Assembly (NCBI GenBank): GCA_020536535.1 | Contig: JAHLWZ010000761.1 | Span: 1 to 64,000, forward strand | DNA: 64,000 bases | Source of the DNA: Pelomyxa schiedti | Lineage: Eukaryota > Protista > Evosea | Reading direction: 5' to 3' | Shown here: positions 1 to 64,000 of the stretch, one piece after another | Position numbering within the stretch: the stretch's first letter is position 1 | Layout: the number at the start of each line of letters is the position of its first letter | Notes under the pieces: generated by a model | What the model saw: the letters and a program-made list of their open reading frames with translations, nothing else | Database searches by the model: none | What the model was told of the DNA's origin: nothing | Translations under genes and position numbers: made by a program

Positions 1-4
1 AAGT

Positions 5-141
5 CAGTGCTGAGAAACGGGCAGACTGGGGATTGATGATCAAAAAGACTGAGGGAATCATTCTCCCCGAATTCTCCCCTCCCCTCCCAAAAACCTCCCA
101 TCGGGGAAAATCCCCGATGGTACGGGTTTTTTACAGCACTG
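5..141. repeat. Small degenerate inverted-repeat element with internal 10-bp hairpin (possible non-autonomous DNA transposon relic)
   Basis: CAGTGCTG (5-12) and CAGCACTG (134-141) are reverse complements, each with an A/T run on the inner side. Perfect stem CCATCGGGGA-aaa-TCCCCGATGG at 98-120. Left flank is cut by the window edge, so a target site duplication cannot be assessed. Confidence 0.3.
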
Positions 142-156
142 CTCCTCAGTTGGAGG

Positions 157-314
157 TATTGGACGTTTCAGTCAAAAAACGGCATAATGAATGAAAAATA
201 AAAACCACCAACGAAAAACAAGTTTATCCACTGGGCGCACCCAGTGTATTTCGTTTGCTTTTGATGATAGTTTTGGTTTTTTGTGTCGCTGGTTTTTGAC
301 TGAAACGTCCAATA
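157..314. mobile_element. MITE-like foldback element, 22-bp perfect terminal inverted repeats
   Basis: TATTGGACGTTTCAGTCAAAAA (157-178) is the exact reverse complement of TTTTTGACTGAAACGTCCAATA (293-314). Central hairpin CACTGGG-cgca-CCCAGTG. AT-rich noncoding interior. Outer TA dinucleotides could be a TA target duplication. Confidence 0.65.
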
Positions 315-459
315 GGTCTTTTCCCGGCACCCTTGGATTTACGTAAACGCGTGATTTCAAGAACAACCAAATTTAGGTTGGGCTTTGGAAACGAACTTCC
401 GTAACAGTGATTGTTTTCTTCTCCCCCATTCCTGTCGTCACGGTATTTCGTTAAGTGCA

Positions 460-2610
460 ATGAGGCAGTGGGAAAAAATGGCACTCCCCTACCTCTTTAC
501 TGTTCTCTGTGTGTGTACGGTGGTGGCACTGTGCGACGGCTTTGACACAAAGAGTGAGACGGTTGGGCTGGTGAGACTCGATTATGGCACGGCATGCCTC
601 GAAGAAGAAGCACGCAGTGAGAGCGACGTACGAGCGAAAGTGGTTTCGAGGCTACGCGCCCTGGGCCTACCATTTTCGATCGAGGCAGCTCCCTGTGGAG
701 CCAATTATGGGCCCAGGCACAGCCACGTGGCCGTTGTGAATATTCATGAGTCAGAAGATGCGTGGAGGAAGTGGGGGATTCTACAGGAGGAATTGGGAAG
801 CGACGTGGCCCAATTGGGCCAGAGTGCAGGGCATTTGGCTTGGAAAAAGTGGGCGGAATTGAGGAAGAGAAAGGATCCCAGCACCGTCCAAGTTGGCGAG
901 TCTTTTCAGAATAAGCAGAAGCCGAGAAGTGGCGAGAGTACAACATGTTTTTCTCCAAATGTGACATTCACTTATCATGACAATAATGAGGTTTGAGTTC
1001 TTCCTGCTCTTTTTCACTTCCAGAACTCCCATCTTTTTCGTCTAGTTGGAGGCCTATCTGCTTCAAGTTGTGAATATGTATCCAGATATAACGAGGATGT
1101 ATACAATTGGACAAAGTGTTAATAAGAGGGATATTTGGGCGTTTCAGATATCTAAAAACCCTGGTATGCAGGCCCCTCACAGTTGTCAAGTAACTCCTTA
1201 CCAGATATGAATGAGCCCGAACCAAGAGCAAAATTAGTGGCAAATATACACGGAGATGAAGTATCGTAAAAAACCTATTACTTCTCACCATGTTGAATTA
1301 AATGAGGTTGTTGGAAGAGAATGTATGATACACTTGATTGATTATTTTACAAGCCAGTATGGCCTTGATCCAAGTGTAACTAACATTATCGACAACTGCG
1401 ATTTGTACATACTTCCCTGTGTTAATCCTGATGGTATTAGTTTCAAAGTGGACGTGCCATTTACATTATATAGGTTTTGATTCGGGAACGCGAGAAAATG
1501 CACATGGTGTCAACTTGAATAGGTAGTAGCCTTTTTTTTTTGCTACTTAAATGTGAAACCAGAGATTTTCCTGATCGCATAGAAGATACTGACAACACCT
1601 TCACTGGCCGACAGCCAGAAACGGTAGCTATAATGAACTTCACAATGAACCAGGTTAGGTTCATTCAAATTCCGAAGGAGGCGATTAATGAAAGTAGAGA
1701 TTCACAATAGGTGGGAGCTTCCATGGTGGAGATTTAGTTGCAAACTACCCCTACGATGGCAACTCTGAAGGTGCGAGTGTGTATACCGCCAGCCCGGACG
1801 ATGAATTCTACATACTGGCCGCGGTTTGATTTCCTTCATTCATGCTCACCTAACTCTCCAAATTCAAGTCCACCTATGCACAAACGCACCCGACGATGTC
1901 CCAGAGCATAGAGTTTCCTGGGGGGATTACTAATGGCGCTGACTGGTACGTTATCTATGGTGGACTTCAGGACTGGTCCTACGTATGGGAGGGTGTGTAT
2001 TCCACTTTTCTCTTTACCCTGCCTGTATGTAACCTTGCGGAAGAGGTAATGGAAATCACCTTTGAGATATCCTATGACAAGTGGCCAGATGAGAAGACCC
2101 TAGAAGGGTATTGGGATGCTAACTGTCCCGCAATCATGGCCTATCTCAACCTTGCCTTGCAAAAAGGAGTCTGGGGGTTCATTACAGACTCCACAACAGG
2201 TTTTCCTGTAATTGCTGAAGTCCATGTGCAAAACGTACTTCACTTCATTGTGTACCTTTTGCTTATTTGTTACTAAGATTTCAACTTCTGTTCACTCTGA
2301 CACTGCAGGCTTCTATCAAAAACTTTTAGCCCCCAATGATTACCAGGTAACAATTACTCACTATCAAGCCTACACCACGTCCACTTACCCAGAACAAAAA
2401 AAAAAGGTTTTCGTTTCTGCCACTGGATACTACCCCAGTGAGAGTTACAAAATAACAATTCCAGAGAACCAGCAACAACTCCTCGAACTCAACATTTCCC
2501 TCACCCCAGCTCCTCCAACGATTTCCTCTTCAACGAGCAGCTTCCTCCTCCCAACACCGTTTCTGCTCTCATTTGTTCCTTTTTTTGCTGTTCTCTTGAC
2601 ACTGTTTTAA
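460..2610 (+). CDS. Zinc carboxypeptidase, M14B (CPD/CPE-like), with signal peptide, C-terminal regulatory beta-sandwich and probable GPI/TM tail; multi-exon
   Basis: Spliced motifs NIHGDE-VVGRE, YILPCVNPDG, RENAHGVNLNR-DFPD, SFHGGDLVANYPYD, GGLQDWSY, EITFEISYDKWP. Hydrophobic N-terminus and hydrophobic C-terminus ending at stop 2608-2610. Start could also be ATG 478. Confidence 0.92.
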
Positions 2611-2693
2611 GGCCAACAAATCAAAAACAAACCTCAAACAATTTTGTTTTGCCTATTTAATTTAGGGTGTCACTAAACCACTTTTCTTTCTGC

Positions 2694-4562
2694 TCAGTCA
2701 TTCTGGGGAATGGGTGGTGGTCTTGGTGGGGGTGATACAGACCGTACCCAGGCTGTGTTTTTTGGTGTAGTGGTAGTGTCTTGTGTGATTGGTGTGTGGG
2801 TTTCTTTGGGTAGTAGTGGGGGTGTTGGAGTTGGTTTGTGGGGGGGAGGTGGTGGCGGCGAGGGTCTGTTGTGGTGATGATGCGGGGGTGGTGTGTGTTC
2901 ACTGTGAGGGGTTTCTGCCTGTTCCGGTGCCCTGGAACAATGGGCCGGGTGGGGAGGTGGTGGCGTGGCTGGCAGTTTATGTGGTGGGGGGGGAGGGAGT
3001 TGCTTGGGGGGAGCCACGGGTGTTCTAGTAGACGGGCTGCTACATGAAAGAATGGAGGGACTGGATGAGGGGGGAATGGTTGGTGACGCGTGAGGTGTGT
3101 CGTTTGTTGGTTGGGAGTCTCTATCTTTGGGTTCTTTGTCTTTGGGGATTGGAGGTGTTGGTTGTGGGGGAGGAACATGTTGCGGAGTTGGTGGAGGTAC
3201 GGGAGGTGGTACATGTTGCGGTTGTGGTAAAGAAGGTGATGGGCTAAGTTTTGGTCCCGTTAAGGGGGGAGTTCCAGAGGATGACAGTGAGCCACTTGTC
3301 GAAAGCGCAGTGTTTGGTGTTGTTTCGTCAGCGCTGTCTGTCTCATCACTTCCGTCATGACTCTCAACGACAGCGGAGGCAAGATTTCCTATTTTGTGCG
3401 CCTGGTGCATCGCAGCTTTACGAGCCTTCGAAGCCTTGTGCGCAGTAGTTCGTGCTGCTTTGTTTAAAAATTTTACGGCACTGGCTTTGCTTGACTTGTG
3501 TTCTGTTGGGGAATCTGGGGGTTCAGAAGGTTCGCTGGAGGGAGGCAGGACTGCATCGGGGTCTAGATCTAAGCCCTTGAAATGTGAGTGAAAACCGACT
3601 TGCACTCACTCACCTGAAATAACATCTCACAATGCTCAATCATAAATGTCATGAGTTCATTTGCATACCCCGAGTCTTCTAGCATCACACTTATATCACC
3701 TCCAGACGGTCGAAGGATGTTTGGTCCAAAAACTGGGTCCGTTGAATTTTATAATTACTTCCAATGCTGGGTAATACCGATAGAAATATTTGATGGTTTC
3801 ATCATATTCACAGCGGACAGTGCCGCCACTCTCGTGAGGAAGGATACTAAATATTTTAATAACACAAGGTTTTGCCTGGTGTAATTAGGAATAATAGGTT
3901 CATTCATAATTCTACACACTTGGGTATGAAGTCAAAGACTTGTCGAATCTTTTTTGCTTTCACCTCTATATCTTGAACAGCTGTACAGAGTGAGAAGGCG
4001 AAAACTCAGGAAAGGAGTAACCAATTGCTGCAATAAACATGTCGTACTGGGAGAGGGTGAGTCTGAAATCAAAAGGAAAAATTTTCTTACCATATCGAAT
4101 GTTAGGAGGGCTTCTGGAAGCTCCCTTTAGAATAATTAATGATCGTTCATAGTGCAGTGTTGGGTGAGATGATCAGTAGCAACCTCCAAATAAAACAAAA
4201 TACACACACAAAAAAAAAAACCGTTGTGTGTCATTACCTAAGCCACAGTTTCAACAGCCCAGCAATGGCATGAGGGTCAGAAGGGGCAAAAGCAGCCAAA
4301 TCAACTTTTTCGCCTTTGTCATAACGAGATTTCAAGTCCAAAACCAAGTTTTGGTGCCCACTTTGCCTAAACAATCCTTCCACCTTGTCCGATGAGCCAA
4401 GAAGTGCCACCCCAAAAAAAAAATTGTGCATACAGACAGGAAGTTCTTCCCAGGTGTTTCCAGATACTCCACACAGTCCCTTACGATGGCAGGTATTGCG
4501 GTTGTACTTGAACTTAAAGGTCGTCCAAACACGAGGTTGTGGCGTTTCTTGGTAGACGACAT
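2694..4562 (-). CDS. RhoGAP domain protein with long proline-rich C-terminus; multi-exon
   Basis: VFGRPL...IPAIVRDCVEYLE, arginine finger VEGLFRQSG, DPHAIAGLLKLWLR, LKYLVSFLTRVAALSAVNMMKPSNISI-VFGPNILRP, then the poly-Pro ORF 2694..3605. Confidence 0.9.
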
Positions 4563-4978
4563 GCTTCTGAGTATATAGGGTCAGATCTACGCCGCAACAC
4601 AGACACAAAAGACAACACCCACCTCTTCGTAGATCTCGGGGTGTCACACGCCGAAGATTTTTGTTTGTTTTTGTGCTCATTTTCTCCACTTTTTTTAAAT
4701 CAGTGTTTTTCCACCCCAATCTGATCGCAACGCCGAAAGATCTTTTGGGGCGAAAGGGCATGCCTAAAAAAGCAAAGTGAAACGAGGCTTGCCCCCACTG
4801 TGATTCTTCTTTTCAGGTGAATCAGTCTGGCCTCAGAACTTGCAACAACGAACATTTGGTCGACAGTAGTTGCCTGCCAGGACCTCTTCCATTCAAATTC
4901 CACATTTCCTCCGTAAAAACAAAAAAACAAAAAAAACTTGTGTTGAAGTTGGTAGTTTGGAAGTACAGTCACACCACA

Positions 4979-6806
4979 ATGTCCTTGGGGTTGCCAATGC
5001 CCTCTCCGCGTAGGGCCAGTTCTCCAGCGGCGAGATCTTCTTCGTCGGGCCTGACAGATCCCGACGCGGATCTGGAGGAAGGACTGCGTGCGCCGTCGGT
5101 TGGTGCTACGTCGTTGCCTACATCTACGTTAGGGGCGGCTCAGAAGCCCCCAGTTTCGCCTGCGGCATCACCAGCGGGGCTGCAGAGTGTTGGGCAAAAC
5201 GGCGAGGGGGGGCCACGTGATGTGGAGACGGCGTGGACGGGAGCTCCTGGGGGTGGCATGTGCAGTTCTGTGCTACTGCTCAGGGTGATGTACTGCACGA
5301 TATTTGGAGCGTTCGGGGTGTATGAGCCGTTTTTGAGCGTTTTCTTGGCGGTTGCTTTCCAGTTTTGGATGTTGTGACGGGATGGGATGGGAATGGGAAT
5401 GGGAAGGAGGGTGAGCTTTATGTTTGCTGGCAATTGATTAATTTTTCACTTCCAGACAGTGAAGGGTTTTGCACTGCCCCAAGTGGGCTTTCTTGTTGCA
5501 ATTCCGCCCTTGGTAGGGTTCATGTCCAGTACAACATGGACTACATTTGCTGATGCTCACTCGTCCCATTTGACATGTCTTTTTGGAGCTGGCATTGCTT
5601 CAATATGTTCGTTTCGTTTTCTTCTTTTTATGGGTGCTTACTCACTGCGGTAGTTTGCATGATTTTACTCTGGCTATCATCTTCCTTCATACAGACAGCA
5701 CTAATGTTGGCACTCTTCTCCTTTTTCCGGGCACCTCTGACTCCCTTACTTGATACGACATCGATGCGAGTATGTTTCTCTCTGAGTATAAACTAGTGGC
5801 GTGACGGTGTGCAAGGTTCTGAGGAGTGACACTAAATCTTATGGACGCTTGAGAATGTTTGGGGGACTTGGATTTGGTTTGTTCGCCTTCGTTGTTGGAA
5901 ATCTTGGTAGGTTCCCATTTTTCTATCTGAACATAATTACATTGTAGTTGACTGGTTCGACTTCCGTTTGATGATTTTTTGTTACATTTTTTGCATGAGT
6001 ATTTTTGTATACCTCGTGAGGTACCCGAAGCAAATCCCCTGCTTGATGATACTCAATGTACCAGCGTCCTCGGAAAAATAGATAAGAGCTTGTACAAGTC
6101 GGACAGTAAACTACAAGAGCGCCGCATTGGTAAAAGACCTTCGATACTTTCTTTGTTGCAGCGCCGGGACGTACTCCTGTTTGTAGTCACAGAATTTTTC
6201 CTTGGAATTAGTCACCACACTATAACCAACTTTTTATTTGTATGCCTAACTCCTCCTATTCCCAGTATCTTATATCTTATTCGCAGTTGTACCTTGCTGG
6301 TACTCTGGGAGCTACAAAAACTCTAATGGGAGTAATGATTGCCATGTCAATAATGAGTGAAGTCCCCGTATTCTACTTTAGCCCACAGCTTATATCACGT
6401 CTGGGCTATGATAAAATGATTATCATTGCCCACGGTGCTGTAATTATACGTTTGCTCGCCTACACACTGATTGGAACTGCAACTTTGGCCCTGGGCATTC
6501 AGGTGAGCTCATTTTCCTTCAATTTCCCTTCCCAGCTTATCTCGAATCAAGCTCCTGCATGGCCTCACGTTTGCCTGCATGTGGGCGGCTGCCGTCGTGC
6601 ACGCAAACGCACTGGCTCCTCCAGGGCAAGAGGCCACCTTACAAGGCCTATTGACGGCTTCATTCACCGGGCTTGGAAGTGCCACTGGCTCGATTCTTGG
6701 TGGCATTATTTTCCAGAACCTGGGCCCTATACTTTTATATCGAATGGCTGCAGCTGTTGTTGTGCTCTCACTGGGACTGTTTGTCTGGGGCAGAAGAAAG
6801 AATTGA
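4979..6806 (+). CDS. Major facilitator superfamily transporter (MFSD6/MFS_1-like); multi-exon
   Basis: Multiple TM helices. FGAFGVYEPFLSVF; MSEVPVFYFSPQLISRLG; WAAAVVHANALAPPGQEATLQGLLTASFTGLGSATGSILGG is typical of the MFSD6 family. Confidence 0.85.
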
Positions 6807-6906
6807 AGGTTGGTGGGAGGATTGTGAAACAAGAAATATCTTATTTGTGGATAAAAAAAGAGGCACCAGAAAAACGAAAACTCCTTTCTTTTTTATTTTC
6901 TTTTAG

Positions 6907-9706
6907 CTACCCGTGACCAGTGAGTCGCAACAAATTTAGGGCATCATCACATCTGGGGGCATTTCGTTGAGAACGTGGATGTCTCTGTGTATGGTGATTA
7001 GACAATGAATGGTGAAGACATGAAATTAGAAGGTATATGGAACCTGTATCGTCCATTGAGTGCAGATACGGCAGTAGCAAGAGCGTCAACTTCATGCAAG
7101 TCATTGAAAACCTGGAAGGTCAGGCGCACGCACAGTGTTGGAACGTCACTGTTGGTAGTGTGAGTGGTGTTTTGTTAATATGGAAGTAAGGTACTCTATT
7201 GGAAGAATGAGGAAGAGAGCAGTGATGTGGTGCTTGAGAATCATGTAAGCAGTAATTTCATTGGCAACAGTGCTATCCATGTTGGCACCGCCGGGAAGGG
7301 GAATGGTCGGCATGCGTCCATAGTGAGCAGAATGTTTCTGATAAGAAGGTGCGTGGGTCTCTGATTGGTTGTTGGTATTCCCACTCAAGTTGGAGCACAC
7401 TGTACCTGATGGGAACCAGCGCTCCTTAAGTAACTCCACAGCATCATGAGCCAGCTGGTTACAATAGTCCCAAACCTTATTCCACCCTCCACAAACTGAA
7501 GCAATGAGAACACAGTAATGAGGTCGTAAAAGGAACCTTTCTCAACAAATTGGAACCCCTGTCCTACGGACAACCAGTTGGAGAAATCTTGTAACCCATA
7601 GTAGGCAAATTCCTGTTCATAGCCGTGTCCGTAATTGTATGACACAGTCAAAGTGGTAAGACCCTGCTGGCAGTGTGGTTGGGCCACCAGGAAGGCAGTC
7701 CCAAGAGGGCAATAGCACCATCGATCCAAAGAGCCTAAAAAAATTAAAAATCTACTTAGTGCAAGAGAAAGAAAGTACCAACAAAGTATTCAGCCATAAG
7801 ACCATTAACATCCACAGGGAATTGGCCCACAGCTTGGGTACCGTCCAGGCAAACTGGAATCTAAGAGTACGGTTTAATGGCATTCCTTTTTTTTGGTCTC
7901 TTACTTTGCACTTGTGGAAAGCTGATATTATTTCCTTTGCTGGCATAATATAGCCTCCCGCTGAAACGTAGGAGAAACTTGCTAGCCGAGGAGCAGGGCC
8001 ACTAATTCTTTCGGTTAGCATGATATAGGGTTATGGTGAAGATTACTTGGCCAATAAAGCCTTGAGCTCTGTCTTAAGATAGGTCTTAAAGCCTTTAGTC
8101 GAAGTAGGAAGGGGAACATTAAGCTGCAAGTCTTAGTGGCTTTTCTTTCCAGAAAACATTTGTACCTCAATAAGTTCCACTGGATGATGTGCCTTGACCC
8201 AATTATAGATTGCCTTGTTTGGCTCAGTGTCACAGCTGAGATAAACAAGACGGTCACCCGTCGTCCATGTTATGCTCTTCATAATGGCCGACATTGCAGC
8301 ATTAGGGTTGAGAATAAACTGGAAGTCATTTGGATCACAGTGAACAAAGGTGGTCACCTTCAGGCCAAGTAAGAAGAGAAAAGGCATGTTTCAATACATG
8401 CCTTGGACACCAGAGGTGCCAATCTAATGGTGAACGTTTTCAAGCGAAACAGGACTGGGTCAGCATGAATAATGTCCTACCACCAACTTAGTCTGTACTC
8501 AGAAATGGAAAAATCATACCTCCCAAGCACGGAGAGCTGTTACTGTAGAAATTGGCAAGACACCATAGGAAGCTTAAAAAAACCGCTGTTGACAAAAAAA
8601 TATGTTGTATCTGACACCTTACCACAGTTGAAGAAGCCGTCTTGTATGTAGAAGTAAGCTCGCATGGGAGCACCAAATGGCACTGGGGGCATTTGTGTTG
8701 CAAAAGGCAATTCAACGGTAGGACAGTCAACAGCTCCACCGGCTGTACCAAAAACGGCCGTTTTTAGGGAAGCCTAGGGAGAGGTCAACAGAAAGTGGAG
8801 TGGTAAAAACAAACCTCTGCCCAAGTAAGAGACCTATTCGAGTGAAGCTGATGTGACAACCGCTCTCCTGTGGTGTCAACAACTTCTTTTTGTATCTTTT
8901 TAAGGGTCACTGATATGCAGGATACAGGTAATCACTTGCCTTAGTAAGGCCATCCATTTGGACCTCCGTATTCAGAATTAATCGCTCCACATTTGGGGCA
9001 ATGGGAGGAATAGCAGCAGGGTTCCCTCCTAACGCCCTATAAGCGTCCTGAAGTCGCCTATGGATTTTTAATCATTACATTGAATTTGCAGGACGAAAGG
9101 AATACCTTGTTTCATCGCGGAGAGCCATAAGTTGATTCCCTTTTGACGCAGCCCCTGTTGGAGCAGCAGCACTTGGTGTCCATAGCATTTTCACGTGCAA
9201 TCGGCCGTGCTTGACTTCCTTCAATGTCAGCCAGAGATCAGAAGCTTCGTTATCTGGAAGAGAAGCAAGTTCCACAGTAATGTGACCAAGTGGGTCGTTT
9301 GTTCCGACCATATCGTGGTCCTAGTAAAAAATGATAAGGGGGTGACCACATAACAAGGAATGGGAAGAAATACCCAAACTCGGAAAATGAAATCCTGAGA
9401 CTTGTAGTCAACATTGAAGGTAAAGGACTGGTTCCACTACATTTCGAATTATATTCCAGAGGAAAGAAAAGAACGAGAAAAGTGAACCTTGGGGTTAAGT
9501 GTCTTTGAAATGATCTTCGTATGTTGTTTTTCCAATTTACCCGAGTCATCAACAACAAGTCCGAGAGTTACGTATGGGTCTTTTTTTGTGTTGGTTTTTC
9601 GTTAGTTGGTTGTTGGGGATGAAAAAAAAAGAGTACCAGATTTGCCGTTGCTGTCAGCAGCAATAAGATCGGCGGCCTCGATGACATCGACTTTGAGTGT
9701 GCCCAT
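6907..9706 (-). CDS. C2 domain fused to class-V aminotransferase / L-cysteine desulfhydrase-like fold (probable pseudoenzyme); multi-exon
   Basis: C2: MGTLKVDVIEAADLIAADSNGKSDPY ... FRVWDHDMVGTNDPLG. Phase-consistent splicing leads to PFGAPMRAYFYIQDGFFNCASYG, IPVCLDGTQAVG and FVGSLDRWCYCPLGTAFL. Stop at 6907-6909. Confidence 0.85.
8896..8939 (-). other. GC-AG intron (44 nt) in the C2-aminotransferase gene
   Basis: Donor AAG|GCAAGT, acceptor AAAAG|ATA. Splicing removes an in-frame TGA and keeps phase 0 (GLTK|IQKEVV). Confidence 0.7.
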
Positions 9707-9881
9707 TGCCTCCTCTTGCTTTTTTCCTGTTTTTGTTGCTTTGTGTTTCGTGTTTTTCTTTTTCGTTTCGTTGGATTTTTGAAAGCTTGTTGATTTCCAG
9801 TAAGTAACAACCGTCACCCAACTATGTTCGCCCTAGACCTCCCGCCCACACTCCATGTTCTAAAAAGTTATAACAGGTTGT

Positions 9882-11994
9882 TTAACGCACAACAATAACG
9901 TCAGTGGATATCAGGGCATAATCTTGGTGGGTCACGATAGCCAGAGACCTCAGTACCATATTGAGCACGTGTGTGGGCAACGGAATCTCGACATTGTCGA
10001 GGAGTGTCAACGCGGTACCCAGTGCCACTTTAAGCTCTATCTCAAGAAGGCCGGGGTCGAACTTCCCGATGCTGCTGTGTGAGGATTGTTAGGGAGACAA
10101 CCGACCACAAGTTTGAGGATGGGAGAAGCGATTGAAGGATATAAATCAGGTGCAGAGTAAACTGGAAGTCCGTATGAGACAGACGTATACTGTTGTTGGC
10201 TTGAATAAGGTTGAACGATGCAGTCAATAAAGTATCAACGGTAAAGGCCTTTGCGTATGTCAACTCTTATGTTCTACTTTTTTTTTGTTTACCAATTTTG
10301 TACTGTGATCTGCAGAAGTAATGGTTGGGTGAAGTTCCATTAGGAAGAAAGGTACCAGGGTTGATTACAAGCCAACTCAACTTGAGATGTGCTTCAATGC
10401 CAATGACATTATTTTCTGTAAGGTAAACAACAGGAGAACTAGATGGAACTATGGCAATTTCCAATGGCATCCCCGGGTATACCCGATACAGCTGCAATAC
10501 AATGAACTATGAGAGTGAGTGAAACTTCTTTGGTATGTGCACTTCTACTTTATACATGTCAGTTAAGAAGAATTTTTCCGCATTTTCTGGAACATCGTAG
10601 TACCCGACACCTAGGTTTCGTCATAATTTTCTCCCGTCTTTTTCTGCGTACTGTAGTTCAACTTTCCACTTTGAGTCAAAGCATCCAGTGCAGAATTAAT
10701 TACGTATTCGTCTACAAAGAGCTAAAAGTATTAGAGCAGTCTTACCTAAGTTTTGGATGTTCTTACTTGAACCATGGAATTTGTTTGGCTTTCTGGGAGA
10801 ACTTTTACAGGGAAGTTCGTTTGCATTTCATGCTGCGGATCGAAAATAGTCCCATTGATTGCTCCGGTTATGTACCAAGCAGTGGTTCCTGTTTGTGGCA
10901 TTAACACTGTAACACTGACACATTCCAGTACAAACCAATTGAAAGCACAGAGGCATCTAAGTAGAAATCATCGAAAAGGTGGATCGTTGTTGGAAGATGG
11001 GAAAGGGTTGTATTAAGAGAGATAAGTGCTCCCTCTATTGCTGGTGGAACCATTTTGTTTATTGTATTCTCTAGGATCCACGAAAAGACATCAACAAACA
11101 ACTGGACCATATAAGAGAGACAACAAACATTATGTCAATACCACTGGGAGAGGAAAGGAAGGGTGTATTGGGTGATGTAAAAAAGGAAAGACCTGAATGA
11201 ACCACGAAGGACCTCCATGAACTCTGTAAAAGTGTTCGAGTTAAACAGCAGCCAAACTCTAACCTGATATAAATGTCACCAACATCAAAAGCTATGCGAC
11301 TCGGAGCAATAGTCAATTGCCCGTTGCCATTCGTGCCCAAAAGAGCAGAAATAGTGAGTTCAGACTTGGATATGGATTAATTGTACTATCACCGCATTCA
11401 AACATACATTCTCAAGCTCAATAGTAGCGGTGCCCTTCTCACTTAAATGAGGCCAGGAGCTTCGCCTTTTTGAATCACTCAGTACTTCTCTATTAAAAAA
11501 CGGAAAACCTAAAACTCCAAGATAAGGAGCCGCTTACTTCAGCACCGTACAACGTAAATGTCACTGCTATAAAAAAGAATGTTACTGGCCAGCTAGAGGA
11601 TTTTCTAGTGTACCACTTCCAGCTGTAAAGGCTATGTTAGTATCACCAAAAGAAACTGCACTAATGGTGATATCCGTAGCATTTACCTCAACAGTACCGA
11701 ACAATACACTTATCTACCGTAGTTTAGTGGCTATCGTTCATGACGATAAAGAGGTACTTTTTCATGAATATCTTCTATTTGCATGTCAAGTATAGCATCC
11801 ACCAACCGCGGGACCAGTGCATCTTACGGAATGAGATTTGTAGGTCTTTGAGCACACAAAAAAGTACCATTAAGCAAGTAATCCAGTCCCACCTCAGTGA
11901 CAGTGAATTGGGCTCCTGCTGGGATACTAGTGCTCACAGAACAGGCTTGTAAACAAACCAAGCAGAACAGCAATAACTTAGTGGCAACCACCAT
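9882..11994 (-). CDS. LBP/BPI/CETP family lipid-binding protein, secreted; multi-exon
   Basis: Signal peptide MVVATKLLLFCLVCLQACS, then PAGAQFTVTEVGLDYLL; LNTTLSHLPTTIHLFDDFYLDASV; C-terminal VEIPLPTHVLNMVLRSLAIVTHQDYALISTD. All match the BPI fold pattern. Confidence 0.82.
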
Positions 11995-12222
11995 AATTTA
12001 AATACACGGATTAAGATCTTTGTCAACTTCATTTCATTACAACACCGTAGTGCCGTTTGACACTTACCCTTCATTTTTTGACATGTGTCAAATATTCTAA
12101 AACTAGAATCCCGGGGATGTCTGTTTTGTTTTGTAGGGTGCCTCCAATGCTGCATTTCGCCTTTTTAATCACACACACATCACAATCTTGTAACAGCGTA
12201 CCAAGTTCGTGCTCTTTGGGCC

Positions 12223-14389
12223 ATGCATCCAACTTATGACGAGAAGAGACCAGGCGCAGGTGGTGTGGAGTTGGACTCACTGTTGCGGAACAAGACTCCT
12301 GCGGACAACGGTGCGGAAACGAAAAAGCAAAAGCGGAGGAGGATCATTGTGGCTGTTATTTCTTCGACTGTTGTTGTTTTGTCAGTGCTCACTGGTGTGG
12401 TTTCTTCCAAGCCCAAGGCCAACCTTCCTAACTCCTTTATGCTTTTTCCCCATCAAGTCATCCTCATCATTTTGTTCTTCACGATTCCAGGTCACATAGA
12501 ATAAGTCTCTTTTCTCCCATCAAACACATTTCCAGTGCAACTGACTGAAAGAATAAACGTCAGCAATATTGAGGCATCACTAGATACACTGCAATCAATT
12601 GCAGAAATATATGGCAATGCTCGTGACGATTTCTCTGGGTATGCTTGCATTTGAGGGGGCACATTTCAAGTTATTAGTGGGATTTTTACTCAGTTTCACC
12701 TCCAACCTATAGGGGCTACATGGCCTCTCTTGAGCACGTTTGGTCACGTTTGACGAAATACCAAGATAAACTCGAAATTTGGGAACAAAAATTCTTTTAC
12801 ACATGCTATCAAGTTATTCAGTGTAATGTCACTCTCGTTGAACCAGACTCTCTGGAATTTGTTTATGGGGAAGATTTCCTTGCAATGACTTGGAGTTCAT
12901 CTGGGCTCATAGAAAGAGCTAGCATCCACTCAGTTTCCTCATTTGGTTGTGAAGACATGGATTATCAACGTACTTCCTTTGACTGATAACCCAGCACTCA
13001 AAGACCAATTTCAGAAATGTCAAGTGGCTCCATTGCCATTATTCCTTCTGGAGGAAATTGTTCCTGGAATGAAAAAATTGGATTTGCCTGGAGGTTTCTT
13101 CAGCGTTGACTTTCAAAAGCTCAGTTTACTAGACATAATGCGTCAGCAGTAATTGGATACAATACGGAAGATCAAAGTGGTCCGCTCCGTGTTACCCTGG
13201 ATAGCAGTTCGATTTCCGCTATTCCCGCCGTTGGAGTGCCGTACAGTACGGGCGTTTTGCTGTCTGCCTCCGGACCAACTTCTAAGTTGCACCTTCAGGC
13301 ACGGTTGCTTCCCTTTGGTCATTCTTAATCGTTGCCAGTTGGACTCGGGCAACTATTTGGTGGGAACATCAAACTTGATGGCTCAAACAAAGAGCGTATG
13401 GACTCGTTCTGAGTTCATTTGGTCTTAATTAACACAGGGGGATGACCACAACATGATTATAGCTGGTGCCCACTTAGACTCTTATCGAGTTTGACTACTG
13501 TTCCCTTCATTTTCTCGAAAACAAACACAACTCCAGAATCCTGGAATCAATGATAATGGAAGTGGATCTATGACACTTCTGGAAATTGCAACTGCTGTGG
13601 CAGAGTCTCGGTTTGTAATCATCTATGTATCGGTCAGTTTTACATTGACAAGCACAGGACGATGGCTGGAAAATAAAATATTATTTGCGTGGTGGGCCGC
13701 GGAAGAGTTCGGACTGAAAGGCTCATCTGCTTACCTCGATGTAAGAAAATACTAGTTTTATAACCATCAAGCGTCAAATAGTCTTTGAATGAAACGCAAC
13801 GCGATTCCATCGCCTGCAACATAAATCTGGATATGCTTGCCAGCCCGAACTTTATCATTGGGGTCATGAATGGGTCGACTGCCTTTTCTACATCCGAAGT
13901 AAAATGTGGTTCGTCTAAAATAGAGGTACTTTCACATTTACTTTTTCCTTTCTCAATTGACATTCAGGAATATTATGTGGATTACTTTAAAGCCAACCTC
14001 ATTCCGTACGAAATAGAGCCCATGCATAATCAGTCTGACTTTGTGCCGTTCATTATGGCTGGGATACCTGCCAACGGTGCACAGGCTGGGTTTAGTTGAT
14101 ACCACAAGGTTCCAACCTTAACTGACCCCTACCCCAGCAACCAAAACGGTGGCCCAAAGGTTGATTTTCGGAGGGATTCCAAATGCTCTCGCCGACACCT
14201 GTGTGCATCAGTCCTGTGACACAAAAGACAACATCTCCCCACAGTCCCTCGGCTACCTTGGTATGTGGACAAACAACCTCAATCAACACCCAGCAAAACT
14301 AACAATCTCCTGCAGCACGAGCCAATGCCTATGTGATCCAGCGACTCGCTGAAAAAAAGAACCTCAAACAATACTTGGCCTGCGACTGA
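12223..14389 (+). CDS. M28A aminopeptidase with PA domain, type II membrane anchor; multi-exon
   Basis: IIAGAHLDS, PGINDNGSGS, FAWWAAEEFGLKGS, NINLDMLASPN, HQSCDT. TM segment follows KRRR near the N-terminus. Confidence 0.9.
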
Positions 14390-14530
14390 CTTTGTTGATT
14401 GGGCTGTTGCTTTGTTATTTATTTTCCAAAAAGACAAAGAGACCCAAACTGAGAGTTTTGTGTTTTCTTTGGGTTTTATTCACAACCACAGTCACAACAA
14501 CACAACAAGCCGAGGTAACAAAGTCTCCAC

Positions 14531-16826
14531 TCACACTCTCTTCTTGGGGCCATAATCAAGAACAGACAAACGCACACTACTGGAAAGAACAAGCCAGTCC
14601 TGGTCCAAGGCCGCACATGAGGGCACCCCCATCAGCCTGTTTATTGACTGCTCCCATGTTTCTGTGGGTTCCATGGGTGCCAAGTGTTCTTCCACTCCCC
14701 ACAATTTGCATCCAGTGTTTGCTGTAAAGTGTTGGTATGGCAGATAAAAAAAAAGGGAAGTAAGTGTGAGAGAAAAGGGAATGCACGAAACTGCAAGCGA
14801 GAATCTTTGTGGGGTCCACTGCTAAGTCGGATATAGTTTGCGTTGTTTCAATCTCTCTCACAGATCGCCATGTCCGCATATCCCACTGGAAGACACGACC
14901 AGCACCGTCACTAAACCAATGAATACAAGTGGATTAGAAAGGGGAAAACCTGCCCAAGACCAAGTCAGGGTAATTTGGACAAAGAGATAACTTTGTTACT
15001 GGGTCTCTCAGCTCTACAACAAAAAGAAAGTTAGGTGATGAATATGGTGAGTGGTGAGTTCTGCAGTATACCAACAACAGGGTGTATCGAGGGGTCTATG
15101 ATATCTCTGAAATCAATCAACTGTACAATTTATCAATTAAGGGGTGTAAGGGGTAAACTTGCATACCTGTAATGCATTTCCTGCACAAAGTGTACTTGCT
15201 GCTGATAAAGGAAGGAAAGCAGTAGTTGGATGAGGAAGACTAAGAGAACCAACTTTGCTTCCAGATTCAATTGACCACAACTAGTTTGTGTTGGAGCGAG
15301 GAATAGTTTGATGAAGAAAAAACTTGGTACTCAGAATTCGATAGGTTGGCTTGAATAGTGTTTCCCTCATAATGAACAAATGTCACTGCATGTTTTTCCG
15401 AACACTGGGAGATGTTAAGAAATGGAATCAGGATTAGATTTGACCTTCAGACTCCCAGAATATTCTGGAGAACAAGTTCCCCATGGCAAAGAGCATGTGA
15501 TTCCACCAGTGTTCCAAAGGGAAAGTGTGCCATCATGGTGACCAGAGACCTAAGACTGTAAACTTCTTTTATGTTAAAAAAGAAGGGCTATGGCCTCATG
15601 TACCACAATCGAATTGGCAAAGCATGCTGTGTGTGCTGGGCTGGTATAGCCCTAAATAATGTTAGGTAGACTAAGTCCATCAAAATTCATGCCTTCAAAA
15701 CTCTCAACACAGAAAATTGCTCCATGTCAAATAGCCTAATAGAGTTGGAGTGGATGGAAACAAGTGTAAGTTCCATTGGGTAGTAAGTGAGGCTTTGAGC
15801 CTCAAACGGAACAAGCTCAACAACGTTACATCTTGTATAGAGTTGGACAGTCTCGGAAATAAAGGAGTATTATTGTACCTCCCTCTTCTCCAGTTACACT
15901 GGGCAATATTTGCAGAAAGAACAGCTTTCTTCCAACTCATCGAATGTTTTGCTATCTGTTTTTTTGCTCTCTCTTGATAGAGGGGGGATTGCTGTAGATT
16001 GTACATGTCTGTAGTACGGTGTCCATAGCGTTCATTTAGGAGAGCTTAATTACACATGTAAAGAGGCTTCCAGACTGCGACATCATTTGAGCATGCAACC
16101 CGAAATCGTCTACACACTCGAGAGAAATTTTTGATGTCACTCAGGTTGAGCAGTAAAAAAATGAAGTGGAAAACCTGCTCGGTTTAAGCCCAAATTAAGA
16201 TAGGAATGCGTCACACGAGATCTGGAAGGTCCAAAACTGTGTATTCCCCTGGTCGTGGTTTTGGTCTTGTAGTTAGAGTAGTCATAGACGCTTCCACCGA
16301 GACCACTTGCTCGTCATCCACGAGGGCAATTTCCGTCGGACTAGGTAATACCATAAAACGTAACACTGAGCCAGAAGCAATGCATTTCCGCAGTTGATTC
16401 CCGCCCTTCAAAAGGGAAACATAAGAATAATGAATACGAGAGCTAACACATTCACATCTCGGATGTTAAAAAAAAAAAAAGATGGGTGCAGTGTCATAGA
16501 AATGTACCTTTATTATCTGACTGTTACACAGGATCTTCTGGTGTGTGGGCGTAACTCCCGAAGCAGCGGAAATGACTTCCCTCAGACGAACCAAGGTAGC
16601 AAACCACGTGGGTCCCACACGACACTCGATCATGTAGCTTCATTTTGTTTGAGCGATGAGATAGGGCGAGTGACATATGTGTTTGGGTTTTTTTTTTTTT
16701 TTGAGTTAGGCTAGTGAGATGCCATTTGTTTGTTTAACTGTTAACAGTAACATATTATTGGTAGCCATTGTGGGATCGCTACCTTGTTTTCCCGACGCGC
16801 ACTTCGGCATGAAAGGTGTCCGTCAT
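14531..16826 (-). CDS. Ubiquitin-like domain + F-box + WD40-repeat protein; multi-exon
   Basis: UBL: MTDTFHAEVRVGKT|SYMIEC...LREVISAASGVTPTHQKIL (intron 16638-16782, phase 2). F-box: LDLPDLV...FHFIFLLLNLSDIKNFSRVCRRF...VWKPLY. WD: VSGHHDGTLSLWN. End RLSVLDYGPKKRV*. Confidence 0.75.
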
Positions 16827-17172
16827 CGACAGCGCCAACGACTTCGACTTCAGATTTGCCAAGTTGTGCGGGGGTCCTCTGAAGATCCAACTCGTGGCGG
16901 TATTGGTTTCCTCGGCTTTGATTCCTCCTGCGAAATTTGAGAAGAACCCAGCGGCAGGCTTCCCTCCGAATGATGGGATGACAGCTGAGAGCCCCGTCCC
17001 TGTTGGCACCTCAGGCCCCTGTGAACATCCCTTGAACCGGCGGATCCAGATGCAATGCAGTTGCGCCTCGATTGAAGGAAAACATCAACCAATAAAATCG
17101 AAAACACTTTTTTTTTAAAAAAACCCCGCGACATAAACCCCTAACCAAACACACGAGATCTCGTGAGCGAAG

Positions 17173-17957
17173 ATGATGTCATTGTGCTACGCCTCTATTG
17201 CATCCCCCAGGTTCTCCCTTTGCTACCGTTCCCTGTCGGGTGCGTCATCTTTCCGGCCTATATTTTTATTTATTATTTCTTTTTTTTTTTGCCTTTTTAT
17301 TTGCAACCTTGCATGTGGTGTGTTGGTTTTGTAGTATGTGTTTTTTGTGTTTTTTTGGGGGGTCACTCACTGTTGGAATGTGAAGGCACTCGTTACACTA
17401 AGACTGACGAGTGGATCAAGGTGGACGGCGACAAGGGCGCTTACGGCATCACGGACCACGCACAACACGCTCTTGGTGACTTGGTCTTCGTCGAATTGCC
17501 CGCCAAGGGAGCAAAACTCGCTGCCAAGGTATTTTCACTGCGGTTTTATGGTCTCCCCTATGGAGGAACCAGCTTGTTCTCTTTTCGTTTATCTCACTTT
17601 ATTGTTCTAAGGCTACGGCAGGAACAGTAGAGAGCGTGAAAACCGTCAGTGAAGTTTTCGCCCCAATGACTGGTGAAGTTGTCGAGGTTTTTATACAGTA
17701 CCCTTTACATGTAATTTAAGTTTCGTTTTAGGTCAACACCGAACTCTCTTCCCAACCAACCATCATCAACAAGGATGCTGAAGGCCAGGGCTGGATTGCC
17801 AAACTCAAGGTTTGTTAACCTCCTTTCCACTCTGACTACTGCCTAAAATTAAAATTTTACTAACCCTTCAACACCTAAGCTCACCAAGCTCGATGAGTTC
17901 GAGTCCCTTCTCACTGAGGAACAATACAAGAAACACTGTGAAGAAAACCACCACTAA
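17173..17957 (+). CDS. GCSH: Glycine cleavage system H protein with N-terminal organellar presequence; multi-exon
   Basis: [13 protein letters not shown]...[19 protein letters not shown], lipoyl-lysine motif [34 protein letters not shown]. Confidence 0.97.
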
Positions 17958-18015
17958 ACACAATCAATCAATCAATAAATAAAGCCAGTACCGCACAGTC
18001 TGGTTTTTTCCCTCT

Positions 18016-20044
18016 TTATTTGTTTGCCTCTTTGTGAGTTTCTCTTTGTTCTTTACAAATGTAACAGTTAAGGGTTCTGGTTTGTCGACTTTCTGGGCTG
18101 CTTTGTGGGTTTTGTTGATTGGGTGGTTGTTGATTTTGTTGCTTTCCTCTTGGCTGGTGCAGCTGGAGATTTTTCTGCTTGTGCTGTTTGTCTTTCTTTT
18201 CTTTCTGTTTGGTACTTAGTATGTTGTAGGAGGAAAAAAAAGGGGGACTTACTTCCAGTGGCACTTTGTACTGCCCTAGCTTGAAGGACAAATACAGGAG
18301 TGCGGAGTGAGGTTCCAGGTTGTAGTTCAACAACAAGTGTTAGCGTAGTGTGTAAGTGATCTCTGTGAATTGTTGAGTAGTGTGGCAGGTAATAATAATA
18401 GTACCTGGAGGATGAGCAATTTGACTTGCATTCGTTGAAGACGTAGACGTGAGTAGGGATATTGTTACAGATTATCTTTTCGGGTTGAAAAGGAGATTGT
18501 GAAGAAGCGCCGATTGTTAGGAGTTTACGAGTTGGAGCACAGTGTAAGCATGATTCAATTTCTGAAAAATTCAATGCCATTTTCCGGCACAATTAAAATG
18601 GTTGAGTTGTACCTTCATTGGAGTTTTCTCTGTAACACTTAGCATTCAGTCCTGCAACAAGTACATCGTCAGAGGATAGTAAGAGTTGCTCCATGACTGG
18701 AACTGCAATTTTTATCATCATCTAGAATCTGGAGTCAGCCCACATATAGTGATTCTCACTTTATTATTTCTCACTTGATTATAAAACGAATTTGTACAAA
18801 GACAATAAATACGAAATTATTGTATCCTCAAGTCACACCTGAAATTTTTTATGTCTGAAAATCTTGTAAGTAGACAGGGATATTTCAAGCAACGGGGCAC
18901 TCCCCCCAGAGCTAGCAGAAGCAGATAGCATGTTAGAAGGGTACAACTGTGTAGGAGAGGGCATCTGGGTGGCCTGTTCCGTGAATGGCAACTGCACCGG
19001 AGGGGGGCTCACAACCGTCGGCATGGTTTGTTGTGTCTGCAGCTGGCTCTCCAGCAGTCCAGACAGCGGCAGCGAGAGAGGCAGGGACGGGAGCGACAGC
19101 TGGTTTTGTAGTGGCAGCTGCAGGTTCGGCAGGTTCGGGTTCAGCAGAAGCTGCAGCTGCAGCAGCATCAGCGCCTGCAGAGAATCCGGCTGCTGAATCT
19201 GCAGGGATTCATGGAGCGGAACCGGCAACGGCGGCGGAGGCGGAAGCAACTGCTGCTGCTGTTGCTGCTGCTGTTGATGATGGTGTGATGCCTGGGCCGA
19301 CGGCGCTTGCGGTTCCCGCTTGAGCGGCAGCGCCCCCGGGAATGGGAGCCCGGGCAGGGGGATCCCCTCCGAGTCGCCGCCGCCGCCGCCAACAATTCCC
19401 AGAGCGTGGGGGCCCGCCAGCTGCATCAGCGGGGGCAGGGCGAGGCTCGGCGGGGGGAAGCCCCGCCCGCCGCCGCAGGCCCCCTCCGCGTCGTCGTTGT
19501 CGTCTTCGTCGTCGTCGTCGTCGTCTTCGTAGTCTCCTTCGAGGTCGCCGCGCCCACCCCCAAACGCCGCCAGCTCCAATGGGTTGTGACTGTGCATGTG
19601 ACCGTGATTGTGGTCATTGCCCCCGCTGGCGACCCTGCCGCGGCCTGCCCGGCTCTCGGCCTCCTCCACATTGGAGCACTCAGGGGCACCAGATGCAGTG
19701 GTAGCGGCGGTGGTGGTAGTCGTCGTCGTCGTCGTCGTGCTAGTGCTGCCGCCCTCCCGCGGGGGCGTATTGACGTCGACTCCCTCGTCTTCGTGCCACC
19801 TCCTACTCACGTGATTGGCAGAGGCCCCCGTGGCGCCGGCCCCGTCGCCCGGGAGGCCAGCCGCAGGGGCGAGCTCGAGCACGGTACCCCCGGGTGCTGC
19901 TGCCGTCGCGTCCCCCTCCGCCCCCGTCCCCGTCCCCGCCGCTGCTCCTGCTCCCTCCGCGTCGCACGGCTCCTGGAGCGGCGCCGGGGAAAGCAACTCG
20001 GGAGTAACTGGTTGCTGCTGTTGGTGTGTGGGGGAGCAAGCCAT
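18016..20044 (-). CDS. CudA-like (amoebozoan) transcription factor with long Q/P/acidic low-complexity N-terminus; 3' end uncertain (~17980-18070)
   Basis: Spliced core LEISLSTYKIFRHKKFQ...SCLHCAPTRKLLTIGASSQSPF...YVFNECKSNCSSSR|DHLHTTLTLVVELQ...TPVFVLQAR resembles the CudA domain as I recall it; not confirmed by search. Confidence 0.6.
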
Positions 20045-20417
20045 GGAATTGCTATGGTACCCAGGGGGTGGTGCGTGGTTTGTGAGGGTTTTTTTTTTGC
20101 CTTTTGTTTCTTTTGGTTTCTTTTTTTTTTTTGGTTGGGGGTGATTAGCACTAACAACCAGGGCATTCGCCGGCTAAATGCAGCTTCCTGTTTTGTGCGT
20201 CCTGTAATTCCCATCTCGGGGTAATCCCCATGAGTCTCCTCTGAGTCTCTGACCTGAAAGCATTCTCCTGGGATTGGTGCGCCTCAGGAGCTGGGAGCCA
20301 CAACAAGGCAGAGATGCTTGTTTGCAGGCCGCAGTCTGGACCAACTTGGGACAGCGAAAGCCACAAAGGCTAAAAAACCTCCCCACCGTTTGTACTTGTA
20401 CTTGTTTAAACGAGAAA

Positions 20418-21516
20418 ATGCTGCGCATGTTTGTCACGGACGTTAACTTTGACCACATGACACTTGAGGCAGTGATCGAGGGACAAGCTCAAAGGCAAAT
20501 CTGCTTGTGTCTCGTCGGCTCCACGAGGAAATTCAAAATGAACGTATCCACGCCGACGCCTCTTCGCCCTTGTTTGGAACCTATCGTGCCCCCGTCGTGC
20601 TACGTCGCCGGGCCCTCGCCGTCCCATAATCCCGCTCTGCCGGCTGATATTGCTGTGGCTTGGTGCCACGAGACCCTGGACTCCTCGGCGGTCCCTCTTC
20701 TTCACCCTGGGATGCCGGAGCCAGCAGTCAATTTCGTGCGATGTGGCGGACTCTCCTTCTGGAGGGGACAGAGAATTGTGGGAGCAGTAACTATTTCGAA
20801 AGACAGTCTGAGGGGCCTGGGATTGGCGACTCTCTCTTTTGCTAGTACTACGTATCCAAAAACTTGGACTGAAGAGGGGTATCTTCAATTTTTTTTTTGG
20901 GGGGGGGGGGGGACACAACTTACCACGTTGAACTAATTTAATATTACTGTTCATACTATCAAACAAATATGCAATTGCTCAAGTGAGTAGGTTCTGCCAG
21001 CTTTTTGGAAGCGTGTTCAGGGATTTTGGAAACCCGAAAAGTATGCGCTGGGTACCCCCAAGCACCCAGCCCACATTCCCACTTGGAGGTTTTGCATTTA
21101 TCCTAAAAGTGGGAGTAATGTCCGCCTCTCCTCTTCTCAGCATACAGCCCGAACCTCAACTCCCCTCAGTTATAATAAAGTACGCAATACCCGCACATTC
21201 CTCATCACCAAATCATTTCACCTCCACTACAGTCACACCCACAACGCCGCACACAACACCAAGAACTTCAAACACTACCTCAAACAAAGCCAATACCACC
21301 GCTGCAACACCAGGACCGGTGGAAATCCTAGACACTAGCAGCATTCCCATCAACCCAGAGCACATCCTGCTGTGCACAACATGCCACCAAAACGCACGCA
21401 GTGTAGTGCTCATGCCTTGCATGCACATCCTCACATGCAGAGACTGTTCTTCATCACTAACCACATGTCCCGTTGACGCCCTCCTCATACAAAGGAAGCT
21501 CTGTATTTGTCCATAG
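20418..21516 (+). CDS. C-terminal IAP/MGRN-type RING finger protein (putative E3 ligase) with unrecognised N-terminal domain
   Basis: CTTCHQNARSVVLMPCMHILTCRDCSSSLTTCPVD at the C-terminus. Phase-2 intron joins ORFs 20274..20936 and 20983..21516. True start may lie upstream. Confidence 0.75.
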
Positions 21517-21644
21517 TAACAACCAAAAAGCCATGCACCTCCCAAATTTGATTCTCCGATTCGAAAAAAGATCTTCATCACCAAGTTTTTGTTCTCATAA
21601 CGTTTTCCAACAGACACACAGCGAAACGCACACAGCCGAGGGAC

Positions 21645-24600
21645 ATGAGCAACCAGGGCGGCGGAGATGGGACCGGCGGGAGTGGAACCCACGACCTCGG
21701 GGTTAACCCCTCTTCCGATGAAGGCGCTGTTGAAGCAGGGGGATTAGTTTTACCTCCGTCGTTGATGTCTGACCTCCAAAGGGTTAGCCTTCTTGGCCTG
21801 TACAAATATTATTTGTTTTGGGTTTTTTTTTTTTTTTTTTTTTTTTACCCAAAAAATCCCCAAGTCAAATAACGACAAAGTCACTGACAAAACAACACCA
21901 AAAAAAAAAAAAAATGTACCTTTAAAATAAAGCTCATTCTTCCTGGTGTGGGAGTAGTTGCTGGGGTGAGTGAATTCTTGTGGGTTGTTTGCAAGGCCTT
22001 GATACTGAGGGAAACTAGCTTACATTTATGTGACGGTGTTTTGAGGCTCTTGGAGAGTACTGGTTGTACAACACCATTTCTGGCCCACACTATTACTACC
22101 GAGATACAAGAAACCAGTTATTTTTGAAGCCCCCCACAAACCTTTCATATCGGGTAACCATTAATATGTAGGTTCTGCACCAACACTTTTCCGCAGTAAC
22201 TGTGTAGCTACGAGGCTCGTTTCCCAGTACTTCAAGCTGCGTGGAGCTGCCTACTTAAAGCACTGCTTGTCACATATAATAAGCACACTACAGTCAGAGC
22301 CCAGTTTAGAAGTTGATTGTTACTCTCCTATGGGTTCTGACTTAATTTGGTGAAATGCAGGTTGATATTGTCAAATTGCAGCAAGCCTCCAATGCAAATG
22401 TATCAAGTACTCCCGGAAGTGGTGACCAATCATTTTGGGAATCAAAAGCAAAGGACAACGCCATACGAGTTGTACAATTGTCACAGCGTTTATTTGATCA
22501 CATTTGTAATTCAGTGGATCAATGTCCGATGTGAGTAGGTTCACCTTCACTACATACTGTTGTGGTTCATTTTTTTTTTTAGGAATTTTCGAGTGCTCTT
22601 TGCCCATGCCAAACAACAAGCTCAACACAAATTCCCTGCGGCTGCTTCCCTGGTTGTTGGAGGCTTTGTGTTTCTACGATTTTTGTGCCCAGCAATTGTT
22701 GCTCCTGAGGCACATGGATTGCTATCTGGTTATAAAGTTTACACTTTGTAACCTCTAATGTTCTGGTCCAGGATCTATGTCCCAAACAATGAGACGCAAC
22801 TTAGTTTTAGTCAGTAAACTTCTGCAAACGTTGGCAAATGGAGTAACAGAAGGTCTCGTATCACATCCAGCTTTTACTGCCTTTTTGACAATAAACTGTG
22901 AAGCGTGCTCCTCCTTTTACACAAATCTAACTGTATGTCTTCAAGTTTTTTCTGCACTCCTTAAGAAACCCAAACAGAGTGTTGCAATTGATACCACCCC
23001 CACGGCAACTTCAGTCACACCATATGCACTGATGACAGACGATTTGACCTACATTTTTACCAAAGTGTTTCAGAATATCGAAATCTTCAATGACAGTGCA
23101 AAGGACTTACTTGTGCGTTGTTCCTTTTTTTTTTCAGCACTTACTCTGCAAAGGAAATGAGAAAACAAGTTCAAGAGCTTGTGAATTCGGCAACAGTTCT
23201 CGAGAAAGGGAACAAGCTACTTACGAAGCTCTTCAAAAAGTATACAAAAGCTGCCGCAGCTACAACACAAGCGGTTGCAACAACAGTATCACCAGAAGAG
23301 GCATTAAAGAAGGTGCGTGATAAATCATCTGAGGAAAACCAACAGCCTTGCTAATAAAATTTGTAAGGATATTGCCTCCAAGCTGGATGAACTTACGTGC
23401 ATGGCTCGCACAAATAATGAATCTGAAACAATGACGAAAATTAAAGTAGTTCTACATCTCAAACATAAGTCAATTGATGTGACACAGAAAATGCAACAAG
23501 AAATTGAACAACTCAAAAAGGATATCCAAATAGAGAGAGATATGCGACTCAAACTTGGGAAAGAAGTTGACAAAAAGCATGGCACCTCACAAATCCCTCG
23601 GCTGTTTTCCAAGGGCATTTCTACCTCTTCTGCTGTTGAGGCAGTTACAAAATTTGAACCGTTACCATCTAAGGTAATGTTTTCAGTCTGTTGCTTATAA
23701 TTCTTACTTTTTTTTTTTTTCAAGGAACTTGCCACAAGTGCAAATCAGCGTACTCCGGTGCTAGCCCCACTTGAGTTCTCAGACCCACTATCTACTATTG
23801 TACAAAAACCGGCACCACCCCAACTTGCACCTCTTGTTCCATCACCCTCCCAGATTCACTTTCAGAACAGCACCAAACAGTTTCAGGTAACTCCACAGTT
23901 TTCCCTTTTACTCTGAACCAAACCAGGATTTAAATTTGCTTATAGATGCCGCTTTTCAAAGAATCGATAACATTCTCATGAGGATGGATGATACAACAGT
24001 TATTTACAAGTCAATCATTCTCACAGTAGGCACTGTTATGAAAGATTTAACTAGGGTAGTTTACCGTATGAGAACTGGCAAGTCTGAAAATAACTCCCCT
24101 CTTTTTGTCAGGTTATCTCTATCCCATTTAGCGAGCCATTTGAGGCAACCCCTGTAGCAGCGTTGCAGTCCGCTGCAATTGGTTCTGTTACGCCGGATCA
24201 AGTTGAACACCTAATGTAATATTTTTGGTAGCTCCCAAATAAGAGTGTGTTTAGGAAGATATCAGCACGAGTACTTGGCCAGTGCCGTGAATATGTAATG
24301 AACACCTTGACTCAAGACTTGACGTTGTCCAGTTTACCTTCCCTGATAGTTAGGGCTTTTTACATCAACAATGTAATTCCTGCAAGCCCTTCCATCCTGC
24401 ACCAACTCATTCAAATCCCTTCTCCTCCTCCCCCTCCCCCTCCGCCTTAGATGTTGGAATCGTGCTGCACAGCCCTAGGTTTCGCCCTCCCCCAACCAGC
24501 ACTAAACTTCCCCCCACCAACACCAAGCCCCGACGGCTTCCGCAATATCACGCCCGAATTCAGCACGGCCCCGCCGCAGCCGTCCCCGCGGCTACCCCCA

Positions 24601-25173
24601 CCACCGCAACAACATCAGTATCAGTATCAGCAGCAGCAGCAGCCACAATTTCAGCCGCAGCAACCAGCTCCCGCCCCGCCACCGACTGCCCCCACGCAAT
24701 CCTCAGCTTCCCCACCGCTGACTCCCACCACCTCACCGCACCCGGCATCTCCCCCGCAGCAGCCCTCCACCATGGCTCCCCTTCCACCCCCGGCGTCGCT
24801 GGCCCCTCCCCCTCCTCTCCCGACAGCTTCCGCTCCCACCACCACCACCACATCCCCCGCTTCTTCCACTTCCCCACAGCTCACTCCCACCACAGCAACC
24901 CCGGCGCCAGCAACAACTGCCTCATCCTCCTCTGCAACTCCGGCACCCATTCCAAATAACAGTTCCCCCACTTCCTCCAGCAACAGCCCAACCACCACAC
25001 CAGCAGCAACACCCACAACCACAGTCACAGTGACAGTAACAGGAGCCGGAACAGTACAGAACCCACCCTCTTCGTCGGCTTCTTCTTCAGCCTCACCTAC
25101 ACAAGGAATAAGGCAGCCTCGACCTGCCTTCCAGACAGCTTTTGTACCTGCCACCCCTCAGAAACGTTGCTGA
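21645..25173 (+). CDS. RasGAP domain protein with coiled-coil and Pro/Thr-rich C-terminus; multi-exon
   Basis: Arginine finger PTLFRSNCVATRLVSQYFKLRGAAYL, signature VGGFVFLRFLCPAIVAPE, RRNLVLVSKLLQTLAN. Confidence 0.9.
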
Positions 25174-25286
25174 CGACGAGTCACATCAGGTCCAGTCCAG
25201 GATTCAGTATCGAAAATGGAATTGGGTTTTTTTGGTTGTACTCTAGTATCCGTGAACAATAAAATAAGATTTTCTTTTTTCTTTCG

Positions 25287-27104
25287 TCACACCCGCCAAC
25301 AGGGTTGGAGGGCATGCCCCCCTTTGAGCCGCAGGAAAAAGCCTGGTAATTGTTGTTGGAGCATTGTGAGTTCATCAGAGTTTAGGAACAGGAACTTCTC
25401 TAGCAATACTGTGCAAGGGCGCCATCGAGAAAGAACAGTAAACAAGGTCTTACTTGTGAGTGGAAGGCCCAGGAGAGAAACACAATCAAAGTCGAAGAGC
25501 TGCGAGCCGAGAATTTGCAGTAGGCCTGTTGTTTTGGTTACTTCACTGGCATCACCTGTTAAGAGAAAAACTAAAAAGGATACATACAAATAGTGCCTTC
25601 AGAGCAAGATACACCATCCTCAAAGCACATATGCTTCACCTTAAGCTGGTGCAGCCGTTTTGGAGTGTTTTCGGAATCAATGAATTCGATGGGCTCATTG
25701 CAATCAAAATTCACTGATAAGCACGATAGTGTGGGAGATGACCGGCACAGACGTTGTAATCCAACTAGATTTCCGCTTGACACAAACAGGCCCAGGTGCG
25801 AAAGACGAGGTAAACGGGACAGGAGAAGGACCTGCAGGTCAGACAGTTGGGTCTTCATAAGTTTCAAGCAAGATAGATTGACACAGTTCCTGGATATCGC
25901 CTCCACCACTCTTAGGTCAATAGTTCTCCAGGTCCAGTAGACTTGGCATTTGTAAGAAAGCATGCTTATTTTTCTGATTCTGAAACGTACGATCCATTTT
26001 GGTCAGAAGTGGGCATTGTACAGTTAAACATTCCACAGACTTCCAGGTCAATCCACAGCAAGATATATACTTGAGAAGGCTTGGGAACGTGGTAATATCC
26101 AGAGTTGTCTTAGCTGCCGATGTGTGAAAAACCAATCTGTTCAAGTTTGGAAACCTGGGCAGCAGAAAACAAAGAACAGATGGTGTACTGTAGGAAAAAT
26201 TGAGTTCTTCGATTGGGAATGGAGTTTCATTCACTGAACCCAGCACACCACTTGGGTGGTGTGTCCATTCTATATGAACTCGCTTCAAAGCTGGGAGAGC
26301 CGCGAAAAAGGAATCTACCATTCTCCAGTTGTCAATATCGACACGGTTGGAAACGTGAAGTTTTGCAAGGAATTTCGCTGTGGAGCACAGTTGCAATAGG
26401 GCCCGCAACGGTATGGTTGCTTTGACTCCACGGTAATCAAGAAGGTTAAGATCCTTCAAGTGAGTAAAGTTCAACTCAGGGATAGGAAATATATCCCAAG
26501 ATACGTGTATCAGTGTTAAAGCTTCGACGTGTGGAGCTACAGCTACAAGTAACCCGGACATTACTTGAATGCAATCACAGCGGATATCAACAACTTTTAG
26601 CTTCGGGGAGCAGAACAAGTCTGCGATAGCTTCCTGGACCCCCAGGCGTGGAATTTTTGTGAATGAAATAACAGCTGATATAGACTGGAGCAGAGGAGCA
26701 AGCCTTGAAACCCTAACCCACATGGCACAAGGATCCAGTATACCCGTGGGGCCAGGGTCCCGGCGGCAGCCCACATCATCAAACAGCAGATGGATTCCCG
26801 GCACACACCTCAAGTAGTACGCACACTCCAGCCTCTCCAACATACATCGTTTCACAACGACATTCAACTCCTGAAGTAACAAAAGTAAGCAAAACAAAAC
26901 AAAAAAAAAAAAAAAAAAAAGACGAAACTGAAACAGACGCGTAACATTGTACAGGGACCACACGTCGTTGCACGAAACTGCGTCCCTAATTGCGCGGCAT
27001 ACGGATCTCAACCCCACGACTTGTCTCGCATGTCCGCATACCACCATAACCTTGGCCACACAATAAAACACCTGCCCCAGTTCGTCGAGGTACCGAGTAG
27101 CCAT
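25287..27104 (-). CDS. F-box-like / leucine-rich repeat protein; multi-exon
   Basis: N-terminal VVGLRSVCRAIRDAVSCNDVW resembles an F-box C-terminal half. LRR-like units such as LKVVDI, HLKDLNL, FLAKLHV, ALKRVHI, NLNRLVF, LPRLSHLGL. Confidence 0.6.
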
Positions 27105-27168
27105 GCCGACCAATAACCAAAAAAAGCCAAAATGCAATAAAATTTTAAAAATAGTACACAAACAAAAC

Positions 27169-30100
27169 TTAAGTCGACTGTGACGTCTTTAGGTCACCAA
27201 GTCTGGGAGGTGGGGTACTAGATTGTAGCAGTGTCAGTGTACTACTAGGTGTGATTGTAGTGTTACCTATCCCGAATGATGTGGGTGTTGTTGTTGTGGT
27301 GGTGGTGGTTGATGCTGGTGTTGATGTTGATGCTGCCGCTGGCGTTGCTGGTGGTGTGGGTGCTGTAAATGCTGATGCTGCTGCTGCTGTTGTTGTTGTT
27401 GGAGTGGTGGTAGAAGAAGGATGCGTTGCGTCTGCAGAATCAGAGGCTGTGAGTGACGACGACGACGAAGATAGCAACGAGGACGAACACAATGGGGGCG
27501 GGGTCGGGGAGGGGGATGACTTGCAGACGACGGCAAGGGCGTCCAGCCACGTGGTGCACGTGTGCTGGGTCTTGGCAACGAACACCATTATGGCGTTGTT
27601 GTTGTGCAGGCTGAAGGAATACGGCGACTGCTTCTTCACCGTCAGGTTGCTCGTGGGCATCACTCCTACGGCCGTAGCGGACTGGTTGGTTGGTTTGGTT
27701 AGTACTTGAAATTTTTGAAGTGATGATATATGTTTAGGTGATGTAGATTGCAGGACAAACCAACCTTGGAAGTGCGGAAAATGGTAAACTGGCTGTGGTG
27801 AAGAACACACCACTTTTGCGTTGTTGCCGAGACCCCTTTTTTGGAGAGGATACCTTGCATTATGGGCAACGTTGGATTGAAGTGATCCAGTGGTGACTCC
27901 TGGAATTGATAGTACAAGTGTTCGAGAAAATCCCTGAAAAAAGTTCAGAGTGAAAAAAAAAAAGAGGTGGGGGAATACAAAGACACTGTAGCATGATTAA
28001 TTCCCTCCACCCATCGCTGGAGGGTTATCTTGGGTGTAGTCGTGCTCAATGCCCAACAAGCTTGAGCTATTGAAAGTACTGATTCCAAGGGAATATTAGA
28101 TGGCTGTGATCTTGTCCAGTACTTATTGGCAAATATCTGTAGGACTTGGTCCACCTTAGAGCTGGAACTTGGTTGTCCGCATGCACGGAAGACTCTTCTC
28201 AAAGCCATCTCAAAATCGAGCCCAGTAATGTCAATGCACATGACAAACTCTTTAAGCAGTTCGGACTGTGACGGATCAAGTATGTAATCACACAAGGCGG
28301 TGCAATCAAGAAACCAGCATGTGCTTGACAAAAAGTGAGCCACAGATTGAGGAGTAGAACCTATCACACGGCTTTCTTGTAACTTAGTGATTGAGTGCCA
28401 AGCGTTTTCCTTGAAGGCATTGACTGCAGATTCGTCAAGAGGACAAGGGGGTGGTGGGAGGGCTGTCCCGAAAACCGATGTCGGAGTAGAGTGTATTTGA
28501 GGGTGAGTTGTTGGAACAACAGTGGTGGGTAGGTTAATATCTTGATCTGGTGGCTGCTGTACCGTAGCATTTAGGGGAGGAGATTGTGGTATTGAAATGC
28601 TTTGAGCAAGGGAGTGTGTTTGTGAATACGTCCGCATATGTACATGTGTTTGGGTACCTGTCTTCGAAGGTGGAGGTACTGTGGAATGTGACTGGCCTGA
28701 AACAGGCAAGAGAGCAGTAGTTGACAGATGTAGCAGTGAGGGCAAGTGGTGTGAAGAAGCGGATGGCAACTGTTGTGCAGGACGCTGTGGGATTGGCTTT
28801 ACAACGTCTCCAACAGTTTGAGGTAGTTGCCAAAGCGAAGGAGACGATGCTGACGTAATACATAATTGAATTGGAGTCGGGCTTGTGGAACGATGCAACG
28901 TGGATGCAGAGTTACGAGGTACAACAGAAGCAACTGGGGTAGGTGTGGAACAATCGGGGGTACCACTAGAACTGGAGTGAGGTGGAATGCACAAGTCATT
29001 TGAGGGTATATTTTCTGCACATTTTTCGTGCATACTCACGTCCAGGCAAACTAATTTAATTAATTGCGAGATTGAGATATCGGTGCACACCTCTACAACG
29101 CAATGCCTGCTTTCCAACAGTGATATGTCTAGAGCATACAATGCAATATGCAACGGACTTGAAAGTGAAAGGTTCGAAGTTATGTTGATTATAGTGAGTA
29201 TCCCACGAACAGAGCTTTCGATCGTCCGAACCTGTTGCGATGTACGTGTAACAATGGAAATGAAGATTAAATACTAACCACTCCAAATTATGGCAGGATT
29301 CTGTGAAACTAGTAGGAGGCAAGTGATTGCTCCCTTGTGGCCGCTCGATATCGTTTGAATGCAGTCCCGTGTCTTGACATCCCAAACTCTTATTGTCTGA
29401 AGGAGAGTTAGTAGTGAGACTAAACAATAGAAATTAACTTTGTCCCAAGAGCAACTCCAAACCCTCACGCCAATACTGAGAAGATCGTTCACTCGTGTGG
29501 CATTCAGAATCCCTTTGCATGAACGCTGCTAAATATGGGTTGGTTATAAGTTCAATCTGTATTTACACACCTCTGCATCCCAAACAACGATTGTGTTATT
29601 TGCGTGGGCGGTCCAAATTTCTTCAGAAGAGCCCCTTCCTGGCACAACAGCCATGGCGGTGACCGATGACCTCTCCCGGTTAAACTCCGGGGTGATTTTG
29701 TATGTCTATTTGGCATTAGTTTTTCGAGAAGAAGGAATGAAGTAGCGCACTTTGGTATCACATGTACATATCCCCTGTGGGGTCCCTATCCATACATTTG
29801 TACCACATACAATGACTTTGAAAACGAGTGTATGGAATTGTATAACCTTGATGCTCTCCAAAGCCTTAAAATTTACAACATTAGAAGCTAGAAATTGCAT
29901 TGGCATGGGGTATCACAGGAGACCAGATGCGAATGGTCTGATCGGCACCAGTGGTCCAAATTTGTTTCTTGTTGACAACAATGATGGATTGGATGGGACC
30001 GCGATTATGTGCTTTCACTGTCCGTCCATAGTTGCCATTCTTAGTTGAGTTAGGAATCCTTGGCATAAATTGAAGGTAATTACAATATCGTACACTCGTA

Positions 30101-33100
30101 GATTGCAATCATCACATGCCACCCAAACGGTATCAAATATTGAAACTAAAGCCCGAACTGCACTGTTAATGAGTATATCTGGTTTGGCTTGCAATGAGGT
30201 CTGGTCTTCATGAGAGAAAGAATAAAAAATTCTATACTACAACCTCCTTATCAAAAATTTGAATAGAGCCATTTTTCCCCCCACATCCAACCCAGATATG
30301 GTTGTTGCATTGAATTAGGCATGTCACTGGTCCAAGTGTGGTAACTTGTTTGAGCAGTTGCCCTGTAGAAGAAACTAACCCCTTTCCCTTTCGTGAGGAA
30401 AAATATGCACAGGGGAAAGCAACCTTGTCTCCTCTTTCTTCAGCACAAACAGTTTCAATCAGTTCTTCAACAATTTTGGCTCCTCTGGGCTTTGCAGAAC
30501 TGCCTTCTGAATTCATACGTGTGCCGTCAAGTGTTTTATTTACTCTCAACGGCAAAGGGAGCCGCGCTAGGGGTGGAGGTGGCGGCGGCGGAGGGGGAGG
30601 AGGTGGTGGCGGAGGCGATTGAGGAAGAGGAGGTGATGGGGGAGGTGATGGAGAGTGCGAGAGAAGTTGAAGTTGAGAATTGGACTGGGGGTGAGATTTG
30701 GGTGGGGCCATTATGGGGAACGCTGGTGTTGAGGGAGATGTTGATAGTTTAGCTGGGTGAACAGTATCTCTTCTTGCTACATTAACTGGGCCTGAACTCA
30801 TAAGTGCCCTAGGATAAACGCCAATACTGGAACTGAGGTTGGTTGTACCTAACTGCGGGATTGTGGCATGTGGTGGAGGGGGAAAAACTGTATGTGTCTG
30901 CAATAAAGAAGCACAACTACTACTGGAACTTAAGGCCACGGAAACAGGTCCATTTACTGGATGGCTGGCTAAAAAGAGTCCCATGATCTTTGCATTTTGT
31001 ATCAGCTGTTTCCCCAAATCAGTGGCTTCCTGTTCCCAGTCATCATGATTTTTTTTTGCAGTCATATAGTTTTGTGTGGCTTCTTGTGAAGAACTTGATT
31101 CCGGCTTCGTGGGAAAGGGTGGCTCTGCTTTCAACTTCCTTGCTAAATCGTACCACTGCTTTTCCTCAAGTGATGCTGTGGAGGGTGATATCCATGGTGC
31201 CTGATTGGTAACTGACCCAAGAGTTGGTGGGGGAGGTGTGGGGATGAACTTCACAGTTTCAAAATGAGAAAGAATTAAAAAAGAGAGTATACTGTACCTT
31301 CTCTGCTGACATTGAAATGGGACAGAGAGCTTTTAGTGCTGCACTAAGATCTGGTTTAAGAGGTTTCAAAAGTCGCTTTTTATACTGCTCTGGGAGAGTG
31401 GAAATTGCGTGCTTTAATATTCTTAAAAAAAAAAACCTGTGAAGAAATCAATACCTCAGCCCTTTCACCCAGTTTGGCGCGCAGCATTGCAACAGCTTCA
31501 TCCATAAGATCGTTTTGTTTTTTTTCGTCATCAATTTGCTTTTGAAGTAGTGATTGAGCCTCACGAACTTTGTCCAGAATCTGGTTTGCTTTTTGTTGAT
31601 TGTTTTCACCTATATGCAGTCAATGGTTGAATTCTGTACAACACATGCCAAACGGAGTTATTTTCAACTAATAACTCCGTTGTAATTTTCTTATCAATAG
31701 GACTTTAATTTCTAGTTAAACAGTTTTGCATAAAAAGCATACAAACATTGCTGTTGGTACTGCTGCAAGTCATAGTGTAGTTCTTGGTTCTCTTGCACAA
31801 GAGTCACCACTTTCGTTGTTAGAAATTGGACTTGCTCAGAAAGCACTTGCTCTTGTTGTGGGAAAAAAGTTAATGAAAGATTTACACTTGGAACTATATT
31901 TACCTTGTGAATGAGCCTCTTCCATGAGTTCCACAAGGTGCACTCGACCTCCCTTAATTTGAATGTTGAGCTTGATCTGATGACTTGAGTCAAGGAGGAC
32001 CCCCTAAAACAAGAACAGTTTGTTATGTAAATAAAGGGAAATATCCAGGAGTAATACACTACTAGGGGCATCTTGTGCTACTTTTTTATGCTCTTGAAGT
32101 TCTTGAAGAGTAGCTGAATGGGCTTTTTTCTCAGTGTCCAACTCGAAATTTAGTCGCTTGTTGCACTGTTCCTGGTTAACGAGAAGAAAAAAGTGGGAAA
32201 AAAAGCGAACATCATCAATTTCTTTCAATTCGCTCAGAAGAGATTGCAGTTGTGCCACAGTCTGTTCCCTCAGGGAAGTTCCTTTCTGCTTCTCATCACC
32301 AAGTTGCTACATTTTGTTAGCCATCACTAACCCTGGTGCTGGAATAACTTGTTCAAATTCTTGTCTATCTCTTTCTCTCACTTCTGCCATTATCCTGAGA
32401 AGCATGAGAACAACTGGTGTATGAAACATACCTACTGTTGGTAGGTGGTAATCTGCTCTATGAGACTAGCAATTGTTTCTTTGAGATGTGCTGCTTCAGA
32501 CTGTGACCTTTTCCATCGTTCCTCAAATGATAAATCGCCCTCCAATTCACCTGCTTTAGTTACACACTTCGAAATAAAAGTTTCTTCTACTTTGGATATC
32601 TTCCTCAGAGGTGCTCTCTAAGATATGTTAGCGTTTGTGCTATTTCTAATCACTCAAACTTGGTTTGCTTGTAGCACTGGTACTTCCATAGTCAGAATCA
32701 TCACCATTAGATGAAGCATTTGACTTGTCACTCGCATCGCTGTCTGTGTAAGTGTAGTCACTGCTATAAGAGCCACTGCTACTTCCATTGCCATTTTCAC
32801 TGCTGGCAGACGAGTCACTCTGATTCCCGCCACTGTCAGTGTCACTGCCGCTGCTGCTGCTGCTGCTGTCACTGTCACCGTCACCGTCACTGTCATCACC
32901 CTGCCTTGCCTTCAGGGGTGTTCCAGAATGTTCAGTCCTCAAACTGTCTCTGTCCTTATCCACAGTCTCCGGCGGCAGCGGCTGTGTTGCCGATAATGAT
33001 GATGATGACGGCGATGGCGAAGACAGCGAAGACGGCGACGGCAGCGGCGACGGTGACGGCGGCTGCGGCGGCGTACTTATGTTTGGGCTACTGCCACACT

Positions 33101-33680
33101 TGCTATTGAGCGCGCTCTGAAGTTCATGTGTGATGACAGTGGTCTTTGGGTTCACTACTATGTGCGCCGACGCGGCCCTTGGCACCCTGGGCGATTCGCC
33201 GATATTGGCGCTGTTGATGGACTTTGCCCGCGGCCTCGTGCTTATGGCCAATGTAGCGTTCGTGTTCTTGAGGTCCGAAATGACTTGCGCAGGCGTCAGC
33301 GAAGACGCCAAGTTGGAACCAGCCCTTTTCGTCGTAATCGCCGCCGCAGCAGCCGCGGCCGCAGCCGCCGCCGCGGACAACGACGACTGCGCCGGCGCCT
33401 CCGAAGCAGCAGAATGCCTGGCAGTTTGCGGCGTGCGCCACGTGAGAGGCGTGGCCGGGAGCGAGGACGACGACGACGGCGGCGGAGGTGTGTGCGGCGG
33501 AGACGAGGGAAGGGGGGCGGAGGGGGCGGCGTAAGGGGACGACGTAGAGGTGGCGGCGGTGGCGGCGGCGGCGGCGCTGGTGGGCGAGGGGGGGTCCTCG
33601 CTGCGGCTGCGGTCCCGGCGTGCCACAGGAGATCTACAATCGCAGGGGGAGGGATTGCATGCGTCTTCGCCCCTATGCAT
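27169..33680 (-). CDS. Large multidomain protein: low-complexity + coiled coil + poly-Pro + WD40-like propeller + degenerate Sec7 + PH; multi-exon
   Basis: Phase-consistent splicing checked across 31250-31600. WD: HKGAITCLL, HNRGPIQSII...GADQTIRIWS. Sec7: FVMCIDITGLDFEMALRRVF...KVDQVLQIFANKYW. PH: QGILSKKG...KWCVL...TWLDAL. Confidence 0.8.
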
Positions 33681-33809
33681 TGTGATGCTCTCGGGGGGCT
33701 TCGGCCTTGGCTTTTTTTTTTTTTGTTGTCCGGGTTAGGTTATTGCCAGGAACAACCGTGATGATGTCCGTTCGCGGAACCATCCCGAGTCATTTTCGAC
33801 GGAGAGAAG

Positions 33810-35604
33810 ATGACGACTGACATCCACCATTCAATTGTTCCTCAGGTGGAAATGAGCGAAGATTACTTGAGGGCCCTGTCGTGGTGCTGCCGGTATCTAT
33901 GCATCGCGGACGTTCTTCATCTGTCTGCTAGTTGTCATGTGGGTGTTATTATTCTTTCACTGTTGGCAAACATAAAACTGCTGGAAGGCCTTAAGAGTGC
34001 TTGCGCTTGAGGAAGATATGTGGAGGTCGCTCGTGCATGAAACTTTCCCAAATATCACTTTGCCTCCGACGGCTGCCAAGTTCTGCCGAAGTTGTCCGAG
34101 ACCACAATACGAAATTTTCAAGGCACACCTCCTTTTTGGTTTTTTTTTTTTTTTTGCATTTAATTCCCTGGGCAGAGGCTATTCACGGCCAAACCTTTTG
34201 TTTGGGGATCATCCTCCAGAAACAGACTTGGAATTCCAGGAACAAAGACATTTGACTCGCCTGTGCCTCTACCTCTCCCTCCCGATTTCCCACGTGTGAA
34301 ATTCTTTGCTAAAGCACAGGAAACGGGCAGCTGTCTTATCACATATGACAAGCGTGCATGTTGGTGCATCTGTTAACTTCTATTGTGCTTATCTACTTTA
34401 GATGTATGGGGGAATAGTATACCTCAGCCTACTTTGTTGAGCAATGTTAAGAACGCTGTACACGCTTATTGTGGACTATCTGAAACAGTGATTTGTACCG
34501 AAAGTGGAGAAGTGTAAGTTGACTCGTCCACAAAAACACGGAAAATATAAAGTTACGTAGGGCCTATTGGTTCAGTAACGCATTTCACCCAAATTGAAAG
34601 CCAACTGGGCTCTGATGAAAAACCTGTTCCTACATTAACATATTCTCCACTTAGATTAAGCTATCGCAGATCCAATGCGTGACTGGACAAAATCAGTACT
34701 CAGGAGTTCTCACTAATCAATCAGTACTCATTCTTTGGAGAAATACTTCGACATTAACACGAGTTATCTCCTCTTTGCCCATTGCCAGGGTGTAAGTACA
34801 GATATTACATATTCATACATTTGTTCATACTCTACATTATAGCAAAGGTTCCCATCGTATTTTTTTTGCTATCACAACCACTGGGGAGCTCTTTTATTGG
34901 TCATCTTTCTTTTTCCCCCTTCAGAGAGCACTGACCTCATCACAGGGCCCCGTCTACCCCAACTTGGCAAAGGGTTGCCAGAACAGAGGGTTTAGTTATC
35001 ACCGATGTTGATGGCGGAACAAACCACTATGGTTTCCTTACTTCCACAGGGCAGCTCTACACCTGGTTAGCTTTTATGTTAATTCCCTGACACCCTGCCT
35101 TACAAATGAAAGGGGTGACAATAGCTTCGGGCAGCTAGGACAGCCCACAGCTTCACGCCCAATCAGTATCACCCCTTACACCTGCACTCCAGAGCCAGTC
35201 ACATGGTTTACCCAGCGGAATATTGTTTTAACAGCCGTAAACTGTGGTGGTTATTCGGCATGGGCTGGCGGGTACCCCTCTTTATCTGTTCCTTACCTAG
35301 TAACAGAGCACTTTCTCGCTCTACAGGCACACCCTTACCATTGACACTGCTGGGCATGTTTACTTCTTTGGGTCATTCAACTACACATTCACCTGGGAAC
35401 CCCAGATAATGCCGTTCTTTGAGGACCGTGCTGTATTGTCCATGATGTCAGGGGAAGACTGGGCAGGCGTTGTTGTCTCAGCACCATTTTCAAGTGTGGA
35501 AGAGACAAAGTCTAGTATACCAAATAGGTGCTGTATTTGTTGAATTTTTTTTTTAAAGTGACGGAAGACACTGTGAGGAAGTTTTGGTTTTGGTGGGGTA
35601 CTGA
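33810..35604 (+). CDS. F-box-like + RCC1-repeat protein; multi-exon; 3' end uncertain (35541-35734)
   Basis: YLCIADVLHLSASCH...EDMWRSLV (F-box-like). RCC1 repeats HYGFLTSTGQLYTW-GDNSFGQLG and AGGHTLTIDTAGHVYFFG. Confidence 0.7.
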
Positions 35605-35765
35605 TTTCTGTTGTGATGCAGACCAAATCCCAGAGCCCAGCCTCCAAGCCACATCACACCCAAGAGTAAGTTTGAACCAGGAGTGTTGGCCAACTCCCAA
35701 ACAAAGACCAATCAAAATGACTCTGCAGTCATAAAGTGGCAAGTTCAGTAACTGGAGTGGACCAT

Positions 35766-36530
35766 TCATTCGTGCTCCTGTTTCACATTCGCTTGCAATT
35801 GGAAACCACCATAGCGAGAGCACTGATCAGCAGAGCCAAGAACATAGGCGTGAACAGCGTCGGCATTCAACTCAAATGTCCCATCTTCTTCAATTCCAGT
35901 TGAGCCCTTCCCACCAACGCAACCACTTTCACGGCTGAAAGCGACGCACCCAAGAACACTTGCACAAACGCAGCATTCCACCACAAATCGCACGCTTTCA
36001 ATCCCCGTGGTGTCAAGAGCTGCCGAAGGAACACTATCCACTGAAGGCGATGTAGGGAATGAACGCGAAGTGGCGGTGCTTGGCAAGGGTCCGGCCGTAG
36101 GCGACCTCAAAGGTTGAGTTGGCCTCACACACCGCATGCGTCGAAGCTGCAGGGTCTTTTTGACTGGATCGTGGGAAATGTAATCGCCAGAGTCTCCCAC
36201 GACAGACAAGCACCCGCAGCACTGCAAAACGGAATGAACTGGTTGTGGCTTGAACAGTGATTGGCTGCGGAACCCGAACTCGCCAATAGAGCCGCTGTCG
36301 GCGCTGCTGTTTGGCAAGTTATTTGGCACAAGATGCGGAGTAGACGTAACAGGTGACGACGCAGAGAGTGTCTCCTTCTTGGATGCTAGAGATCTCCTTC
36401 TCGCAGGAACAGTGGGAATGGCAACAGAATGAGGCAACGTAGCGGCAAACTCGAACAACACGTCCCTTCTGGATGTGGGCGGATCTTGGCTATCACCACC
36501 ATCGACCGGTGGCACACCACCAAACAGCAT
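35766..36530 (-). CDS. Mis18/OIP5 family (Yippee-like Zn-binding) centromere protein; intronless
   Basis: VLQCCGCLSVVGDS ... VECCVCASVLG ... FELNADAVHAYVLGS match the Mis18 pattern of two CxxC pairs plus YxLG. Confidence 0.75.
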   Translation of the reverse strand: MLFGGVPPVDGGDSQDPPTSRRDVLFEFAATLPHSVAIPTVPARRRSLASKKETLSASSPVTSTPHLVPNNLPNSSADSGSIGEFGFRSQSLFKPQPVHSVLQCCGCLSVVGDSGDYISHDPVKKTLQLRRMRCVRPTQPLRSPTAGPLPSTATSRSFPTSPSVDSVPSAALDTTGIESVRFVVECCVCASVLGCVAFSRESGCVGGKGSTGIEEDGTFELNADAVHAYVLGSADQCSRYGGFQLQANVKQEHE

Positions 36531-36637
36531 TTTTTGTTTTGTTTATGCCTCCAGGATCAATTTGGCAGATCTGGATGTCAATTGCACCCAGGTTTTTTTT
36601 CCTTTTGATCTCCTGAAAGAATTTTTTGATTTGGTCC

Positions 36638-38847
36638 ATGGAGGCTGGTGGTTTCTTCCGGGTGCGTAGTCGTTTTTATTTTCTCTGTTTTTCCCGTGGA
36701 ATGCTCACACAGTTTTGTTCGTTTTTTGGTGGTGTTTGTTGTTTTTTTTTTTTTTTAGGGCACGAGCTTGGAACAAGATGGAAGATTTTCCAACAAAGAA
36801 AAGAAACTCTTAAAGCTTTATGCATTTCCGCCTTCTTTTTCAATCAAGGTACGGCTGTTTTTTTTTTTTTTTTACGATGTCAACGCGGTACAACAGGTGG
36901 ATATGAGAAAGGTAAATTTGCGAGTAATTGAACCTTGGATTGCTCAAAAAGTTGTTTCTCTTCTCGGTTTTGAAGATGATGTGCTTATAAACTATGTTTG
37001 CAGTCAACTGGAAGAACAGGTTTTCTTTCCTTGTGCATTCCTCTTTTTTTTTTTTTAATCTGCACCCCCAGAATGTTGATCCTAAGCGGATGCTGATCAA
37101 TTTAACTGGATTTCTTGAGGGAGATGCAATGAAATTTGTTTCAGACTTGTGGGAGTTACTTGTGTCTGCACAAAATGGTATTGAGGGCATACCACCCAAC
37201 TTTATTGAGGCCAAAAAGATGGAATTGGCAAAACAAAAGGTGCTTCACTCATTTTTATTTGTTGCCCACAATTTTCCACCAAAAACTCACAATCAAAAAT
37301 ACAATGCCTAAAACAGTTCTCTGCAGGAGGCACATGACAAGATAAAGGAAGACATTCGCCGCACCAAAGAAAAAGTTGAGAAGGAGGTGGCAGAACGCCT
37401 TGTAACACAGGCAGCCTCAGTTCCTGATTCTTCCATGACCACAGCTCCTCAGGATCCTGTTGAGTCCCAAACTACTGTTCCTGTTTCCAGTACTCCATCA
37501 TCAACTTCAACTACCTCTGTCACTGGGCCTGTTGCAGAGACTTCAACATCGTATGTCATCTTTGTAGATATTTTACGTGTCCCATATATATTCACAGTGA
37601 CAAAAAGTCTCATACTAAGACTTCCTCTCGATCCCGATCTCGTTCTCACTCGCACTCAAGCAGTCCTTCCTCACATTCACGTTCACGCTCTCACTCAGGA
37701 TCAAGATCACGCTCACACTCTCGCAACAAGCACCACGGCCGGTATTGCAATTTTTCTTTCTAATCAAATTTCATTTTTTTCCCTCATTTTGTAGGCACTC
37801 TGGCACCCGGCACAGCTTCTCTCATCATTCACGTCGCCGATCTCCTGACCGAAGAGATAGAGATAGATATGGGCGTGATCGCCGTGATTGGCCACGGAAA
37901 AGTGGTGAAAGAGGTGATTCGGAGGAAAGGGAAAAACCAAAACGAGCTGAAACAAGAGACAAGGGAAGAGATTCAATCAAGGAGGCACCTAAAGAAGGGG
38001 ACGGTGACAAAGATTTAGCGAGACCTGGTGAGAGGACAAGGGAGACCCCAGAGAGAGACCGTCCCGACAGAGACAGGCGGGACCGAAGAGACCAAGAGCG
38101 AGATAGAGCTGAGGATAAAAATGAAAGAGAAAGACGCCGATTGGATAGGGACAGAGATCACCGCAAAGACAGAACAAAGGAAGGGGACAGAGAAGGAGGA
38201 AGAGATCGAGGCAAAGAAAAACCAAAAGAACGTGACCGTGACCGTGACCGTGACCATGACTATGACAGAGACAGAGACCGCGAAAGAGAAAGAAATCGGA
38301 ACCGAGACCGGGACAGAGGAGAAAAATCTGCCAGTACCAAAGAATCAAGGCCCAAAGATGTTGATCAAGAAACCACTGAAAAGCCAAAGCCGGATGAAAC
38401 AGTACCTGAAGATACTGTGGATCGCAAGAGAAAGATTTCTCGGTCTAAATCGCCCCCCCCTGAGCGAGTATGCAGTTTTCTTTTCCCCTTCGTTTTAATC
38501 ACAAATGCAGGAAGGGGAATTGGATGTCGAGGCACCCCCTTCAAAGAAACACCGACGGTATTTCCCACCTAATTTTCATCACGAAATAGTAACTATTCAA
38601 CAGCAGTGTGGAGTCCGGGAAAAAACATCACCACCACCATCATCATCACAAAAAAACCGAGTCACCAAGCCCTGACAAACACTCGTCATCTCCAACCCAC
38701 TTGGACACGCCCACTACTACAGAAGCAACTGACATTTCTCAGGAAGAACGAGAAAGACAAGAGCTGCTAGAAAAGGAGTTGCGGGAGCGAGCAATGGCTT
38801 CAACAAAGAAGAGGGAGGAAAGTGATGCAGGAGGTCACTCATCCTAA
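36638..38847 (+). CDS. SRRM1: SRRM1/SRm160-like splicing coactivator (PWI domain + RS/RD-rich tail); multi-exon
   Basis: MEAGGFFR|GTSLEQDGRFSNKEKKLLK...VDMRKVNLRVIEPWIAQKVVSLLGFEDDV...INLTGFLE...FVSDLWELLVSAQ, followed by RD/RE dipeptide repeats. Confidence 0.93.
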
Positions 38848-39071
38848 ACACCCTCATGTATTGTTCTACTGTGCGGAAGAAAAAAAACCCAACAGGGGTC
38901 AAAAACGCATAAAATCACACTGCCCTCCACAACACACACCCAAACAAAACAAAACAAAACAAAATAAACAGTTCTACTTGTGATTTATTCACATTGACAA
39001 CACAAGGAAAACCCTTTATTTTACTGTTGTATTTTCCCATACAAAAAGTACAGTAGGTGTTTTAATTTAGC

Positions 39072-41106
39072 TTAGAATAATAACTGAGCTGCTTTGACGG
39101 GAGTGCTGCTTCCGTCGGCTTCTAGTGAAAACCACGTGATGTTTGCTGTGGGTGTGAATGTGGCTCTGGAATTTGCTGTGATTGTCTGTACAATAGCTTT
39201 GGCGAGTGTTTGTGGTGTTTTGGGAATTTGGCTGTTCTCGATGTATATCTCCGCAAAGGAGCTGACTGAATCGCTAATAGCCCCATCGTTAATGTACACC
39301 CTCTTTTCATGACCGTAGTGTGCCAGTGACATTAATTCTGGTGAGTGTGTATGGCCCAGAACGAGGATTCTTGTATCACTTCCCTGGTATTTTGGTAAGT
39401 TATGAGGCTTTCTTTCAATTAATTTACATGAAGAATATCGCGTGCATATTGCTCAATTGAAAAGCTTGCACCCCCAGCACCCAGGCAGAGTCTTAGTTTA
39501 TCTGAGGACCATACAAAGTAATACAGGAGACATTTTACTATGCTTGACTGTGAGTGTTCTGCTTGCATCCACTGAAACTCTTCTGCTACTTCTTTCTTGA
39601 GGAAGAATTAAACAACTGATGATTCCAAAGGGTCATACAAACGATTTGTTTGTTCCGTCAGGCATTTTGAAGAATCGAGAATCCAATTGGTTTATAGTTA
39701 TTGGAGATTCCCCGATGTGTGTACATATTGTGTTGTATATGCTCAAAAGTAAATTGGGAATCTGTGTTTATGTCACATTGCAATATATTTGGTATCTTAC
39801 ATCAAATTGGAGAAAGTTATCGGCAATTTTCCACATCTCCGATGTTGACGCCCCTTTGTACCAATCCCACGATGAACAGAGTCTATAAAGCTTTATTAAT
39901 TACTTCAATCTCCTATGAGAGCGTGATGCCTTGTCACATAATATCCAATAGGAAATTGGTGGTGGCTTCGTTTGCTCTTAGGTAAACTGTTGTAGTGGTC
40001 GATTAAGTGGCCATGCCCGATCCGAATTTGGAAAAAAGGAGAAACAGAGGATGGAACGTTGTACCAGTACTCGTCTTCGCTCTGTCAAAGTCAGACAAGA
40101 AAAAAAAACATAAAATCAAAGAAGTAGCAAGAAAGAATGCTAAAAACAATAGTGTGGTTATGACGCTCACATTACTGTAAATGAAAGATGGTAGATACCG
40201 ATATTAGGGTTACATTGAGCTGAAATAGGACATTTATGCGCTCTTGTGTGACAGAATTATCATCGTGATTACTGTTAAGTACATCAGGAAGTAGCATCCA
40301 CTGTTGTTCCATACCCAATAACATACACAAGGTGCACTCCCTAAGTAAAGAATCAACTGGTCGTTGCATAAAGAAAAGGTGTAAAACTGATCAACCTCAT
40401 TCGCCAGGCGAGTTAGTCCCTGCTTGATAGTCCTTCCAATGAAAGAATCCATTACCTCTTCCACGCTTTTGGGGGTGACATAATGGGGCTGTGCCCACAC
40501 ATCAATAAAATCACCATTGATGACAAGAATGCGGTATTTAGCTTTGGATAGGTGCACAATGTCAAACAGGGATTCCAGTTTGGACAATTGCTTTCCACCA
40601 AAAGAGTGCATAATTGTAGGGGAAGAAGTGGTCATTGGTACTGAGTCCAAAGCTGTAGTACTGGGAAGGCTTTTTGGGGCCACGAAAGAGGCACCCACAT
40701 GTAAATCCGAGCAACTAAAGATTGCAACATTAGCTGGTGGAGCAGCAGGCTCTGGTGAGTCATCCGCCTCACCGATTCTTGGGGTACACAATTCCGGCAG
40801 GTAACCGCACAGCCACCACCGCCACAATGGCAGAGTAACCACCAAAACCACCACCACAAAAGAGACCACAAAGGAGATGCCGAAAAACAGGGCATAGATG
40901 TAGGTCACCCCAAGGTTCCACACGCGCGCCAGCACCCTCATTGTCGCGGAAAAGCATGTACTGCTCGTAGCGGAGGCGGAACTGCGGAAAAACAACGTTC
41001 TTCTTGGCCCCGCCGACTTTGGTCTCCTCGCCGTCAATGGTGACGGCTGGCCTTCCTCATCATCCCTTGCTGTTGCCCGCGACGCACCCCGCAACATTTT
41101 TTTCAT
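39072..41106 (-). CDS. Calcineurin-like metallophosphoesterase, LpxH/YbbF-like, with N-terminal TM segment; multi-exon
   Basis: All five motifs are present across exons: SDLHVG, NGDFIDVW, VIG|NHD, GHGHLID, GHTHSP. Hydrophobic segment IYALFFGISFVVSFVVVVLVVTLPLW. Confidence 0.85.
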
Positions 41107-41990
41107 TAAATGGCAAATAGTGCCAACAATTACCCGTGTTGATGAGTCGGCAGGGGAGTGATGCCAAACCTCCCCAGTCGACGTGGCCCACGTTCAATAC
41201 GAAAAAAAAAAAAAAACACTTTGCATTTACACCCTTTGGTTTTGAGATGCTTTCCAGGAATGCAACACAACCCCACACCAATCAGGCCTGTTTGATGCTA
41301 TTGAAGGGACACGCAGTCGTGTCGTAAAATAAATTGGAAAGATCTTTGATACACGCGGAGGAAATGTTGAATGTTGATGCTGTAACTGCACCTTTCTTGC
41401 CCGAGTTGGGACCCCAAGTGTGATGAATTCCAGTCAACTGTTAGTAAAGACAAAAAAAAAAGGTCACGCGACCAGCTATTTATTTAAATGCCATTAAAAA
41501 AAAAAAAAAAACAAAGCCGTCAACCAGCCTCCCCTGTTTATTCTCTTTTTTTTTTTTTTTTTGTGTCTTTCATGCCTTGGTGGAGCCCGTTCATTGATGG
41601 CACTGTCCAAGTAAAACTCAATGGTGACACGAAAGAGCTGCATTTGATACCGTACGTGTTACATAAGGTGCCCGCTGCATTGACGACTTCAATGGTTTTT
41701 GTATGGAACAAGGACATCTGTAACTCTCACATTGATGCTGGGTGGCAGTTGTGGAACACCGGAGATCTTGGCGAGATGTGTCTCTTTGAGAGCACACAGC
41801 ACCAAATTTGCCGTTTCGACGAACTCTGCTACTTTCCTAGTTCTCAATTAAATCTCGCTACAAAGGAGGGATTTTAATTACAATAACGGAAAGGTAACAA
41901 ACCGTCATGTGCGAAATGCCAAAAAAGCTTCTTTTTCCCCCCAAAAGTTAGTTTTATCCATTTAAAACAAATAAAACCAACAACAACGAG

Positions 41991-44900
41991 ATGCCGTCCT
42001 CGTCCTCTTCGAAGGTTGGTTCGCAATTACGTTTTTCCCTTTCCCGAGATTAGTTCCCTTGTTAACGATGGTTCTTCTTCTTCTTTTTTTTTTTTTTTCT
42101 TCCCTGGCTTCCTTCGATATGCTAGAAGAAAAAGGTGTTTCTTCCCTTCCATACGATTTCTAAAAAATAAACTAAACTAAACCAATCCAAACATTTACGA
42201 ATTTGTAGGGGACACCAGAGGTTAAGAAACACGACAAGTCCAGCAGTAGCGGCTCCAAGAAAAAGTCCAGCAGTAGCAGTTCCAAGAAACATTCCGGCAA
42301 GATACATGTAGGACTTGGGATTGGTGGTAAGGCGGGCTTGGGTATTCACAAACCCCACATTGAGGTGAAAATTGGCGGCAAAACCAAATCCAAATCCAAG
42401 TCTAGCAGTTCCAAAAAAACCAAATCCGCAGTCCACCTACATGCTGGTGGTTCCCTCGAGCATCCACACGTTGAAGTTGGAGTGGAGGTTAAGCCCCACG
42501 TCGAAGTTGACGTGAAGCCGCACGTTGAAGTTGGAGTGGAGGTTAAGCCCCACGTTGAAGTTGAAGCCGCTGTACCACACAGCGAAGTTAGTGTGGAGCT
42601 TCCTCATGTGGAAGTTACCCCCCATGTAGACGTGCATCTTCCCCGTCCAGAAGTTCACGCTGAAAAGCCACATGGTGAGGTTACCCCACATGTAGAGGTG
42701 CATCTTCCCCATCCAGAAGTTCAAATTGCGGCCAATGCGGATTTACACCCACATGTGGAGGGTCAAGCAGAGAAGCCCCACATTGCAGTCGAAGTCAAGC
42801 CACACGTCGAAGTCCACACTGAGCTGCCGCACATTGAGGCTGAAGTTAAACCTCACCTTGACATTCACGCTGAAAAGCCACATATCGAAGTCCACATTGA
42901 CAAGCAACACGAGATTCCCTCAGGAGAGCTACATGTTGAAGTCCACTCAGATAAACCACTGATTCACGGTGCGCCTCATATTGGGATTCATCCTGGAGTC
43001 CATGCTGAGAAACCGCATGTTGAAGTAAAACCACACATTGAGGTTCATGCTACTCCCCACGGCGAAGTAGAGGTGAAGCCAAAAGTGGAGGTTGAGGTTA
43101 AACCGTATGTAGATGTTCAGCCTACTATCCCTCATGCTGAAGTACATGTGAATGCGCCACACGTTGAAATGCATATCGAAAAGCCACACCTTGAGATTCA
43201 CCCCTCAGTTCATGTAGACCCCCAACCTCACCTCGATGCCCATATTGAAAAACCACATGTTGATCTCCACCCTACATCACATATCGAAGCTCACACCGAA
43301 ACGCCGCACGTTGAAGTCCACCCTCATGTTGAAGTACATGTTGAGCCTGCAGCGAAGGTAGAAATTGTAGGCAAGAAAAAGTCAAGTAGCTCCGAGAAAC
43401 ATAAACTGGGCTTGAAGCTTGGTTTCAAGATTGGAGCCAAGAAATCCTCTAGTTCAGGCAAAAGAAAAGCTTCTCTTCACGCCGATGTAAGCGTGAAGAA
43501 GCCAGAAATAGACACAAAGATTGCTGCCAATCTTGAGGTCACAGGAAAGAAAAAGAGTAGCAGCTCCTCGAAGAAACGGAGTCTGAAAATAGGCGTTCCT
43601 AAAATCGGCCTTGGACTAGGAATAGGAAAGAAATCCAGCAGTTCTGAAAAAAAGAAGGCTGCAATGAAGGGAAAAGTGGAGGTTGCGGCAACGAAGCCTG
43701 CTCTTGAAGGCCATGCTTCTATCAAGGTTAAGGCTGGAAGCAAATCCAGCAGTTCAAAAAAGAAAAAACTCATCAACTTACCTTCTGTGACTCTCGGCAA
43801 GAAGTCGAGCAGTTCCGAAAAGAGAAAAGCACTTAAAGTAGCAGTGGAAGGAAAACTACCTGATATCAGCGCAACAGGTTCTGTTACAGTGGAGAAGAAA
43901 CCGGAACTAGTAGTAGGAGCTACGGTTGAAGTTTCTACTGGAAAGGTAGAAATAGAGGCAAAAAAACCAGAAGGAGAAGTTCACGTCAAAGCGGAAATTT
44001 CAACTAAGAAGAAATCTAGCAGTTCAAGCAAGCACAAGCTTGAGCTTCCCAAGGTTACACTTCCCAGTGTTGAGCTACCCAAAGTGGAACTTCCCAGCGT
44101 TGAGCTCCCTAAAGTTCATCTTGGCTTTGGGAAAAAGAAATCCAGCAGTTCAGAGAAAAGGAAAGTTTCCCTCAAAGCCGAGGCCAGCATAAAACCAGAA
44201 ACCACAAAGGCACCTGGTGAGGAAATACCAGCTGTACCTCACACAAAAGTGGAGGTTACAGTAAAGAAGTCCAGCAGCTCTTCAAAGAAACGGACCTTGA
44301 AGATAACTCCTCCAACTTTGGGCCTCGGCCTCAATTTAGGGGGAAAGAAATCCAGCAGTTCCGGAAAAAGGAAAGCAACTATCAGTGTAGAAGTCCACAA
44401 GAAAGAGCCGGAAGTTGTTGCGCCAACAGGACACTTGGACTTGTCAATAAAACACCCTGAACCAGAACCCAAGGTGGAAGTGAAAAAGGGAGGAATGTTT
44501 GCCAACCTTACAGCCAAATTACCAAAAAAGAGTAGCAGCAGCTCGCATAAATCAGGCAAAGCAAAGGCATTTGTACCTCTAAATACTCCAGTTATCAGTG
44601 TGGATCACAAGAAATCCTCTTCTTCATCCAGCAAAAAAGTCAAAGCTGCAGTTAAAATAGACATACCAACTCCAAAAGTTGCGGTACAAGTTGAGCCCAA
44701 GGTTGAGGTGAAGGTTGATGGGAAGGCAGAAGCCAAGGCAGACGTGAAGGTGGAGATCGAGAAGCCAAAGGTGGGGATCGACCTCAAGGCTGGTGGCAAG
44801 AAATCGAAATCTTCCTCCTCGAGCTCACGGAAGAGGAGAGCAGCTGGAATCAAGGTCGAAATCGGCCATCCGAAGTTGGGAGTTGACATCAAGGCCAGCG

Positions 44901-47900
44901 GAAAGAAATCGGGATCGTCCTCCTCGCCCTCACCAAAGAGGAAAGCGGGAATCAAGTTCGGCATCGAGAAACCGAAGTTTGGAGTTGAAATCAAAACTGG
45001 GGCAAAGAAATCAGACAGCTCTTCATCCAGGAAGAGGAAAGCAGCCGCAGCCGTGAAGGTCGACGCTGGGATCAAGGTTGGTGGTGGAATCGCAGTCACA
45101 GGTGACAAACCAAAGATGGACGTTGGCATTGGTGTTAAGGTCGATGGAACCAAAAAGAAGAGCACATCCTCGAGCTCGCGGAAGAGGAAAGCGGGAATCA
45201 AGGTCGAGATCGAGAAACCGAAGTTGGGCATTAACATCAAGGCCGGAGCAAAGAAACCAAGTAGCTCTTCATCCAGGAAGAGGAAAGCAGCCGCAGCGGC
45301 GAAGGTCGACGCTGGGATCAAGGTTGATGGTGGAATCGCAGTCACAGGCGACAAACCAAAGATTGACGTTGGCGTGAAGGTTGACTCGCCCAAAAAGAAG
45401 AGCACGTCGTCGAGCTCTCGCAAGAGAAAGTTGGGAATCAAGATCGACATTCCCAAGCCAAAGATCGGTGTCGAAATTTCAAAGAAACCCTCATCATCCT
45501 CGAGCTCCCGGAAGAGGAAAGCAGCACTCAAGGTTGACATCGAGACGCCAAAGGTGGATGCTGGTGTCAAGGTTGATGCTGGAATCAAGGTCAGCGGTGA
45601 CAAACCAAAAGTTGAACCGATGAAGAAGAGTGGAGGGTTCTTTGGCTTCTTCGGCGGTCCCAAGGCTACTGTGGATGTCCAAGTTGATGGAAAGAAAGCC
45701 ACTTCGTCGAGCTCGCGAAAGAGGAAAGCAGCACTCAAGGTTGATGCCGGTGCAAAGGTTGATGCTGGAATCAAGATCAGTGGTGACAAGCCAACGATTG
45801 GAGCCACTGTGAAGGTCGATGCAGGAAAAAAGAAGTCAACATCATCCAGCTCACGGAAGAGAAAAGCAGGAATGAAGGTTGACATCGAAACACCGAAGTT
45901 GGGTGGCGACGTGAAGATTGATGTTGGGAAGAAGAAATCGTCTTCGAGCTCAAGAAAGAGGAAAGCAGGACTTGCGATCGGTCTCGACAAACCAAAGCTC
46001 AACATTGACCTGCATGCTGGCATCAAGAAATCAACATCGTCCTCGAGCTCACGGAAGAGGAAAGCCGGAATCAAGGTTGGAATTGAAAAACCCGAAGTTG
46101 GCATCAAGGTGGCAGTTGACGGAAAGAAGAGCGAAAGCAGCTCATCCAAGAAGAGGAAACTTCACTTGGAGGCCAGCGGGAAGAAGCCTGACGTTCACGT
46201 GAACGTGGACGCCAAGCCGTCTGTCGAGGTCAGGGTCGAACCACCCAAAGCAGACGTCAAGGTTGAACCACCAAAGGTGGATGCCAAGGCGGGCGTCAAA
46301 GTTGATGCCAAGGTTGAAGTCAAGAAACCAGGATTCTTTGACAGCATCTTCTCCAAGAAAGAGCCTCCCAAGGTTGAGGTGAAGGTTGATGTGCATGCTG
46401 GCAAAAAGGTTTCCACATCGTCGAGCTCTCGGAAGAGGAAAGCTGCAATCAAGGTCGAAAAGCCAAAGGTGGAAGTTGCAATTGATGNNNNNNNNNNNNN
46501 NNNNNNNNNNNNNNNNNNNNNNNNNNNNNNNNNNNNNNNNNNNNNNNNNNNNNNNNNNNNNNNNNNNNNNNNNNNNNNNNNNNNNNNCCAAGAAGAGGAA
46601 ACTTCACTTGGAGGCCAGCGGGAAGAAGCCTGACATTCACGTGAACGTGGACGCCAAGGGACCAAAGAAGTCTGGATCTTCGTCGAGTTCAAGCAAGAAA
46701 CACGCCAAGCCGTCTGTCGAGGTCAGGGTTGAACCACCCAAAGCAGATGTCAAGGTTGAACCACCAAAGGTGGATGCCAAGGCTGGTGTCAAAGTTGATG
46801 CCAAGGTTGAAGTCAAGAAACCAGGATTCTTTGACAGCATTTTCTCCAAGAAAGAGCCGCCCAAGGTTGAGGTGAAGGTTGATGTGCATGCTGGCAAAAA
46901 GGTTTCCACATCGTCGAGCTCTCGGAAGAGGAAAGCTGCAATCAAGGTCGAAAAGCCAAAGGTGGAAGTTGCAATTGATGGAAAGAAGAAAACTTCGTCG
47001 AGCTCACGGAAGAGGAAAGCGGGAATCAACATCGGCATCGAGAAACCAAAGATCAACCTCGACCTTCAAGCCGGTGCGAAGAAATCTTCATCCTCGAGCT
47101 CTCGGAAGAGGAAGGTGGGAATCAAAGTTGATGCAGGAGTCGCTGTTTCTGGTGACAAACCAAATCTCGACGTTTCTGTGAAGGTCGACGGAGCGAAAAA
47201 GAAATCAACGTCGTCGAGCTCTCGGAAGAGGAAGTTGGGAATCAAGATCGACATCCCCAAGCCAAAGATCGGTGTCGAAATTTCAAAGAAACCCTCATCA
47301 TCCTCGAGCTCTCGGAAGAGGAAAGCAGCACTCAAGGTTGACCTCGAGAAGCCAAAGGTTGATGCTGGTTTCAAGGTTGATGCTGGTTTCAAGGTGGATG
47401 CTGGTGTCAAGGTTGATGCTGGAATCAAGGTCAGCGGTGACAAACCAAAGGTCGAACCACCGAAGAAGAGTGGAGGGTTCTTTGGCTTCTTCGGCGGCCC
47501 CAAGCCAGANNNNNNNNNNNNNNNNNNNNNNNNNNNNNNNNNNNNNNNNNNNNNNNNNNNNNNNNNNNNNNNNNNNNNNNNNNNNNNNNNNNNNNNNNNN
47601 NNNNNNNNNGAGCGAAAAAGAAATCAACGTCGTCGAGCTCTCGGAAGAGGAAGTTGGGAATCAAGATCGACATCCCCAAGCCAAAGATCGGTGTCGAAAT
47701 TTCAAAGAAACCCTCATCATCCTCGAGCTCCCGGAAGAGGAAAGCAGCACTCAAGGTTGACATCGAGAAACCAAAGGTTGATGCTGGTTTCAAGGTTGAT
47801 GCTGGAATCAAGGTCAGTGGTGACAAACCAAAAGTTGAACCGATGAAGAAGAGTGGAGGGTTCTTTGGCTTCTTCGGCGGCCCCAAGCCAGAAGCACCCA

Positions 47901-50478
47901 AAGTCACTGTTGGTGCCAAAGTTGAAGGGAAGCAATCCACTTCGTCAAGCTCTCGGAAGAGGAAAGCAGCACACAAGGTTGATGCTGGAATCAAGGTCGG
48001 TGGTGACAAGCCAGCGATTGGGGTCAGTGTGACGGTCGATGGTGGTGTGAAGGTTGATGGCAAGAAGAAGACATCAACATCGTCCTCGAGCTCACGGAAG
48101 AGGAAAGCCGGAATCAAGGTTGACGTCAGCAAACCCGAAGTTGGCATCAAGGTGGCAGTTGACGGAAAGAAGAGCGAAAGCAGCTCATCCAAGAAGAGGA
48201 AACTTCACTTGGAGGCCAGCGGGAAGAAGCCTGACATTCACGTGAACGTGGACGCCAAGGGACCAAAGAAGTCTGGATCTTCGTCGAGTTCAAGCAAGAA
48301 ACACGCCAANNNNNNNNNNNNNNNNNNNNNNNNNNNNNNNNNNNNNNNNNNNNNNNNNNNNNNNNNNNNNNNNNNNNNNNNNNNNNNNNNNNNNNNNNNN
48401 NNNNNNNNNCCAAGAAGAGGAAACTTCACTTGGAGGCCAGCGGGAAGAAGCCTGACATTCACGTGAACGTGGACGCCAAGGGACCAAAGAAGTCTGGATC
48501 TTCGTCGAGTTCAAGCAAGAAACACGCCAAACCGTCTGTCGAGATCAGGGTCGAACCACCCAAAGCAGATGTCAAGGTTGAACCACCAAAGGTGGATGCC
48601 AAGGCGGGTGTCAAAGTTGATGCCAAGGTTGAGGTCAAGAAACCAGGATTCTTTGACAGCATTTTCTCCAAGAAAGAGCCTCCCAAGGTTGAGGTGAAGG
48701 CAGACGTGAAGGTTGACGGGAAGGCAGAAGCCAAGGCAGACGTGAAGGTGGAGATCGAGAAGCCAAAGGTGGGGATCGACCTCAAGGCTGGTGGCAAGAA
48801 ATCGGGATCGTCCTCCTCGAGCTCTCGGAAGAGGAAAGCGGGAATCAAGGTCGAGATCGAGAAACCGAAGTTTGGAGTTGACATCAAGGCCGAAGCAAAG
48901 AAATCAGGCAGCAGCAGCTCTTCATCCAAGAAGAGGAAAGCAGCCGCAGCCGCCAAGGTCGACGCTGGGATCAAGGTTGATGGTGGAATCGCAGTCACAG
49001 GTGACAAACCGAAGATTGACGTTGGCGTGAAGGTTGACTCGCCCAAAAAGAAGAGCACATCCTCGAGCTCTCGCAAGAGGAAAGCTGGTCTCTCCGCGAA
49101 AGTCGAAGTTGAAAAGCCCAAGGTTGATGCCGGTGTCAAGGTTGACGCAAAGAAACCAGAGGCTCCAAAGAGGGGAGGTTTCTTTGGCTTCTTTGGTGGC
49201 TCGGCAGAACCACCAAAGGTTGAAGTCAAGGCTGACGTTCATGCTGGCAAGAAGTCTTCCAGCTCCTCGAAGAAGGGCAAGGCTGCTGTGTCGGTCAAAG
49301 TGGATGCCGGCGTCAAGGCAAGTGCTGACAAGCCAAAGACCGACAGTGCCGACAAGCCCTCAAGACCACCCAAGAAACCCCGTGGCTTTTTCGCGTCCCT
49401 TCTGTTCTCGAGCTCTTCAAGTTCTTCCTCTTCCTCCAGTTACAGTTCTTCCGGTTCCTCAAGTTCTGAAAGCAGCAGAAAGCCTGTTACTACTGAAGTA
49501 AAAGGGAAGGCTTCTGTTAAGGTGGCTACCGAAGTTGATGCAAACAAGAAAGTGAGTGTACCCAAGGCAAGCAAGTCGTCATCCTCAGGGAAGAGAAAGT
49601 TGGGAATAAAGGTTGACCTTGAGAAGCCAAAGGTTGATGCTGGAGTTAAGGTGGATATCAAGACCGGTGCCAAGAAGGATTCTTCCTCCTCTCGGCGCAA
49701 GCACAAATTATCAATGAAAGCTGAAGGTAAAGTGGAAGCACCTGCAGTTGAAGTTAAAGTAAACACTGATACTTCTGTGGGTGTAAAGAAGTCATCGTCT
49801 TCTGGTAAGCGCAAAGCTATAACTGCCGCGAAGGTTGCTGTTGACGTATCAGCAAAGCCTAAAAAGTCCTCCTCCTCCCATAAACGAAAAGGACTAGGAC
49901 TAGGCCTTGCTGCTGTTTTACCCGTGATTAAGAAGTCCTCGTCCTCCTCCAAAAAACGCAAAGCACTTGAGATTACTCCCACGGTAGGCGCAAAAGTAGA
50001 TGTCTCAGTTGAAGCAAAGGCAGATGTTAAACTTGCAATAAAGGAAGATGTGAAAGTCACCAGCAAGCACTCCTCCTCCTCTTCTAGACACCGCAAACTC
50101 GACATAACAGTGAAGGCAGGAAAGAGTTCTTCATCATCAAAGAAAAAATTACATGGTCTACGCCTAGGTTTGGGTATTAAGATTGCCGAACACAACGAAG
50201 CAGTACACAAAGCTGCAGTTGCCACTGAAGATCATCACGAAGCTCACGTTGCAGTTCACGCAGAAGCACCCAAGGTTGAAGTAGAGGTTGCCAAACCTCA
50301 TGTGGAAGCTCACATCACCGCTGGTGTTGATGCCAATGCATCAGTTGGTGTTGGTGCCAAGCTGGAAACTCCGGAAATTAATGTTCATGCCAAGAAGGAC
50401 AAGAAATCGAGCTCGTCCTCTAGCAAGAAGCACAAGAAATCCAAGTCAAGCTCAAGTTCCAGTAAGAAACACCACTAA
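41991..50478 (+). CDS. Giant (~2,800 aa as assembled) Lys/Ser/Val/His repeat protein of unknown family
   Basis: Short first exon MPSSSSSK, then a stop-free frame from ~42209 to the first gap. The same repeat vocabulary (KKSSSSSRKRKA, KVDAGIKV, PHVEV) continues across three N gaps to stop 50476-50478. Confidence 0.88.
46488..46587. other. Assembly gap (100 N)
   Basis: Run of 100 N within the repeat gene; the sequence after the gap re-reads sequence from before it. Confidence 1.
47510..47609. other. Assembly gap (100 N)
   Basis: Run of 100 N within the repeat gene. Confidence 1.
48310..48409. other. Assembly gap (100 N)
   Basis: Run of 100 N; 48410 onward repeats ~48190-48309. Confidence 1.
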
Positions 50479-50585
50479 ATAACAAGCACACCCTTGTCTT
50501 CATAGGTTTGTTTTTTTAGTCCACCAGGTTTATGCTGGTTGGATGGGAATAAATAAAACTTTTTTTTTTTAAAGTTTTCTTGTCT

Positions 50586-53044
50586 TTAGAGGTAACCCAA
50601 TTTCTGAATAGCGAAAAATTGTTCCGGTACCTCAGCCAGTATGGCACTAGCAAAGGCAGCCTCAGGCACACCGCCACATTGTGCGAGTTTGAGAATTTCC
50701 ATGCTGTAGTTTTGGTAAAATGATTATGTTTGCATCCAGGATGCAAAAAAAAAAAGGGGAGGTTTACACACAAGGCAACAAAACGGAAGTTGTCAAATTT
50801 CCGCTCTGGCAAACCGGTGTCAAATTCTGCAATGAAAAGTCCGTAAGTGAATTATAGGGATTTGATTTGCCAAGAATACCTTTCATTAGCTCCCACGGAC
50901 CATCACCCACTCCTACTGTAATGATTGACAGTGGGAAGGAGGAAGCCGCAACAATTTCATCGCGGGTGGGCTTGGGATCGTCAATTTGGCAATGGGAAAT
51001 TCTGTTTGGTTGTTATTTGTAATGGATTGAAGAAATGAGAAATGTAGGGTTCCGTACATAAGAAGGATGTGATAAGTTCTTGTGGCTGCCGTAACAGCAA
51101 TGGCTTGCCTTATAATAGGCGCAAACGAAGTGGGCCCACTGAGTTTAATGTTCGGGAGAATTTCCCCATAACGCTGAAGCACCTCCACATAGCGCTAGTT
51201 GGAAGAGTTAGGGTCAAATTGTGGGAAGATGCAGTGTGTTGTTGTTTCGAAAGAAGAGAGTATGTGGATGCAGAGAACGGTGATGACTATTCAGAAGAGA
51301 GAAGCAATAGTTTGGTGGTTTACCAAAAAATGAAGTGGGGAGATGTTGAACAAAGAATTACATTGCAAGCTCTATTTGGAAGGAAAGGAAACACGGCATG
51401 GTCTCGGGTACTACTATCTCCAAAACCGAACGTCTTTAGAGTGGTGAAATTTATATAACGCAAGTTAACACATTACCGAGACCATCTTGCTGTCATCGAA
51501 CGCCTCAATGGAGCCACCAATGCAGGTAATTACAGCCTGATAGGGATTTGCAATGCCAGGAGTGATTTGATGCAACGACCTGCCAGTAAATGAGGTCTTT
51601 CCCTTCCATTCGTTTTGAGCAGTGAAATCAATGCCGATAATCAACTTGCATGACCGAAGGCCTCTCTGCCGTAATTCCTGCACCACCTTTTGGAAAAATT
51701 CTTTAGAAGCATGTGGATTAAAGAGCTTCGCACCTGCTCCATTGACATATATTTTGGAATTATCGGGTAAAATTTGTATGACTCAGAAGAAAGGAGGCTC
51801 TTTATGAAACCGTTAATAACTGGGTCGTTTTGTTTTCCAAGAAGCTCTAAAATCCTATTCCCATTATTGGTAACCCACTCGATTTGTACTCGGAGAGGCT
51901 GAAGAGATAAGTTAGTGGCAAACCTGATGTTTATTTGTTCTTAACCACCTCCAACGATTCTGGTGTGGCGCCTCGCTTCAGCGCATTAGATGCTGTTGCT
52001 TTCAGTTCGGCGTTTTTCGTGGTCAAAAATGAGAGAGCAGTTACAAGTTCGTCAGGTGAAGTAGCACGCTCTACAAGAGAGTGCAGAACTAAATGCAGAG
52101 GGACAGTAGCCAACAGGGATTTGAAGGTGTTTTCTGAGTCTGTAGACATCTCTTGAAGTTGGGAATTGGGTGTGGTGGATGTGGTACTGGAGCTTGCTTG
52201 AGCAGTTGTAGCAGCGGCAGCGGCAGGTAATGCTGAATAACTTTAGTCTTTTCAGTACTATAGTAGGTAAAAATACACATAAATAACCAAAACACAACAA
52301 TATAATTTATAGATTTTTAAAAACCGCAAAACAACTTTGGGATCCGGTTCTTCTTCTTTTTGAATCCACACGTTCCAGCTTTTGAGACTTCGCAACCTGC
52401 AGCCTTGCTTGTGCCAAGGCCACCTCAGCCTCAAGCTCAGCCACACTCTTGTTCCCCACACCGCTCCCGTTTGATGTCCCACCAGTGGCCGCCGGCGCAG
52501 CCGCGGCAGTTGCATTCGACGCCGAACTTGCAGTTGCACTTGCAGCTGCAGTTGCATTTGTTGCATTTGCATTTGCAGCAGGAACGCCCTCTCCAGAGGT
52601 CGTAGTCGTCGTCGTCGTAGTCCCAGTCCCAGTAGCCGGGGCAGCTGTGGACGTCGGCGTAGTCGAAGCCGGGGTCGCGGCCACGGCCGGGCTCGGCGTC
52701 GTGGCGCCTAGATTGGAGCCCGCAGTTGCACCTGACGTCACGGTAGGAGTCGCCGTGGTCGTCGCAGTTGCAGGCGGCGTCGTGCAGGTAGCCGCGCTCG
52801 CCCCGTTAGACGACTGCGTCCCCGACGCAGCCGTCGCCGCCGCGGCCGCGGCCGCAGCAGCAGCAGCCGCATCGGCTTCGGCCTTCTTCCTTTCTTCCTC
52901 CTTCTTTTCCTCGTCGTCCTCCTCCTCCTTTTCCTCTTCGTCCTCGTCCTCCTTCTCTTCTTCGTCCTCGTCCTTTTCCTCGTCCTCCTCGGCGTCCTCG
53001 TCCTCCGTGCAGGACTTTCGTGCCGTTTGTTGCGTTCGTGGCAT
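50586..53044 (-). CDS. Copine/RGLG-type vWA domain protein with histone H3-like N-terminus and acidic tract; multi-exon
   Basis: vWA: LRSCKLIIGIDFTAQNEWKGKTSFTGRSLH, NPYQAVI, LSGPTSFAPII, YHILL, RKFDNFRFV, AAFASAILAEVPEQFFAIQKLGYL*. Exon 1 (MPRTQQTARKS...) joins by phase-1 intron CAA A|gttgtt...ttcag|CA TTA, then continues in frame to the vWA exons. Confidence 0.8.
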
Positions 53045-53122
53045 GGTTTTTGTTTTGTCTTTTTGATTTCGAAATTGTATTGATTGAAATCTGCTGCTGT
53101 TTCCTCGAATTTTGTTTTTTTT

Positions 53123-55300
53123 TTACAGAGCACCAACAAGTACTGTGATATTGTCTGTGCATTTTGGGTGTCTTAGAGCAGTTGATATTACAGTAGATGC
53201 CATTTCTCGTGCATCAGTCACGCCCCTCAGCACATCGCATACATCTTGTCCACTCATCACATCCCAGAGCTTAGTGCAAGTGTAAGAGTAGGTGTCTAAA
53301 AGGAAGAAAGAGAGCACACCCCATCACTGGCTACAATAACAAACTGATGCTCGGAATTCAAGCACATGGGGGGGCTAATATGGGGTTCCGATATCTGTGG
53401 ATATTTTCAGAAAATGACGAGTTGAATTGAAGCTTGTTTACAATGCCTAAGCCTTCCCGTTTCATGAAGTGTGTACCCAGGGCACGTGCAACTTTGTTCA
53501 CTGTTAGTTTTTTCCTGTATCATTGTTGTGGCAGTTCACCTGCTACACAGCCAGAGATTCTGGTCTGATGGGGTTCAAAATCTTTTGCAGTTTTTACAAG
53601 CCGCTCGTTTTCTTCTGGCGCAGTCACTGGGGGAAAAAAGTGTCAGTTTCCCAATGTTAAAGAATAGGAACCTTTGTGATCAAAGGTCAGCTCAACAGAA
53701 ACACCTCCCTGACTGTGGAAATTAATTATAGTTTATACTTCACACTTGAAGAAGAATACCAAAGGAACGCAGACGAATCACCCACATTGGCTAAAAAGTA
53801 AATAAGAATTGAGGGAACTTGGAAAATATTGTATTAAGCAGAGGAAAAAACCTGCTTGCAAATAACGTCGCCCTTCATAACGCCAAATAATGACCACAGA
53901 ACAAGTACAGCCCTCATATTCCATATCTGAGAGTTGCTGGTCAACCTACAAAACAATGTGTTGATTTCGAGAAATGGCAAAGGAAAAAAAAGATACCTCA
54001 GAGAAACACTTAGTGAGAATATCACTGTAATCAGGTTTCGGTGAGTCACTAGTAATCATTGTGTGCAGGTGCTAGTGATAGGTTTGTGATACATTTGTTG
54101 TTTTTTTGTGGGAGGCAAACTGGAGCAAATTTGGCCTTGGCTGCAAGGGAGGCGCCGGTTCCTGTTTTAGTGTCAGATAGAACCAGGTTTTTAAAATTTG
54201 GCTGCCTGCAAATCCATCAAAAACACCAAGAAAAGCGAGGTCAGAATTTCCTTGCCAGGGGAATTCAAAGTAGTGCATATCCTGCCAAATTAAGAATTTA
54301 AAAGAAATAATAATCACAACCTCCATTTCGAGTTTTCCAGAGGGAAATGTTGGTTTCTTCTTTTGCTTTTTTAATCCAGCTAGGTTCATGTTCTCACAGC
54401 AATGAATAGTTTTCAAAAGTGGACAATTGGGGTCCTTGCTGGGGGTAAGGGTGAAGGAAGTCTAAAAAAAAGGGGTAACCTCTGCAGAGGGAATTGTAAA
54501 CTGAACAAGTGAAGTTTCAGTGGAGCTGACAGAGGGGAGTGTCACATCCTGCACATAGTGTCACAGTGGTTGAGTTTGGGATGGCTGTACCAGACCAGCG
54601 GCTAAATCCGCCAGATTCAAAGATTCAACATCCAACTTGACTTTATCCTGGGACTGTGCTACAACTTTATTTGAGCAAACTCAGCAGGGTGGTTGTAGTT
54701 TTTCCGCATTAACATACATGGGTCAGAAACTGGCAAAATCAGACCGCCCCCAGCCGTCGTGGTGGTAGCAGTACTTTGCAGTTGTTGCAACTGCTGTGCC
54801 ATTTGGATTTGCTGCAGTTGCATTTGGATTTGGTTCGTCAGCAGCCTATTTTCAGCCCGCGACTGCTCCAGCTGCTCGCGCGCGGCTCTGAGGTCCTCCA
54901 GCGCCCCCCTCAGCGTCGCCTCGCGGTCGCGCAGCTCCCGCGTGGCCCGGTCGCGCTCGCCCGCCGCGCCGTCGCGCTCCCTGGCCGCCGCCTCGCACGC
55001 GGGGCACCCACCCGCCTGCGCCTTCTTCAGCTCCGCCGTCGCCGCGTCGCGGTCGCGGGCGAGCCCCGCGGCGCGCTCCCTCGCGGCTTCCGCCTCGGCG
55101 CGCAGCTGCTCCACGTGGGCCTCGCTGTGGGCCAGCCGCTCCCGCAGGCTCTGGATCTCCGCCGCCGCGGCCTCCTCCCCGGCCGCTGGCCTCCCGCGCC
55201 CATCGCTCTCCATCGGCCCCGACGCCTCCGGGGGCGACCGCAGCAGCGGCTTCGCTTCGCTCGTCGGCTCCGACGCCCACGTCGAGCACCACCCCCCCAT
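53123..55300 (-). CDS. PP2C (PPM) protein phosphatase with N-terminal lipidation motif and coiled coil; multi-exon
   Basis: KLEME|D, LGVFDGFAG, FVIVASDG|LWDVMS, CTDNITVLV. Start MGGWCSTW. Confidence 0.9.
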
Positions 55301-55573
55301 CACCGATCCGTCTTTTTTTTTCTTCTGACGAAACTTTCTACGGTGTGTTTTTTTTAGCTTCAATCTTCCCTCAACCCTCAGGACCAGGACGTAGATGCCT
55401 TTCCCAGCAGTGGGCTACTTCGGCTCTTGTGCGGAAGAACCATCACTAAGACTCAGATTCCAGCAAATGGCTGAATAAAATAATCAACGGACCGGAACGC
55501 TGAAATTTTCCTTCTCGTCGCACAGGATCGGCCTGGTGTTTTATTTATTCAGCCAAATACCTGATCAAATCAA

Positions 55574-57022
55574 ATGGCTAGCGCTCCGTTGGTTACTGTC
55601 GTACACGAAGTGGTTGTGCTGGACCAAACGCCCAGCGACGGCCGTTGTAGCCTCGTGGCCACCCACAACCTCGACATCCCCATTCGCGATGCCCTCCGTG
55701 CCCATGCTACTTCCACGCTCTCCCCAACAAGTGCCACAACCACAACCACAACCACTACGTCCGCTGCGTCTCCTCCGCCGCCCGCCAGTGCGGCCAGGGA
55801 CATCAACAAGTCCGCCACGGCGCCGGTCAACTGCCCGGGCCTCGCGCTGCTCGTGCTCCTGGACCCCGTGGGCGACGCCTCGCTCAGCCTCAACGAGAAC
55901 AGCGACCCCGCGGTGCGCGAGGACCTCGCCACGGCCGCGTGCCGCCGCTGCCCCCACGAGCCCGCCCGCGCGGTCACCTTCGGCTCGTCCTCCCTGCTGC
56001 TCCCCCTCGACACGGGCGGCCACCTCAGCCTCGGCACGTGGCAGGGCCTCTACCTCTGCGACTGGTCGCCGTCGTACAGCCCCGCGCGCCGCCGCCGCTT
56101 CACCCTCGGCGTCACCGTGGTCACCTCCCCCGCGTGCTCGCTGACCAAGGCCCTCTTCAAGCCGCCGTCGCGCGGCCACCACTCGCTCGTGCCCGCCGCC
56201 TCGCGCGTCCTGCGCAGCGCCGCCGACAAGGCCGAGCCGCCCGGCTCGGTCGCCGCGCCCGACGGCCTGGCCTGCGTCATGGTGCGGCACTGCAGCGCCT
56301 CGGTGTCCCACGTCGAGGACCGCGAGGTCGCCGCGCAGCTCGAGCCGGCGCTCGGCGTCGTGGTCCCCGACGCGTGGAGCGGCAAGCACTTTGAGCACAC
56401 GTACGAGGGCTGGGACGACATGCCCGGCCACGCCAAGAACGCGCTCATGGGGGGCCCCTGCGCCCTGCTGCCGTGCTCCCCCGGCCGCCGCCTGATGCTC
56501 GACGACCGCGAGGACGTGGTGCTGGGCGAGCACCGCGACGACTGGGGCAGCGGCGGCCGCAACATCTCCGTGACCCACCTGCCTGGCTGCTTCAGGGCCG
56601 CCCAGCCGCTCAGCATCCCGGGCGGGGGCTCGCCCGTGGCCAAGGTCCCCGCGGCCGCCCTGAGCCCGGGCGGGTCGACCCTTACCTCTGGGTTCGTGAT
56701 AGCCAGGGGCCCCAGCATGTGCTTCTTCGTGGTGGTGCCGCCCTCTGTCGACGCCGCGGAGCTTCACGCGCAGCTGCTCTCGCAGAGGTGCACCAGCGAC
56801 GAGTACCTTGCTGCAAAGTGGCGCAGCAGCGGCCGCCCTCAGCCGCACCTGGGCCCCATCCTGCGCTCTCTCGTGTTTGGCCGCGGCCGCAGTATCACGC
56901 TGGCGGTGCGGGACTCGGCATTGTGGGTTCCAGCTCAGTCCTCAGTCTGTATATTCAGCGCTGTGGAAAACACACCCCTCCCTGACCAAGTCCCAATCTC
57001 CCTCATGTGGTTCGGCATTTGA
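55574..57022 (+). CDS. UPF0047/YjbQ family protein with three tandem domains; intronless
   Basis: Domain 1: ASLSLNENSDPAVREDL...LSLGTWQGLYLCDW. Domain 2: SRGHHSL...RHCSASV...FEHTYEGWDDMPGHAKNALMG...GEHRD. Domain 3 is degenerate: LRSLVFGRGRSITLAVRDSALW. Confidence 0.85.
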   Translation: MASAPLVTVVHEVVVLDQTPSDGRCSLVATHNLDIPIRDALRAHATSTLSPTSATTTTTTTTSAASPPPPASAARDINKSATAPVNCPGLALLVLLDPVGDASLSLNENSDPAVREDLATAACRRCPHEPARAVTFGSSSLLLPLDTGGHLSLGTWQGLYLCDWSPSYSPARRRRFTLGVTVVTSPACSLTKALFKPPSRGHHSLVPAASRVLRSAADKAEPPGSVAAPDGLACVMVRHCSASVSHVEDREVAAQLEPALGVVVPDAWSGKHFEHTYEGWDDMPGHAKNALMGGPCALLPCSPGRRLMLDDREDVVLGEHRDDWGSGGRNISVTHLPGCFRAAQPLSIPGGGSPVAKVPAAALSPGGSTLTSGFVIARGPSMCFFVVVPPSVDAAELHAQLLSQRCTSDEYLAAKWRSSGRPQPHLGPILRSLVFGRGRSITLAVRDSALWVPAQSSVCIFSAVENTPLPDQVPISLMWFGI

Positions 57023-57116
57023 GAAAAATGTGGCCCCATCCCTTTCCCAGAAACATTCAAAAAAAAGTTACACAACAGTTAGACAACAAAACCCTTTTTT
57101 TTTTCTGTTTGCCGCC

Positions 57117-58531
57117 ATGTCTTGTCATTCTGGTTTAGAGAACAAAGTACTGTATTGGCTGACACTGTCGTCCCACAAGTGTGACACTGCACCCCAAACC
57201 ACTTGCAAGTCCGGTACACAAAGCGCAGCTGCCACAACAACAAGCACAGCAACGAGCGGCACATCTGCATCTACGGCGTCATCGTCCAGAGACGAATCTC
57301 CCTTGTCCGACTTGGAGTGCCAGATGTACGACACGCAAATCTTTTTTTTCCCCCGCCTTTGAGCACCCACAATGTTGCTCTCACTGGCTCATTTGTCCCA
57401 AAAAAACCCCACTTAAAAACACCAAGGCAAATGGAACCACTTATTAACGAACTGGCTGGTATAATCAAAGCCGGGCGTCCTGTACTCTTCGTAACTGGTT
57501 ACAACATAAATACTTTCTATTCACATTTTCCCCCCTTTTAACTGGAAAAGGTGCCGGGCTCTCTGTTGCTTCTGGAATACGCACTTACAGAGGAGAGAAA
57601 GGTGTATGGGATGAATACGTTACTTCTGTGCGGTTTTTGTTTTATTTTAATGCTACTTTTTCACATTTTGCAGTGGGGGACAACAAAGAAGTTCGCTCAA
57701 AACCCCGATATTTGGTGGAATTCATTCTGGTTAAAAACTCACCAGTGCCCTGCATTCATGGAAGCAGAGCCAAATCCTGCACACTTGGCCATTAGGGATA
57801 TCATCAACAGACACCCGGCTGTATCGCTTATCACCCAGGTATATTATTCTAAACTTTCATGCTATACTCTCAGCATACAAGAACATTGATAGGCTCCATT
57901 TGAAGTCCGGGGTACCAATTAGTAAGCACATTGAGATACACGGTGCCCTGGGGCAGTATAGATGCACCAATGGGTAATTTTTAATTAGAGGGCCAACGGG
58001 TGGTCTGCGCACATACAGCACTAAAACTCAACACACCAAAAGATTGAAAAAGGGAAGCCCTTCTCCTTGCATATACACGCACAAGGAACTGCACCCACCC
58101 ATCACGCTTGAGACTACTCCTTCTGGAGACATAGTTCCACCTAAATGCTGTGTGTACCTACTTCGATTTATTGTGTATTGGGATGCCCGTAACATTGAAC
58201 TATTACCAACCCGCTCCAAAAAAAAAAAAAAACAGGCAAATGCCAATCCCCACTCCTCCCTTTTGCGCTCTTTTTCGACGAAGCCTACAAAGTGCACTGC
58301 CAATTCCGGTATGAGGAGGCCCTATCATGGATGGATAATGCCGAAGCCATGGTATTTGTGGGCACCAGTCTCAGTGTTGGAATCACGCACACGGCACTAC
58401 TCTTTGCCCACGGGACAAAGTGCCCTCTGTTCTTCTTCAACACTGACACAATGTCTGGACTCCCCACACGGACCGTTAAAGGTCCCTGTACAGAGACTTT
58501 GGCCCTGCTCAATGCCAGAACACAGCCCTAA
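57117..58531 (+). CDS. Sir2-family NAD-dependent deacylase (sirtuin); multi-exon
   Basis: LFVTG|[24 protein letters not shown]|[35 protein letters not shown]. First ATG in GCCGCCATG context at 57117, spliced in phase 2 to MEPLIN. Confidence 0.93.
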
Positions 58532-58618
58532 TTAAATTTGAAATACACCACCTAGATAACGAACGGTGATTTCAAAGAACAAAAAAGAAACAGCGAAAAA
58601 AAAAAGAATCGATCGAAG

Positions 58619-61008
58619 ATGCAAATTGATCCCGGCCGGTGGCTCGAGAGTCTCAAGACCACAATTGGGACCACGAATATTGTGCGTGTCCCATGTTGAT
58701 GTGTCAAACGGAAACAAATTAAAACTCCCAACCCATGTTGAGGTGTCACAAATTGGAGTGTGGCATCTTATTCACATTTTTTATTTATACAGGCGAGTGT
58801 GAGCGCCAAAGCCATCGGAGATCTGACCGAGAAGACCAAAGAACTTGGTTTGCAGGGTTTGGCTGCTACAAGGCAGGGTATAAACAGCTTGCAGGGCCTG
58901 GCTGAAAACGTGCGTGTGCAGAACCCAGTTTTACCCACCGTGGTGTACCAGCTCCAGGTACCCGAGATTTTTCCCTAATTTCTTCGCCTACCAACTTATA
59001 GGATGGAAGAAGGCTGAGAGTCAAAAAAGTCCTCTCCACAGGTAGACCATCCTTCTCTTTGGTCAAAGTAAATTACAATAAATGGACTGGGGCTTTTTTT
59101 TTGACTCTTTGCAAGCGGGACGATATGGAGAAATCTATTTGACTGAGGATGTTGATGCTCCCCAACGATTGAGTGTAGTGAAGGTCATGGCGCTACACTC
59201 CGGGAATATACAAGCTGTAAAAAATGAAATGGCTATGATGGTACTTCCGTATTTACTTTGTGCCGTCTCTTATCACCTTTAAGAAACTAGCTTCTGGTCA
59301 CAAAAATGTTATTGCATTCGAGGGATATTGCAATTCAGCTCACAGTGAGGCTGTCTTAGCCATTGAATATTGTTCTGGTTTGTTTTCTCTCTTTCAGACC
59401 ATTACTCATAGCGCACATAGGAGGCTCGCTACTGGATTACCTCAATGAAAGACTTCATAACCCCCCCAGAGCCTCGGAAGTGATGCAAATTTTCCTCAAT
59501 ATGTGTGAGGGTCTTGCACACATTCACTCCAAAGGGATAATCCACCGAGGTTTTGGCTTTTTATTCTTAGTTTAAAGCTCATCCTGCCTCAGACATAAAA
59601 ATTGAGAATCTTCTTTTGCACTCCAGTGGGAATTGGAAAATAGGAGACTTTGGCAGTGCCACACAACAAATTATGCTAGCTACAACCGAGTCGCAGGTAA
59701 ATTTGGTCTAACAACCAAACCTACCTGTAACATTGATAAGAGGGGAGTTTTTTCCGCAGATATTGATGCAAACACAACCATGGCATACAGGGCACCTGAA
59801 ATGGTTGACTTGTACCGTAATCAGGCTATTTCCTCAAAAGCGGACGTTTGGGTACCTTCAATTTAGAAAGGATTTCTCTTACCCTAGAAGGCGGTTGGCT
59901 GCGCACTCTATAAAATGCTTTTCCTTGTCGATGCATTTGATCAGGGAAAACTCCAAATATTGAATTGCAAATACTCATTCCCCAAATTCCACAACCACCC
60001 TCAACCCATAGTTGACCTAATACGTGAGTTTTCTGCAAATTGGCCTTCATTAACAAATATAGCGTTCATCCTTAATCCCGATCCCGACCGTAGGCCCTCG
60101 ATCAATGATGTTATACAACGCGTCGCATCAGTGCTCTCCATCCCTTGTCCTGTTTTGGTGTGTACTTGTGATTGGGTTATGGGAAGTGAGAGGCTACGTG
60201 AAGCAAGAACACTCACAAAGTAACAGAGTGCTCAAAATACCCAAACACCTCAAGTTCACAGTGAGGAACCCGTAATTGTAACAACTGGAGGGACAACTAC
60301 AGTAAAAAACAACCAACCTACAGCCAGTGTGCTGGATTCCTTGTGGATTGACGATGGCAACGACAGGTCTTCCAACACCACGCCAAGTCCACCAAATGAA
60401 CCCGTGCATCACTCCCCACCGCCACAACCACGAGTACAACAAACTCAACCTCAGCAAGGATGGGCCAGCTTCGAAGCTTTCAGCAACACCTCTCCTTCCC
60501 CCAGTACCGAACTCCAGAGTGCATCACCAAAACCAAAAGACATGCTCGTGTGGGATGATGATTTCGGGAAATCCCCAAGTACCAGCCCCGCAAACGTTCC
60601 CACAGGCAACTCTTTACAACGAGCCAAGTCTCCCCTTGGTATCCACTATCTCTTACATCTTTTCATTACCTGACCATTTTCCTAGCCTCAGCTGAAAACA
60701 CCCCAAAGACGTCGACGAGCTCCGACTTTTGGTCTATGGAGAAGAGTACCTCCGGAAGTTCCTCGCCACAGGTGTCCACCCCAACTCCACCCCTCTCACG
60801 GTCCCCCATCCTGCCGCCGCCCTCCGCGTCCCCCAAGCCCTCTCCATCCCCAACCCCTGCCTCAACTACACCCTCTAATGCTGCTACCTCTACCCCTCCA
60901 GCATCTGAAAGCGTTTTTGACTTGCTTGGCCTCAACAAGCCCGCTCCATCGCCCTCATCTCTGTTGCCAACCAACCAACCCAAACGGGACCTCCTTGATT
61001 GGGACTGA
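58619..61008 (+). CDS. NAK-family Ser/Thr kinase (AAK1/BMP2K/Ark-Prk-like) with endocytic motif tail; multi-exon
   Basis: VKKVLST|AGRYGEIY, VVK, IIHR|DIKIENLLL, KIGDFGSAT, NTTMAYRAPEMVDLY...SSKADVW|A, PDPDRRP. Confidence 0.9.
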
Positions 61009-61109
61009 TTCAACTCCCCCTTTCACAGTGTCACTTCGATCATCACCCAGTGTAATAAACACCAAAAGGTTTTCCATCCAAACCGTAACAACGAATTTCT
61101 CAACCGCAC

Positions 61110-62803
61110 ATGGTCAACACCGCCACTCGGATAAATTACCGCTTTTATTGTGCTTGTGCGGTAGCCACAGCAGTCCTTCTTGGTGTCATTCTCGACACTA
61201 TGTTGCTACACCGAAACAAACACCTTCAAAATGAAGCACAGACTCAGGGGCAGCACAAAGAAAACACCAGGGTATTGAAGAACGCGGCTGAGTTGGAAAC
61301 ATTTATCAATGAGGGAGACTGCGAGGCGGCTTACAATGATGGGAGTCGCTATGCTGTGGTGATGTTTTGTCCAACTTTGGGAAAGGACTCTATCAGGGAT
61401 TCCTTCTGGAAAACTGCACGAGTAAGGCAAAGTGTCAATATTTAAAGGGAGATATTGGATTGGAGCAAATATCATTTTTGTGACAGGGAATGTAGGCATG
61501 GAATCAAGTACAAATTAGATTTGCTGTTTACGATATTTCTCGCAGCCGAATGTCTGTCTCCAAATATGCTTTGACACAAAGTTACACTGTGAAGGTGTTT
61601 AAGTACGGTCTTATGCTTTGATGGGAACAAAGGTTTCAATATCAACCAATAACCAACTAGGTGTGGCTTGCTTTTATACGATATCCCTTTCTCTACTCCC
61701 GCATACCTCTCTCATTTCTTATCCATGTAAGGCCTTTCTCCCTTCCTGCATAATACTGCAAGCCGATTCCTGATTGCCTTGGCATTACAGGGTTGTGTTT
61801 GTTGTACCAGCAAGACTTAGCAAATTGGCGGATTTGGAAACCTTACAAGAGTTGTTTGGCTCTGTTATAGTGGCTGTCGTGCCCCAAGAAGACAAAGAAT
61901 GTGTGTCCTTATTCTAAAACTGGAATTCTTACCCACTTGGAATTTCCAAGTTGCTTTACAGTTCAATGAAACAGCCCGGAAGGTTCATACTACTACTCCA
62001 GATGTTGGATTTGCGTATATCGAAGCCCTCGCACCAACGCCCGCCCTTGCACACTTGTTGTCATTGAATATATCCTCAGTTACAGTACTTCCTGGAAGCA
62101 AGGATGTCCCAAGGATATCACTTAATGTTCTCCAGCATAGACCTTCCGTGCAATTACTCTGTAATTGGATTGGAGTCTATTCCATCTCTTTTTTTGTATG
62201 TTGTGCTTCTTTGTGGCTTGTTTTAACAATACACACAAAAACGCCAGAAATTCATTTTTACATGTTGCTATTTAAATCTACAAACAGGATCAAATAACTT
62301 CTGGCAATTACTTGCACTACAGTCCAACCTTGCAACCAATCGGAATTCTATACCTGAATTTGGCTGCAGCCTCCAACATCACTGAAGGAGCCTTTGATGC
62401 CGTCGCGAACTTTGCACTGTCAATCCGAGAGAATACTCCCTTCTGCCCAGTTATATTTGGCTGGGTGGATTCCAGCCGGTTTGTAATTTTCTCCCTCCCT
62501 CCATTCCCATTCAATCCTAATTCCCTCCCAAATAAAGCACCACAGGGTTCAGCCATTACCTTTTGAGGACTGGGTCGCAGGAGCATCTCCCACTCGCGGT
62601 GTTTGTTCTGGATGATGGGATAACTTGTCACAGTACGGTCGAATTTTCTGAAGAAGAATTGGGAGCCCTTTTCGGCCCCTATTGCAACTAAGTCCTTTAT
62701 TGCAAAAATAAAAAAAATTTTGTTGTTACAACTCTTTTGTATTGAATTCTGTTGTCTCTTTCATTATTGGGTGTATGGTGGTTTTGGGAGTCGGAAAGAA
62801 TAA
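61110..62803 (+). CDS. Type II membrane protein of unknown function, possibly with inactive thioredoxin-like folds; 3' end uncertain
   Basis: N-terminal TM (YCACAVATAVLLGVILDTML), then several spliceable exons (YAVVMFCP, IRFAVYDIS, VGFAYIE, VIFGWVDS) with a beta-alpha pattern; no CxxC seen. Confidence 0.5.
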
Positions 62804-63183
62804 TGGGACAGGTCAAATGTTCCCTTTGGCTAACGTCGTCGATCCGGAACAGGGGCTGATCAGATCAAGTTCCCAGCGGTTCTTCCGCAAATAATCCACC
62901 TTAGTGTCTCTCTTGGAGTGTCATTCCTCCCCCAGGCTATGTCGCAGTGCAACAATTGCTCGTAAGAGAGGTACCCACTGAGACTGAGGTGGGTTCGCAA
63001 TTTTGGCTAAATCTATGCGAGCAATGTGGTAATTCTCCGGGCCATTTCTATCTGGGACACGTGTCAACCAAAAATAGTTCCTGTTCGGCTTTTAAAACGC
63101 CTCTTTCAGATTCGAATCTTATCATTCAATCAAGAAAATCAGAGGAAAAGAACAACATAAAAACCCGGGAGACGACCACAAGG

Positions 63184-64000
63184 ATGAAGATCTGGGTGCT
63201 TATCGCGTTGTTGGCCTCCGTTGTCGTAGTACACGGGGCTGTTGAGGGTGAGAAAATAACCGGCCCAGTTATTGGTATTGACTTGGGAACCACGTTCAGT
63301 GTCGTTGGTTACTACAAGGTACAGCGTTGCTTTTTTTTTTTTCTTTATTCGCCACGTTTTTTTGCAACTCTTCTTACATTGTTTTCTGTTTAGCACGGAA
63401 AGGGTGTTGAAATCATAGCGAACGACCAAGGAAACCGAATTACACCATCTGTTGTTTCATTTTCTAATGACGAGATGTATGTGGCTGAAAACTGGGTTTA
63501 CCTCCCTTACATTGATTTAGTCTGGTTGGAGAGGCCGCGAAGGCGCAGTTGGTGTTGAACCCTGAACAAACAGTCTTCGAAATCAAGCGTCTGATTGGTC
63601 GCGAGTGTGTAGCGCTTTTAACCTGGCTTCTTTAACTTAAACTTTAAACTAGGTGGAGCGATAAGGAAGTCCAAAGAGACCTTAAGTTGTTCCCCTACAA
63701 GATTATCAACCGTGACGAGAAGCCCTTCATCCAAGTCAAGTACAAGGGAGAGAACAAGGTGTACTCACCCGAGGAGATCTCTTCCATGATCTTGACAAAA
63801 ATGAGGGATACTGCAGCAACATACCTCGGCAAGAAGATCGACAACGCCGTAATTACTTGCCCTGCCTACTTCACTGATTCCCAGAGACAAGCAACTAAAG
63901 ATGCTGGCAGAATCTCTGGCATGAATGTTCTCAGAGTTCTCAACGAGCCTACCGCTGCAGGTTTCACTAACATAACGTTTCTATCCGTTCTAACTCTTAC
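63184..64000 (+). CDS. HSPA5: ER Hsp70 chaperone BiP/GRP78, 5' part (runs off window)
   Basis: Signal peptide [18 protein letters not shown], then [56 protein letters not shown]. Confidence 0.95.

Follow-up and report, generated by a model that had tools for sequence, protein, structure and literature searches.

We find that the minus strand of a Pelomyxa schiedti contig carries an expressed RGLG/copine-type vWA protein, which we read, with a probability of roughly 0.55, as a nuclear coiled-coil, probably metal-independent adaptor whose H3-like basic N-terminus is fortuitous. The window (the whole stretch of DNA that was analysed) is 64 kb long. The protein starts M-PRTQQTARKS, and its resemblance to the histone H3 tail is most probably fortuitous, at most a relic, and not an evolved mimic; if fortuitous, which we hold to be more likely, the gene is simply a known domain with a low-complexity, lineage-specific extension of an ordinary kind. 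The gene defines a small, fast-evolving RGLG/copine-type clade, previously unnoticed, in which the metal site has been lost and a helical fore-domain gained. Its members so far are the window protein and one from the archamoeba Mastigella eilhardi (EP01105_P027168, 487 aa, here P0003), and it bears on partner binding by copine-type vWA domains.

The gene and its transcript

The gene is real, expressed and spliced. It comprises nine minus-strand exons between 53044 and 50586, encoding, from the ATG at 53044, a 623-aa protein with a calculated mass of roughly 65 kDa. The eight introns are all GT..AG and 43-167 nt long, and each is present as a joint in single-cell RNA contigs. The features, in the order of the transcript, are:

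53045..53122 (-): A-rich spacer, 78 nt, without ATG, between the stop of a PP2C-like gene (TAA 53125-53123) and ATG 53044
53012..53044 (-): start codon and H3-like decapeptide M-PRTQQTARKS, 8/10 to ARTKQTARKS (A1P, K4Q)
52880..53011 (-): acidic tract, residues 12-55, 32 D/E and 8 K/R
52451..52879 (-): Ala/Thr/Ser/Gly/Pro low-complexity tract, about residues 56-198; RNA contigs reach up to 52767
52336..52450 (-): helix-prone, heptad-like segment KSVAELEAEVALAQARLQVAKSQKLERV, then KRRR and the end of exon 1; in RNA contigs
52233..52335 (-): intron 1, 103 nt, GT..AG; RNA runs X1 and X2 show the joint 52232/52336
51734..52232 (-): exons 2 and 3 (52232-51949, 51898-51734); Ala/Ser/Thr linker and helical region, residues 266-386
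50586..51686 (-): exons 4-9, copine/RGLG-type vWA with degenerate MIDAS (Pfam Copine, 6k88 alignment, motif survey, introns in RNA)
51629-51615 (-): MIDAS motif 1, DFTAQ against DxTxS (Ser to Gln)
51137-51123 (-): MIDAS Thr motif, GPTSF (Thr kept)
51059-50986 (-): MIDAS Asp motif, IISHCQ (Asp to His), spanning intron 6

Much of the layout proposed in the first-pass annotation is borne out. The H3-tail identity in the same register is read directly from the minus strand (53044-53012, ATG CCA CGA ACG CAA CAA ACG GCA CGA AAG TCC = MPRTQQTARKS), with R2, T3 and Q5-S10 matching and A1P as one of the two mismatches; the other is the claimed replacement of K4, where Gln is found. The acidic tract, put at about 40 Glu/Asp residues, measures 44 aa with 32/44 D/E, the Ala/Thr linker has A, T, S, G or P at 127/150 positions over residues 56-205, and the NLS-like KRRR lies at residues 229-232 (52360-52349). 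The protein was said to be without a histone fold and without C2 or RING, and indeed Pfam gives no histone domain, the sequence past S10 being acidic low complexity, and no match to C2 or RING, C2 being absent from the exon 1-3 translations. To judge from its heptads, the KSVAELEAEVALAQARLQVAKSQKLERV segment is probably a coiled coil. As for the junction of exon 1 with the vWA, which the annotation wished to see confirmed, exon 1 is spliced to the vWA exons, the intron 1 joint occurring in two RNA runs with a shorter side of 32 and 54 nt.

Upstream, the neighbour is a PP2C-like gene in frame with ATG 53044 (Pfam PP2C on 53126-53317), whose RNA contigs end at 53135. An in-frame TAA stands 26 codons before ATG 53044. 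The A-rich spacer between the two genes must contain the promoter and the 5' UTR. Stop-codon reassignment or readthrough from the PP2C-like gene was considered and rejected, because the vWA gene's own TAA is at the exact C-terminus of its homologs and because of where the PP2C contigs end. This TAA (50588-50586) follows ...KLGYL directly after the vWA domain. A search of the whole window with Rfam gives no match.

Codons 1-92 and the 5' UTR are without transcript cover, 52768-53126 being in no RNA contig from the three single-cell RNA runs. At 52767 and 52661, two contigs break off in loose letters that match the SMART template-switch oligo in reverse complement and mark cDNA 5' ends. It could be argued from this that the H3-like codons are untranslated, with transcription starting inside exon 1 and the protein starting elsewhere (at a non-AUG codon, or at Met265 in exon 2), all the more as low-complexity DNA is open in several frames, which makes ORF length weak evidence. 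The two cDNA ends are, however, 106 nt apart, as expected for RT stalling in GC-rich repeats, while repeats of acidic codons are hard to assemble and part of the contigs had been filtered out. Translation from Met265 would put a leader of >500 nt, with out-of-frame ATGs from 52572, ahead of the coding sequence. Past the upstream gene, no ATG comes before the one at 53044, and exon 1 has no other in frame. Moreover, ahead of its helical region P0003 has 148 coding residues, including a coiled coil, which correspond to the 3' part of exon 1. Of the three RNA/DNA differences in exon 1, two are synonymous, and the 6-nt length difference, by which DNA run X4 departs from the window at 52839, is in frame. 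We rate an untranslated start as very unlikely.

The vWA domain and the helical region

The match to Copine PF07002 (E 2.5e-51, 174.7 bits where the gathering score is 27) covers profile positions 1-212 of 218, and the best PDB sequence match of exon 4 is to RGLG1/2/5 (RGLG1 6k88, E 5e-14). The vWA, described earlier as complete, is so in its fold but not in its metal site. In RGLG1 the MIDAS is formed by DxTxS162-166, T258 and D286 (PMC7155146). An intact set of DxTxS, Thr and Asp is absent from the window protein. By comparison, DxTxS is found in ~115/120 word-search homologs and xDG in 104/104 of those with a readable second motif; among 268 proteins only two exceptions, both unrelated, occur besides the window protein and P0003. 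The vWA is probably metal-independent.

The sole ortholog found is P0003, the sister of the window protein in the tree (support 100/91), with 44% identity over the helical region and vWA. Both proteins have a short basic N-terminus, an acidic run and a coiled coil, and P0003 has the same MIDAS losses (DFSKA and VTHGH). It differs in lacking the Ala/Thr tract, in its much shorter acidic run and longer coiled coil, and in the additional loss of the MIDAS Thr (GPLSF). The clade is marked by a helical region before the vWA, an extension that runs from basic to acidic to coiled coil, and the loss of two MIDAS ligands, Ser (now Gln or Ala) and Asp (now His). A single ortholog, lying at ~two substitutions per site from the window protein in the tree, is a weak test of conservation.

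The small helical domain that had been placed ahead of the vWA is found at residues 266-386 and has its counterpart in P0003, which shares it over residues 287-386 of the gene model; in the AF2 model of P0003 it consists of three long helices (pLDDT 55-75). Beyond P0003, an exhaustive HMMER search with P0003:140-487 gives the helical region no match among 1.84e9 representatives. A search with the C-terminal 359 aa, in a collection that does not contain the window's own protein, returns 1295 copine-vWA matches, of which P0003 alone spans the helical region. The top score of this region in the ESM Atlas (0.52) is meaningless, and with exons 2 and 3 or the N-terminus of P0003 as query Pfam gives only sub-threshold noise. 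The exon-1 ORF (245 aa) has no match at E<=0.01 among 5.8e9 proteins, in a search limited by a length filter of 135-429 aa and by low-complexity words. The remark that this architecture is known from no described protein agrees with these searches, in which the helical region is seen again in P0003 only, and with a literature search that finds no match to the peptide strings.

The H3-like peptide: chance, relic or mimic

The first question is how often such a peptide arises by chance. The probability per protein of a match of at least 8/10 is ~6e-9 under average amino-acid composition and ~5e-6 under a basic, Thr/Ser-rich one. With millions of proteins scanned, ~0.1-0.8 chance matches are expected, so that a chance match is plausible at this scale.

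The second is whether relatives carry it. An ortholog keeping both motif and vWA had been called for, and P0003 speaks against it: it begins MSTRSKRARGEDMEQEEE, in which only A7 and R8 of the decapeptide are kept (Met uncounted). Its start, MSTRSKRARGEDMEQEEEQE, then runs into the coiled coil, and the N-terminus as a whole (MSTRSKRARGED) is NLS-like, basic and then acidic, and not H3-like, with H3 identity limited to A7-R8. Because P0003 is without an H3-like start, the decapeptide is, as far as these sequences go, lineage-specific. It is on 0/268 copine-vWA relatives.

Could the peptide be a piece of a histone gene? A rearrangement would have taken the first ~33 nt, perhaps with promoter and 5' UTR, from an H3 gene or pseudogene and joined them to an acidic extension that was already there, the peptide being tolerated and not selected for mimicry. 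The identity to H3 breaks off sharply past S10, where acidic low complexity begins, and A1P and K4Q are each reachable by one base change (GCN to CCN, AAR to CAR). JGI metagenome contigs scanned for DNA encoding MPRTQQTARKS give a single match, in an unrelated contig (L001) that reads MPRTQQTARKSTCGYIPPRVA*, with exactly the same two substitutions, H3-like sequence to about residue 21 and an in-frame stop; past the stop an acidic stretch follows in the same frame, and the remainder is without a Pfam domain. L001 is an H3-derived fragment. The 64-kb window, however, has no other H3 motif or histone gene, and P0003 already has a basic peptide at the same place, which makes drift simpler. We regard capture from an H3 gene as decidedly improbable.

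A functional H3 tail mimic would be less likely than a fortuitous resemblance, and on present sequences we consider it unlikely. In such a case PRTQQTARKS, its Met removed, would be a target for H3K9 methyltransferases, HP1-type chromodomains or S10 kinases, and would tether the vWA adaptor to the heterochromatin machinery or titrate that machinery; position 4 would not be methylatable, and the acidic tract may shield the peptide or act in histone binding. A match of 8/10 in exact register, with the whole Q5-S10 stretch intact, favours mimicry and counts against a fortuitous origin. T6-A7-R8-K9-S10 is identical to H3 (T6, A7 and S10 native), with the A-R-K-S/T core and R at -1 present. Mimics of the ARKS/ARKT kind are established in G9a, in ADNP, on which there is a paper, and in SETDB1, whose histone-mimic motifs are the subject of a preprint. 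The M-P-R start agrees with iM-Z-R-x-K in that the initiator Met is followed by a small residue and position 2 is Arg; Pro is in the residue set that permits Met removal, and VRK1 and other H3 N-terminal mimicry proteins (H3TMs) serve as precedent (PMC8166343), which again counts against chance, as does the fit of the acidic tract and KRRR to a possible chromatin-associated protein. An H3 variant with ~94% identity to animal H3.3 is known from a free-living archamoeba (PMC2939574), so the canonical tail is probably present in the lineage.

Weighed against this are the absence of the decapeptide from P0003 and from the copine-vWA relatives, the lack of the H3-like codons in any RNA contig, and the plausibility of chance at the scale of the scan. 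R8, which is present, is indispensable for SUV39H and G9a; human SUV39H1/2, however, read K4 and T11/G12 besides RKS (PMC8303541), and these are Q, C and T in the window protein. The SUV39H profiles ask for K/R at -5, small A/G/S/T at +2 and G/K/Q at +3 (PMC8303541), and with Q at -5, C at +2 and T at +3 the peptide is off the profiles of SUV39H1/2, a comparison that holds for the human enzymes only.

If the peptide were functional, histone mimicry would reach a free-living protist, and no endogenous mimic of the H3 tail known so far would be more complete. The protein would then be a natural "K4Q, tail-only" stand-in for H3 on a vWA interaction module, and a useful handle on H3K9/S10 reader titration. 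Histone mimicry is so far, to our knowledge, mainly from animal chromatin proteins and pathogens, and we know of no described endogenous H3 mimic that comes near 8/10 in exact N-terminal register including Q5-S10. The fuller proposal, that a non-histone protein with a mature N-terminus equal to H3 2-3 and 5-10 (K4Q) acts as a K9/S10-modifiable bait, coupling a MIDAS-less vWA adaptor to the heterochromatin/mitotic-kinase machinery or buffering it, is if anything more doubtful than mimicry as such.

In the fortuitous reading that we prefer, PRTQQTARKS would be the lineage-specific form of the short basic peptide heading the extension, probably with no mimic function. The protein may be imported into the nucleus via KRRR and self-associate through the coiled coil, the probably metal-independent vWA face would act as a protein-binding adaptor, and the long acidic and Ala/Thr tracts would be disordered spacers.

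Comparison with known systems

The H3TMs (VRK1, PCLAF, BCL11A/B, SALL, FOG) have M-Z-R-x-K as their defining motif; among them, human VRK1 has been validated as a mimic of the H3 N-terminus and binds PHD fingers (PMC8166343). The window protein resembles them in having its similarity at the extreme N-terminus after Met removal, with R2 kept, and VRK1 likewise starts M-P-R. Their known interactions (PHD fingers, NuRD) need K4, however, whereas the Lys at position 4 of iM-Z-R-x-K is absent here, with Gln instead; on the other hand, the H3 similarity of the window protein runs to residue 10, as in no H3TM so far. With the internal H3K9 mimics (the G9a/GLP automethylation site, SETDB1, ADNP, H1.4 K26) the peptide shares the A-R-K-S core after T/Q. 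Those motifs are internal, with methylation and HP1 binding shown, whereas the candidate motif of the window protein is N-terminal, and its +2/+3 residues are not as in H3.

On the side of the vWA, the copines/BONZAI (BON1, PDB 6kxk) are of the same Pfam family and form the second tier of structural matches to the P0003 model, with ~29% identity to P0003 against 46% for RGLG; unlike them, the window protein is without C2. In the P0003 model the vWA (pLDDT >90) has a Rossmann-like fold, and the best structural match is to RGLG1/2/5 (6k8a, TM 0.84, rmsd 1.4, 46% identity). The vWA of Arabidopsis RGLG1/2/5 (PDB 6k88, 8hmg, 8xt5) is, like that of the window protein, copine-type PF07002, but the window protein has neither their RING nor their N-myristoylation start (MG...). 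At the position of RGLG1 D207, in our own numbering of the 6k88 alignment, the window protein has Ser, and we take D207 to be a Ca-site (NCBS) residue on the same numbering. Compared with RGLG1, Ser166 is replaced by Gln and Asp286 by His, and the N-terminal extension is wholly different.

Gene model and transcripts

We begin by considering the gene on the minus strand. From ATG 53044 the codons CCA CGA ACG CAA CAA ACG GCA CGA AAG TCC encode M-PRTQQTARKS, and the reading frame stays open for 709 nt, up to the GT donor at 52335. The assembled model has 9 exons, eight GT..AG introns of 43-167 nt and a product of 623 aa.

Exons of the assembled model
53044-52336, minus, exon 1
52232-51949, minus, exon 2
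51898-51734, minus, exon 3
51686-51477, minus, exon 4
51433-51362, minus, exon 5
51194-51058, minus, exon 6
51001-50880, minus, exon 7
50826-50772, minus, exon 8
50703-50586, minus, exon 9

Segments of the protein (residues)
1-11, H3-like peptide
12-55, acidic tract with 32 D/E
56-about 198, Ala/Thr/Ser/Gly/Pro tract
199-232, helix-prone, heptad-like segment with terminal KRRR
241-265, Ala/Ser/Thr linker
266-386, helical region
386-623, vWA domain

The acidic tract, Ala/Thr tract, KRRR and helical region described in the first-pass annotation are all located by segment analysis of this model. Residues 199-232 are probably a coiled coil, judging by eye and from the coiled coil of P0003, the Mastigella eilhardi ortholog.

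Contigs of three single-cell RNA runs and one DNA run were aligned over 50400-53400, and eight of eight introns are present as joints in the RNA contigs. The proposed connection between exon 1 and the vWA-coding exons is borne out by joint 52232/52336, found in two RNA runs, where its shorter flank measures 32 and 54 nt; because these contigs join exon 1 to exon 2, a separate exon 1 transcript is ruled out. The first 92 codons lie outside RNA contig coverage. The contigs reach only 52767, 52728 and 52661 on the 5' side, and none in the three RNA runs covers 52768-53126, where DNA depth is normal. Two of them carry loose ends, CCCATGTAC..., at 52661 and 52767 inside exon 1, which we take to be the reverse complement of the SMART template-switch oligo, i.e., cDNA 5' ends. 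Lying 106 nt apart in GC-rich repeats, these ends are better explained by stalling of the reverse transcriptase than by a defined start site.

The lack of direct RNA support for those 92 codons would suit an N-terminus that is not translated, H3-like codons included, but we consider this quite improbable. The PP2C-like gene directly upstream (53123-54416, minus strand) already stops at 53125-53123 with a TAA in the same reading frame, 78 nt (26 codons) from ATG 53044, and the spacer contains no ATG. Exon 1 has no other ATG in this frame, and the protein has no further Met before residue 265; starting there would mean a long leader containing out-of-frame ATGs from 52572 on. P0003 also has 148 coding residues, coiled coil included, before its helical region. 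Finally, of three RNA/DNA differences in exon 1, those at 52412 and 52550 are synonymous and the one at 52588 changes Gly to Ser, and the 6 nt by which the DNA run is shorter than the window at 52839, within poly-Ala codons, are an in-frame length polymorphism. Since several frames are open in the low-complexity DNA of exon 1, the length of an ORF says little by itself. Readthrough from the PP2C-like ORF, which lies in frame, was rejected: the TAA of our gene falls exactly at the end of its homologs, which makes TAA a true stop codon in this genome.

The PP2C-like gene has a Pfam PP2C match of 20.6 bits on its last exon (53126-53317), an FLGVFDGFAG motif near 54200 and a 50-nt GT..AG intron (53269-53320) confirmed by RNA contigs. 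Both of its RNA contigs end exactly at 53135, 10 nt short of the stop codon and of a genomic A10 run, which may reflect poly(A) or low-complexity trimming. On the other side, a convergent plus-strand gene (48430-50478) encodes a Ser/Lys-rich repeat protein with poly-Ser and KKRK modules; the two stops are only 108 nt apart, a sign of a very compact genome at this point.

Resemblance to the histone H3 tail

The 8/10 identity to H3 ARTKQTARKS, in register, holds: R2, T3 and Q5-S10 are kept (H3 numbering without the initiator Met), with Pro in place of A1 and Gln in place of K4. The similarity stops at S10, after which the protein reads C-T-E-D versus T-G-G-K in H3. The resemblance is confirmed, and RNA shows the link of the H3-like exon to the vWA domain. 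The evidence on its functional reading leans against mimicry, and a true H3K9/S10 mimic, as the first-pass annotation proposed, is unlikely. In its favor, the match is long, sits at the true N-terminus and leaves intact Q5-S10, the segment held by HP1 chromodomains. It includes R8, indispensable for SUV39H1/2 and G9a (PMC8303541), and a Pro next to the initiator Met allows the Met to be removed (PMC8166343). H3 mimicry at the N-terminus is an established idea: human H3 N-terminal mimicry proteins (H3TMs) have iM-Z-R-x-K as their defining pattern, and binding of VRK1 to PHD fingers has been shown (PMC8166343). A canonical H3 tail probably exists in this lineage too, because one free-living archamoeba has an H3 that shares about 94% identity with the H3.3 of animals (PMC2939574).

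Against mimicry, the decapeptide is not conserved: the only ortholog, P0003, starts MSTRSKRARGEDMEQEEEQE, where only A7-R8 coincide with H3, in the same basic, then acidic, then coiled-coil layout, and 0 of 268 related vWA proteins have an H3-like start. The K4 that defines H3TMs is Gln here; SUV39H1 prefers K4, and SUV39H1/2 read T11 and G12 (PMC8303541), which are Cys and Thr in our protein. The chance of a match of at least 8/10 is 6e-9 per protein with average composition and 5e-6 if the N-terminus is already basic and Thr/Ser-rich, like that of P0003; over several million proteins, an estimated 0.1-0.8 chance matches are expected.

The peptide might also, with slight probability, be a captured fragment of H3 that has no mimic function. 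When JGI metagenome contigs were scanned for DNA that encodes MPRTQQTARKS exactly, one contig came up, Ga0153959_1011805, which is unrelated to our gene and (414-1244) reads MPRTQQTARKSTCGYIPPRVA*. It goes on H3-like (STCGYIPPRVA) until a TAG in frame; beyond this stop, without a change of frame, come an acidic stretch and an ORF of 165 aa in which Pfam recognizes no domain. This contig resembles an H3 5' fragment that was captured or has decayed, and it shows that H3 fragments with exactly these two single-base substitutions occur.

The vWA domain compared with RGLG proteins

Of the "complete copine-type vWA", the fold stands. Copine PF07002 is the only Pfam match of note (E 2.5e-51, profile 1-212/218), with no C2, RING or histone fold, as had been claimed; exon 4 aligns to the vWA structures of RGLG1, RGLG2 and RGLG5 (E 5e-14). 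A word-index search finds 1295 copine-vWA proteins at identities up to about 55%, mostly stand-alone vWA proteins of 260-300 aa from protists, many amoebozoan. Only one covers the region before the vWA domain, P0003 (487 aa, EukProt EP01105), 44% identical over model residues 287-623. None of 4717 vWA relatives matches the helical region in an exhaustive HMMER search (query P0003:140-487, 1.84e9 cluster representatives). A maximum-likelihood tree built on 47 vWA domains places the two proteins as sisters (100/91), on branches of about 1 change per site each; they form a small clade with two proteins known so far. This sister from Mastigella and the numerous amoebozoan matches point to an amoebozoan source of the DNA, probably an archamoeba. 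The AlphaFold2 model of P0003:140-487 (mean pLDDT 86) has a confident vWA domain preceded by three long helices (pLDDT 55-75), and its best structural matches are RGLG1/2 (TM 0.84), then BON1.

The metal site (MIDAS) is the part of the claim that fails. Our protein has DFTAQ (51615-51629) and IISHCQ (50986-51059), and P0003 has DFSKA and VTHGH; DxTxS is kept in about 115 of 120 word-search homologs, and xDG in all 104 with a readable second motif. The RGLG1 motif AFDEDN, which by our numbering includes the Ca-site Asp207, aligns with AFDDSK, Ser replacing Asp. In RGLG1 the MIDAS consists of DxTxS(162-166), T258 and D286 (PMC7155146). Two of these ligands are lost in both proteins (Ser to Gln/Ala, Asp to His), a shared loss that sets them apart as an RGLG-type vWA clade with a degenerate MIDAS.

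We favor, with a probability of about 0.55, a nuclear, coiled-coil vWA adaptor, probably metal-independent, from a small clade of archamoeba type, whose basic N-terminal peptide would merely happen to resemble H3. While its adjacency may be coincidence, the PP2C-like neighbor suggests a candidate partner for this adaptor, by analogy with Arabidopsis, where the RGLG1/5 vWA domain binds PP2CA (PMC7155146).
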